Below are positions 1 through 52,382 of a DNA stretch of 52,382 bases, in pieces. The stretch lies in the NCBI GenBank assembly GCA_051744805.1, contig JBNJDK010000005.1:1-52382 (forward strand), in the 5' to 3' direction. Within the stretch, counting starts at the first letter, position 1. Each line of letters begins with the position of its first letter. The position numbers and the translations under genes are program-made. The notes beneath the pieces are model-generated. The model worked only from the letters and a program-made list of their open reading frames with translations, did no database searches and was not told the DNA's origin. Source of the stretch: Bacillota bacterium (GTDB taxonomy: Bacteria > Bacillota > Halanaerobiia > Halanaerobiales > DATFIM01).

Positions 1-699
1 AATACAAATATTTCATTAAAAAATATTGAAAAATTAATTAATAAATTAAAGGGAGAAAATCAAATTATAGAATTTACTAATGGGAATGTAAAAAGTTATT
101 TACATATAAAAAACTATAATAGTTTAAAAGAAGAGATTCTTAAGTTATTAAATAATTTTCATCAGAAATATTCACTCCGAATTGGATATCCAAAAGAAGA
201 ATTGAGAAAAAAGATTTTTATAAATTTAAACAAAAAAGAATTTGATCAATTAATTTCTAATTTGAAAAATAAAAATAAGATAAAAACTGAAGGATCAAAA
301 CTAGCTTTAAAAGAATTTGAAATAAAATATAATTCCAGACAAAAAGAAATCAAAAATTCTATTATTGATATTTTTAAAGATAATTTTATGCCTCCTACCA
401 AAGATGAAATACCTGTAAAATTTGATAATGAAAAAGAAGCATTAGAAGTCTTTCAGGCCATTGTCAATGAAAGTTTATTAAAAAAAGTTGACCATAAATT
501 ATATTTCCATAGAGATACAATCGATAAGGCTGAAGAATTATTAAAAAATTATTTAAAAGAAAATAAATCAATAGAGTTAAGTGAATTTAGAGATTTACTT
601 GAAAGCAGTCGAAAATATGCTTTACCTTTATTAGAATATTTTGATCAAAAAGATTATTTAGTTCGAGAAGGGGATAAGAGAAAACTAAATAAGCAATAA
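1..699 (+). CDS. selB: Selenocysteine-specific elongation factor SelB, C-terminal winged-helix region (5' partial)
   Basis: Frame is open from base 1. Contains FHQKYSLRIGYPKEELR and the WH4 SECIS-binding motif FRDLLESSRKYALPLLEYFD. Adjacent to tRNA-Sec. Confidence 0.93.
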   Translation, partial: NTNISLKNIEKLINKLKGENQIIEFTNGNVKSYLHIKNYNSLKEEILKLLNNFHQKYSLRIGYPKEELRKKIFINLNKKEFDQLISNLKNKNKIKTEGSKLALKEFEIKYNSRQKEIKNSIIDIFKDNFMPPTKDEIPVKFDNEKEALEVFQAIVNESLLKKVDHKLYFHRDTIDKAEELLKNYLKENKSIELSEFRDLLESSRKYALPLLEYFDQKDYLVREGDKRKLNKQ

Positions 700-764
700 T
701 AAAATATGGAAATAAATTTGAAAAATTATTTAATTTTGTTTAAAATGGTAATAATGTAAGGCAT

Positions 765-790
765 AAAAAATCTCCTTATAATAAAGGAGT
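765..790 (-). terminator. Intrinsic terminator downstream of tRNA-Sec
   Basis: CTCCTT (772-777) / AAGGAG (784-789) hairpin followed on the minus strand by ATTTTTT. Confidence 0.5.
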
Positions 791-814
791 AAGTGGAAGT
801 TTTATAGAATTATA

Positions 815-913
815 TGGCGGGAATGTGTGGGAATCGAACCCACCACAGACAGGACCGCCTGCCTGCCACTGGATTTGAAGTCCAGGGTGCCCACCTTGGG
901 CACAGCCACTCCC
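815..913 (-). tRNA. selC: tRNA-Sec (anticodon UCA)
   Basis: Minus strand folds to a 6-bp D stem GTGCCC/GGGCAC, anticodon arm CTGGA-CTTCAAA-TCCAG, 9-bp variable arm, T arm GTGGG-TTCGATT-CCCAC, G discriminator and encoded CCA. Confidence 0.96.
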
Positions 914-927
914 ATATCACTTTCATA

Positions 928-956
928 ATTATAATATATTTATATTAAAATGTAAA
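928..956 (-). promoter_or_regulatory. Sigma-A-type promoter for selC
   Basis: TTTACA-17 nt-TATAAT on the minus strand, ending 14 nt before the tRNA 5' end. Confidence 0.65.
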
Positions 957-965
957 CCATTTCAA

Positions 966-3692
966 ATGAAAAATAATATTTTCGGGAGGTTGATAATTAT
1001 TAGTAGTCAGGAATTTTATAAAATGAATATAAATAAAATTAAAGAGTTTTTAAAAGTTGATAAAGATAAAGGATTATCAAATAAAGAAGCAAATAAACGA
1101 TTAAAAAAATATGGTAAAAATAAATTAAAAAAGTCTAAAGGTATTTCAGCTTACGAAGTTTTTATTGATCAATTTAAAGATATAATTGTTATTTTACTTT
1201 TAGCAGCTTCAATTATTGCATTTTTGATTGGAGATTATGTCGAAGGGGTGGCTGTTTTAGCAGTTATTTTAATAAATGCTATTTTTGGATTTATAACTGA
1301 ATATAATGCTGAAAAATCCTTAGAAGCTTTAAAAGAAATGGTTTCTCTTAAAGCAAAAGTTCTTAGAGATGGAAAATTAAAAGAAATTGATGCTGAAAAA
1401 GTAGTTCCTGGAGATATAATGATTCTTGATGAAGGAGATAGAGTTAGTGCAGATGGAAGATTACTTGAATCTGACAAATTAAATGTAAATGAATCTGTTT
1501 TGACCGGTGAAGCTGAAACGGTCTCTAAAGATTATTCTGCAAAAATTGAAAGTTATACTCCTTTAGCAGAAAGAGAAAATATGGTATATATGGGTACATC
1601 TGTAACTAGAGGTAATGGAGTTGTTTTAGTAACCTCTACAGGTACTGAAACTGAAATGGGACAAATTAGTAATCTTTTAGACAAAACGGAAAGTGATAAA
1701 ACTCCTCTTGAAGACCGTCTGGATACTATGGGGAAAGCTCTTGTAAAATTAACTTTAATAATTGCTGTAATAGTAACTGGAATTGGAATTTTGGTTGGAA
1801 AACCAGTTGTAGAAATGTTAAAAACAGGAATAGCTTTAGCTATAGCTGCTGTTCCAGAAGGTTTACCTATTGTAGCAACAATTACTCTGGCAGTTGGTAT
1901 GAAAAAAATGGTTAAAAATAATGCACTTGTACGGCGATTACCTGCTGTTGAAACTTTAGGTTCAACCACTATTATTTGTACAGATAAAACTGGTACTATT
2001 ACTGAAAATCAAATGACACTTAGAAATATATATTTAAGTAATAAGGATATTAAAATTAGTGGAAGAGGTTATAAACCTGAAGGAGAATTTTCTTTAGAAA
2101 AGGGAGGAGATATTTCTTCGAATTTACAGGAAGATTTATCACTATTTTTGAAAGCAGCTTCACTTTGTAGTAATGCGACTTTAACGAAAGAAAAAGATAA
2201 TTGGAAGATTATTGGTGATCCAACTGAAGGTGCTTTGGTTACTGCAGCTAAAAAGAATGGTTTTGATAAAGAAGAAATGGAAAAAAATAATTATGAGAGG
2301 TTAGAAGAAATTCCTTTTAGATCAGAAGAAAAATATATGGCAGTTTCTTATCAGAATGAGAATAAAGAAAATTTTGTGTTTGTTAAAGGAGCACCATCTG
2401 TAGTATTTGAAATGTGTAAATACGAATTAGTTAATGGTGAAAAAGTTGAATTAACAGAAAAAAGAAGAGAAGAATTGAGTAAAAAGAATAATGAAATGGC
2501 GAAAAAAGGACTTCGTTTATTGGCAGTAGCTTATAATAAAGGAAATAAAGCAGAATCTGAAAAAGAAATCAAAAATACAATTAATGATGGTCTGGTTTTT
2601 GCAGGTTTAGCAGGAATTATGGATCCGCCACGAAAAGAAGTAGTTTCTTCTATTAAAGAGGCACAAACTGCTGGTATAGTTACAAAAATGATTACAGGTG
2701 ATCAAAGTGACACAGCTTTATCTATTGCAGAAAAAGTTGGTATTCAAGATATTAATAAAGGTTCAATTTCTGGCCAGGAAATAGATAATATGACTGAAGA
2801 AGAATTAGGCGAAAGTATTGAAAATAATTCTGTTTTTTCAAGAGTTTCACCTGAAAACAAATTACAAATCATTAATTCATTGAATCAAAAAAATGAAATT
2901 ACGGCAATGACAGGTGATGGAGTAAATGATGCTCCGGCTTTAAAAAAGGCTGATATTGGTATTGCAATGGGTAAGCGCGGTACTTCTGTAGCTAAAAGTG
3001 CTTCAGATATGGTTTTGTTGGATGATAGTTTTAGCACAATTGTTAAAGCTATTAAAGAAGGAAGAGTTATTTTTGATAATATTCAAAAGTTTATTTACTA
3101 TCTTTTTTCCAGTAATCTAAGTGAAATTATTTTTATTTTTTTAGGAATAGTTTTACAGGTTCCTATGCCTTTACTGGCATTACAAATTTTATGGCTTAAT
3201 CTGATAGTTGATGTTTTTCCAGCTCTATCACTTGGATGGGAAAGTGAAGAAGAAAATATTATGAAAAGACCACCTCGTGATCCAGATAAATCAATTCTTA
3301 CTAATAAGTTTAAGAAAAAAATATTATTTCATAGTACTATAATTGCTTTAGGACCTCTAATTACTTTTCTTATTGTATTAAATAGTGGTCATTCAATAGT
3401 ATTAAGTAGAACAGTGAGTTTTGCAGTACTTTCTTTTACTCAATTATTTCATGTTTTTAATGCAAGACGAAAAAATGGATTTGGGTTTGATAAATCAATA
3501 TTAAAAAATCATTATTTATGGCCAGCAATAGCTTTGAGTATATTTTTTCAGCTTATTGCTATTTATAATCCTTTTTTGCAAAATATATTATCTACTGAAG
3601 CAATACCACTTGCTATGTGGCCAGGAATCTCACTTGGATTTATTATTCCTATAATTATAATCCAAATTTTAAATATAAAAAATAATAACTAG
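966..3692 (+). CDS. Cation-transporting P-type ATPase (type IIA, Ca2+-like); start uncertain (966 ATG, 996/999 ATT or 1023 ATG)
   Basis: PEGL, DKTGT phosphorylation site, LTGEA actuator variant, KGAP, MITGD and [17 protein letters not shown] motifs; multiple TM segments. Confidence 0.93.
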
Positions 3693-3708
3693 AGAGGATG
3701 TTATAAAA

Positions 3709-4167
3709 ATGGAAATAAAATATTTAGCAGACAGTAAAGATGATATTCCAAAAGTAATTAACTGGTTATATGAACAATGGGGACACAATTATGAATATGG
3801 GAAACAGGTATGGACTAAAAGAATAAATAACCGGTTAGAAAAAAAGACTATCCCAACTACTTTTGTAGCCTTAGAAAAAGGGGAAGCAGTTGGTACAGCT
3901 TCCCTTATTAAACATGATATGGATGATAGAAAAGATTTAACTCCCTGGTTAGCAGATGTATTTGTTAAAAAAGACTATCGCGGAAGAGGAATAGCTTCAA
4001 ATTTGGTAAAAAGAGTTATTAAAGAAGCGAAAGAAATTGGAGTGTCTAAATTATATTTATATAGCCGAGAAGCTGAAGGTTTATATAAGAAATTAGGTTG
4101 GGAAGTTATAGAAAGAACTGAGTATTATGATGAGCAAGTACCAATCATGATCTATAAAATAGACTAG
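3709..4167 (+). CDS. GNAT family N-acetyltransferase
   Basis: Acetyl-CoA motif VFVKKDYRGRGIA and LYKKLGW. Confidence 0.85.
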   Translation: MEIKYLADSKDDIPKVINWLYEQWGHNYEYGKQVWTKRINNRLEKKTIPTTFVALEKGEAVGTASLIKHDMDDRKDLTPWLADVFVKKDYRGRGIASNLVKRVIKEAKEIGVSKLYLYSREAEGLYKKLGWEVIERTEYYDEQVPIMIYKID

Positions 4168-4264
4168 AAGGTTTAAATTTTGCTTTAAATAGTATATAAT
4201 ACAGTATGGTGTTTAAATAATTAGCTAATAAATATAATATTTAATAACAGGAGGAAATAAGTTT

Positions 4265-5359
4265 ATGAAGATTGGTATTGTTGGTTTACCTAATGTAGGT
4301 AAATCTACTTTGTTTAATGCAATGACTCAAGTACAGGCAGATGCAGAAAATTATCCTTTTTGTACTATTGACCCAAATATAGGTGTTGTAAAAGTTCCTG
4401 ATGAAAGATTGGAAGTTTTAAATGAAATGTATGACCCCAAAAAGAAAACGCCTACAATGATAGAGTTTGTTGATATTGCAGGACTTGTAAAAGGGGCAAG
4501 TGAAGGTGAAGGTCTTGGTAATCAATTTTTGGCACATATTCGTGAAGTTGATGCTATTGCCCAGGTAGTTAGATGTTTTACAAATGAAGATATTGCTCAT
4601 GTTGATGGAGAACTTGGACCTAAAAGAGATATTGAAACTATAAATACTGAATTGATGTTAGCAGATCTTGATACAGTTGAAAAAAGATTAGAAAAGGCAG
4701 AAAGAAAAGCTAAAAGTGGTGAAAAAGAAGATATAAAAGAGGTTGAAGAATTAAAAAAATTAAAAGAAGCTTTAGAAACAGGAAAAAATATTAGAGAACT
4801 TGAATTTAATAAAATTACTAATAATTTAATAAAAGAATTACAACTTTTATCAGCCAAACCCATTATCTATGTATGTAATATTAATGAAGATGAGATTAAT
4901 AATTCAGAAGATAACAAATATGTAAAAGAAGTGAAAGAACATGCCCAAAAAGAAGGGGCTGGAGTTGTTAAAATTAGTGCAGAAATAGAAGCTGACATTG
5001 CTGAATTAGAAGAGGAAGATAAGGAGTTATTCCTCAATGATTTAGGTTTAGAAAGATCTGGTCTTGATACTTTAATAAAAGAAGGATATGATCTTTTAGA
5101 TCTTATTACATTTTTTACAGCCGGGAAAAAAGAAGTTAGAGCCTGGACAGTAAAAAGAGGATCTAATGCTCCAGAAGCTGCTGGAAAAATTCATACAGAT
5201 ATGCAAAGAGGTTTTATTAGGGCAGAGGTTGTGAGTTATAATGATTTAGTGGAAGCAGGTTCTATAGCTAATGCAAGAGATGAAGGATATTTAAGACTGG
5301 AAGGTAAAGATTATATAGTTAAAGATGGAGATGTTTGCTTTTTTAGATTTAATGTATAA
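4265..5359 (+). CDS. ychF: Redox-regulated ATPase YchF
   Basis: [42 protein letters not shown] and C-terminal TGS domain ([11 protein letters not shown]). Confidence 0.97.
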
Positions 5360-5388
5360 TTTATCAGATTTATAAAGAGGTGATAATC

Positions 5389-5658
5389 ATGACTGATTTT
5401 ATTAATTTTTTTCGCAATGAATTTTTTCCTGATTTTATAAAATTTTTAAATAAAGTTTTGGAAGCCTCTTTTAATTTGCGTTTATCTTATAATCAATTAG
5501 CTATCATTGGAGGACTTTTCCTCTTAATGATACTTTCTTTGATGATTGAAGTAATAAAAAAAGCAATTCCTTTAATCATTTTATTTATAATAATATATTA
5601 TCTGGTTTACGGAAATTTATCTTTTATAAAAGACTTAGTCACTACAGTTGATAATTAA
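5389..5658 (+). CDS. Small hypothetical membrane protein
   Basis: SD AGAGGTG before ATG 5389; two hydrophobic segments; sits between ychF and the AEC transporter. Confidence 0.6.
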   Translation: MTDFINFFRNEFFPDFIKFLNKVLEASFNLRLSYNQLAIIGGLFLLMILSLMIEVIKKAIPLIILFIIIYYLVYGNLSFIKDLVTTVDN

Positions 5659-5672
5659 AGGAGTCGAAATTA

Positions 5673-6620
5673 ATGGCCTTTTATGATGCAGTCAGTAGTA
5701 TTTTAAGTATATTTTTCATGATATCATTAGGATATTATTTAACTCATATAAATTGGTTTAAAGAAGAAACAGCCGGTATTTTTTCAAAGGTAATTTTAAA
5801 TATTTCATTACCTGCTTTAATAATTTATAATTTGATAACTTCTTTTGCCAAAGATGAATTATTATATATGTGGTCCAGTCTTCTTTTTCCACTATTAGGA
5901 TTAATATTTTCTTATTCTTTAGGTAGAATAGTTGCAAATATAATTGGGATAGCTAAAGATGAAAGAGGACTTTTTACAGCATTATTTACTTTTTCTAATA
6001 CAGTTTTTATTGGAATGCCAGTTAATTTGGCTTTTTTTGGTGAAGAGAGTATAACAATTGCTACTTTATATTATATAGCACATACAACTTTCTTTTGGAC
6101 AGTTGGAATTTATGGTATTAAAAAAGATAAAGGTAAGGTAGGAGATAAATTAATTTCTTTAAATAGTATTAAAAATATTTTTTCTCCTGTACTCATTGCT
6201 TATCTTTTTGCTAATACATTGATATTTTTAGAAATTTCTCTTCCTACTTTTTTACTTGACTCGGCTGAATATCTTAGTAGTATGACTACTCCACTTTCTA
6301 TGATTTTTTTGGGAATAACACTTTATTATGTAAAATTAGATAGTTTAAAAATTGATAAAAAACTTATATTTTTGCTTTTAGGAACTTTTATTTTAACTCC
6401 AGCAGTAGTATATATAGTAGTTTTATTTTCAGGAAGGCCTCTGTTAATGCAGAAAGTTTTTATCTTAGAGGCAGCTATGCCTGCAATGGCTACTACACCT
6501 ATTGTTGCTAAGGAATATGGTGAAAATCATGAATTTGCTGCTTTAGTAGTTGGTTTAACAACAGCCTTGAGTATTATTATGATTCCTATTTATCTTTTTA
6601 TTTTATCTACGATAGTATAG
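5673..6620 (+). CDS. AEC (auxin efflux carrier) family transporter
   Basis: About 10 TM; ISLPALI, FSNTVFIGMPV and EAAMPAM motifs. Confidence 0.88.
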   Translation: MAFYDAVSSILSIFFMISLGYYLTHINWFKEETAGIFSKVILNISLPALIIYNLITSFAKDELLYMWSSLLFPLLGLIFSYSLGRIVANIIGIAKDERGLFTALFTFSNTVFIGMPVNLAFFGEESITIATLYYIAHTTFFWTVGIYGIKKDKGKVGDKLISLNSIKNIFSPVLIAYLFANTLIFLEISLPTFLLDSAEYLSSMTTPLSMIFLGITLYYVKLDSLKIDKKLIFLLLGTFILTPAVVYIVVLFSGRPLLMQKVFILEAAMPAMATTPIVAKEYGENHEFAALVVGLTTALSIIMIPIYLFILSTIV

Positions 6621-6651
6621 ATAAGAAGCCCATAATTAAGGAGGGGAAATT

Positions 6652-6843
6652 ATGCTTATTATTGACCGGTTTGAAGATGAGAAAGCAATTATTGAAAGTT
6701 CAGAAGGAGAATGTGAATTACCAAAAAATGAACTTCCTCCTGAAAGTGAAGAAGGTGATGTATTAAAGATAACTATTGATAAGGATAAGACTTCTTCTAG
6801 AAGAAAGGCTATAAAAGAATTAAGTAAAAAATTATTTGAATAA
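6652..6843 (+). CDS. DUF3006-like small protein
   Basis: IIDRFE..A.IE...LP....EGDVL pattern; strong SD AAGGAGG. Confidence 0.75.
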   Translation: MLIIDRFEDEKAIIESSEGECELPKNELPPESEEGDVLKITIDKDKTSSRRKAIKELSKKLFE

Positions 6844-6854
6844 AGTTAATTTAA

Positions 6855-6883
6855 TTGACATATGTTCATATCCTCTATATAAT
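6855..6883 (+). promoter_or_regulatory. Consensus sigma-A promoter for the ferredoxin-like gene
   Basis: TTGACA (6855-6860)-17 nt-TATAAT (6878-6883). Confidence 0.8.
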
Positions 6884-6924
6884 AAAATATAGAAAACAAT
6901 AATTTATATAGAGGGGGTAATAAA

Positions 6925-7356
6925 ATGAATTTTAAAAAAGGATCTGGATCAGGTTCAGGATTTGGTAACAGGAGAGGTAAAGGACAATCCAGAAGAAATA
7001 AAGGTTTAGGCCCTGAAGGAAAATGTGTTTGTCCAAATTGTGGTACAGAAGTTGCTCACCAAAGAGGAATTCCCTGTTATGAACAAACCTGTCCAGAATG
7101 TGGCAGTACAATGATAAGATCAGAGTTATCCAATCAAAGTAATAATCAAAATACTACTTCTTATAATAATATTAACCAGAATAATAATATACCAACTATT
7201 GATAAAGACAAATGTACAGGTTGTGGCCAGTGTATAGATGCCTGCCCATTTGATGCTATTTCTTTAGTTAATGGGAAGGCAGAAATTGATGTTTCTCTAT
7301 GTAGAAGTTGTAATAAGTGTATTAGATCCTGTCCAGTTAGAGCTATAACCCCTTAA
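6925..7356 (+). CDS. 2[4Fe-4S] ferredoxin domain fused to an N-terminal Gly/Arg-rich, Cys-rich metal-binding module
   Basis: CTGCGQCIDACP and CRSCNKCIRSCP; N-terminal CVCPNCG...H...PC....CPECG. Confidence 0.85.
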   Translation: MNFKKGSGSGSGFGNRRGKGQSRRNKGLGPEGKCVCPNCGTEVAHQRGIPCYEQTCPECGSTMIRSELSNQSNNQNTTSYNNINQNNNIPTIDKDKCTGCGQCIDACPFDAISLVNGKAEIDVSLCRSCNKCIRSCPVRAITP

Positions 7357-7380
7357 TTATTATATTAGAAATCTTTAAAA

Positions 7381-7449
7381 TGATATAACCCCCTTATGGT
7401 AGACAGATTAAATAATAAAAATCTGTTTATCAGAAAGGGGGCTTTTTTT
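7381..7449 (+). mobile_element. Probable IS3/IS150-family end remnant (no transposase) forming a terminator-like hairpin
   Basis: Starts TG-ATATAACCCCC; long imperfect inverted repeat CCCCCTT-ATGGTAGACAGATT...AATCTGTTTATCA-GA-AAGGGGG followed by a T7 run. Resemblance to Firmicute IS3 left ends is from memory. Confidence 0.5.
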
Positions 7450-7489
7450 CTTTATTAAAAAGATATACAATGGTAGGGGAGGTATTTTT

Positions 7490-8074
7490 ATGAAATTATT
7501 TCAAAATCTTAATTTTGTTTTTGTTTTTCTATTAATTTTATATTTTGTTCCATTTTTTATAGGATATTTTCTTAAAAAGAGTAATGATACTATTAAAATA
7601 AAAGGATCAAATATTATTGAACAGGGTATAGCTGATCCAATAACAATTAAATTAGAGAATAAAATTAATAATTTAAAAAAGAAATCTGAAACAGAAAAAA
7701 ATTATTTATCCTATTTTAGTTTGCTTTTTATAGAAAAATTTTTTATTAATGCTTTAATAACCAGAATTTTATATGGTTTTATATTTATTATTCCTATTTT
7801 TTTAACTATCTGGAATGGTTTTAGTAGAGGAGTTTTTATTTTAGCAAATAAAAATAAAGTTTTAATGCCAATTATTATTGAAGATATTATTTATATTTTA
7901 GCTGCTTCAATAGGTGTTAATTTTGGGTCTCAAATATTTGATTTTTTATTATTAAAGTCAAAATTTAATTTAACTATCTCATCACTTATTATTAATTATT
8001 TGGTATATTTAATTTTATTACTATTACTTTTAACTACATTTAAAACTATAGTTGTTATTTGGAAAAGAAAATAA
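7490..8074 (+). CDS. Hypothetical membrane protein, possibly distant SpoIIM/DUF95-like
   Basis: SD GGGGAGGT; 4-5 TM; NG...G and E...YILAA..G pattern weakly recalls the SpoIIM family. Confidence 0.55.
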   Translation: MKLFQNLNFVFVFLLILYFVPFFIGYFLKKSNDTIKIKGSNIIEQGIADPITIKLENKINNLKKKSETEKNYLSYFSLLFIEKFFINALITRILYGFIFIIPIFLTIWNGFSRGVFILANKNKVLMPIIIEDIIYILAASIGVNFGSQIFDFLLLKSKFNLTISSLIINYLVYLILLLLLLTTFKTIVVIWKRK

Positions 8075-8078
8075 TAAA

Positions 8079-8873
8079 TCAAAAATTTATTTTTTTCCGC
8101 TTCTTCTTTTTCTTTTTTGCATAAAAAATAGTGAAAAATATTATTAATATTCCTATAGCCGCAGTTAATATAATACTTACATAACGGGGCTCAGCCTGAT
8201 ATCTTTTTAGTATTATACCTAAATAAGCCCAAATTACAACTAAGGCATAAATAGAATCAGCTCTATTTAGAGTATTTAAGATTGTTATAATAATTCCAAC
8301 AATTAAAATAATAATTGTCCAGGTTACTTCTGATAACCCCCATCCACTCCAGTTTATTGAAACCAGCCAGGCGGTTACATTAGCAATAGTTGCAATAGTA
8401 ATCCACCCTAAGTAAAGACTAAAAGGAATATTCACAAAAATTTTTTTAGCTTTTGTAAAATTGTTTCTTCCAATATTCAATCTTAAATAAATACCGATTA
8501 AACTAATTAACAGAATGATCATAAAAATAAGTGATAAAAATACCATTAGATGATGCCATGCAAATATCCAGCCAATATTAGCTAATGAAGAGATGAAAAA
8601 TAACCAGCCAATTTTTGGGATAAAATTTGGCGTTTTATTTAGTTTATTAATTAAACCTTTTGATTGATAAATAATAAATCCCAGAAGAAATAAATAAATT
8701 ACTCCCCAGATTGAAAAAGTTAGACCTGCTGGAACAAATAAGTTTGGATACATATCTGAGAGTTCTCCAGTATTATAACCATTTAAGGGAAGGTAATTAG
8801 CTAAAAAATTAGCAGTTATAACTCCTATAAAACCAACAATATTGGCAATTTGATATTTTTTAGTATTTTTCAT
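8079..8873 (-). CDS. Tryptophan-rich sensory (TspO/MBR-like) membrane protein
   Basis: NFLANYLPLNG..TGELSDMYPNLFVPAGLTFSIWGVIY and FSLYLGWITIATIAN; Trp-rich, multi-TM. Confidence 0.75.
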   Translation of the reverse strand: MKNTKKYQIANIVGFIGVITANFLANYLPLNGYNTGELSDMYPNLFVPAGLTFSIWGVIYLFLLGFIIYQSKGLINKLNKTPNFIPKIGWLFFISSLANIGWIFAWHHLMVFLSLIFMIILLISLIGIYLRLNIGRNNFTKAKKIFVNIPFSLYLGWITIATIANVTAWLVSINWSGWGLSEVTWTIIILIVGIIITILNTLNRADSIYALVVIWAYLGIILKRYQAEPRYVSIILTAAIGILIIFFTIFYAKKKKKKRKKINF

Positions 8874-8973
8874 GTAAACACCCCTTTTTATTTATAACAT
8901 TATTTCAAAATATTTCTTTGTTATTATATAATTAGACAATTTTACTATTTTTCCTGCATTTAGAGTTTTATAA

Positions 8974-9002
8974 TTGATATTTTGCTTAATTTTTACTATA
9001 AT
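8974..9002 (+). promoter_or_regulatory. Sigma-A-type promoter for the HD-GYP gene
   Basis: TTGATA-17 nt-TATAAT. Confidence 0.6.
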
Positions 9003-9061
9003 TAGTAAATACACTTACATATTACTATTTACTAGACTTTAAAGGTGATTGGAGGCAATTT

Positions 9062-11683
9062 ATGAAAAAACGGCCACTGGCTAACATTATGGAAACAAAA
9101 TTTAAAAAATTAGTTTTGGTATTTTTTATATTCTTTACTGCAATGTTAATTATTGGAGCTTTTCTTTTATATAATCATTTTTATGAAAGTGCTAAAAATG
9201 ATGTATATAATGACATAAATTTTTATTTTATGGAACTGGATAATAATTTTTCAGTGATGGAAAATAGAGTGAATGATATTTTTAAAGAAGAGTTGAATGA
9301 TATCTATAATTCTTATAATAATGATTTTAATGTTGAAAAAGAAATTGTTAGTATCGAAAATAGGTTAACAAATATAGAAGCTTTAAATAATAATGTTGAA
9401 ATTGATGATTTGAATTACTATTTAATATCTAAAAACGGAGAAATTATTGAAAGCAGTTATGAAGAAGATTTAGGTCTTGATTTATCTGAAGATGACGAAA
9501 TATGGGGTAAATTAAGTTCTTTAAATAATGGAGAAGTTTTTCTGGATTCCTTTGATGATGAAAAAAGAAGCAATGATGTTAATATATATTCATATTTAAA
9601 ATTAGATAATGGAAATATATTTGAACTGGGACTATCTTTTTCCAATATAAATTCCATTATAAAAGATCAATTAAATTATTTATTAAGTGATAAAAAAACA
9701 AATATAACATTATATACTGAGGGTTATACCCCTTATTTTAATGATGGAAATAATTTAAATGATAATGAAAAAATAATATTTCAGGAGTCCATTAGTCAAA
9801 ATAAAACTATTGAAAAAAATGCAGGTTTTTTTGCTAAAAATTATTATAGAGGCTGGGAAAATAATTATGGTAATAGATTTGTAAAAGTTCAAGTCAAATA
9901 TAATTTATACAAAAATGCTTTATATATTTTATTGTTAATATTTATTTTTGTTTTAGGTTTTCAATTATTTCTTCATTATAGTTTCAAAGAAATTGTTGCT
10001 AGTGTGACAGGTCCTATTAGAAATTTATCTGAAAAAATGAATAATTTTACAATAAAAGAAAATATGAATTTTAATTTAAAAACTTCGGATATTAAAGAAA
10101 TTAATGATATTCAAGATAATTTCAAAGATATGATAGAAGAAGTAAATGCAAATTATGAACAATTAGAAGCATATAATAATGAAATTATAAATAAAAATGA
10201 AAGATTAAATGAAATTAATAAAGACTTAGATAAAAATAAAAGGAAATATAAAAATTTATTTAATAATATGTTAGATGGTTTTGCTTATTATAAAATTATT
10301 TATAATGATAAAATGGAAGCTATAGATTATCAATTAATTGAAGCAAATGAAGCTTTTAAAAATTTATTTAATTTGGATTCAGTCGAGAATTTAGAAAAAG
10401 ATTTTGAAGATTATTTTCCTATTTCAAAGAAAATATTTTTAAATAAATATAATGAAATAATAAAGGGCAAAAAAAATAATTTTCAGTTTGAAAAATATTT
10501 TTCAGATAAAGATCGCTGGCTTAATATAAATATATTTAGTACTTATAAAGGTTATTTAGCAACAGTGATATCAGATATAACAGAATTAAAAGAATCAAAG
10601 AGAGAATCAGAAAGATTAAGTACCAATCTCGAAAAAATCATTTCGCTAACTTCAGCTTTAGCAACTAATAATCTAGGAGAAAATAAATTTTTGCAAAGGT
10701 TATTAAAAACAGCAGTTGAGGTTATACCTGAAGCAGATTATGGTACAGTATATAAAAATGAAAATGGAAGTGTTAAATTTATTGATGCGATTGGACATGA
10801 TTTTGAAAAGTTTAAAAATCTATCTTTAGATAAAAAATATTTTTATAATAATAATGAAGAAATAGAAGTTATAGAAAATGTAATGAGAAAAAATGAAAGT
10901 AAATTTGATGATAAAAATCTTCAAATTTTGAAAGAAGGACAAAAGGAACTCAAAGAAACAATGACTTTTGATCTTATAGTAGATAATGAAATTGTTGCAG
11001 GTTTAAATTTAGATATAAAATTACAAAGTAAAGAAAAATTTGATGATTATTCTAAAAGATTATTTAAATCTTTAAAAAATATATCTACTTCATTTTATAA
11101 AATGAGAAAATATAATATATTACAAAATAAGTTTACTAAAGAATTAATTCTTTCTATAATTAGAATGTTAGAAATTCATGATTTATATACTAGAGGTCAT
11201 TCTGAAAAAGTAGCTAATTTATCAAAAATGATTGCAAAACAATTAAATCTTTCAGAAAAAAAGATGAATGATGCTTACTGGGCAGGAATGGTTCATGATA
11301 TTGGTAAAATACTTATTCCAGATTATATTTTAAATAAAAAATCTTCTTTAAAGGATAATGAATTTGAAATAATAAAAAAACATTCTGTCTGGGGTTATCA
11401 GACCTTATCAGCTACTGAAGATTTGCAAAATATAGCTAGATTTGTTTTATTTCACCATGAAAGGTGGGATGGAGAAGGTTATCCTCGTGGACTTAAAGGA
11501 GAAGAAATACCTTTAATTTCAAGAATATTAGCTGTTGCTGATGCCTGGGATGCAATGACAACTGATAGAGCTTATAGAAAAGCCCTTTCAAAAGAAGAAG
11601 CCATAAAAGAATTAAAAGATAATAAAGGAAAACAATTTGATCCAAAGATTGTAGATGCGTTTTTAAAAGGCCACTTATCATAA
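9062..11683 (+). CDS. Membrane-anchored HD-GYP phosphodiesterase (extracytoplasmic sensor, HAMP, PAS, GAF-like, HD-GYP)
   Basis: Two TM segments; HAMP-like TGPIRNL...EIN; PAS ending DITE; HDLYTRGHS, HDIGKI, HHERWDGEGYP and AVADAWDAM. Confidence 0.9.
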   Translation: MKKRPLANIMETKFKKLVLVFFIFFTAMLIIGAFLLYNHFYESAKNDVYNDINFYFMELDNNFSVMENRVNDIFKEELNDIYNSYNNDFNVEKEIVSIENRLTNIEALNNNVEIDDLNYYLISKNGEIIESSYEEDLGLDLSEDDEIWGKLSSLNNGEVFLDSFDDEKRSNDVNIYSYLKLDNGNIFELGLSFSNINSIIKDQLNYLLSDKKTNITLYTEGYTPYFNDGNNLNDNEKIIFQESISQNKTIEKNAGFFAKNYYRGWENNYGNRFVKVQVKYNLYKNALYILLLIFIFVLGFQLFLHYSFKEIVASVTGPIRNLSEKMNNFTIKENMNFNLKTSDIKEINDIQDNFKDMIEEVNANYEQLEAYNNEIINKNERLNEINKDLDKNKRKYKNLFNNMLDGFAYYKIIYNDKMEAIDYQLIEANEAFKNLFNLDSVENLEKDFEDYFPISKKIFLNKYNEIIKGKKNNFQFEKYFSDKDRWLNINIFSTYKGYLATVISDITELKESKRESERLSTNLEKIISLTSALATNNLGENKFLQRLLKTAVEVIPEADYGTVYKNENGSVKFIDAIGHDFEKFKNLSLDKKYFYNNNEEIEVIENVMRKNESKFDDKNLQILKEGQKELKETMTFDLIVDNEIVAGLNLDIKLQSKEKFDDYSKRLFKSLKNISTSFYKMRKYNILQNKFTKELILSIIRMLEIHDLYTRGHSEKVANLSKMIAKQLNLSEKKMNDAYWAGMVHDIGKILIPDYILNKKSSLKDNEFEIIKKHSVWGYQTLSATEDLQNIARFVLFHHERWDGEGYPRGLKGEEIPLISRILAVADAWDAMTTDRAYRKALSKEEAIKELKDNKGKQFDPKIVDAFLKGHLS

Positions 11684-11699
11684 ATAGTGGTCTTTTTTT
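11665..11699 (+). terminator. Intrinsic terminator overlapping the HD-GYP stop codon
   Basis: AAAAGGCCACT / AGTGGTCTTTT stem with a T7 run. Confidence 0.7.
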
Positions 11700-11713
11700 G
11701 TTTTATAGTAAGA

Positions 11714-11738
11714 AGGAATTTTGTCTTCCATACAGAAG
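11714..11738 (+). promoter_or_regulatory. SigH-like promoter upstream of the helicase-nuclease operon
   Basis: AGGA-17 nt-GAAG between the terminator and ATG 11780; the same motif recurs at five other 5' regions. Confidence 0.45.
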
Positions 11739-11779
11739 TTTGTATACTAGACGAGAATTTTAGGAAGGAAGATTTTAAT

Positions 11780-13774
11780 ATGTTAAAAATTTATAAAGGA
11801 CCTACAGGATCAGGTAAAACTTCAATTTTAGAAGAAAAATATAGAGAAAATGCTTTAAAAGTTGGTACTGAGGAAAATATTGTATTTTTAAAAAGTGCCA
11901 GTAGTGTTAATAATTGGAGAAATAATATTGATTTAAAGTATTTAGGTCCCCTTAATATATTTACTTATTTTGGATTTATTCAAAAAGAAATTAGAGATAA
12001 ATGGATTTATATTGAGAAAAATTTAGAAGGGTTAAGAAAAAAGGTTGAACCTACTTTTATGAATGTAGAAACTGCACATTTTGTTATGAGTAAATTTGTT
12101 GAAAAAAAACGAAAAAATAATGAAATTTTTGATTATATTAATGCAACTTCTTCACAAATAGCCGTACAATTAATTGATAATTTGAATTATGGAGCAATGA
12201 ATTGTCTTAATTTTGAGGAAATGGAAAAAAGATTACTTGATTGGGCTAATAAAGAAGAACAAAAACATAAAATTTTTAAAGAATCAATTAATATAATGAA
12301 AATTTTTAGAGAGTTTTGTATAAAGAACAGAGTTATTGATTACTCACTATTAGTTGATTTATATAATAAAATTCTGCTACCTAATGAAAATTATTTGAAT
12401 AAATTAAGAAATGAATTTTTCTATCTTTATGTTGATGATTTAGAGAAAACAGTACCAGCTGCTCAAAAGTTATATGAAATTTTAAATAATAATACAAAAA
12501 AAACTTATATGACTTTTAATCCTGAAGCTGGAATTAATAGATTTTTTGGAGGTAATCCTGTTTTAGCTAAAAAACAATTTTTAAATAAGGGACAAATAAT
12601 AGAATTTAGTAAATCTTTTACCTCATCAGAAGAATCTAGAGAATTAGCTAATGGTTTTAAAGAAAGAGTTTTAGGTAATAAAAACTCTTTAAAAACAAAA
12701 TATATTAAAGGTGAAATTGATACAGAATTAAGAGGAGATATGTTTATTAAAACTGCTAAAAAAGTTGTTGAATTAATAAAAAGCGGAATTAAACCTGGTG
12801 AAATTGCTCTGATTGCTCCTAATATAGATAAAGTAATGGAATTTACTTTAGAACATTATTTTGAAAATAAAGGTTATAATGTATATAATTTTAAAAATTC
12901 GAAGAGGTTAGTTGATATTCCTTTTGCACAGGCCCTTATCACATTAACTTTATTAACAAATCCTGACTGGAATATTAATATAGATTATTCTTCTTTACAT
13001 CAAACTATTAGTCTGCTTCTAGACCTTGATCCAGTAAGAAGTGGTTTGATTACAGAAGAAATTTTTAAAAATGCATATGTTTTACCTGAAATTAATAATC
13101 TTGCTTTAAGAGAGCGAGTGGGATTTAACAGCGCAGAAAAATATGACCATTTAAGAAATTGGGTTGAAGAAAAGAAAAATAGGGAGATAGAAGTTGCTCA
13201 TTTTTTCCAATTAGTTTTCGGAGAGCTTTTAGCTCCTTTATCACCAAGTGATGAAGATATTTTGGCATGTAGACAGATAATTGAATCAGTAAAAAAGTTT
13301 AAAAATGTAGTTGAAAGTTTTAAAGATTTTAATCAAAAAGAATTAGGAAAAGATTTTATAGAAATGATTTATAATGGAACAATAGCTGCTGAGGTTCTTT
13401 ATCAAAATGAACATACTGATGATGAAATAATATTAGCTACTCCCTATAAATTTCTTCAAAATCCTCAAATTGATTCAGTAAAATATATATTTTTATTAGA
13501 TATTTCCAGTAATAATTGGCTCAGAAGTATAGCAAAAGAATTATCTAATCCATATATTTTTTCTCCGCAATGGAAAAATGAAAGAAATTGGGATGATGAA
13601 CTTGATCAAAATTTAAGAAAAATACAATTAGTTGAGTTTTTTCAAAGTATAATAAGTAAATCTCAAGAAGGTTTGTATCTAAATGATAGTTACCTAAATA
13701 GTCAGGGTTGGGAACAAGAGGGGAAATTATATGATTGGCTGCAATTAAATAATGAGGTGATAGTAAATGATTGA
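11780..13774 (+). CDS. Degenerate SF1/UvrD-fold P-loop protein (AddB/RecC-like partner subunit without a nuclease domain)
   Basis: ATG 11780 after AGGAAGGAAG; N-terminal Walker A GPTGSGKT; IDYSLLV and LYVDDLE at UvrD LDFDDL/DEAQD positions; GIKPGEIALIAP; motifs V and VI not recognisable; stop overlaps the next start. Confidence 0.7.
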   Translation: MLKIYKGPTGSGKTSILEEKYRENALKVGTEENIVFLKSASSVNNWRNNIDLKYLGPLNIFTYFGFIQKEIRDKWIYIEKNLEGLRKKVEPTFMNVETAHFVMSKFVEKKRKNNEIFDYINATSSQIAVQLIDNLNYGAMNCLNFEEMEKRLLDWANKEEQKHKIFKESINIMKIFREFCIKNRVIDYSLLVDLYNKILLPNENYLNKLRNEFFYLYVDDLEKTVPAAQKLYEILNNNTKKTYMTFNPEAGINRFFGGNPVLAKKQFLNKGQIIEFSKSFTSSEESRELANGFKERVLGNKNSLKTKYIKGEIDTELRGDMFIKTAKKVVELIKSGIKPGEIALIAPNIDKVMEFTLEHYFENKGYNVYNFKNSKRLVDIPFAQALITLTLLTNPDWNINIDYSSLHQTISLLLDLDPVRSGLITEEIFKNAYVLPEINNLALRERVGFNSAEKYDHLRNWVEEKKNREIEVAHFFQLVFGELLAPLSPSDEDILACRQIIESVKKFKNVVESFKDFNQKELGKDFIEMIYNGTIAAEVLYQNEHTDDEIILATPYKFLQNPQIDSVKYIFLLDISSNNWLRSIAKELSNPYIFSPQWKNERNWDDELDQNLRKIQLVEFFQSIISKSQEGLYLNDSYLNSQGWEQEGKLYDWLQLNNEVIVND

Positions 13775-15992
13775 ACTTAGAAAAGGGCAGGATGAAGTTG
13801 CTGAATATAGAGAAGGTTATATGGCTGTTCCTGCTGTGCCGGGAGCAGGGAAAACAACTGTTCTTGCCTATCTTGCTGCTGATTTAATAGCTGAAAACTA
13901 TATTGATAATGGAAAATTGCTTATAGTAACTTACATGAATTCAGCGGTTGCTAATTTTAGAAATAGAATAGGAAATTATCTTGAAGAGAGAGGTCATTCA
14001 AGAAATAGAGGTTATGAAGTTCGAACTTTACATTCACTTGCTTTGAATATATTAAAAGAAAAGCCAGAATATATGTTAATAAATGATGAGTTTAGAATAA
14101 TTGATCCTCAAAAAAAGGGGAGAATTATTGGAGAAGTAATTGATGGTTGGTTAAGTGCTAATCCTGAAAGAAGTCTTAAACATTTTAGTTATCACCCTGC
14201 AGAAGGTGGCTATAATAGAGCGGAAGAACGATGGAAAGAAAAAGATTTTTATAAATTTATAAAATCTATGATTTCATATTTAAAATTATATAATTTTAAT
14301 AGAAGTAAAGCAATTTCTCTTAAAAACAGCTTGAAAAATGACTCATATTTAAGCTGGGCATTAGAAATTTTTGCTAATTATGATCGTTTATTACACCAGG
14401 AAGGTATGCTTGATTTTGATGATTTGATTATCCAGGCTTTGAACTTGTTAAAAAATGATGAAAAATTGCAAAAAAGATTAAGTAATAAATTCACTTATGT
14501 TTTTGAGGATGAAGCACAGGATTCTAACCATGTATTAAGTGAAATTTTGGAACTACTTGCTGGAAAAAATGGAAATTTAGTTAGAGTTGGTGATTCTAAC
14601 CAATCTATTATGGGAACCTTTACTTCAGCTGATCCTGAAGTTTTTCGTTCTTTTATTGAAAGAGATAGGGTTATCAGGAAAAATATTCTTTATTCCAGCA
14701 GAAGTACCATCGATATTATTAACCTGGCAAATCATTTGGTAAATTGGGTAGTAGAAAAACATCCAATTGATAAATGTAAAGAATCTTTAGAAGAAAAGTA
14801 TATTAAAGAAGTTCCTCCAGATGATCCAGCTCCAAATCCAGTTACAGAAAATTACACAATAGGACATAAAACATTTTCAGATTCAGAAAAAGAAATTAAA
14901 AATATTGCTGAACAGGCAGTTAAGCATGCTAATAGTAATCCAAATAATACTATAGGAATTTTAGTTCCTTCTAATTATACTGTTGATGACCTGGCCGGAT
15001 ATCTTTCCAAGTTTGATGTAGAGTATGAAAAGGTTAGTAATAGGTATGAGGATAAATTGACAATTATAAAAAATTATCGCTCATTAATAAATTTTTTGGC
15101 TGAACCACATAATAATAATTATTTTTCGGTTTGTCTAAATGAAGTTTTTCTACCTAAATATTTTGATGATATAGAAATTAATAATTCAATTAAAAATATT
15201 TTTTCTAATTTTAATTTAGAAGATATATTTTATCCTATTGGTGGAGAAGAAAAAACAAAAAATGAATTATTAGATATTATTCCTGATAAAAATAGAAATA
15301 AATTTAATGAAATGCTTGAGGAAATTTCTTATTACTTAGATGCAAGTATTAAACTTCCTCCAGATGAATTAATTTTATTTTTAGCTGAGAGAATGGAGTT
15401 AAAAGAAGAAGAATTAGCAATTGTCCAGAATATGGCTTTGAATATCAAAAGTGAGTTAGATTTACATCCTAATTGGAAATTAAAAGATATTGCAGATGAA
15501 TTTACTAGATTAGAGGAAAGTTTTGAAAGATTTGCAAAAAAAATATATGAAAGAAAAGGATTTGAACCTAAAAAAGGAATTATAACTATAACAACTGTTC
15601 ATAAAGCAAAAGGTATGGAGTGGGATACAGTTTTTTTAACTTATCTTACAGATGATTATTATCCTTCAACTATAGATGATAAATTTAGAGGTGAATATTA
15701 TTATTTAAAAGATGAATATAGTAATCCAAAAGCTATGGCAAAAGCTGAGCTAGAATATTACTTAAATGAAGAAAAATCAAAAAATCCTAAAAACATTGCC
15801 AGAATAGAACATATTAGTGAAAGATTACGTTTATTATATGTAGGAATTACAAGAGCAGAAAAAAATTTATTTTTGTCTGCCCATAAAGAAATAATCTATG
15901 ATAATGGGAGCAAAAAGGTAAATGAAGCTTTACCTTACAGGGTATTAAAAAAATTTATAAATAGAGAGAAGGCTAAATATGAAGATCAATAG
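13767..15992 (+). CDS. ATP-dependent SF1A (UvrD/PcrA-like) DNA helicase
   Basis: Q motif, AVPGAGKT, RTLHSLA, DEAQD, VGDSNQSI, SSRST, TVHKAKGMEWD and ERLRLLYVGITRA. Confidence 0.92.
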   Translation: MIELRKGQDEVAEYREGYMAVPAVPGAGKTTVLAYLAADLIAENYIDNGKLLIVTYMNSAVANFRNRIGNYLEERGHSRNRGYEVRTLHSLALNILKEKPEYMLINDEFRIIDPQKKGRIIGEVIDGWLSANPERSLKHFSYHPAEGGYNRAEERWKEKDFYKFIKSMISYLKLYNFNRSKAISLKNSLKNDSYLSWALEIFANYDRLLHQEGMLDFDDLIIQALNLLKNDEKLQKRLSNKFTYVFEDEAQDSNHVLSEILELLAGKNGNLVRVGDSNQSIMGTFTSADPEVFRSFIERDRVIRKNILYSSRSTIDIINLANHLVNWVVEKHPIDKCKESLEEKYIKEVPPDDPAPNPVTENYTIGHKTFSDSEKEIKNIAEQAVKHANSNPNNTIGILVPSNYTVDDLAGYLSKFDVEYEKVSNRYEDKLTIIKNYRSLINFLAEPHNNNYFSVCLNEVFLPKYFDDIEINNSIKNIFSNFNLEDIFYPIGGEEKTKNELLDIIPDKNRNKFNEMLEEISYYLDASIKLPPDELILFLAERMELKEEELAIVQNMALNIKSELDLHPNWKLKDIADEFTRLEESFERFAKKIYERKGFEPKKGIITITTVHKAKGMEWDTVFLTYLTDDYYPSTIDDKFRGEYYYLKDEYSNPKAMAKAELEYYLNEEKSKNPKNIARIEHISERLRLLYVGITRAEKNLFLSAHKEIIYDNGSKKVNEALPYRVLKKFINREKAKYEDQ

Positions 15993-16788
15993 TCTGGATG
16001 AACTTTATTTTAGTCAATTATCACTAACAGTTTATGATAATTGTCCACTTAAATTTAGGAGACGTTATTTAGATGGACTCTATTGGCCTGCTGACTGGAG
16101 TGAAAATTTTTCACAAAAAGAAATTGTAGAAAAAGGAAAAGAATTTCACCTTTTAGCTCAACGATATTATGATAGAGGAGAAATTATAGAAAAAGATTAT
16201 ATTTCTGAAGAGTTATTGAAGTGGTTTAATAAATTAAAAAAATTTCGGCCTTATAACAATACAGATAAATTTTCTCCGGAACATGAGTTAAGAATTAATA
16301 CAGAGAAAATAAAATTAGTAGCTAAATATGACCTCTTATATATTGACAAAAATAATAATGAATTAATCATTTATGACTGGAAAACTAATAAAAAAAGATT
16401 TATTCAAAACAAGTTAAAAGATAATTTGCAAACTAAGGTTTATCTTTATGTTCTTGCAGAAGCGGGGTCATTTTATTATTTGAAAGATAATTTTGATTTA
16501 AATAAGATGAGTATAATTTATTGGAATCCGCGTTATCCTAAGCAGACTATTAAGATTAGTTATAATAAAGAAAAATTCAGAAAGGATAAGAAGTTTTTAA
16601 AAAATAAGATTAAAGAAATTAAAAATCTTGATTATAATGATTTTGAGAAAACTGATAATAAAAAGGCTTGCAAATTTTGTGAATATAGACCTATTTGTTC
16701 AGGGAAAAAACCTGAAACAATTGAAGTGGGAGATGACGATATTGACCTTGAAATTGACTGGGATAATATCGATGAAATGTCTTTTTAA
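15979..16788 (+). CDS. Stand-alone PD-(D/E)XK (RecB/AddB/Cas4-like) nuclease with a probable 4Fe-4S staple
   Basis: S..SL..Y..CP..F, G..FH, KYDLL, IYDWKT, QxxxY (QTKVY) and C-terminal CKFCEYRPIC; overlaps the helicase stop. Confidence 0.9.
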   Translation: MKINSLDELYFSQLSLTVYDNCPLKFRRRYLDGLYWPADWSENFSQKEIVEKGKEFHLLAQRYYDRGEIIEKDYISEELLKWFNKLKKFRPYNNTDKFSPEHELRINTEKIKLVAKYDLLYIDKNNNELIIYDWKTNKKRFIQNKLKDNLQTKVYLYVLAEAGSFYYLKDNFDLNKMSIIYWNPRYPKQTIKISYNKEKFRKDKKFLKNKIKEIKNLDYNDFEKTDNKKACKFCEYRPICSGKKPETIEVGDDDIDLEIDWDNIDEMSF

Positions 16789-16821
16789 TATATTAAAAGT
16801 GAAATTTCAGGGAGAGATTTT

Positions 16822-19167
16822 ATGAAAGTAGAAATGAAAAATAAGAATCAAAAAATTCCAGATTGGTTATTAAGTGAAGTTAATAATAAACTTTTGGCAA
16901 AACTTCTTTATAACAGAGGAGTTGATACAAAATTTAAGTTAAAAAAATTTTTATATCCGGCTGAATATATACCAACTTCACCTAAAGAGTTTGAAAATAT
17001 GGAAAAGGGTATTAAGAGAATTATTAAAGCAGTTGAGAAAAATGAAAAAATTGTGATTTATGGAGATTATGATGTAGATGGAGTTACCTCAACTGCTATT
17101 TTAGTTTCTTTTTTAAGAAAATTAGATGCAAAAATAGATTATCATATCCCTGACAGATTTGATGAAGGTTATGGTATGAATAAAAATGTTATAAAAAAAA
17201 TGGTTGAAGATGATGTTGACCTAATTTTAAGTTGTGATTGTGGGATTTCCAATTTCGATGAAATAAAATTGGCAAAAAACCTGGGAATGGATGTTATAGT
17301 CACTGACCATCATGATTTACCAGAAAATTTGCCACCAGCTGATATTATACTTACTCCGAAGTTTTTTGCTAAAGAACACCAGGCTCATGATTTACCAGGA
17401 GCAGGCATGGTTTATTATTTGGTAAAAGGAATAATGAATTTTATTAATAAAAACAAATATTACAAAAATTTATTTGAATATAAGATTAAAGCAGATTATT
17501 ATTTGGATTATTTGGCTCTGGCTATAGTTGCTGATGTTGTGCCTTTAAAAGGAGAAAACCGTTTTTTGTTACAAAAAGGTCTTAAGAATTTAAAAACTAC
17601 TGATAAAAAAAGTTTGAATGAATTATTTGAGATGAGTGGCATAAATAAAGAATTAATTAGTGAAGAGGATATTGCATTTCGAATTGCTCCAATTATTAAT
17701 GCAGCTGGTAGGATAGAAGATGCTAAAATAGCAGTAGAAATGTTATTAACTAAAGATAAAATAAAGGTTAAAAAATTATCTAATAAATTGATTAAAATTA
17801 ATAGCCGAAGAAAAGAAATACAGGAAAAAATAATTAAAGAAGCAGAAGAAATATTAAAAAGTGAAGAAGATTTTCAAAATAAAGGGATAATATTATATCA
17901 ACCTCACTGGCATGAAGGACTTTTAGGTATTGCTGCTGGCCGTTTAACAGAAAATTACAAAATTCCTGCTTTTCTTATGACTTTAAAAGAAGATAAAGGT
18001 ACAATTACTGGTTCTGCACGTTCTATACCTGAAATTCATGTTAATAACAAACTTAAAAATGTAAAAAATCATTTATTGAAATCAGGTGGACATGCTGGTG
18101 CAGCAGGTTTTTCACTTAAAAGAGACCAATATACAATTTTTAAAAAGAAATTAGCTTCTTTATTAGAAAATGATTTAAGTGAAATTTCTAGGGAAGAAAC
18201 TATAAAAGTGGATGCTCAGCTTAAATTAGGTGATATTGATCTAGATATGTATAATGATATTCGAAAGTTAGCTCCGTTTGGAGAAGAAAATGAAAAACCA
18301 TTATTTATGACCAATAATTGTCAGCTTTTACAAAGTAGAAATTTTGGTGATAATAACCATAAAAGATTAATTTTAAAACAAAATAATAATAAAATTACTG
18401 CTATCTGGTGGTGGGCTGGAGAACAAAAAATACCTAAAAATTTAGACTTAATATATCATCTTGATATTAATAGATTTAGAGGACGAGAAAACATACAATT
18501 AGTAATTAAAGAAGTTATAGATTCTGATTATAGTTATAAATTTTCTACTAAAGATGATTTTACAAAATTTATTAAAATTAAAGATTATAGAAATTGGCAA
18601 AATAATAAAAAGTTAAAAAATGATATATATAATTTTGAAAATGCAGTTTATTATCAAGAAGGAAATAGTAAGATTTATTTTGATCAGATAATAGATCGAT
18701 ATGGAATAGGAGAAAATGACAAGTTAGTTTTAATTTCTTTTCCTCCTTCTCTTTCAATTTTATATGATTTAATTTATAATAATGAACCTTCAGAAATAAT
18801 TTTAGCTTTTGATAAAAATAAATTAAAAGAAAACGAAAATTTTTTAAAAAAAGTAATGTCTTTTCTTAAATATATTTTAAAAGAAAAAAATGGGTATTTT
18901 AAAATTCCTAATATTGCTGTTTTAACAGAAGAATTAGAAGTTACAATAAAAGTTACATTAAAATATCTAGAGGCTTCTGGATATATAGAGTTAGAAAAGA
19001 TTAATGAAAATAATTATTTTATAAAACGTGGAGGAAAAACTGATAAAGGTAAGAAAAGAATATATAAGAAAAGATTGAAATCATTATTAAAAGAAAGTAA
19101 ATCATTCAAAAATTTTTTATATAAAACCAATTCAGAAGAGATATTAAGATATGTTAAAAATAGTTAG
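16822..19167 (+). CDS. recJ: Single-stranded-DNA-specific exonuclease RecJ
   Basis: YGDYDVDG, DCG, TDHH, ADVVPL.GENR, P.INAAGR, GSARS, GGHAGAAG and PFG..N.KP; long C-terminal extension. Confidence 0.95.
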   Translation: MKVEMKNKNQKIPDWLLSEVNNKLLAKLLYNRGVDTKFKLKKFLYPAEYIPTSPKEFENMEKGIKRIIKAVEKNEKIVIYGDYDVDGVTSTAILVSFLRKLDAKIDYHIPDRFDEGYGMNKNVIKKMVEDDVDLILSCDCGISNFDEIKLAKNLGMDVIVTDHHDLPENLPPADIILTPKFFAKEHQAHDLPGAGMVYYLVKGIMNFINKNKYYKNLFEYKIKADYYLDYLALAIVADVVPLKGENRFLLQKGLKNLKTTDKKSLNELFEMSGINKELISEEDIAFRIAPIINAAGRIEDAKIAVEMLLTKDKIKVKKLSNKLIKINSRRKEIQEKIIKEAEEILKSEEDFQNKGIILYQPHWHEGLLGIAAGRLTENYKIPAFLMTLKEDKGTITGSARSIPEIHVNNKLKNVKNHLLKSGGHAGAAGFSLKRDQYTIFKKKLASLLENDLSEISREETIKVDAQLKLGDIDLDMYNDIRKLAPFGEENEKPLFMTNNCQLLQSRNFGDNNHKRLILKQNNNKITAIWWWAGEQKIPKNLDLIYHLDINRFRGRENIQLVIKEVIDSDYSYKFSTKDDFTKFIKIKDYRNWQNNKKLKNDIYNFENAVYYQEGNSKIYFDQIIDRYGIGENDKLVLISFPPSLSILYDLIYNNEPSEIILAFDKNKLKENENFLKKVMSFLKYILKEKNGYFKIPNIAVLTEELEVTIKVTLKYLEASGYIELEKINENNYFIKRGGKTDKGKKRIYKKRLKSLLKESKSFKNFLYKTNSEEILRYVKNS

Positions 19168-19178
19168 GAGGAATTGTT

Positions 19179-20393
19179 GTGAAAATAAAAGAAGGAATTT
19201 ATTTGAAATCAACTATAACAGGAAAAAAATATCCTATCAGCAGGTTAAAAGAATGGTCAGAAAAAAAAGAGCCTCTGGAAGTAGTTATAAAAAATATAGA
19301 ACAAGCAAAAATTAAAAATGGAAATTATTTGTGGGAAAAATTTAGTGATTTTTTACCATTTGAAAATATAAATCCTGATTTATCTTTAGGTGAAGGAAAT
19401 ACGCCAATTTTAAAAGGTAGTAAAAATTTAAAAACTTATTGTAATTTGGAAAATATATATATGAAAAATGAAAGTCAAAATCCAACATGGAGTTTTAAAG
19501 ATAGAGGTTCTCTGGCCTGTGTCTGGATGGCTAAAGCTATGAAAGAAAATATGACTGCTACTATTTCTACCGGGAATATGGGGAATTCTATTGCTGCTTA
19601 TGGAGCAAAATCAGATCTAAAGACTGTTGTTTTTCTTCCTGAATTTACTCCAGAAGAAAAAGTAGCTGCTATAGGTATTCATGGAGCTGAAATTTATAAA
19701 GTAAAGTCTCCTGATTATTCAAAAATGAAAAAGAAGATTTTGGATTATGCTTCTGATTTAGGAATAAGGGTTGTTTCTGGTAATGGACCGATCAGAGTTG
19801 AAGGATATAAATTAACAGCTTTTGAAATTTATGAACAATTTTCAGGTAATATACCTGAATATATAGCTGTTCCAACATCTGCTTGTGGTCATATAAGAGG
19901 ATTGTTTAAAGGATTCAGAGAACTTAAGAAAGCTGGATATCTTAATAAATTACCCAAAATGATTATAGTTCAGGCAGAAAATAATAGTCCTATTGTAAAT
20001 GCAATAAAGCAAAATAAAAAAGAAATAATTGAAGAAGAAAATGTGAATACAATAGCAGAAGCTATAACAAGTGGTAGTCCCTATGGAGGTAAAGAAATAA
20101 TTAAAAAAGCTAATAAGTATAATTGGCTGGCTGAAAATGTTTCAGAAGATGAAATTATAGAAGCACAAAAATTATTGGCTAAAGATGGTCTCTTTGTGGA
20201 ACCAGCATCAGCAACTACCTTAACTGCAGTAAAGAAATTGAGAAATAAAAATTTGCTTCAAAAAGGTGATGATGTTATGCTTGTTTTGACTGGTTCTGGC
20301 TTGAAAGATTTTGATATAATAAAAGACTATAAATTTAATATAAATGATGTGAATATCAATTCTATTGAGGAGTGGTTTGATAGAAATGGATAA
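19179..20393 (+). CDS. thrC: Threonine synthase-like PLP-dependent enzyme (fold type II, divergent)
   Basis: SLGEGNTP, KNESQNPTWSFKDRG, STGN, EPASA and LTGSGLKD; several loops deviate from canonical ThrC. Confidence 0.7.
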   Translation: MKIKEGIYLKSTITGKKYPISRLKEWSEKKEPLEVVIKNIEQAKIKNGNYLWEKFSDFLPFENINPDLSLGEGNTPILKGSKNLKTYCNLENIYMKNESQNPTWSFKDRGSLACVWMAKAMKENMTATISTGNMGNSIAAYGAKSDLKTVVFLPEFTPEEKVAAIGIHGAEIYKVKSPDYSKMKKKILDYASDLGIRVVSGNGPIRVEGYKLTAFEIYEQFSGNIPEYIAVPTSACGHIRGLFKGFRELKKAGYLNKLPKMIIVQAENNSPIVNAIKQNKKEIIEEENVNTIAEAITSGSPYGGKEIIKKANKYNWLAENVSEDEIIEAQKLLAKDGLFVEPASATTLTAVKKLRNKNLLQKGDDVMLVLTGSGLKDFDIIKDYKFNINDVNINSIEEWFDRNG

Positions 20394-21120
20394 TAAAGAT
20401 AAAATTGGAGGAAGAGCTTATAAAAATGGAGTTAGATTAAAAAATAAAAAAAGATCTGTAAAAGCATATTATAATAAAAATAATAAATTACAACTAGAGG
20501 TTAGTGGAGTAAAACAAAATAGATATATAAAATATATAAAAAATATCCCGGTTATTAGAGGTATTGTAATACTTTTTTTTGCAATATGGTCTTTTTTAAA
20601 AGAAGTACTAAAAACTCCTAAAAAATACTGGTTTGTTTTTGCAATTATTTTATTTGATCTAATATTTATCTTCATGCCTGACTCAACATCAAATGGAATT
20701 GAAAATACATTTTTAATTTTGTATTTTGCTGTTCCAATAATTTTAATCTTATTTTTCAAAAATAGCATTTCGGAAGTTCTAAAATTTCATGGAGCAGAAC
20801 ATAAAGCTGTAAATTATTATGAAAATGATTATGAAGGTAATATTGATTCTTATTCACGTATTCATCGTAGATGTGGAAGTAATATTGTTTTTTATTATAT
20901 TCTATTCACACTTTTATTATCATTTTTTAGTATTAACATAAATATAATTTTGCAAGAGATTTTAATTTTAGGTATTGCTTATGAGGCAATTAAATATACA
21001 CCTGAAAAATTATTATTTTTGCCATCTTTATTTCAAAAAATTGTAACTAGAGAACCAGATCAGAGACAGCTCAAAGCAGCAGAAAAAGCTTTAGAAGTTT
21101 TAACTAAAAAATCAGTGTAA
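20386..21120 (+). CDS. DUF1385 (YqhQ-like) membrane protein
   Basis: IGG.A...GV, IPVIRG, FHGAEHK, H.RCGSN and Q..VTREP motifs; ATG 20386 overlaps the thrC stop region. Confidence 0.85.
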   Translation: MDNKDKIGGRAYKNGVRLKNKKRSVKAYYNKNNKLQLEVSGVKQNRYIKYIKNIPVIRGIVILFFAIWSFLKEVLKTPKKYWFVFAIILFDLIFIFMPDSTSNGIENTFLILYFAVPIILILFFKNSISEVLKFHGAEHKAVNYYENDYEGNIDSYSRIHRRCGSNIVFYYILFTLLLSFFSININIILQEILILGIAYEAIKYTPEKLLFLPSLFQKIVTREPDQRQLKAAEKALEVLTKKSV

Positions 21121-21128
21121 AATATTAA

Positions 21129-21151
21129 GAGAGGGGCTGGCTGCCCCTCTC
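21129..21151. terminator. Hairpin between convergent genes, probable bidirectional terminator
   Basis: Perfect 9-bp stem GAGAGGGGC / GCCCCTCTC. Confidence 0.7.
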
Positions 21152-21175
21152 AATTAAATCAGATAAAAGTAATTT

Positions 21176-21973
21176 TTATTTGTCTAGATGTACATCCATT
21201 TGAGGATAAGGAATATTAATATCTTCTTCATCAAATCTTTTCTTAACATTTTCCATCATATCATAATATACGTCCCAGTAATTTTCACTTTTTGTCCAGA
21301 GTAAAACATTAAAATTAACTGAACTACCAGCATGTTCCCCTACTCTTATTGTAGGAGCAGGATCTTCTAAGACCTTTTCATGTTTGGAAACAATGTCTTC
21401 TAATACTTCTTTAACCTGATCAATATCATCATCATAGCCAATACCAAAATCTAAATCTACTCTTCTTGTATTATTAACACTATAATTGGTAACTGTACTA
21501 TTTGAAACAATTCCATTTGGAATAACAATTTGTTTGTTATCCCTACTAGTTAATTTTGTATAAAGAATTTGAATTGAATTTACTTTACCTTTTTTTCCAT
21601 TTACTTCAACAAAATCTCCAACATTAAAAGGTCTAAAAGTCAAAATTAATACTCCGCCTGCAAAGTTAGATAAACTACCCTGTAAAGCAAGGCCAATAGC
21701 AAAACTAGCAGCCCCTAAAATTGCTACAAATGAAGTCATTTGAATACCTAAAGTTGAAGTAACAGTAATTAATAAAAGAATAAACAAAATAGCTTTTGTA
21801 ATTGGTAATATAAAAGAGTGGAGAGTTGGATCTAATTTTTCACCTGACCATTTTTCAATATATTTCATTATAAATTTAATAATCCATCTCCCAATTAAAA
21901 ATACAAGTAGTGCTCCAACTAATTTAGTGCCATACTGAATTGTTAACTCAATTAATTTATCTTGATAAGCCAT
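21176..21973 (-). CDS. mscS: Small-conductance mechanosensitive channel
   Basis: AIGLALQGSLSNFAGGVLIL.FRPF.VGD, IPNG and IPYPQ motifs. Confidence 0.93.
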   Translation of the reverse strand: MAYQDKLIELTIQYGTKLVGALLVFLIGRWIIKFIMKYIEKWSGEKLDPTLHSFILPITKAILFILLLITVTSTLGIQMTSFVAILGAASFAIGLALQGSLSNFAGGVLILTFRPFNVGDFVEVNGKKGKVNSIQILYTKLTSRDNKQIVIPNGIVSNSTVTNYSVNNTRRVDLDFGIGYDDDIDQVKEVLEDIVSKHEKVLEDPAPTIRVGEHAGSSVNFNVLLWTKSENYWDVYYDMMENVKKRFDEEDINIPYPQMDVHLDK

Positions 21974-22118
21974 AAAAACCCTCCTATTTTGATGTTTGTT
22001 AATATTAAGTTTCTTTAAAAGATTTAAATTTCCTTTTTGTAAATTATACTTTTTTGGTTATATTTGATATAATATAGTAAGAATTAATACATAAATAAAA
22101 TTTGAGGAGGTTTAAATT

Positions 22119-23375
22119 ATGAAAATTGCATTAATAGAAATAAGTTCAGCAGTTCATGATCAAAGTTATATTGACAAATCTTTAGAAGGATTTGTTGAAG
22201 AACTTGAAGACCATTTTGACTTATCATTTTTTGATATTGAAAATATTTCTAAAATAGAAGAAAACGATTATGATATTATCTTAAATTTTGTTAAAACTGG
22301 AGGAACTGAAAATCTTTTTAAAGATAAATTTTCTAAATTACCAAGACCATTTTACTTTCTTGCTACTTCTCTTCATAATTCTCTTCCAGCATCGATTGAA
22401 ATGTTAAGTTATGTTCAATCTAAAGGAGAAATTGGTAAAATATTACATGGTGATATGGCTAAACTTTTAAGGGAGATAAAAAAATATGGAAAAATAAATA
22501 GTACTAAAAATAAAATAGCTAAATCAAAGTTGGGAGTAATAGGAGAACCATCTGACTGGTTAATAGCAAGTAAAGTTAATTATAGTGAAATAAAGACTAA
22601 TTGGGGATTAAATATAATAGATATAGAATTAGATGAAGTTTATGATCGTTTTGACAATCAGGATGAAGAAGAAGTTGAAGATATAGTTAATGAATTTTTA
22701 GCAAATGCTAATGAAATAGTTGAAAATACTAAAGATGATACTCGTGATGCTGTGAGAGTTTATCTTGCATTAAAAGAAATTGCTGATAAATATGAACTTG
22801 ATGCCTTAACAATTCGTTGTTTTGATTTAGTACAAAATTTAAATACTACAGGTTGTTTAGCCCTTTCTTATTTAAATGATGAAGGGATAATTGCTGGTTG
22901 TGAAGGAGATGTACCAGCTACTTTTACAATGATGGTAATCAATTATCTGCTTAATGAAGAATCATTTATGGCTAATCCTTATAAAATTGATTCTGGGAAT
23001 AATAGAATTGAGTTTGCTCATTGTACAGTTCCAACTGCTCTTTGTACAAAATACAATTCTCGTTCTCATTTTGAAACTGGAATTGGAGTTGGAATTCAGG
23101 GAACCATTCCCGAAGGTCCTGCTACAGTTATGAAAATAGGAGGTAAAAATTTAAATAAATATTATTTAGAAGAAGGAAGTATTGACTTAAATTTAGATAA
23201 CCCACATGCCTGCAGAACTCAAATAGAAGTTAGTTTTAAAGATGAAATAAATATCGAAAAATACTTTTTTGAAAAGCCTTTAGGAAATCATCAAATAATT
23301 GTACCTGGAAGATATACAGAAATATTAGCTGATTTTTTTAGAATTTCGTCTGTAAAACAAAATATCAAAACTTAA
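22119..23375 (+). CDS. L-fucose/L-arabinose isomerase-like protein
   Basis: DALTIRCF, GCLALSYLNDEG..AGCEGD, AHCT, CRTQ and GNH motifs. Confidence 0.75.
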   Translation: MKIALIEISSAVHDQSYIDKSLEGFVEELEDHFDLSFFDIENISKIEENDYDIILNFVKTGGTENLFKDKFSKLPRPFYFLATSLHNSLPASIEMLSYVQSKGEIGKILHGDMAKLLREIKKYGKINSTKNKIAKSKLGVIGEPSDWLIASKVNYSEIKTNWGLNIIDIELDEVYDRFDNQDEEEVEDIVNEFLANANEIVENTKDDTRDAVRVYLALKEIADKYELDALTIRCFDLVQNLNTTGCLALSYLNDEGIIAGCEGDVPATFTMMVINYLLNEESFMANPYKIDSGNNRIEFAHCTVPTALCTKYNSRSHFETGIGVGIQGTIPEGPATVMKIGGKNLNKYYLEEGSIDLNLDNPHACRTQIEVSFKDEINIEKYFFEKPLGNHQIIVPGRYTEILADFFRISSVKQNIKT

Positions 23376-23395
23376 TTTATGAGGTGATATTTATT

Positions 23396-23842
23396 ATGGA
23401 ATGGAAAGTAATGCATTATAATGAATTAAAAAAAGATATTTTATATGATATTTTAAAAGAAAGAGTAGATGTATTTGTAGTTGAACAGGATTGTCCCTAT
23501 CCAGAAATTGATGGTAAAGACAAAAAAAGTTATCATATGTGGGCAGAAGAAAATAGTGAAATCATTGCATATACTCGATTAATTCCAAGAGATATTTCAT
23601 ATGATGAAGCTTCTATTGGAAGAGTTTTAGTGAGAATGGATTATCGGGGTAGAGGTTTAGGAAGAAAATTGATGGAAAAGTCTATTAAATATATTACAGA
23701 ACAGTTAGGGGAAAATGAAATAAGAATATCTGCTCAGGAGAGACTTCATGATTTTTATGTTAGTCTTGGATTTGAACAGGTATCTGAAATGTATTTAGAA
23801 GATGGAATTCCTCACATTGAGATGTATTATGAAAATAAATAA
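23396..23842 (+). CDS. elaA: ElaA-like GNAT acetyltransferase
   Basis: R..VFVVEQ.CPY.EIDG.D, IGRV....RG.GLG, SAQ and YLEDGIPH. Confidence 0.85.
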   Translation: MEWKVMHYNELKKDILYDILKERVDVFVVEQDCPYPEIDGKDKKSYHMWAEENSEIIAYTRLIPRDISYDEASIGRVLVRMDYRGRGLGRKLMEKSIKYITEQLGENEIRISAQERLHDFYVSLGFEQVSEMYLEDGIPHIEMYYENK

Positions 23843-23858
23843 ATTTTGAGGTGTTAGT

Positions 23859-25658
23859 TTGCGCAAAGATAAATTTTTACCAATTAATAAAAATGATCTT
23901 AAAGACAGAGAATGGGATCAATTAGATTTTATAATTGTAACTGGTGATGCTTATGTAGATCATCCTAGTTTTGGTACTGCTATTATATCAAGAGTTTTAG
24001 AAGATGGTGGTTTTAAGGTAGGAATAATAAGTCAACCAGACTGGAAAAATACGAAGGATTTTAAGAAATTGGGCAAACCACGTTACGGATTTTTGGTAAC
24101 TGCTGGAAATCTTGATTCAATGGTAAATAAATATACTGTAAATAAAAGAAAAAGATTCAAAGATAGGTATTCTCCTGGAGCAGAAAGTGGGAAAAGACCT
24201 GATCGTGCTACTATTGTTTACTGTAATCGTCTTAAAGAAGCTTATAATAATGTTCCAATAATTATAGGAGGTATAGAAGCAAGCTTACGTAGGTTTGCTT
24301 ATTATGATTATTGGGATGATAAAGTAAGACGTTCTATTCTTTTTGATAGCCGGGCAGATCTACTTGTATATGGAATGGGTGAAAAACAAATTCTAGAAAT
24401 TGCTAATTCTTTAGAAGCAGGCTTGGATATCAAATATATTAGACATATTCCTGGAACAAGTTATATTTTATCTGATTTAGAGAATATTTATGGTTATGAA
24501 AAAATACCTTCATATGAAGAAGTTAAAAATAATAAGAAAAAATATGCTGAAGCTTTTAAAGTTCAGTATGAAGAACAGGACCCAATTAGGGGACAAGTAA
24601 TTGTTCAAAAACATGGCAATCGTTATTTAGTACAAAATCAGCCTGTAGAACCACTATCTGAGGAAGAAATGGATCATATTTATGAATTACCCTATCAACG
24701 AAATTATCATCCAATTTATGAAGAAAAAGGTGGAGTACCGGCAATTGAGGAAGTCAAATTTAGTATAACAAGTTCCAGAGGTTGTTTTGGTGGGTGTTCA
24801 TTTTGTGCTCTTACTTTTCACCAGGGAAGACAGGTTGTAAGTAGAAGTAAAGAATCGATTTTAAAAGAAGCAGAAAAGATTATTAAAATGGATGATTTTA
24901 AAGGTTATATTCATGATGTCGGTGGTCCTACTGCAAATTTCAGGCATCCTGCCTGTACAAAACAGGTAACTAAAGGATCCTGTAAAAACAAACACTGTCT
25001 ATATCCTAAAGCCTGTCAAAATTTGAATATTGATCATAGTGAGTATCTTGATATTTTAAAAAGTTTAAGAGAAATGGAAGAAGTGAAAAAGGTTTTTATT
25101 AGATCAGGTTTGCGTTATGATTATATACTTGAAGATAATGATTCCGAATTTTTAGAGGAATTATGCAAACATCATGTTAGTGGTCAATTAAAAGTTGCCC
25201 CTGAACATATTTCAAAAAATGTTTTGGCCAAAATGCGAAAACCGGATAGTGATTTATTTGATAAATTTAGAAATAAATTTTATGAAATAAATAAAAAAAT
25301 CAATAAAGAACAATATTTGATTCCCTATTTTATCTCAAGTCATCCTGGAAGTAAGTTAGAAGATGCAATAGAATTAGCTGAGTATCTAAGAGATATTGGC
25401 CATATACCTGAACAGGTTCAGGACTTTTATCCAACACCTGGTACCTTATCTACTGCTATGTATTATAGTGGATATGATCCTTTGACAATGGAAAAGGTTT
25501 ATATTCCTAAAAGTAAAAAAGAAAAAAATATGCAGAGAGCATTATTACAATATAATTACAAAGAAAATTATAATTTAGTTTATAAAGCTTTGAAAAAAGT
25601 AGGTAGAAAAGATTTGATTGGTTATCACAAAAAAGCTTTGATAAAACCTAAAAAATAA
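23859..25658 (+). CDS. ygiQ: YgiQ (UPF0313) family radical SAM protein
   Basis: [28 protein letters not shown] and VQDFYPTP. Confidence 0.93.
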
Positions 25659-25759
25659 TAATTTAAAAATTATCCTAGAAATTCATGAAAATATATGTTA
25701 ATATAAAAATTACAATATTTTATATATTTTAATACACTACCAATATAGGAGGCTAAAGT

Positions 25760-27100
25760 ATGAAGCAGAGAGAAAATTGGACCTCAAATTTAGGTTTTAT
25801 TTTAGCGGCAGCTGGTTCGGCTATTGGGTTAGGTAATATTTGGAGATTTCCCTATGTTACTGGTACTAATGGTGGAGCTGCATTTTTATTAATTTTTCTT
25901 GGAGCAATAATTTTTATAGGATTTCCAGTTATAGTGGCTGAAATTTCTTTAGGAAGAAATACTGAAAAAAACCCTGTTGGTGCATTTAAAAAGATTGCTC
26001 CTGGTACACCCTGGTGGGTAGTAGGAGGCTTAGGGGTATTTACAGGATTTATAATTTTAAGTTATTATTCTGTTGTTGCCGGTTGGTCTATGTCTTATAT
26101 ATTTAAGGCACTTAATGGTTTTACACCTGGAACTGATTTTGCGACTTTATTTGGTTCTCATATAAGTGGTTTTGGTGTTCCTTTATTCTGGCATGCAGCT
26201 TTTATGTTAATTACTGTTTTAGTTATTAGAGCTGGTGTAGTAGGAGGAATTCAAAAAGTAGCTAAAACTTTAATGCCAGTATTATTCATAATCCTTATTA
26301 CACTTGTGATTAGGGCTGTTACTTTACCAGGAGCTGGAGAAGGATTAAGTTTTTATTTAAAACCAGATTTTAGTAAAATAAGTATTCAAACTTTTACTGA
26401 TGCTATAGCTCAGGCATTTTTCACATTGAGCCTGGGAATGGGTGCTATGATTACTTATGGTAGTTATTTATCAAAAAATGATAATGTGAGTGATAATGCA
26501 GTTTATATTATTGGGTTTGATACTTTGATCGCTGTTTTGGCAGGTTTGGCTATTTTTCCAGCTGTATTTGCTCTTGGCTTTAGTCCAAGTGCTGGCCCGG
26601 GGTTAGTTTTTATTACATTACCTGGTGTATTAGCTGAGATGCCTTTAGGATCATTTTTTGGATTTTTATTCTTTCTTTTACTTTCTATTTCCGCTTTAAC
26701 TTCTGCAATTTCTCTACTTGAAGTTGTAGTAGCTTATGTAGTAGATGAAAAAGGGTGGGAAAGAAAAAAAGCTGCTCAAATATTAGGATTTGTAATTTTC
26801 CTTGTTGGTATTCCACCAATTTTAGGTTATAGTTCTTTATCTGGTTTTAGTTTTTTAGGCATGGATGTTTTAGATACTTATGATTGGTTTGCAAATAATG
26901 TATTTTTACCTCTAGGAGGACTATTAACATCTATTTTTGCAGCTTATGTTTGGAAAGCAAAGAATATGATGAAAGAGGCAAATTCAGCACCAGGAAAGAT
27001 TACTTTAGGAAAAGGTTATGAATTTCTTTTAAAGTATATAGCTCCAGCTGGTATATTTATAATTATGGTATTTAATATCTGGACAACTATTGCTGGATAA
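25760..27100 (+). CDS. Sodium-dependent transporter, NSS/SNF family
   Basis: RENW...GFILAAAGSAIGLGNIWRFPY, QAFFTLSLGMG and GPGLVFITLP. Confidence 0.93.
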   Translation: MKQRENWTSNLGFILAAAGSAIGLGNIWRFPYVTGTNGGAAFLLIFLGAIIFIGFPVIVAEISLGRNTEKNPVGAFKKIAPGTPWWVVGGLGVFTGFIILSYYSVVAGWSMSYIFKALNGFTPGTDFATLFGSHISGFGVPLFWHAAFMLITVLVIRAGVVGGIQKVAKTLMPVLFIILITLVIRAVTLPGAGEGLSFYLKPDFSKISIQTFTDAIAQAFFTLSLGMGAMITYGSYLSKNDNVSDNAVYIIGFDTLIAVLAGLAIFPAVFALGFSPSAGPGLVFITLPGVLAEMPLGSFFGFLFFLLLSISALTSAISLLEVVVAYVVDEKGWERKKAAQILGFVIFLVGIPPILGYSSLSGFSFLGMDVLDTYDWFANNVFLPLGGLLTSIFAAYVWKAKNMMKEANSAPGKITLGKGYEFLLKYIAPAGIFIIMVFNIWTTIAG

Positions 27101-27140
27101 TATTGCTATTATAGAATTATAAATTTTTGCTTAAATTTTT

Positions 27141-27170
27141 AGGCTCCACCTTTTTAAGGTGGGGCTTATT
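27141..27170 (+). terminator. Probable terminator hairpin
   Basis: AGGCTCCACCTT / AAGGTGGGGCTT stem; weak T tail. Confidence 0.6.
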
Positions 27171-27215
27171 ATATGTGTATCTTTTAAAACATATATTAAA
27201 GAATGATATATACTC

Positions 27216-27244
27216 TTGAGTATTTAAAAAAAATTTGGTATAAT
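27216..27244 (+). promoter_or_regulatory. Sigma-A-type promoter for udk
   Basis: TTGAGT-17 nt-TATAAT with extended TG. Confidence 0.6.
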
Positions 27245-27277
27245 TAAAAACGATAATTTCTAAACAATAAAAGGGGA

Positions 27278-27886
27278 ATGTATATGTATTTAATTGGTAT
27301 AGCCGGGGGAACAGCTTCTGGAAAGACTACTCTAGCTAATATTTTAAAAAATTCTTTTAAAGATGAGGTTACTATTATAAAACATGATTTTTATTATTAT
27401 GATAAAAGTTATTTTGATGTAGCTGAAGAAGATATAAACTTTGACCACCCTTCATCCTTTGAAACAGAACTTTTAATTGAACATTTGAAAAAATTACGTC
27501 AAGATAAAAAGATTTATCGTCCTAAATATTCTTATAAAACAAATGAAAGACTTAATGAAAAAAAAGAAGTGAAGCCTACTCCAATTGTGATTGTAGAGGG
27601 AATATTAATTTTTCACTATGAAAAATTGTGTGAGATGTTTGATTTAAAAATTTTTGTAGATGCAGATGCAGATATTAGATTATTAAGAAGAATTAGTAGA
27701 GATATTAATAAAAGAGATAGAAGTTTTGAATCTGTAAAAAAACAATATTTATCTACTGTTAAACCAATGCATGAAAAATATGTAGAATCTACTAGATATA
27801 AAGCTGATATTATTATTCCTCATGGTGGTTTAAATGAAATAGCAAATGATTTAATAATGGAAAAAATTACATCAAAGTTATATTAA
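27278..27886 (+). CDS. udk: Uridine kinase
   Basis: IGIAGGTASGKTT, NFDHP, EGIL, RRISRD and ADIIIP.GG.N. Confidence 0.95.
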   Translation: MYMYLIGIAGGTASGKTTLANILKNSFKDEVTIIKHDFYYYDKSYFDVAEEDINFDHPSSFETELLIEHLKKLRQDKKIYRPKYSYKTNERLNEKKEVKPTPIVIVEGILIFHYEKLCEMFDLKIFVDADADIRLLRRISRDINKRDRSFESVKKQYLSTVKPMHEKYVESTRYKADIIIPHGGLNEIANDLIMEKITSKLY

Positions 27887-27906
27887 AAATAAAATAATAA
27901 TGATAT

Positions 27907-27942
27907 AAAATATCCTCTAAAGAAAAAAGAGGATATTTTTTT
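27907..27942 (+). terminator. Intrinsic terminator after udk
   Basis: AAAATATCCTCT / AGAGGATATTTT with T run. Confidence 0.7.
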
Positions 27943-27950
27943 ATATTATT

Positions 27951-27978
27951 GCAGGAAAATAATGTAAACAAAGAGAAA
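27951..27978 (+). promoter_or_regulatory. SigH-like promoter upstream of comEA
   Basis: GCAGGA-18 nt-GAAA. Confidence 0.45.
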
Positions 27979-28010
27979 TATAACAATAATATACAAAAGG
28001 AGGTAATAAA

Positions 28011-28646
28011 ATGAAACAGCTAAAAAGAGAAGAAATAATAATGGTGATTTTGGCTTTAATAATAGGGCTAGTTGTAGGTTATTTTATTTTCAATGGGGGA
28101 AAAGCTGAAAATTTGGTGAGTTCACTGGTTGAGGATTCAAGTCTGGAAGAAAATGAAAATATGATAGTAAATGAGTCAAATGTTAATCTAAAAGAGAATA
28201 ATGATGAAGATTTAAAAGAAATAAAAGTTTATATTACAGGTAGTGTAAAAAATCCAGGTGTTTATAATATGGAGGAGGGAGATAGAATTATTGACCTTTT
28301 TCAAAAAGCTGGTGGGGAATCTATAGGAGCAAATTTAGAAGAAATAAATATGGCTTCTTATTTAAAAGATGGAGAAAAAATATATATTCCCAATCTTTCA
28401 GAAGGAGGAAGTAGTAGGGAAGAAACTATAAATAGTTTTTATGATTCTAATGAAAAAACAAATATTAATTTTGCCACTAAAAGTGAGTTAGAAAAGCTTA
28501 GTGGAATTGGGCCCAGTAAAGCTTCAGCTATTATAAAATATAGAAATGAAAATGGAAATTTCAATAATGTAAAAGACTTAATTAAAGTTAGTGGTATAGG
28601 TCCAGCTACAATGAATAATATTGAAGATGAGGTCTGTGTAAAGTGA
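28011..28646 (+). CDS. comEA: Competence DNA receptor ComEA
   Basis: N-terminal TM, SLBB domain (VYITGSVKNPGVY), helix-hairpin-helix (LSGIGPSKA..II.YR...G.F). Confidence 0.93.
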   Translation: MKQLKREEIIMVILALIIGLVVGYFIFNGGKAENLVSSLVEDSSLEENENMIVNESNVNLKENNDEDLKEIKVYITGSVKNPGVYNMEEGDRIIDLFQKAGGESIGANLEEINMASYLKDGEKIYIPNLSEGGSSREETINSFYDSNEKTNINFATKSELEKLSGIGPSKASAIIKYRNENGNFNNVKDLIKVSGIGPATMNNIEDEVCVK

Positions 28647-30958
28647 ATTTTTTTAAATTTAGACCAATGATATTAGTTTTTGTGTATTTGATAGCTGGAA
28701 TTATTTCTATTTATTTTTTTAATTTTACAGTAATAATAGCAGTTATAGTTTTTCTCCTTTTAATAAGTACTAAAATTGAAAATAAAAAATTTTTATATAT
28801 TTTATTAGTATTTTATTTTATAGGTGTTAGCTTGATTTTGTTTGAGGAATATAAATATAACAGTTCTTTTTCAGTATCAAATTGGAATGGTAAAGAAAAT
28901 TTGCAAATAATTGGAGTAATAAAAGAAGACCTGCAGAATATTAATGGAAACAAAATATATCTTAAACCATTGATTATTAATAATTTAGAGATAAAGTATG
29001 GAAAAATAGAGCTTGATAAAAGATATCTTCCATTTGAAGTTAAAGAAAATGAAATTTATAGTGGTAAATTTTCTTTAAGAGAACCAGCAGGAATAATGAA
29101 TCCAGGAGAGTTTTCTTACAAAGATTTTTTGAAGAAAAAAGAAATTTTTTCAAAAGGTTATTATGAAGATGATCTATCTTATAAAGGCCAAATTGATTTT
29201 GATATAAAAATTTTATTAATAAATATAAAAAAATATATAGTAAATAAAATAGATAAAAATATTTCTTCTCCATATAACAATATTATCAAAGCTCTGTTAT
29301 TAGGTGAAAGAAAAAATCTACCAGAAAAGTGGGAAGAAAAATTTACGTTATCAGGTACAAATCATTTGCTAGCAATTTCTGGTCTTCATATAGGCTTTAT
29401 TTTGATTATTTTGTTGCAACTGACAAAGGTATTTAAAATTTCAAATATAAAATTAAAAAATATATTAATTACTGTAATTTTAATTATCTATATTTTTCTT
29501 ACAGGTTTTAGAGCTTCGGTTTTTAGAGCAGGTATTTTAGCTATTTTTTATTTATGGGCCAAATTTTTTAATAGAGAAGCAGATATTTTTAATATTATAG
29601 CTCTAACTGCTATTATAAATATATTAATTAATCCCTATGCTCCTTTTGAAGTAGGTTTTCAATTAAGTTATATAGTACTATTATCAATTATATTGTGGCA
29701 ACCTCCTCTTAAAAAAGTATTTCACCAATCTTTATCAGTTTCCATTTCAGCTCAGTTAGGTTCTTTAGCAATAACTGCTTATTATTTTAATCTGATTTCT
29801 CCTGTTGGAATAATAACAAATTTATGGGCTATTCCTCTTACAGGATTGATTATTATGATTTCAATTCTTTCTTTATTATTAAGCTTAATTTTTCCGTTTC
29901 TTTTTAATTATTTAAATCTAATATTAAAATTATTGCTGACAATTTTATATGAAGGTATGAAATATACAGCCGACTTTAGTTTTGGAAACTTTGAAATAGC
30001 TACTCCAGATCTATGGTTAGTAATATTATTTTATTTTGTTTTATTTATTTCACCTTTTTTATTTAAAAAAAGAGCTATAAAAATATTGAAAAGAAAAAAT
30101 TATTTTTATAGAAAAATATTTATCATTTTTTTAATTTTAGTACTTGTTTTTAATTTTATTAATAACCCATCTGAAAAACTGGAAATAATATTTTTTTCAG
30201 TAGGGCAGGGGGATAGTATTTTATTGGATTTGCCTACAGGAGAAAAGATATTAATAGATGGAGGAGGAAAAGCAGGAATGAAAAGTGATCAAGGAGAAGT
30301 AGTGTTATTACCTTATCTAAAACATAAAGGTATCAAAAAAATAGATTTAGGTATAATAACCCACTTTGATACTGATCATGCTTTAGGTATAATTTCACTG
30401 TTAAAAGAAAATAAATTAAATGCTCTTTTAATACCTAAAATACATTCAGAAAATCATTTATATCAACAAGCTAATAAATTGGCTGTTGAAAATGGAATAA
30501 AAATATATAAAGGACAAAGAGGTGATTTGATAAAAAATGGAAGGGTTCTTCTTTCAATTATACATCCTTATTTAGAAAATAATTATCTAGCTACAAATAG
30601 GAATAATAATTCTATTGTACTAAAAGTAGATTATTATAATTTTTCTCTTCTTTTAACAGGTGATCTAGAAAAGGAAGGAGAGTTAAGATTAGTAAATTCT
30701 GGTGATGATTTAAAAAGTCAAATACTTAAATTAGGCCATCATGGAAGTAATAGTTCGAGTTCAATGGAATTTTTAGAAAAGGTCAAAGCAAATGAAGCTA
30801 TTATTTCTGTTGGAGAAAATAATTATGGGCATCCGGACAAAGCAGTTATAGATAGAATAAATGAATTTGGTATGAGAAAATGGGTTACAAAAGAAGCAGG
30901 AGCTATAATTATTAAAACAGATGGATATAGTTATAATATAGAAAGCATTAAAAAATAA
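28643..30958 (+). CDS. comEC: DNA internalisation protein ComEC/Rec2
   Basis: NPGEF, HLLAISGLH, GFQLSY; MBL domain VGQGDS, THFDTDH, LLTGD, HHGS and NNYGHP. Confidence 0.95.
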   Translation: MNFFKFRPMILVFVYLIAGIISIYFFNFTVIIAVIVFLLLISTKIENKKFLYILLVFYFIGVSLILFEEYKYNSSFSVSNWNGKENLQIIGVIKEDLQNINGNKIYLKPLIINNLEIKYGKIELDKRYLPFEVKENEIYSGKFSLREPAGIMNPGEFSYKDFLKKKEIFSKGYYEDDLSYKGQIDFDIKILLINIKKYIVNKIDKNISSPYNNIIKALLLGERKNLPEKWEEKFTLSGTNHLLAISGLHIGFILIILLQLTKVFKISNIKLKNILITVILIIYIFLTGFRASVFRAGILAIFYLWAKFFNREADIFNIIALTAIINILINPYAPFEVGFQLSYIVLLSIILWQPPLKKVFHQSLSVSISAQLGSLAITAYYFNLISPVGIITNLWAIPLTGLIIMISILSLLLSLIFPFLFNYLNLILKLLLTILYEGMKYTADFSFGNFEIATPDLWLVILFYFVLFISPFLFKKRAIKILKRKNYFYRKIFIIFLILVLVFNFINNPSEKLEIIFFSVGQGDSILLDLPTGEKILIDGGGKAGMKSDQGEVVLLPYLKHKGIKKIDLGIITHFDTDHALGIISLLKENKLNALLIPKIHSENHLYQQANKLAVENGIKIYKGQRGDLIKNGRVLLSIIHPYLENNYLATNRNNNSIVLKVDYYNFSLLLTGDLEKEGELRLVNSGDDLKSQILKLGHHGSNSSSSMEFLEKVKANEAIISVGENNYGHPDKAVIDRINEFGMRKWVTKEAGAIIIKTDGYSYNIESIKK

Positions 30959-31048
30959 AATTAAAATTTTGAATAAGCCATTTTTATATGGTAATATTAA
31001 AGAAAGAAATTTAATATAAATATTATAATTATAGGAGGTTGAATTAAG

Positions 31049-32056
31049 TTGTCTCAAACTGAAAAAATTTTAAATAAAAAATTAAATGACTTAAATTCAA
31101 TATATTTGATTTATAGTAATGAAAAATATTTATTAGAAGAGTTTAGAAAAAAATTTGAAAATAAATTTGTAGCAAATAATATTAGAGATTTTAACTTGAA
31201 TTATATAGATGATGATAATCCAGATTTTATTCAAAGTTTAAAAAGTAAAACCAAAACTTTACCTACTTTTGCTGAAAAAAGATTTATTATTGCTAACTGT
31301 AAAAATTATTTTCTTCAAAAAAATTCAGGAGATAGTCAATTAATAAAACTATTTAATGATTTTTCTGAGACTACAATTTTATTATTGTTAGTTAAAGGGA
31401 AAATTGATAAAAGACTAAAAGTAAATAAATCAGTTAAAAATAATGGAGTTATTTTAGAATTACAACCTCCTAAATATAAAAATCTTGATAATTGGATTAG
31501 GAAAAAATTCAAAGAAAAGGGTAAGACAATAGATAAAAGAAGTATAAATTTATTGGAAGAAATGTTTTCTAATAATCTTCAATTATTAGAAAAAGAAATA
31601 GAAAAAATAGATAGTTGTTTTTTTGATAAAAAATCAGTTAATAAAAATGATATAAGGAAAATAATAAGTAGAGATAAAACAATGAAAGAAGATGTTATTT
31701 TTTCTTTGACTGATGCTTTGAGTGAAAGGAATAAAGAGAAAGCAATAACTTTATTTAATGAGATGATAAATAATGGTGAAAATCCATTAATGATTCTTAC
31801 TATGATTAAAAGGCAGATTAGATTACTTATTCAAGTTAAAGAATTGAAAGCTAAAGGATATAAATACAAAAAAATAGCTAATATTTTAAAAGAACATCCT
31901 TATCCAATAAAAAAATGTTTTTATCAAGTAGATAATTTCAAATCTGAAGAGCTGGATATATTATTAGAACGTTTTTTAGAAGCCAATATTGATATTTTGA
32001 CGGGAAAATATAAAGAAAAGAAAGTAGCAGTGGAAATGGCAATGCTAAATATTTAA
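31049..32056 (+). CDS. holA: DNA polymerase III subunit delta
   Basis: IYLIY..E.YL, DKR, EIEK and HPYP; canonical comEC-holA-rpsT order; TTG start after GGAGGT. Confidence 0.9.
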   Translation: MSQTEKILNKKLNDLNSIYLIYSNEKYLLEEFRKKFENKFVANNIRDFNLNYIDDDNPDFIQSLKSKTKTLPTFAEKRFIIANCKNYFLQKNSGDSQLIKLFNDFSETTILLLLVKGKIDKRLKVNKSVKNNGVILELQPPKYKNLDNWIRKKFKEKGKTIDKRSINLLEEMFSNNLQLLEKEIEKIDSCFFDKKSVNKNDIRKIISRDKTMKEDVIFSLTDALSERNKEKAITLFNEMINNGENPLMILTMIKRQIRLLIQVKELKAKGYKYKKIANILKEHPYPIKKCFYQVDNFKSEELDILLERFLEANIDILTGKYKEKKVAVEMAMLNI

Positions 32057-32089
32057 AAGGCTTATTCAGGGATGAATAAGCCTTTTTTT
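32055..32089. terminator. Bidirectional terminator between holA and rpsT
   Basis: AAAAGGCTTATTC / GAATAAGCCTTTT with A and T runs on either side. Confidence 0.8.
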
Positions 32090-32099
32090 AAGAATCTAT

Positions 32100-32363
32100 T
32101 TATTTGATTTCATTCAACATTTTAGTGAGACTGGATTTTTTGCGAGCTGCATTGTTTTGATGAAGGATATTATTTTTTACTGCTTTATCAATAACACTTT
32201 TTGTTTCATTCAATTTTTCTTCAGCTTCTTCCACTTTTTTTTCTTCAATTAATTTTTCATAATCTTTAATGGCATTTTTAACTTTATCTTTCCATTGACG
32301 ATTAACTTCTTCTTTCTTTTTTGAACTTCTGACTCTTTTCTTTGCGGATTCAATAATAGGCAT
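32100..32363 (-). CDS. rpsT: 30S ribosomal protein S20
   Basis: MP.I.SAKKR...IDKAV....LH.N.AARKKS; SD AAGGGGGTGA. Confidence 0.95.
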   Translation of the reverse strand: MPIIESAKKRVRSSKKKEEVNRQWKDKVKNAIKDYEKLIEEKKVEEAEEKLNETKSVIDKAVKNNILHQNNAARKKSSLTKMLNEIK

Positions 32364-32445
32364 AAATTTCACCCCCTTATTATTTTAAACACTTTATCTA
32401 TACAATTTATTATATTTCAAAATAAAAACATTTCATACAGATTAT

Positions 32446-32474
32446 ATTTTAACATGTGAATACTATAATTGCAA
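32446..32474 (-). promoter_or_regulatory. Sigma-A-type promoter for rpsT
   Basis: TTGCAA-17 nt-TAAAAT with extended TG on the minus strand. Confidence 0.6.
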
Positions 32475-32499
32475 GGGGAAATGACCATTTTTAGACTTC

Positions 32500-32528
32500 T
32501 TGATTAAGAGGTAGGCTGATGTTATAAT
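32500..32528 (+). promoter_or_regulatory. Sigma-A-type promoter for lepA
   Basis: TTGATT-17 nt-TATAAT with extended TG. Confidence 0.6.
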
Positions 32529-32564
32529 TACTACAGATTAGATTTAACTAAGGAGGATAAGATT

Positions 32565-34349
32565 TTGGAAAGTAAATATATTAGAAATTTTTGTATTATT
32601 GCTCATGTTGATCATGGCAAATCTACTTTAGCAGATAGATTACTTGAATATACAGATACAGTAGCTGATCGTGAAATGCAGGAACAGGTATTAGATAAAA
32701 TGGATTTAGAAAGAGAAAGAGGAATTACTATTAAAGCTCAGGCAGTTAGATTAAAGTATAAAGATTATGAACTTAATTTAATTGATACACCTGGACATGT
32801 GGACTTTTCCTATGAAGTTTCTCGTTCACTTGCTGCCTGTGAAAGTGCATTGCTTGTAATTGATGCAGCACAAGGAGTTGAGGCTCAAACAGTAGCTAAT
32901 ATTTATTTAGCTTTAGAACATGACCTGGAAATTATTCCAATTATAAATAAAATTGATTTACCATCCGCAAAACCGGATTGGGTAAAAGAACAATTAATGG
33001 AAGTTGGTATTGATCCTGAAGAAGCTATATCAGCCAGTGCTAAGGAAGGTACTGGAATAGAAGAAATATTAGAAGCTATTGTTGAGAGGACACCTGCTCC
33101 TTCTGCCAATCACGACAAACCACTTCGAGCATTAGTATTTGACTCATTATATAATTCATATCAGGGAGTTATTGCTTATGTTAGAATAGTTGATGGTAGT
33201 ATTAAAAAAGGGCAAAAAATAAAGATGATGGCTAATGAATATGTTTATGAAGTTGATGAAGTGGGAGTATTCAATCCTGAAATGGTAGAAATAGATAGTC
33301 TGGATTCTGGTGAAGTGGGATATATTATTGCCGGAATCAAGGATGTAAAAAATTGTAGAGTTGGTGATACTGTAACTTTAGCTGAAAATCCAGCCAGTAA
33401 ACCACTACCAGGTTATAAAAAAGTAAAACCCATGGTATATAGTGGACTTTATCCAACTGATAATTCTGATTATGAAGTTTTAAAAGAAGCTATGGAAAAA
33501 TTACAATTAAATGATGCTTCTTTTACCTTTGAACCTGAGACATCAGAAGCACTTGGATTTGGTTTTAGATGTGGTTTTTTAGGATTACTTCATATGGAGA
33601 TAATTCAGGAAAGACTTGAAAGAGAATTTGATTTAAATATTGTAGTTACTGCTCCAAGTGTAGTTTATCAAATAACTAAAGAAAATGGAGAAGAACTTGA
33701 AATAGAAAATCCAGCAGAATTTCCAGATAAAAATGAAATTAAGGAGATAGAAGAACCGTTTGTAGAAGCTGATATTCACTTGCCAGAAGAATATATTGGT
33801 CAGGCGATGAAACTTTGCGAAGATAATAGGGGAATTTTTAATGATATGCAGTATATAGATAAAAGCAGGGTTTCTTTAAAATATGAAATGCCTTTAAGTG
33901 AAATCATTACTGATTTTTTCAATAAATTAAAATCTAAAACAAGAGGTTATGCAACACTTGATTATGATCCTATTGGGTATAGAGTTGCTGATCTTGTTAA
34001 ACTTGATATTCTTGTTAATAAAGAACCAGTTGATGCTTTATCCACAATTGTTCATCGTGACAATGCTGAACCTAAAGGTAGATCACTGGCTCGCAAATTA
34101 AAAGAATTAATTCCAAGACATATGTTTAAAGTTCCTGTTCAGGCTGCTATTGGTAATAATATTGTTGCCAGAGTAACCATACCTGCTCAGAGAAAAGATG
34201 TGTTACAAAAATGTTATGGTGGAGATGTTTCCCGTAAAAGAAAACTACTGGAAAAACAAAAAGAAGGTAAAAAAAGAATGAAGCAGGTTGGTAGTGTAGA
34301 TATACCTCAGGATGCTTTTATGGCTATTTTGGAAAGAGGAGACGACTAA
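32565..34349 (+). CDS. lepA: Elongation factor 4 (LepA)
   Basis: [31 protein letters not shown] and [25 protein letters not shown]. Confidence 0.98.
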
Positions 34350-34350
34350 A

Positions 34351-35517
34351 ATGCTTAGTAATAAGCAACTTGATTTTTTAGATGAAATCAAAGATGATTT
34401 AGGTTTATATATTCATATTCCCTTTTGTGTTGAAAAATGTTCTTATTGTGATTTTTATTCATTAAAATATAAAAAATCACTCTTTGCTAAATATTTAAAT
34501 TCATTAAAAAAAGAAATAAAGCTATATAGCTCTAATATAAATGCTAAAATAAAAACAATATATTTTGGGGGAGGTACTCCAAGCCTTTTAAGACCAGAAG
34601 ATGTTAAAGAAATTTTGGAAATAATAAAAAAAGACTTTTCAATTTTAAAAAATGTTGAAATTACACTTGAAGCCAATCCAAATTCTTTAAATAAAGAAAA
34701 ATTAAAAGGTTATAAACAGGCAGGAATTAATCGGATGAGTGTTGGAGTTCAGTCTTTTAATGATAAAGAATTGGATAGATTAGGTCGACTTCATAATAGT
34801 AAAAAGGCTAAAAAAACTATAAAAGAAGTAAGTGGAATTTTTTCTAATTATAATTTTGATCTTATATCTGCTATTCCTGAACAGAGCTTTGAAAACTGGA
34901 AAAACAATATTAAATTAGCACTTAAATATGATCCTCCCCATTTATCTCTTTATAATCTTCAGGTTGAGGAAGGAACACTTATTCATAAACAAATTAATAA
35001 TAAGGTTTTAAAGCCAGTTAGTCAGGAAATTGATGCTAAAATGTATCAATATGCTATAAAAAAACTTTCTGAAGCTAATATAAAGCAATACGAAATTTCT
35101 AATTTTAGTAAAGAGGGTTATTTATCAAAACATAATTTAATTTATTGGAAATATGAACCTTATTTAGGATTGGGTCCTTCTGCTCATAGTTTCTCTTCAA
35201 AAACAAGATTTTCAAATTATACTTCCTTAAAAAAATATATAGCTATCTTAAAAGAAAATAAATTACCTTTAAAAAATTATAATAATTTAAGTTTAGAAGA
35301 AAGAATGTCTGAAAAAATATTTTTAGGCTTAAGATTAATGGAAGGTATTAATTTTGAAGATTTTTATCAAACTTTTAATAAGCATATAGATAATGTATAT
35401 GAAGAAGAAATTGAAAAATTGATTTCAAAAGGTTTACTTATTAAAAATAATAAAAATATAAAATTATCTGAGAAAGGAAAATTTTTAGGAAATCAGGTTT
35501 TTCTGGAATTTATTTAG
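34351..35517 (+). CDS. hemW: Radical SAM heme chaperone HemW
   Basis: LYIHIPFC..KC.YCDF, GGGTPS, YEISNF and HN..YW; lepA-hemW-hrcA order. Confidence 0.92.
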   Translation: MLSNKQLDFLDEIKDDLGLYIHIPFCVEKCSYCDFYSLKYKKSLFAKYLNSLKKEIKLYSSNINAKIKTIYFGGGTPSLLRPEDVKEILEIIKKDFSILKNVEITLEANPNSLNKEKLKGYKQAGINRMSVGVQSFNDKELDRLGRLHNSKKAKKTIKEVSGIFSNYNFDLISAIPEQSFENWKNNIKLALKYDPPHLSLYNLQVEEGTLIHKQINNKVLKPVSQEIDAKMYQYAIKKLSEANIKQYEISNFSKEGYLSKHNLIYWKYEPYLGLGPSAHSFSSKTRFSNYTSLKKYIAILKENKLPLKNYNNLSLEERMSEKIFLGLRLMEGINFEDFYQTFNKHIDNVYEEEIEKLISKGLLIKNNKNIKLSEKGKFLGNQVFLEFI

Positions 35518-35527
35518 TTATATTCAT

Positions 35528-35556
35528 TTGACAAAAATAAAGGAATATGTTATTTT
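35528..35556 (+). promoter_or_regulatory. Sigma-A promoter of the hrcA-grpE-dnaK-dnaJ operon
   Basis: TTGACA-17 nt-TATTTT with extended TG, just upstream of CIRCE. Confidence 0.75.
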
Positions 35557-35567
35557 ATTAATAGTTA

Positions 35568-35594
35568 TTAGCACTCAATGTAATCGAGTGCTAA
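35568..35594. promoter_or_regulatory. CIRCE element (HrcA operator)
   Basis: Exact TTAGCACTC-N9-GAGTGCTAA. Confidence 0.98.
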
Positions 35595-35607
35595 CAAAGG
35601 GGTGAAA

Positions 35608-36657
35608 ATGATGGTTGATAATATTAGTGAACGCAAAAAGAAAATTCTGAAGGCCATCATTCAGGAGCATATTCTAACGGCTGAACCAGTTGGGTCTAGA
35701 ACTCTTGCCAAAAATTATGATTTTGGTGTTAGTTCAGCCACTATTAGAAATGAGATGGCGGATCTAGAAGATATGGGTTACCTGAAACAACCACATACTT
35801 CAGCAGGCCGTATACCATCTGATAAAGGATATAGGTTTTATGTAGATGTATTAATGGAACAAAAGAAAGTTATTTCTACTAATTTACAGCGTTCTTTGCA
35901 GAAATTATATAGTGAAGAAAAAGGAGTTAAAGATATCATTTCAGCAACAGTAAAAATGGTATCTAATTTAACTCATTATACAGCTATGGTTAGTGAACCA
36001 CAATTAGAAAAAAGTAAAATAAGAAAGGTTCAGCTATTACAGGTTACCTCTGATTCATTGATGATAATTTTGATAACTGATACTGGTATGGTTAACAACA
36101 AAATCATAAATCTGAACCAGGATCTTTCAACAAAACAAATAAGATATATAAATAATTATTTAGTTGACAAACTTGAAGGTAGAAACCTCCAAGATCTTGA
36201 TAAAGATTTTATGAAAAGGTTGGAGTTAGAATTAGAGAAAAGGATTAATGTTTCAAGAAAATTGATTGACATTATAAATGATGAATTGGAGATTTTAGTA
36301 GAACCAGCGGATTTCCAGATATATCTTGGAGGTACTTCTTATATCCTGGATCAACCTGAATTTAATGATCTGGAAACATTGAAACAAGTTTTAAACATCC
36401 TTGATACCAAAGATACACTCCGACGTTTATTAGGTAGTGTATCTAAAGAAGGTGTAGAGGTTAAAATTGGTCATGAAAATCAGCTTGAAGAAATCCAAAA
36501 TTGTAGTCTTGTCTTTGCTACTTATAGTTTGAATAGTAAAGCTGTAGGTAAAATAGGTGTAATTGGACCTACAAGAATGAAGTATCCTCAGGTTATTTCT
36601 ACAGTTGATTTTGTGGCTGATATGTTAGGTGAAATAATATCTAAATCAAGTAGGTGA
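35608..36657 (+). CDS. hrcA: Heat-inducible transcription repressor HrcA
   Basis: EPVGSR, SSATIRNEMADLE, PHTSAGRIPSDKGYR.YVD and IGPTRM.Y. Confidence 0.98.
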   Translation: MMVDNISERKKKILKAIIQEHILTAEPVGSRTLAKNYDFGVSSATIRNEMADLEDMGYLKQPHTSAGRIPSDKGYRFYVDVLMEQKKVISTNLQRSLQKLYSEEKGVKDIISATVKMVSNLTHYTAMVSEPQLEKSKIRKVQLLQVTSDSLMIILITDTGMVNNKIINLNQDLSTKQIRYINNYLVDKLEGRNLQDLDKDFMKRLELELEKRINVSRKLIDIINDELEILVEPADFQIYLGGTSYILDQPEFNDLETLKQVLNILDTKDTLRRLLGSVSKEGVEVKIGHENQLEEIQNCSLVFATYSLNSKAVGKIGVIGPTRMKYPQVISTVDFVADMLGEIISKSSR

Positions 36658-36663
36658 TATAAA

Positions 36664-37323
36664 ATGACTGATAAAAATACTGAAGAAAAAGAAAATATTA
36701 ATAAAGTAGAGAATGGAGAAGTAGAAGAAGAAAAAATTAAAGAAGATTCTAGTCAATTAGAAAAAGAGGAAAAACAAGAAGAAGTTGAAAAGGAAGAAGA
36801 ATTAGAAAAAGAAGAAGAGAATGATGAAACAGCTTTTGCAGATATGGAAAGAGTTGATTTGATTGAGTATATAAACTCTTTGGAAGAAGAAGTAGCTTCA
36901 TTAGAAGAAGAGAAGGACAAATATTATAATAAGCTACAAAGACTGCAGGCTGATTTTGTTAACTATCGAAATAGAACTAAAAGAGAAAAAGAAAGTATAG
37001 CACTTGAATCTAAAATTGAATTAGTTAATGAAATTTTACCAGTAATTGATAATTTTGAAAGAGCCCTTTCTTCTGAAGGAGAAGAAAATGACTTGAGAAC
37101 TGGTGTGGAAATGATTTATAAGCAATTAATAAATAATCTTAAAAGTCAGGGATTGGAGAAAATTTGTACTGTTGGTGAAGAATTTGATCATAAATATCAT
37201 GAGGCTATTATGCAAGTTGAGGATTGTGAAGAGGATTCAGGTATAATTGTTGAGGAAATGCAAAAAGGTTATTTGATTGAGGATAAAGTTATAAGACCTG
37301 CCATGGTTAAAGTGGCAAAATAA
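36664..37323 (+). CDS. grpE: Nucleotide exchange factor GrpE
   Basis: R.QADF.NYR.R, LPVIDNFERA and KGY....VIRPAMVKV. Confidence 0.97.
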   Translation: MTDKNTEEKENINKVENGEVEEEKIKEDSSQLEKEEKQEEVEKEEELEKEEENDETAFADMERVDLIEYINSLEEEVASLEEEKDKYYNKLQRLQADFVNYRNRTKREKESIALESKIELVNEILPVIDNFERALSSEGEENDLRTGVEMIYKQLINNLKSQGLEKICTVGEEFDHKYHEAIMQVEDCEEDSGIIVEEMQKGYLIEDKVIRPAMVKVAK

Positions 37324-37376
37324 ATAAATTGAATTAATATAAAAATAACAATTAGTTGATAAGGAGGAATGTAAGA

Positions 37377-39230
37377 ATGAGTAAAATATTAGGTATTGAT
37401 CTTGGTACTACAAATTCTTGTATGGCAATTATGGAAGGTGGAGAACCTACGGTTATTCAAAATAAAGAAGGTAATAGAACTACACCATCTGTAGTTGCAT
37501 ATTCTAAAAAAGGTGAGCGTATTGTTGGAGAACATGCTAAAAGACAATCTATTACTAATCCCGACCAAACAGTAAAATCTATTAAAAGAAAAATGGGATC
37601 TGATTATAATGTAGAACTTAATGGTGAAAATTATACACCACAAGAGATTTCTGCTATGATTTTGCAGAAATTAAAAAGAGATGCAGAAGAATATGTTGGT
37701 GAAGAAATAAAAGAAGCTGTAATAACTGTTCCAGCTTATTTTACAGACAGTCAGCGTCAGGCAACTAAAGATGCAGGTAAAATAGCAGGTTTGGAAGTAA
37801 AAAGAATTATAAATGAACCAACTGCTGCATCACTTGCTTATGGTCTTGATGATGATAAAGATCAAACAATTTTAGTTTATGACCTTGGTGGAGGAACTTT
37901 TGATGTATCTATTTTAGAGTTAGGAGACGGTGTATTTGAAGTTGTTGCAACTAATGGTAATAATGAACTTGGTGGAGATGACTTTGACCAGAGAATTATA
38001 GATTATGTAGCAAAGAAATTTAAAAGCGAAAATGGAATTGATTTAAGAAAAGATAATATGGCATTACAGCGCTTAAAAGATGCAGCTGAAAATGCTAAAA
38101 AAGAATTATCTTCTGTAAAAGAAACAAATATTAATCTACCATTTATAACCCAAACAGAAGATGGCCCAAAACATCTTGATGTAGATATTACAAGAGCTAA
38201 GTTCAATGAACTAACTGAAGATCTTGTTAAGAAAACTATGGATCCAAGTCAAACTGCACTTGATGATGCTGGAATGGATCCTTCTGAAATAGATGAAGTA
38301 ATTCTTGTTGGTGGTTCAACTAGAATTCCAGCAGTACAGGATGCTGTTAAAGATCTAATTGGTAAAGATCCTCATAAAGGTATAAATCCTGATGAAGTAG
38401 TAGCTATTGGTGCTGCAATTCAGGGTGGAGTACTATCTGGAGATGTTGATGATGTCGTTCTTCTTGATGTAACTCCATTATCATTAGGTATTGAAACTCT
38501 TGGAGGAGTATTTACAAAATTAATTCCTAAGAACACAACTATTCCAACTTCTAAGAGTAAAATATTCTCAACAGCAGCTGATAATCAAACCAGTGTAGAT
38601 ATTCATGTTCTACAGGGAGAAAGAGAAATGGCTAAAGATAATAAGACTTTAGGTCGTTTCCAACTTACTGGAATTCCACCTGCACCAAGAGGTGTACCTC
38701 AGATTGAAGTAGAATTCAATATAGATGAAAATGGTATTGTTCATGTTTCTGCAAAAGATAAAGGAACAGGTAAAGAAAATGATATTACCATTGAATCTAC
38801 CAGTGGACTTTCTGAAGAAGAAATAGAACAAATGAAAAAAGAAGCAGAAGAACATGCTGAAGAAGATAAGAAAAAACGTGAAAGAGTAGAAACACGTAAT
38901 GAAGCTGATTCTCTTGTTCATCAAACAGAAAAAACTCTAGATGAAGCTGGAGATAAAGTAGATGATGAACTTAAAGATAAAGTTGAAAAAGCAAAAGATG
39001 AATTAAAAGAAGCGCTTGAGGAAAATGAAGATGATATAGAATTAATTAAAGAAAAAATGGAAGCCTTAAATGAAGAATTAACAGAATTAAGTACTCAGAT
39101 TTATTCTCAGGCCCAGCAAAATGCTGAAGGTGCTCAAGGTCAGCCTGGAGGACCAGGAGCTGGAGCTCAAACAGATGATGATGATGAAACAGTTGATGTA
39201 GATTATGAAGAAGTAAATGATGATGAGTAA
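37377..39230 (+). CDS. dnaK: Chaperone DnaK
   Basis: [25 protein letters not shown] and [11 protein letters not shown]. Confidence 0.99.
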
Positions 39231-39260
39231 AAACAGATAAATAATTGGACTTTGATAATA

Positions 39261-39291
39261 GAAAAGAAGGGGAGTCCATCCCCTTCTTTTC
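39261..39291 (+). terminator. Strong hairpin between dnaK and dnaJ (partial terminator or mRNA stabiliser)
   Basis: Perfect 13-bp stem GAAAAGAAGGGGA / TCCCCTTCTTTTC. Confidence 0.7.
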
Positions 39292-39320
39292 AATGCTATT
39301 AGAAAAAGGTGGTGATTTTA

Positions 39321-40448
39321 TTGGCAGGTCAAAAAGATTATTATGAAATACTTGGTGTGGATAAAGATGCCAGTCAAAAAGAAATTAAAAAAGCATATAG
39401 AAAATTAGCTAAAAAATATCATCCAGATATGAATAAAGATGATTCAGATACTTCTGAAAAATTCAAGGAAATATCTGAAGCTTATGAAATTCTAAGTGAC
39501 CCTGATAAAAGAAAACGTTATGATAGATATGGACACTCTGGTATTAATGATGATGACTTTAATTTTGATGATTTTGCCCAGGGTGGTTTTGGTGGTTTTG
39601 AAGATATTTTTGATATGTTTTTTGGAGGACGTAGTGGACGTGGTAGCCGAAGACGTGGTCCACGTAAAGGTTCGGATTTGCAATACAGAATGGAGATAAC
39701 TTTTGAAGAAGCTGCATTTGGAGCTGAAAAAGAAATTACTATTCCCCGTACTGAAACATGTGAAACTTGTGGAGGAAATGGAGCCAAACCTGGAACAGAT
39801 GTAAAAACCTGTCCAAAGTGTGATGGTACTGGACAAATGAGAGTAAGTCAAAGAACTCCTTTTGGACAATTCACCCAGACAAAAACCTGTGATAGATGTG
39901 GTGGTACTGGTAAAATAGTAAAAACACCATGTCCTGATTGTAATGGTACTGGTAAACAGAGAAGGCATCGCAATTTAACAGTAAATATTCCCGCAGGAGT
40001 TCAAGATGGAAATAGACTGCGTATGGCAGGAGAAGGTGAAGCAGGAGAAAAAGGAGCTCCAAGTGGAGATTTATATATTATAATTAGTGTAAAAGAACAT
40101 GAAATATTTGATCGTAAAGGTGATGATATTTATTGTGAAGTGCCTATCAACTTTGTACAGGCAACACTTGGTGATGAAATAAAAGTGCCTACCTTAGATG
40201 GAAAAGTTAAATTTACTATACCTGAAGGGACACAACCTGGAACTACTTTTAGATTAAAAAATAAAGGTATACCACATCTTAATGGTCGTGGTCGTGGTGA
40301 TGAATATATTAAAACAAAGGTTATTATTCCAAAACATTTAAGTCAGGAACAAAAAGATTTATTAAAAGAGTTTGCTGAACTTAGTGGTGATGAAATAAAC
40401 CCGGAAAAAAAGGGTTTTTTTAGAAAAGTGAAAGATGCTTTTGGTTAA
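39321..40448 (+). CDS. dnaJ: Chaperone DnaJ
   Basis: J domain with HPD, G/F region, four CxxCxGxG repeats; TTG start after AGGTGGTGA. Confidence 0.98.
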
Positions 40449-40470
40449 AATTTAATATTATTAATTATTT

Positions 40471-40497
40471 CCCCACTTCGGTGGGGTATATTTTTTT
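40471..40497 (+). terminator. Intrinsic terminator after dnaJ
   Basis: CCCCAC-TTCG-GTGGGG followed by TATA-T7. Confidence 0.8.
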
Positions 40498-40598
40498 ATG
40501 GATAATTATTGACAAAGTTTAAAAATTAATTGTAAAATATAATAAAGCAGAAAAAAATAGACTGTAATATATACTATGTTTGAGAGAGGATGATTTTT

Positions 40599-41351
40599 TT
40601 GCATAGATTTTTTATAAAGGAAGAACAGGTAAAAAATGATTATGTAAAAATTTCGGGAAAAGATTATAAACATATTTCAAAATCATTAAGACTGGAAAAA
40701 GGGGATAAGATTATTGCCTGTACAGGTGATGGTTATGATTTAATTGTTGAATTAAAAGATTTTACTTCTGATCAAATAAAAGGTAAAATATTAAAAAGAG
40801 AAAAAAACAAAAATGAACCTTTCCATAGTATTACAATAGCTCAGGCAATTCCCAAAAAAAGAAATATGGAATTAGTTGTTAAAAAAACAACTGAGATAGG
40901 TGTAAAGAAAATAATACCTTTGGATACTAAAAGAACAATAGTAAAATTAAAGGGAAAGAAAAAGAAAAAAAGAATTTCTAGATGGCAAAGGATAGCTGAG
41001 GAAGCGGCAAAACAATCACAGCGTGGTATTATTCCTGAAGTCAATGATATATTTTCGATTAATAAATTGAAAAATATAAAAGAAGAATATGATTTTATTC
41101 TTGTATTATGGGCTTCTGAAAAAGAAAAAAATCTATCAGAAATTGTTAGTGATTTAAATATAAACAAAGAGAATAATATATTATTAATAGTTGGTCCAGA
41201 AGGTGGATTTAATGAAAAAGAAATTTTATTTTTTAAAGATGAGCTAAGTGCTAATTTAGTAACTTTGGGACCAAGAATTTTGAGAACAGAAACTGCTCCA
41301 ATTGTAGGAATATCAATATTATTATATGAACTTGGAGATTTAGGAGGATAG
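40599..41351 (+). CDS. rsmE: 16S rRNA m3U1498 methyltransferase RsmE
   Basis: MHRFF start, EAAKQS.R, IVGPEGGF and LGPRILRTETA. Confidence 0.95.
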   Translation: MHRFFIKEEQVKNDYVKISGKDYKHISKSLRLEKGDKIIACTGDGYDLIVELKDFTSDQIKGKILKREKNKNEPFHSITIAQAIPKKRNMELVVKKTTEIGVKKIIPLDTKRTIVKLKGKKKKKRISRWQRIAEEAAKQSQRGIIPEVNDIFSINKLKNIKEEYDFILVLWASEKEKNLSEIVSDLNINKENNILLIVGPEGGFNEKEILFFKDELSANLVTLGPRILRTETAPIVGISILLYELGDLGG

Positions 41352-41354
41352 ATA

Positions 41355-42665
41355 GTGAAAAAAGTTGCCTTTTATACCCTTGGGTGTAAGGTTAATCAAT
41401 ATGAAACTGAGGGAATGATAAATTTATTTAAAAAATCAGGTTATGAAGTTGTAAATTTTCAGGATGAAGCAGATTATTATATTATAAATAGCTGTACTGT
41501 AACAAATCAGGCTGCCAGTAAATCTCGAAAAAGAGTAAGAAGGGCAAAAAGAAGAAATCCAGAGGCAAAAGTAGTTATGGTAGGCTGTTATCCCCAGGCT
41601 TTTACCTCTGAAGTAGAGGAAATTAAAGAAGTAGATTATATAATAGGTAGTAGTGGTAAAAAAAACATAGTAGAATTATTAGAGAAAAAGGAAAATGAAG
41701 ATAATATTTTTTTAAGTGAGATGAAAGAATTTGATAATATACAAAAATTTGAAGATATGCATCTTAATGAAATAAATGAAAGAACTAGAGCTAATATAAA
41801 AATAGAAGATGGATGTAATCAATTTTGTAGTTATTGTATAATTCCTTATGCTAGAGGTCCTATAAAAAGTAGGGAATCTGAATCAATTATCAAAGAGATT
41901 AAAAAACTTATTAATAAAGATATAAAGGAAATAGTATTGACTGGAACCCATCTAGGAAAATATGGTTTAGATAAAAATAAAAAAAATCAATTGAGTAAAC
42001 TTGTTGAAAAAATAGTTCAAATCAAAGGAGATTTTCGTTTAAGATTAAGTTCTATTGAAGTGACAGAAATTGATAGTAAATTAATTTACTTAATAAAAGA
42101 AAGTCAAAAACTTTGTTCTCATCTACATTTACCATTACAAAATGGAAGTAATGCTATTTTAAGAGCTATGAATAGACCATATACTGTGGAAGAATTTTCT
42201 AAAGTAATCAATATTTTAAGAAATGAAATTCCAGATATAGCTATAACTACTGATGTTATAGTTGGTTTTCCCGGTGAATCAGATAAAGATTTTGAAAGGA
42301 CAATAAATTTCGTTAAAAAAATAAATTTTAGCCGTTTACATGTTTTTCCTTTTTCACCTCGCCAGGGAACACCGGCAGCAGACATGGAACCTAAAATACC
42401 TGACCCAATCAAAAAGAAAAGGAGAAATAAACTAATTGAAATTAATAAAAAATTAATGAAAAATTACCAGAGTAAATTTATTAATAAAGTAAAAAGAGTG
42501 GTTATTGAAGAAAATCGTGATTCTAAAACAGGTATGTTAACTGGAGTAACTGATAATTATTTACAGGTTTTAATAGATGATAATGATAGTTACAAAAATA
42601 AATTAAAAAAAGTTAAAATAGTAAAACCTTATAATTATGAAAAAAGTATTGGGAAAATCATTTAA
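41355..42665 (+). CDS. mtaB: tRNA t6A37 methylthiotransferase MtaB
   Basis: TLGCKVNQYET, INSCTVT, GC.QFCSYCIIPYARG and HVFPFSPR.GT.AA; follows rsmE. Confidence 0.95.
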   Translation: MKKVAFYTLGCKVNQYETEGMINLFKKSGYEVVNFQDEADYYIINSCTVTNQAASKSRKRVRRAKRRNPEAKVVMVGCYPQAFTSEVEEIKEVDYIIGSSGKKNIVELLEKKENEDNIFLSEMKEFDNIQKFEDMHLNEINERTRANIKIEDGCNQFCSYCIIPYARGPIKSRESESIIKEIKKLINKDIKEIVLTGTHLGKYGLDKNKKNQLSKLVEKIVQIKGDFRLRLSSIEVTEIDSKLIYLIKESQKLCSHLHLPLQNGSNAILRAMNRPYTVEEFSKVINILRNEIPDIAITTDVIVGFPGESDKDFERTINFVKKINFSRLHVFPFSPRQGTPAADMEPKIPDPIKKKRRNKLIEINKKLMKNYQSKFINKVKRVVIEENRDSKTGMLTGVTDNYLQVLIDDNDSYKNKLKKVKIVKPYNYEKSIGKII

Positions 42666-42682
42666 TAGAAAGGGGGGAGAAT

Positions 42683-43027
42683 ATGAGTGAATGTCTTTTT
42701 TGTAAAATTGCTTCTGGTAAAACAGACACAGAAATAGAATATGAAGATGAAAAAATAGTTGTCTTTGAGGACATTAATCCAAAAGCTCCGGTACATTTAT
42801 TAATAGTACCTAAAAAGCATATTCCTACTTTAAATGATTTAAAAATGGAGGATAAAGAATTAGTAGGTCATATTTATCAAGTTGCTGCTGCTTTAGCAGA
42901 GAAAAAAGGGATTGAGGCAGATGGTTATCGTCTTGTAAGTAATTGTAATGAAGATGGGGGACAGACAGTTTTTCATGTTCATTTTCATCTATTAGGAGGT
43001 AGACAATTACAATGGCCTCCTGGTTAA
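42683..43027 (+). CDS. hinT: Histidine triad nucleotide-binding protein
   Basis: CLFCKI, HVHFH triad and C-terminal WPPG. Confidence 0.93.
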   Translation: MSECLFCKIASGKTDTEIEYEDEKIVVFEDINPKAPVHLLIVPKKHIPTLNDLKMEDKELVGHIYQVAAALAEKKGIEADGYRLVSNCNEDGGQTVFHVHFHLLGGRQLQWPPG

Positions 43028-43037
43028 TATTTCTTTC

Positions 43038-43066
43038 TTTACAAAATTATAATTATATTGTATAAT
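43038..43066 (+). promoter_or_regulatory. Sigma-A-type promoter of the gcv leader
   Basis: TTTACA-17 nt-TATAAT. Confidence 0.65.
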
Positions 43067-43087
43067 ATAAATATATAATTAAATAGT

Positions 43088-43209
43088 GACGGATGAAGCT
43101 CAGGTGAGAGGTCAAGAAATGGCCGCCGAAGGAGCAAGGCAGATTATGCTGAAACTCTCAGGCAGACGCAATCTGGGTGGACGTAACTCTGAACTAATGA
43201 GGACAGAGG
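43088..43209 (+). ncRNA. Glycine riboswitch, single aptamer plus downstream ghost aptamer
   Basis: GAGAG...CGCCGAAGGAGCAA...GAAACTCTCAGG core; k-turn leader ACGGATGAA / TGGACGT; residual second P1 CTCTG...GGACAGAG; directly upstream of gcvT. Confidence 0.92.
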
Positions 43210-43243
43210 AAGCAAAAAGTTTAAATACTTTTGCTTCCTTTTT
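43207..43243 (+). terminator. Riboswitch-controlled attenuator terminator
   Basis: AGGAAGCAAAAAGT / ACTTTTGCTTCCT plus T run; the 5' arm overlaps the ghost aptamer. Confidence 0.85.
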
Positions 43244-43258
43244 GTAATTTAATAGGAG

Positions 43259-44341
43259 GTGGTTAATATCAAAGAAACACCATTAAATGAGAGACATAAA
43301 AATTTAGGCGCAAAAATGATTGATTTTGGTGGTTGGGAAATGCCAGTTCATTATTCAAGTATAATAAAAGAACATAAAGCTGTTCGAGATACTGCTGGAT
43401 TATTTGATGTTTCACATATGGGAGAACTAAAGGTGAGTGGAAAAGATGTTCTTAGTAATCTCCAAAATTTACTAACAAATAACATCAGTAATTTAAGTAT
43501 AGGACAGGCTACCTATACACTTATGTGTAATTTTGAAGGTGGTATAAAAGATGATTTTTTGGTTTATAGAATAGCAGATAAAGAATATTTATTAATAGTA
43601 AATGCTGCAAATATTCAAAAAGATTTCAATTGGATAAAAGATAATTTAAAAGGTGAAGTAAAAGTAGAAAATTTATCTGAAGAATATGGACTATTAGCAT
43701 TACAGGGGCCAAATTCTGAAAAAATCCTGGAAGAGCTTACTGAAGTTGATTTAGGTGAAATTAAATATTTTAGATTTATTGAGGACAAAGTAGCAAATAT
43801 AAAAACTTTAATTTCAAGAACAGGATATACTGGTGAAAAAGGATTTGAACTATATTGTGATTCAAATGACCTTGTTGAACTCTGGGATGAAATTATTGAA
43901 GTGGGAAAAGAATTTGATTTGAAACCTGCAGGTCTTGGGGCAAGAAACACTCTTCGACTTGAAAAGAAATTGTGTCTGTATGGTAATGATATTGATGAAG
44001 ATACAAACCCAATTCAAGCCGGATTGAATTTTGCTGTTGATTTAACAAAAGACAATTTTATTGGTAAAGAAAAAATTAAACAGGTAAAAGAAATTGGGCC
44101 TGAAAAAAAATTAATTGGTTTTAAATTGATTGATCGAGGTATTCCCCGACATGGTTATGATATAAACAAAAATGATAGGAAAATAGGTAGAGTTACTAGT
44201 GGAAGTTTTTCACCGAGTTTAAATGAGAATATTGGTTTAGGATATGTAAATGTTGAAGAAGCTGAAATAGGTAATGAAATTGAAATTGTGATTAGAAACA
44301 GGAAAGTAAAAGCAGAAATAGTAAAAACACCATTTATTTAA
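43259..44341 (+). CDS. gcvT: Glycine cleavage aminomethyltransferase T (true start possibly ATC 43268)
   Basis: TPL...H, FGGWEMPV.Y, GLFDVSHMG, SRTGYTGE.GFE and GLGAR.TLRLE. Confidence 0.97.
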   Translation: MVNIKETPLNERHKNLGAKMIDFGGWEMPVHYSSIIKEHKAVRDTAGLFDVSHMGELKVSGKDVLSNLQNLLTNNISNLSIGQATYTLMCNFEGGIKDDFLVYRIADKEYLLIVNAANIQKDFNWIKDNLKGEVKVENLSEEYGLLALQGPNSEKILEELTEVDLGEIKYFRFIEDKVANIKTLISRTGYTGEKGFELYCDSNDLVELWDEIIEVGKEFDLKPAGLGARNTLRLEKKLCLYGNDIDEDTNPIQAGLNFAVDLTKDNFIGKEKIKQVKEIGPEKKLIGFKLIDRGIPRHGYDINKNDRKIGRVTSGSFSPSLNENIGLGYVNVEEAEIGNEIEIVIRNRKVKAEIVKTPFI

Positions 44342-44430
44342 AGTGATTAGTTTAGATATGAAAAGTGAAAGAAAATTGATTTAAAATTATGTCAAGGAAA
44401 AAAATTAAAATAAATTTAGGAGGAATAAAA

Positions 44431-44814
44431 ATGAAAATACCAAAAGATTTATATTATGCTGAAAATCATGAATGGGTTAGTGTTGATGGAAATACTGCTG
44501 TAGTTGGAATTAGTGATTTTGCTCAGAGTGAATTAGGAGATGTTGTTTTTGTTGAATTGCCAGATAATGGTGATGAATATGATAAAGATGATCAATTTAT
44601 TGTTATTGAATCAGTTAAAACAGTTTCAGATGTATATATGCCTTTAAGTGGAAGAGTTGTTGAAGTTAATGAAGATCTTCTAGATAGTCCTGAATTAATT
44701 AATGAAGACCCTTATGGTGATGGCTGGTTAGTAGAAATTGAATTTGATGATGAAGAAGAATTAAATGAATTAATGGATAATGAAGAATATGAAGATTATA
44801 TAGAAAATGAATAG
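44431..44814 (+). CDS. gcvH: Glycine cleavage H protein
   Basis: HEW, GISDFAQ.ELGDVVFVELP, lipoyl-Lys motif ESVK and N.DPYG.GW. Confidence 0.97.
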   Translation: MKIPKDLYYAENHEWVSVDGNTAVVGISDFAQSELGDVVFVELPDNGDEYDKDDQFIVIESVKTVSDVYMPLSGRVVEVNEDLLDSPELINEDPYGDGWLVEIEFDDEEELNELMDNEEYEDYIENE

Positions 44815-44843
44815 AAATTAAATTAGCCAGGGAGGGAAAATAA

Positions 44844-46202
44844 ATGGATTATATTTCCAACACTCCTCAAGAACGAAAAAATATGTTAGAAGAAATTGGG
44901 GTAGAAGAAGTTGAAGAACTTTTTACTGCTGTTCCAGAAAAGGTAAGATTTAATAAAGAATTTGATTTACCAGCTGGAATATCAGAATTAGAATTATTAA
45001 ATTTAGTTAAAGAAAAGGCTGAAAAAAATAGTACGATTGCTGAAAACACCTCATTTTTAGGTGCTGGAGCTTATGATCATTTCATACCAAGTATAGTTGA
45101 TCATATGATTTCTAGATCAGAATTTTATACTGCATATACTCCTTATCAGGCTGAATTAAGTCAGGGAACTTTAGAAGCTATTTATGAATATCAAAGTATG
45201 ATAGCTGAGCTTACAGGTATGGATATTGCTAATGCTTCTATGCTGGATGGTGGTTCTGCTCTAGCTGAAGCTGTTTTGATGGCAAGTAGAATCACCCGTA
45301 AAGAAAATATACTTATATCTAAAGGAGTTCATCCTTCTTATAGAGAAGTGACTAAAACTTATACAGAACCTAAATCAATTAAATTAAAAAATATTGAGTT
45401 AAAAAAAGCTAAAACGCCGTTAAAAAATATAAAGGATAATTTAGATGAAAATACAGCAGCTGTAGTTATTCAATATCCCAATTTTTATGGTACTATAGAA
45501 GATTTAAAAGAAATTGGAGAGTTGTTAAAAGATAAAAAAACTTTATTTATAGTGGCTGCTAATCCAATAACTCTCGGTATGCTGGAAGCTCCTGGTAATT
45601 TGGGAGCAGATATAGTAGTTGGTGAAGGCCAGAGTTTAGGTAATACTATTAATTATGGAGGACCTTATTTAGGTTATATGGCAATCCGTAATGATCGCAA
45701 ACATTTAAGACAGCTTCCTGGACGTCTTGCTGGAGCTACTGAAGATAAAGAAGGAAATAAAGGTTTTGTTTTAACATTACAAACTAGAGAACAGCATATT
45801 CGAAGGGAAAAAGCACCTTCTAATATTTGTAGTAATGAATCTCTTAATGCTTTAATTTCTGCTATATATATGTCAGCAATGGGTAAAAAAGGAATTAAAG
45901 AAGTTGGATATCAATCTACACAAAAAGCCCATTATTTTGCTGATAAAATTAATAATCTAGATGGATTTGAAGTAGTTAATAAAGACAACTTTTTCCATGA
46001 ATTCTGGATTAAAACACCATTAAAAGTTTCAAAAATCAAAGAAGAACTTTCTGAAGAAGGTATTTTAGCAGGAGTTGACCTTAATAGATTTAATGAAGAA
46101 GAAGGTCTACTTATATGTGTTACTGAAAAAAGAACAAAAGAAGAAATTGATGAATATTTGAAAAAATTGGAGGTGCTTGCAGATGAAAGAACCTCTCATT
46201 AA
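44844..46202 (+). CDS. gcvPA: Glycine dehydrogenase subunit 1
   Basis: [24 protein letters not shown] and [18 protein letters not shown]. Confidence 0.97.
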
Positions 46203-47622
46203 AGATTATAGTAGTGAAGGTAGGACAGGTTATACCCTTCCAGAATTAGATGTGCCTGAAAAAGAAGTAGATGATTTAATAACTGGTGATTATTTACGTA
46301 AACAGGAGCCTGATTTACCAGAAGTCAGTGAAGTAGATGTAGTTCGTCACTATACCAGCTTATCCGAAATGAACTATGGGGTTGATTCAGGAATTTATCC
46401 TCTTGGTTCCTGTACTATGAAGTATAATCCAAAAATTAATGAAGATATAGCCAGATTAAGTAAATTAACACAACTTCACCCTTATCAATCTGAAAAAGAT
46501 TTACAGGGTTCATTAGATATTCTTTTCAATTTAAAAATTTATTTATCAGAAATAAGTGGTATGGATACTGTTACTCTTCAACCTGCCTCTGGAGCACATG
46601 GAGAATTAACAGGTTTATTAATAATTAGAAAATATTTTGAAGATAAAAATGAAAATAGAAAAAAAGTAATTGTTCCAGATTCTGCCCATGGTACTAATCC
46701 TGCCAGTGCTGTTATGGCCGGGTTTGATGTAGTAGAAATAGAATCAAATGAAGAAGGTATGGTTGATGTTGAAATTCTAAAAGAAGAGGTAGACGAAGAT
46801 ACTGCTGCTTTAATGCTAACAAATCCAAATACCTTAGGTATTTTTGAAAAAGATATTTCTGAAATTGCAAATGTAGTTCATGATGCAGGAGGACTTCTTT
46901 ATTATGATGGAGCTAATATGAATGCGATATTAGGATATGCTCGTCCTGGAGATATGGACTTTGATGTAATGCATTTTAATCTTCATAAAACATTTTCAAC
47001 ACCTCATGGAGGTGGAGGTCCGGGCTCTGGTCCAGTAGGTGTTAAAGAGTTTTTAGAACCATTTTTACCAACTCCAGTATTAAAAGAAAATGATGGAGAA
47101 TTTTATTGGGATCGAGATAGACCTAAATCAATTGGGAAAATTCATGCTTTTTATGGCAATTATGGAGTTATGGTCAGAGCATTTTCTTATATAAGAGCTT
47201 TAGGGAAAGAAGGATTGAAGAAAACTACTGAAAATGCTGTGTTAAATGCAAATTATATGAAAAAGAAATTAAGAGAAGATTTTGAACTTCCATATGATGA
47301 AAGTAGTTTACATGAATTTGTATTATCTGGTAGCAAACAGAAACAAAAAGGTGCCAGCACTGAAAATATTGCCAAAAGATTACTTGATTATGGTCAATAT
47401 GCCCCTACCATTTATTTTCCATTAGTAGTAAAGGAAGCTTTAATGATTGAACCTACTGAAACTGAGAATATAGATACTTTAAATAGATTTATTAGGACTA
47501 TGAAAAAAATTGCTGAAGAAGTTGAAAATGATCCTGAATTAGTTAAAAATGCCCCACATAATACTGTAGTAAGAAAACTTGATGAAGCTAAAGCGGCTCG
47601 CCATCCAGATCTTAAATGGTGA
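46183..47622 (+). CDS. gcvPB: Glycine dehydrogenase subunit 2
   Basis: [21 protein letters not shown] and [16 protein letters not shown]. Confidence 0.97.
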
Positions 47623-47658
47623 TATAATAATAAAATTTGATATATTATGATAGAATTT

Positions 47659-47690
47659 AAGGCAGCCTTAAATGGCTGTCTTATTTTTTT
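47659..47690 (+). terminator. Intrinsic terminator after gcvPB
   Basis: AAGGCAGCC / GGCTGTCTT followed by A-T7. Confidence 0.8.
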
Positions 47691-47695
47691 AAAAA

Positions 47696-47720
47696 AGGAT
47701 TTTTTATGTTAATATCGAAT
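47696..47720 (+). promoter_or_regulatory. SigH-like promoter upstream of nfeD-floA
   Basis: AGGA-TTT...-GAAT with 17-nt spacer, close to the Bacillus/Clostridium SigH consensus. Confidence 0.55.
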
Positions 47721-47787
47721 ATTATATATAAATAGGAAAATATTAAAAAAAATTAATTTTATAACAAATTTATATAAAAGTCGGGAG

Positions 47788-49140
47788 GTGTCAAAAATAA
47801 ATTCGTTAAAAGAGAATAATATTTTTATCAATTTATTTTTTTTAACATTCTTAATTTTCTTTTTTATTTTTATTTCAGGTCATGTCCATGCAGAGTCAGA
47901 TTTTTTAGTAAATAAAAATGTAGATTTAGTATATCAAATTCCAGTTAAAACAGATATCGATCCTTCTATAGCTTCTTTTGTTAAAAATGGTATAGAGGAA
48001 GCAGAAGAAAATGAAGCTGATTTGATTATTATTGAGATCAGTAGTTTTGGAGGACTGGTAGATAGTGCTATATCAATCAAAGATGATATTATAAGAACTT
48101 CTATTCCAACTATTACTTTTGTTTCTGAGAGAGCCTGGTCTGCAGGAGCACTAATTGCTCTGGCTGGAGAAGAATTAGTTATGCAGGAAGGTACAAGTAT
48201 TGGAGCAGCAGAAACAAGACCAAATGAAGAAAAATATATTTCTGCTTTAAGAAAAGAATTTAATACTACTGCTGAATTAAGAAATAGGAATCCTGAACTT
48301 GCGGAAGCTATGGTTGATTCAGATATTGAAGTAGAGGATATTATTGCTGAAGGTAAATTATTAACTTTAACTTCAAGTGAGGCATTAGAAAATAATATTT
48401 CCAATTCTACAGTAAAAAGTTATGAAGACCTATTAGGTAAATATAAATTAATTAATTCTGAAATAATAACTTTGAAAAGATCCATGAAAGAAATTTTTGC
48501 TGATGTAGTTACTACCCCAATATTTTCCGTTATTCTTTTATCTATAGGTTTTGCAGCACTTATTTCTGAAGCAATAATTCCAGGCTGGGGAGTTGGGGGA
48601 ACAATTGGTTTATTGAGTTTAGCCACTTTTTTTAGTGGTTATTTAATTAATGGTTATGCTCATTGGGGGTTAATAGTTCTTTTTATTGTTGGAATTGTTT
48701 TAATGGCCATTGAATTATTTGTTGTTCCTGGTTTTGGAATAACAGGTATAGGAGGTTTAATAGCGATTTTTGCCAGTTTGTATTTTTTCTTTCCAGACCC
48801 AAGTACAGCTTTAGGTGTAATGGCAGCAGTTTTGGTTTTATCAATAGCTCTATTATTTATATTAATTAAGTTATTTGGAGTTAGTAAGTTTTGGAAAAAT
48901 ATTTCTTTAGGTGAAAGTCAGAGTAATAAAAGAGGTTACACATCTCATTCTAACCAGAAAAAATTAATTGGTGAAAAGGGAACTACTTTAACTCATTTAA
49001 GGCCGGCTGGAACTGCTGAATTTAATGGGGAAAGAATTGATGTTATTACAGAAGGGGATTATATTGATAGAGATCAAAAGGTAGAGGTAATAAGGGTTAA
49101 AGGTAGTAGAGTTGTTGTTAAAAAAATAGAGGAGGAATAA
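47788..49140 (+). CDS. nfeD: NfeD family membrane-bound serine protease (YqeZ-like; start possibly ATA 47797)
   Basis: Signal peptide, ClpP-like A.SAGALIALA, LLTLT..EA, PGFG..G and C-terminal OB fold LRPAG; upstream of floA. Confidence 0.9.
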   Translation: MSKINSLKENNIFINLFFLTFLIFFFIFISGHVHAESDFLVNKNVDLVYQIPVKTDIDPSIASFVKNGIEEAEENEADLIIIEISSFGGLVDSAISIKDDIIRTSIPTITFVSERAWSAGALIALAGEELVMQEGTSIGAAETRPNEEKYISALRKEFNTTAELRNRNPELAEAMVDSDIEVEDIIAEGKLLTLTSSEALENNISNSTVKSYEDLLGKYKLINSEIITLKRSMKEIFADVVTTPIFSVILLSIGFAALISEAIIPGWGVGGTIGLLSLATFFSGYLINGYAHWGLIVLFIVGIVLMAIELFVVPGFGITGIGGLIAIFASLYFFFPDPSTALGVMAAVLVLSIALLFILIKLFGVSKFWKNISLGESQSNKRGYTSHSNQKKLIGEKGTTLTHLRPAGTAEFNGERIDVITEGDYIDRDQKVEVIRVKGSRVVVKKIEEE

Positions 49141-49143
49141 ATA

Positions 49144-50163
49144 ATGGCTATATCTTCAATTGTGATTATTGCTTTAATTGCACTGTTAGTTATTTTGTTT
49201 TTTTATTTTGTACCACTAGGATTATGGATTTCTGCAATTGCTGCAGGAGTAAAAATTAGTTTTTTTGATTTGATAGGTATGAGATTAAGGAGAGTTGTAC
49301 CTTCAGTAATTGTAAGTCCGATGATTAAATCTCATAAAGCAGGTTTAAAATTGACCAGTAATAAACTCGAAGCTCATTATCTTGCTGGAGGTAATGTTGA
49401 CAGAGTAGTTGATGCTTTAATTGCTGCTCAAAGAGCAGAAATAGATCTTACTTTTGAAAGAGCAGCAGCTATCGATCTTGCCGGTAGAGATGTTTTAGAA
49501 GCAGTTAAAATGAGTGTAAATCCAAAAGTTATCCAAACACCTATAGTAACAGCGGTAGCTATGGATGGGATTCAGGTTATGGCAACTGCCCGGGTTACTG
49601 TAAGAGCTAATATTGAACGTCTTGTTGGTGGTGCTGGTGAAGATACTGTTTTGGCCCGTGTTGGTGAAGGTATTGTTACAACAGTAGGTTCTGCTGAAAC
49701 TCACAAAAAAGTTTTAGAAAACCCTGATTCTATTTCTAAAACAGTTTTAGAAAAGGGGCTTGATTCTGGTACTGCTTTTGAAATATTATCTATTGATATT
49801 GCTGATGTAGATGTTGGTAAAAACATTGGTGCTCAATTACAGACAGATCAGGCAGAAGCAGATAAAGAAATTGCACAGGCTAAAGCTGAAGAAAGAAGAG
49901 CTATGGCTGTTGCAGAAGAACAGGAAATGAAAGCAAGAGTTCAGGAAATGCAGGCTAAAGTTGTTGAAGCAGAATCAGAAGTACCTAAGGCAATGGCAGA
50001 AGCCCTCCGATCAGGTAATATAGGAGTAATGGATTATATGAATTTGAAAAATATAGAAGCAGATACAGATATGAGAGATATGATATCTAAGATAAATAAA
50101 GAAGAAACTAATCAAGAAGATAATAAGAAAAATAATAAAGATAAGAATAATGAGGAAGACTAA
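49144..50163 (+). CDS. floA: Flotillin-like protein FloA (YqfA)
   Basis: [40 protein letters not shown] and [14 protein letters not shown]. Confidence 0.96.
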
Positions 50164-50174
50164 AGGAGGATAAC

Positions 50175-50690
50175 ATGAATATTTCTCCATTATTACCTAC
50201 TATAATAATCTTTATTGTAGGAGTAAATTTAATCGAGTCTTTAATTAAGTTTTTAATTGGTAGAAATAAAAATAATGATAAACAGGCAAAAAAAGAAAAT
50301 GGAAAAGAAAGTAAAAGAAAAAAAATATTTAATGCGAATTGGAGTTTAAAAAATAAATCTGAAGAAAATGAGATAAGTAATGAAAAAATTTCAACTTCAG
50401 AGAAAAGTACTGATATTGAAGAAGATTATTTTCGCAATAAAAAAGGTAGAATGGCAGATTTTATGGATAATAAAGAAACTTCAATTTATGAAAACAAAAA
50501 TAAAACAAATGTTAAAAGAAGAAAAACAGTAAGCAAAGATTTTCCAAATGAAATTAAAATTGGAGAAAATAGTTTATTTGATAAAGAGAATATTAAAGGA
50601 GATATTTTAAAGGGAATAGTTATGAAGGAGATATTAGATAAACCTAGAGCTATGAAACCATACAAAACTTCTTACAAAAAAAATAATTAA
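50175..50690 (+). CDS. Hypothetical protein at the yqfB position
   Basis: SD AAGGAGG; N-terminal TM; C-terminal GIVMKEILDKPRA motif typical of genes following floA. Confidence 0.7.
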   Translation: MNISPLLPTIIIFIVGVNLIESLIKFLIGRNKNNDKQAKKENGKESKRKKIFNANWSLKNKSEENEISNEKISTSEKSTDIEEDYFRNKKGRMADFMDNKETSIYENKNKTNVKRRKTVSKDFPNEIKIGENSLFDKENIKGDILKGIVMKEILDKPRAMKPYKTSYKKNN

Positions 50691-50701
50691 AATAGATGTT
50701 T

Positions 50702-50741
50702 ATAAATAAAAACTGGTCATTTTGTACCAGTTTTTATTTAT
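50702..50741 (+). terminator. Terminator hairpin after the nfeD-floA operon
   Basis: Perfect 16-bp inverted repeat ATAAATAAAAACTGGT / ACCAGTTTTTATTTAT. Confidence 0.75.
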
Positions 50742-50864
50742 GTCTAATTTTTTTATAAAAAAAGAAGGGATATAGTGTAACATATTGAATATAATATATA
50801 GTATAGTGTGCATTATTGTTAGTTTAATAGCCCTATAAAATTTTAAAAGGAGATGATTGCTTTA

Positions 50865-52382
50865 ATGGAGTACATTAAATGGTTTGAAGAACTTGATGGA
50901 AATGATCTTGATATAGCTGGTGGGAAAGGTGCTAATTTAGGTGAATTAACTCAAAAAGGTATAAAAGTACCTCCAGGTTTTTGTGTTACGGCTGATACAT
51001 ATAAATATTTTATTGAAGAGAAGGATTTAGATAATGAAATTAAAGAATTAATAGCTAAAGTAGACAGACATGATTCAAATCGGTTGAGTAATATAGCAAG
51101 TGAAATAAGAGATTTAATTAAATATTCAGAGATGCCAGAGGAAATAAAAGAAGAAATTAAAAAAGCTTATAAAAAACTTAACAAAAAAGTAGGAGAAAAA
51201 ACAGAGGTAGCAGTAAGAAGTTCAGCAACTGCTGAAGATTTACCTGAAGCTTCTTTTGCCGGACAGCAGGATACATATTTATATATTTTTGGAGAAGAAG
51301 AATTAATTAATTATATAAAAGAATGTTGGGCTTCTCTCTGGACAGCCCGAGCTATATATTATCGTGAAGAAAAAGATTTTGACCATTTCAAGGTTGCTTT
51401 AAGTGCAGTGGTCCAAAAGATGGTTAATAGTGAAAAATCCGGGGTAGTATTTACAGCTAATCCTATTAATAATCGTAGAGATGAAGTTATGGTTAATTCA
51501 AGCTGGGGATTAGGAGAAGCAGTTGTATCCGGGGTAGTTACACCTGATGAATTTGTAGTTGATAAGAAAAATTTAGATATAAAAGAAAGAAATATTGCTA
51601 GAAAATTAAAAATGATAGTAAAAAAATCTGGTGATAAAATAGGGACTAAAATGGTAAATGTAGTTGATTATTTAGATAAAGAGAAAATAAATTCAACTTC
51701 CCTTAATGATGATGAAATTTATGAATTAGTTAGAATGGCAATAAAAATTGAAGAACTTTATGATAGTCCCCAGGATATTGAATGGAGTTTTGATATTGAT
51801 ACAAAAGAGTTATATATATTACAATCTCGTCCAATAACTACTTTAAAAGAAGAAAGTGAAACTGAAGAAAATAAAGCTGAAAATGATAAAAATGAAGAAT
51901 TAAAAACTTTAGCTCGCGGACTTAGTGCATCTCCTGGAATTGCGAGAGGAAATGTTATTTTAATAGAAGATATGGATGAACTAGCCAAAGTAAAAGAAGG
52001 AAATATTTTAGTAACTGCTATGACCAATCCTGATATGGTTCCTGCTATGCGAAAAGCTAAAGCGGTTGTGACTGATGAAGGTGGAAGAACCTGTCATGCA
52101 GCAATAGTTTCTCGTGAACTTGGTATTCCCTGTATAGTTGGGGCTGGTGATGCTACAGAATTACTGGAAGATGGAAAAGTTGTAACAGTAGATGCTACAA
52201 GAGGTGTAGTTTATGAAGGAGAAGTTATGGAAGAAGATGAATCAGAAGAAGAAAAAGAAGCTAGTGGAACTATAAGTCAGGAAGTAATAAATTATTTAGC
52301 TCCAACTACTGGAACTAAAATCTATATGAATTTAGGTGAACCACAATTTATAAATAGATATAAAGATTTACCTTTTGATGGT
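50865..52382 (+). CDS. ppsA: Phosphoenolpyruvate synthase (3' partial, absent from the ORF track)
   Basis: Hand translation gives GGKGANLGEL, VPPGF, AVRSSATAEDLPEASFAGQQDTY, QSRPITTL and the phospho-His motif GGRTCHAAIVSRELG; the gene runs off the window end. Confidence 0.93.
   Translation, partial: MEYIKWFEELDGNDLDIAGGKGANLGELTQKGIKVPPGFCVTADTYKYFIEEKDLDNEIKELIAKVDRHDSNRLSNIASEIRDLIKYSEMPEEIKEEIKKAYKKLNKKVGEKTEVAVRSSATAEDLPEASFAGQQDTYLYIFGEEELINYIKECWASLWTARAIYYREEKDFDHFKVALSAVVQKMVNSEKSGVVFTANPINNRRDEVMVNSSWGLGEAVVSGVVTPDEFVVDKKNLDIKERNIARKLKMIVKKSGDKIGTKMVNVVDYLDKEKINSTSLNDDEIYELVRMAIKIEELYDSPQDIEWSFDIDTKELYILQSRPITTLKEESETEENKAENDKNEELKTLARGLSASPGIARGNVILIEDMDELAKVKEGNILVTAMTNPDMVPAMRKAKAVVTDEGGRTCHAAIVSRELGIPCIVGAGDATELLEDGKVVTVDATRGVVYEGEVMEEDESEEEKEASGTISQEVINYLAPTTGTKIYMNLGEPQFINRYKDLPFDG

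Follow-up and report, generated by a model that had tools for sequence, protein, structure and literature searches.

The four co-directional genes g1, g2, g3 and recJ, located in the window (the whole stretch of DNA analysed, 52,382 nucleotides from a member of the Halanaerobiales), encode, as we judge with slightly more confidence than doubt, one DNA-end-processing system that follows the AddAB plan with a different division of labour, and this system probably is a 5'-strand resection machine. An earlier note, made from the sequence alone, had read the locus as a split helicase-nuclease joined by RecJ; all parts of that interpretation accessible to computation held, except for the postulated anti-correlation with AddAB.

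Organisation of the locus

ORF calling and reading of the sequence place all four genes on the plus strand (Table 1). Base-by-base inspection of the junctions and folding bore out the arrangement described earlier, i.e. four same-strand genes with overlaps, a 33-nt gap and an upstream terminator. The most likely start of g1 is the ATG at 11780 with the RBS aggaagga ahead of it, the mechanical open reading frame beginning with GTG at 11687. g1 and g2 overlap by 8 nt (g2 ATG at 13767 after gaggtg; g1 stop TGA at 13772-13774), g2 and g3 by 14 nt (g3 ATG at 15979; g2 stop TAG at 15990-15992), and g3 is separated from recJ by 33 nt (g3 stop TAA at 16786-16788; recJ ATG at 16822 after gggagag). The terminator is the 5' limit of the unit: its stem-loop at 11665-11696, with U7 next to it, folds at -12.9 kcal/mol (z -3.69), a stability reached by 0 of 200 shuffles. 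A consensus scan did not pick it up, probably because the loop exceeds the limit of 8 set in that scan. The neighbours of the unit, an HD-GYP gene upstream and thrC downstream, form a housekeeping context, and domain annotation of the flanking genes revealed neither mobile nor defence genes beside it.

Table 1 Features of the g1-recJ unit and its upstream boundary
Feature	Position	Strand	Description
Intrinsic terminator	11665..11703	+	11-bp stem, 10-nt loop, U7; belongs to the upstream HD-GYP gene
g1	11780..13774	+	664-aa SF1A helicase-fold partner
g2	13767..15992	+	741-aa UvrD/PcrA-type SF1A helicase
g3	15979..16788	+	269-aa stand-alone PD-(D/E)XK nuclease
recJ, linked type	16822..19167	+	781 aa; DHH, DHHA1 and OB core intact
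Linked-RecJ C-terminal domain (residues 566-781)	18517..19164	+	no Pfam family; HMM built from 27 sequences

Helicase-fold proteins and nuclease

Against Pfam, g1 gave a single, sub-threshold UvrD-helicase match (2.5e-4); no NCBIfam model matched it, the addB model included, and the domain search revealed no nuclease domain. Its AF2 model (pLDDT 87, pTM 0.83) was matched by Foldseek to UvrD/PcrA (E ~1e-20), to AddB (4cej_B, TMq 0.64) and to AdnB (9np6_B, TMq 0.68), and hhalign aligned g1 with g2 across 600 columns (probability 98.6), the motif losses being visible in the alignment. The Walker A motif and the acidic pair of motif II are retained and motifs III to VI are lost, a pattern which is the one described in passages of PMC3321194 for the N-terminal half of AddB, where a UvrD-like four-subdomain fold has lost the helicase motifs save Walker A and the aspartate of motif II. 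The label 'degenerate helicase' given earlier to g1 is thus only partly appropriate: motifs III to VI are gone, but the Walker A motif is canonical (GPTGSGKT) and kept in 234 of the 253 (92%) full-length family members examined, which suggests that the role of g1 may go beyond that of a passive scaffold.

The motor is presumed to be g2, a 3'-5' helicase with intact motifs I to VI (Pfam UvrD-helicase 7.5e-48, UvrD_C 2.9e-26), in which the domain search likewise detected no nuclease domain. Across 22 sequences GxGKT, EDEAQDS, GDxNQ, R312 of motif IV, H612 with K615/G616, and R696-A697 are invariant, and S313, beside R312, is conserved in at least 90% of them. The protein stays under every equivalog cut-off (pcrA, 153 vs 911 bits; addA, 112 vs 708).

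g3 (Pfam PDDEXK_1, 3.5e-28) is a stand-alone, four-Cys iron-staple nuclease of the Cas4/AddB type, and Pfam confirms the earlier claim that the nuclease is a separate polypeptide and that neither helicase-fold protein carries one. All catalytic and Cys residues are present, C22, C231, C234, C240, H57, E101, D118, D133, K135, Q151 and Y155 being invariant in 17 sequences from at least four phyla; the protein closes with an acidic tail (residues 250-269) whose last letters are DWDNIDEMSF. Foldseek related the AF2 model (pLDDT 84) to ACE1, the AdnA nuclease domain, Exo5, Cas4 and the AddB nuclease, the last of which is assigned the 5' strand in parts of PMC3321194. The motifs quoted in the earlier note were recovered in all three proteins: the ending S....G.EQEG.L in g1, AVPGAGK in g2, FSQ..L.....CP and QTKVYLYVLAE in g3.

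The linked RecJ

The linked RecJ exceeds the cut-off of TIGR00644 (559 vs 397 bits) and contains the motifs DVDG, VTDHH and GGHAGAAG. A second recJ resides on contig C10 of the same genome. At least two recJ copies were counted in 36 of the 38 genomes of the order carrying g1/g3, and at most one in 32 of the 34 non-carriers, the two remaining ones showing, respectively, a recJ interrupted by an in-frame stop and a single recJ gene in split pieces. All five Chloroflexota carriers tested also possess two. A branch of the RecJ tree (SH-aLRT 99) separates 29 linked RecJs, which stem from two phyla and include the one of this genome, from 23 unlinked ones. When cyanobacteria were added, one paralog from each of four two-RecJ genomes joined the linked side (SH-aLRT 97), and one RecJ clustered with the module in a cyanobacterium did not fall into the linked clade, forming a long branch apart from it. 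The HMM of the C-terminal domain matches 29/29 linked RecJs (11 from Halanaerobiales, 18 from Chloroflexota), 0/23 unlinked and 0/9 cyanobacterial (module-type) RecJs; the domain is a candidate for docking. An extra paralog, a clade and a C-terminal domain of its own argue for RecJ as a part of the system, as had been proposed, rather than a chance neighbour.

Distribution and gene order

The genomes of the order that carry g1 are the same as those that carry g3 (38 of 72), and in 37 of them the coordinates put a recJ directly behind g3. The order g1-g2-g3-recJ is found in all ten loci fetched, with differing flanking genes; only these four are common to the ten loci, mutS, mutL and uvr genes being linked in none. 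The carriers track families within the order and are not scattered strain by strain.

The gene set is also present in Chloroflexota, Latescibacterota, Gemmatimonadota and cyanobacteria. Among 80 loci surveyed in other phyla, g2 follows downstream in 52 of the 69 long enough to show it and g3 in 37 of 60; recJ accompanies the full trio in 18 of 36, and the trio loci without recJ in the fetched flank come mostly from Latescibacterota and Gemmatimonadota. Where g1 stood alone in other phyla, g3 was encoded elsewhere in the genome (5/5). The neighbourhood survey thus agrees with the linkage that the earlier note expected, the trio genes adjoining in distant phyla, and so does co-occurrence, both in the order and in cyanobacteria, where the three proteins co-occur in 50 of 51 g1-positive genomes.

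The resemblance to uncharacterised cyanobacterial proteins, to which the earlier note had pointed, is real: relatives of g1 and g3 exist there, the g3 orthologs scoring 100-250 bits against the g3 profile. In nine of ten cyanobacterial loci g1 stands alone, and one cyanobacterium has all four genes clustered, in the altered order recJ-g1-g3-g2. Picocyanobacteria carry a g1-g2 fusion; a protein of 1291 aa consists of a g1-like part (2-617, i-E 6.7e-68) and a g2-like part (638-1264), and a 213-aa g3-like gene comes next. A g1-like part within a frame of 1283-1308 aa was detected in 18 of 101 cyanobacteria, 17 of which have a g3-like ORF on the same strand within about 3.5 kb.

Relation to AddAB

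Contig C155 of this genome carries a fragment comprising the C-terminal part of addB and the N-terminal part of addA. The GC content there (0.278) is like that of the remaining genome. In the order, AddB-like nuclease-bearing proteins are encoded by 5/38 carriers versus 13/34 non-carriers; 33 of the 38 carriers have no other AddB-like gene, and 21 of the 34 non-carriers have neither system. RecC is absent from all 72 genomes, the sole match being an AddB. Five of 11 g1-positive Chloroflexota possess PDDEXK_1 proteins of at least 1000 aa. The anti-correlation with AddAB hoped for earlier is only partial, and the system does not strictly replace AddAB.

Mechanism and alternatives

Judging from folds and motifs, the four proteins may assemble into a machine in which g2 would act as a 3'-5' SF1A motor on the 3'-ended strand and g1, a partner whose helicase fold is inactivated and whose nucleotide-binding site is conserved, would serve as a scaffold and possibly sense a strand as well, in the manner of AddB's N-terminal half. 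The iron-staple nuclease g3 would take the displaced 5'-ended strand, as the nuclease domains of AddB and AdnA do, and the dedicated RecJ paralog, recruited via its private C-terminal domain, would digest the 5'-ended strand in the 5'->3' direction. Since a counterpart of the AddA nuclease, the 3'-strand cutter, is missing, the 3' tail should survive without a Chi-type switch and would be handed to RecA loaders. Such resection could serve break repair, the degradation of incoming linear DNA, or both.

The second of these tasks leads to the alternative that the main role is defence, the system shredding linear or poorly replicating foreign DNA and, where the host has an Argonaute, providing it with small DNA guides. 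RecBCD and AddAB degrade foreign DNA elsewhere, and RecBCD does both defence and repair, so that a defence role would be compatible with repair. PADLOC reports generic matches for g3 (Cas4) and g2 (GajB), but its system models match neither g1 nor RecJ. Parts of PMC12094033 report most cyanobacteria to be without RecBCD and AddAB and the source of guide DNA to be unknown, and in a screen of Synechococcus elongatus PCC 7942, as presented in passages of PMC10653904, loss of cas4, uvrD, recJcy or Synpcc7942_0992 mimics Argonaute loss, improving RSF1010 maintenance and natural transformation; these phenotypes concern plasmids and transformation, not repair. The genes cas4, uvrD and recJcy are look-alikes and putative counterparts of g3, g2 and the linked RecJ. 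pxcA is 0991 in PCC 7942, so 0992 is numbered adjacent to it (PMC11360081), and in a genome with a g1 protein that matches a record of S. elongatus PCC 11801 letter for letter, g1 is the hypothetical gene beside pxcA; there, the other neighbour of pxcA is cobU, and two PDDEXK_1 proteins and three UvrD-like genes are encoded. The housekeeping neighbourhood and a distribution following families speak against a primarily defensive role, which we regard as unlikely.

UvrD and RecJ are an established strand-excision pairing, and the genes could accordingly form an excision or gap-processing module with g3 trimming flaps, the helicase working with RecJ as in mismatch repair or in the way that RecQ and RecJ enlarge gaps or process stalled forks. 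RecQ-RecJ is named in passages of PMC3321194 as an alternative initiator of the RecF pathway, and the presence of the system beside AddAB-like genes here and in other genomes would fit a non-redundant job. A motor with a dead-helicase partner and an iron-staple nuclease is, however, the signature of end processing (AddAB, AdnAB, RecBCD), and with mutS, mutL and uvr unlinked in the ten loci compared this reading appears to us rather improbable.

More doubtful still is a diverged AddAB with a split AddB, retaining the canonical Chi-regulated mechanism with two nucleases and recJ as a passive neighbour. g1 and g3 do resemble the N-terminal half and the nuclease of AddB, and most carriers have no other AddB-like gene, nor any of the 72 genomes a RecC; but the 3'-strand nuclease that defines AddA is missing from g2, the addB and addA models fail on g1 and g2, the motor gene parts the supposed AddB halves, recJ is a co-inherited special paralog, and an AddAB-like pair, as the fragment on C155, co-exists in the genome. 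That four functionally unrelated genes form an operon by accident of descent is hardly credible: synteny inside one order could be inherited without common function, but the genes are also linked in four or more other phyla, where the flanks differ and the gene order is altered once, g1 and g2 are fused in picocyanobacteria, and genome-level co-occurrence persists where the genes are dispersed.

Comparison with known systems

The earlier note had named a match to a characterised complex as an outcome that would speak against its reading. The end-processing system proposed here does not map onto such a complex: no equivalog model in the Pfam/NCBIfam searches matched the set, and the literature searched contained no complex corresponding to g1-g2-g3-recJ. 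Hudaiberdiev et al. (2017; PMC5704561) predicted an operon of UvrD and a pfam12705 Cas4-like protein, 'mostly Clostridiales', non-defence and possibly involved in DNA repair, which, going by the relevant passages, probably is the g2-g3 pair; RecJ has 0 occurrences in that paper, and those passages do not mention a dead-helicase partner. The closest solved structure to g3 is ACE1 (9iac_A, Foldseek E 7e-8), of similar size and with the same Fe-S staple; in sequence, it is a remote relative (profile E-value 1.6e-4, 24.5 bits), and according to parts of PMC12094033 it is encoded with Argonaute and without a helicase partner.

Mycobacterial AdnAB, a heterodimer of two SF1-fold subunits, provides the best fold matches of g1 (AdnB) and g3 (nuclease domain of AdnA), but both its subunits bear a motor-like domain and a C-terminal nuclease (PMC5314763, in part), which neither helicase-fold protein does here. 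In RecBCD, likewise, RecB is an active SF1A motor and its partner RecC, of helicase fold but inactivated, scans the 3' strand (passages of PMC3321194); homologs of RecC and RecD were not found here, and its single nuclease for both strands contrasts with a small separate nuclease plus RecJ. AddAB (RexAB) of Bacillota also has one active SF1A 3'-5' motor, a partner of UvrD-like fold that retains Walker A and the aspartate of motif II and no other motif, and an iron-staple PD-(D/E)XK nuclease with four Cys residues, whose target in AddAB is the 5' strand (PMC3321194, in part). It differs in consisting of two polypeptides instead of three, whereas here the nuclease is unfused from the dead-helicase partner, with the motor gene between their genes, the motor lacks a nuclease, which leaves the 3' strand without an assigned one, the unit includes a dedicated RecJ, and the sequences stay far under the addA/addB model cut-offs.

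The UvrD-RecJ pairing in Deinococcus is a comparable case of resection by a helicase plus RecJ. In the RecF pathway, RecQ and the 5'->3' exonuclease RecJ similarly yield a 3' tail, leaving the 3' strand uncut (PMC3321194, in part). Both pairings are general-purpose and separately encoded, whereas the system described here combines a private RecJ paralog with an AddAB-like core.

Architecture of the locus

The window, with a GC content of about 0.28, corresponds to contig C5 in an assembly of 2.2 Mb and 163 contigs whose completeness is estimated at 97%. Four plus-strand genes had been placed at 11780-19167 in the earlier note, which is borne out by our reading of the open reading frames, and the signature motifs quoted there were all found when the protein sequences were read. 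We refer to these genes as g1 (helicase-fold partner), g2 (UvrD-type motor), g3 (stand-alone Fe-S nuclease) and recJ; the first three form the trio, all four the unit, and genomes with g1 and g3 are called carriers. The genes g1 and g2 overlap by 8 nt and g2 and g3 by 14 nt, with an own ribosome-binding site at each junction, while 33 nt lie between the g3 stop and the recJ start. Judged from the preceding aggaagga, ATG 11780 most likely is the start of g1. The unit is flanked by an HD-GYP gene on one side and thrC on the other; a hairpin at 11665-11696 followed by U7 (11-bp stem, -12.9 kcal/mol, z -3.69) ends the HD-GYP gene, and a consensus scan did not call this terminator, probably because of its 10-nt loop.

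Positions of the unit and of other features discussed in the text (window coordinates unless a contig or locus is named)
Feature	Position	Strand	Remarks
HD-GYP-type gene, 873 aa	9062-11683	+	HD_5 4e-43, weak PAS match; same strand as the unit, terminator between
g1, 664 aa	11780-13774	+	helicase-fold partner
g2, 741 aa	13767-15992	+	UvrD-type motor
g3, 269 aa	15979-16788	+	stand-alone nuclease
recJ	16822-19167	+	linked recJ
Partial AddB-AddA, same genome	C155 (2785 bp), ~1454-2785 and 1-1464	-	AddB C-terminal 444 aa, then AddA N-terminal 488 aa
g1-g2 fusion, 1291 aa, picocyanobacterium	L171:4930-8805	-	g1-like 2-617, UvrD helicase of g2 type 638-1264
213-aa PDDEXK_1 g3-like nuclease gene	L171:4296-4937	-	overlaps end of 1291-aa fusion gene
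Second small Cas4-like PDDEXK_1 protein, 265 aa, S. elongatus-type genome	G134:C1:2009933-2010637 (L183:1417-2214)	-	Cas_Cas4 29.7 bits, above cut-off; missed by the g3 profile

Expression of the unit is hinted at by a salt-lake metatranscriptome (run X1), in which short contigs match parts of g2, g3 and recJ with 0-3 mismatches and one 228-nt contig, corresponding to 16652-16879, bridges the gap between g3 and recJ; these matches are of low depth, leave much of the stretch uncovered and may reflect DNA carry-over. Two further runs (X2, X3) yielded fragments of 18-22 nt only. One X1 contig joins 17851 to 18942, leaping over 1090 nt within recJ; it most likely is an assembly chimera or the sequence of another organism, because its shorter side comprises just 20 nt.

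The motor, its partner and the nuclease

The g2 product is a complete SF1A helicase of the UvrD/PcrA type (Pfam UvrD-helicase 7.5e-48, UvrD_C 2.9e-26), whose motif residues are invariant or almost so among 22 orthologs, and the Pfam scan gave no PDDEXK match and no nuclease domain. It is no housekeeping helicase according to the family models, all of which it fails (pcrA 153 bits against a cut-off of 911, rep 142 against 951, uvrD 129 against 1144); a separate 739-aa UvrD/PcrA-like gene of this genome lies on contig C90.

The g1 product has no NCBIfam family and only a sub-threshold Pfam match, and no NCBIfam model fits the cyanobacterial members either, which NCBI names 'recombinase family protein'. 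Its AF2 model (pLDDT 87) shows a four-subdomain SF1A fold, matching UvrD/PcrA (E ~1e-20), AddB (TMq 0.64) and AdnB (TMq 0.68), and a profile-profile alignment to g2 extends over 600 columns with a probability of 98.6 and 14% identity. In this alignment Walker A (GPTGSGKT) and the two aspartates (DD) of motif II are retained, whereas motifs III, IV, V and VI are gone; 234 of 253 full-length members of the family keep Walker A. The kinship of both g1 and g3 emerged from profiles and fold searches, single-sequence PDB searches having given no meaningful match for either.

The stand-alone nuclease g3 belongs to the PD-(D/E)XK superfamily (PDDEXK_1 3.5e-28; PF12705 99.6 bits against a cut-off of 22). 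Among 17 sequences from several phyla C22, C231, C234, C240, H57, E101, D118, D133, K135, Q151 and Y155 are invariant, and with a D...DxK core, QxxxY, one N-terminal and three C-terminal cysteines the protein conforms to the iron-staple/Cas4 type (PF12705, PF01930). Its model matches the folds of ACE1, the AdnA nuclease domain, Exo5, Cas4 and the AddB nuclease. As a CRISPR-associated Cas4 g3 does not qualify, since it fails TIGR00372, the model of Cas4 proper (27.5 bits, cut-off 65), and is neighboured by helicase-fold genes and recJ instead of cas genes.

Residues 250-269 of g3 (window 16726-16785) make up an acidic, disordered tail, which across phyla has the conserved end ...L(D/E)WDxIxExxF. 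In SSB, an acidic C-terminal tip serves to recruit RecJ and other partners, and by analogy the g3 tail could be a candidate docking peptide.

The linked RecJ

The fourth gene encodes a bona fide RecJ (TIGR00644 558.9 bits, cut-off 396.9), with the Pfam domains DHH, DHHA1 and RecJ_OB and intact DVDG, DHH and GGH motifs. Being encoded beside the trio, we call it linked, as opposed to unlinked RecJs encoded elsewhere. A second recJ of this genome lies on contig C10, and at least two recJ genes are found in 36 of the 38 carriers of the order, the linked one being the extra copy; the exceptions are G049, which is 69% complete and has the linked recJ as its only one, and G055. Among non-carriers of the order, 32 out of 34 have one recJ at most, the other two being G061 and G071, the latter with two recJ pieces of a single gene. 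In G061, a genome without g1 and g3, the second recJ-like stretch (G061:C11:5893-7560, plus strand, 305 bits) contains an in-frame TGA; it may be decaying, left behind by a module that was lost.

In a maximum-likelihood tree of 52 RecJs (IQ-TREE quick search, LG+G4, with skewed composition in many rows), a single branch (SH-aLRT 99) separates 11 linked RecJs from Halanaerobiales and 18 from Chloroflexota from 23 unlinked or sole RecJs of both phyla. All five Chloroflexota carriers examined contain two recJ genes, the unlinked in a frame of 570-596 aa and the linked in one of 773-787 aa. The C-terminal 216 residues of the window RecJ match no Pfam family, and an HMM built for this domain detects 29 of 29 linked and none of 23 unlinked RecJs; the unlinked RecJs of Halanaerobiales are equally long, yet do not match it. 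Because this HMM splits linked from unlinked RecJs, the linked RecJ is a distinct subfamily with a private domain, which we infer to be a docking module.

Co-occurrence and gene order

Named homologs belong to the Halanaerobiales, in which g1 is found in 38 of 72 genomes and g3 (E < 1e-60) in the identical 38. The gene order g1-g2-g3-recJ is kept in ten out of ten fetched loci from four families, with the flanking HD-GYP and thrC genes fully common within the genus only and a weak HD-GYP match at one other locus; by comparison of coordinates, recJ lies immediately 3' of g3 in 37 of the 38 carriers.

Beyond the order, the g1 profile matches 547 clusters (50% identity) at E <= 1e-30, and the best 150 of these measure 288-758 aa, nearly all 600-760, so that none could hold a fused nuclease. 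A homologue search for longer g1 forms returned nothing, which is weak evidence; the fused 1291-aa form came to light by another route. Scanning a one-genome-per-species collection with a non-Bacillota g1 alignment gave at least 586 confirmed g1-matching stretches out of 600 matched. The best 80 of these loci stem from Chloroflexota (mostly Anaerolineae), Latescibacterota, Gemmatimonadota, Handelsmanbacteria and one cyanobacterium. Among these best 80, g2 follows 3' on the same strand in 52 of the 69 loci that extend far enough, g3 in 37 of 60 and RecJ (at least 200 bits) in 19 of 56, corresponding to 18 of 36 loci with the whole trio; the RecJ-linked loci are those of Chloroflexota, and 11 loci have g1 alone. 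When five genomes were searched, three of them with g1 alone or too short a flank in the locus, g3 was found elsewhere in the genome in all five.

Cyanobacteria and the Synechococcus lead

Tallied by hand, full-length g1 is present in 51 and a g3-type gene in 52 of 101 cyanobacterial genomes, with both in 50, g1 only in one and g3 only in two. The genes usually are dispersed (g1 alone in nine out of ten loci), and one cyanobacterium clusters all four in the order recJ-g1-g3-g2 (L168:5458-12584, minus strand), its clustered RecJ being short (596-aa frame), very divergent and on a long unplaced branch of the tree. In 18 of the 101 genomes, all of them small, the g1-like part lies within a frame of 1283-1308 aa, and 17 of these 18 have a g3-like ORF on the same strand within ~3.5 kb. 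The picocyanobacterial representative in the table is a natural fusion of g1 with g2, whose g1-like part covers HMM positions 8-664 of 674 (i-E 6.7e-68) and has a degenerate Walker A (GDLSTNKT); it is the strongest indication that g1 and g2 act as one enzyme. A g3-type match within much longer frames (416-741 aa) is seen in five cyanobacteria (G124, G157, G160, G166, G142), where the nuclease could be fused to another domain or the length could be mere upstream read-through.

Two RecJs are encoded in four of five cyanobacterial genomes tested, and one paralog from each of these four groups with the linked RecJs (SH-aLRT 97), in a position sister to the Chloroflexota-linked group (support 98). 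The linked C-terminal domain was detected by HMM in none of nine cyanobacterial RecJs.

In a published screen in Synechococcus elongatus PCC 7942, RSF1010 maintenance and natural transformation improved on loss of cas4, uvrD, recJcy or Synpcc7942_0992, as they did on loss of ago; PcrA and RecJ are named there as paralogs apart from these (PMC10653904). At L169, a locus whose g1 protein matches a record of S. elongatus PCC 11801 letter for letter, g1 is divergent from an adjoining CemA/PxcA gene with cobU on the other side of the latter; the g1 family has been named automatically as 'cyanobacterial membrane protein, in cluster with PxcA'. The same genome encodes one g2-type UvrD, two RecJs (one of them module-type) and one g3-type nuclease, besides one more small PDDEXK_1 protein and two further UvrD-like genes. 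Several hits of the screen therefore are likely to be components of the module, each gene taken singly being a probable though putative ortholog. As pxcA is Synpcc7942_0991 (PMC11360081), the place of Synpcc7942_0992 beside it argues for this gene as the candidate g1 ortholog; the description of Synpcc7942_0992 as 'PD-(D/E)XK endonuclease-like' (PMC10653904) fits a nuclease better than g1. The S. elongatus species-type genome has two small PDDEXK_1 nucleases, and the 265-aa protein of G134, rather than the g3 ortholog, may be the 'cas4' of the screen. RecBCD and AddAB limit incoming DNA in other bacteria; if the orthology of the screen hits is true, the system restricts incoming DNA together with Argonaute.

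Proposed mechanism and significance

The anatomy, folds and comparative genomics of the unit are established by the observations presented; the strand roles, the tethering of RecJ and the independence from Chi we infer by analogy with AddAB. By homology, g2 would translocate 3'-5' along the 3'-ended strand and power unwinding, with g1, which keeps nucleotide binding, sitting beside it, possibly as a strand sensor. At the fork, g3 would take the 5'-ended strand, as the iron-staple nuclease of AddAB is assigned to the 5' strand, for which a short channel is described that contains this active site and the Fe-S region alone (PMC3321194). RecJ, tethered by its private domain, would processively digest the 5' strand and, no component of the unit being assigned to the 3' strand, a 3' tail would therefore arise without a Chi switch. 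A complex prediction of g2 (residues 1-728) with g3, made with custom alignments and without controls, scored 0.01 and 0.00, which counts neither for nor against an assembly.

Bacterial double-strand-break resection is taught as the work of RecBCD, AddAB or AdnAB, with RecQ-RecJ as back-up. Tentatively, and with somewhat less than even confidence, we propose that the unit, which is widespread in Chloroflexota, Halanaerobiales, Latescibacterota, Gemmatimonadota and cyanobacteria, stands next to RecBCD, AddAB and AdnAB as a fourth major class of machine for DNA-end resection. It would be Chi-independent and 5'-strand-specific, combine a motor, a dead-helicase partner, an iron-staple nuclease and a privately recruited RecJ, and in cyanobacteria constitute the long-missing end processor and source of guide DNA for Argonaute. 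If true, this would account for four seemingly unrelated genes emerging together with ago in the Synechococcus screen, offering a unifying reading for unexplained S. elongatus genetics with bearing on transformation, plasmid maintenance in cyanobacterial engineering and the origin of Argonaute guides. Cyanobacteria mostly are reported to be without RecBCD and AddAB (PMC12094033, PMC5101192), and for them, as for Halanaerobium-type genomes without the classical machines, the unit is a concrete candidate for DNA-end processing, a question which a conserved gene set of defined composition makes testable. An operon of unfused UvrD and Cas4-like genes, 'mostly Clostridiales' and possibly involved in repair, has been noted in passing in a paper that does not mention RecJ (Hudaiberdiev et al. 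2017, PMC5704561). Full-text literature searches, covering subscription journals in part, gave no description of the four genes as one system.

Comparison with known systems

PADLOC gave generic GajB and Cas4 matches only, and we reject a known defence system. Gabija pairs GajB, a UvrD-like helicase, with GajA, an OLD-family ATPase-nuclease; the GajB model matches g2 strongly and g1 marginally (E 9.3e-4), whereas GajA has no match in any of the four proteins.

RecC was found in none of the order's 72 genomes, where the sole match is an AddB. Nuclease-bearing AddB-like proteins occur in 5 of 38 carriers versus 13 of 34 non-carriers, and two single-contig Halanaerobium-type genomes have the trio without AddB. 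The genome under study itself contains AddB and AddA fragments on contig C155, the former with a PDDEXK_1 Fe-S nuclease and its CxxC...C motif; with a GC content of 0.278 this contig resembles the rest of the genome, and it is truncated on either side, with the rest of the two genes missing from the assembly. In an even sample of 101 Chloroflexota, which counts one unpublished and g1-negative genome (G207), a small PDDEXK_1 protein is present, among the matches listed, in 11 of 11 g1-positive genomes, and at least five of these 11 encode, in addition, PDDEXK_1 proteins that reach 1000 aa or exceed it. The strict anti-correlation with AddAB for which the earlier note had suggested looking thus is found neither in the order nor in the Chloroflexota sample, and the complementarity is a tendency, not a rule. 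Because AddAB-like genes coexist with the unit in this genome and in Chloroflexota carriers, we regard it as a machine in its own right rather than a replacement of AddAB.

In its motifs, the partner resembles AddB, whose N-terminal half is described as a UvrD-like fold with the helicase motifs gone except for Walker A and the motif II aspartate (PMC3321194). The same dead-helicase pattern is found in g1, although the addB model TIGR02773 gives no match to it. AddB carries the iron-staple nuclease on the dead-helicase polypeptide, whereas g1 stops after 664 residues and g3 provides the nuclease as a protein of its own. Likewise, the SF1A motor AddA bears at its C-terminus a RecB-type nuclease for cutting the 3' strand, while g2 is without a nuclease and fails the addA model TIGR02785 (112 bits, cut-off 707.65). 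AdnAB combines a motor domain and a C-terminal nuclease in both subunits, whereas both g1 and g2 lack a nuclease domain. AddAB attenuates 3'-strand cutting under the control of Chi, while the unit encodes no 3'-strand nuclease. Compared with these machines, the design is varied in that the nuclease is unfused, the 3'-strand nuclease is gone and RecJ is hard-wired, which predicts resection independent of Chi.
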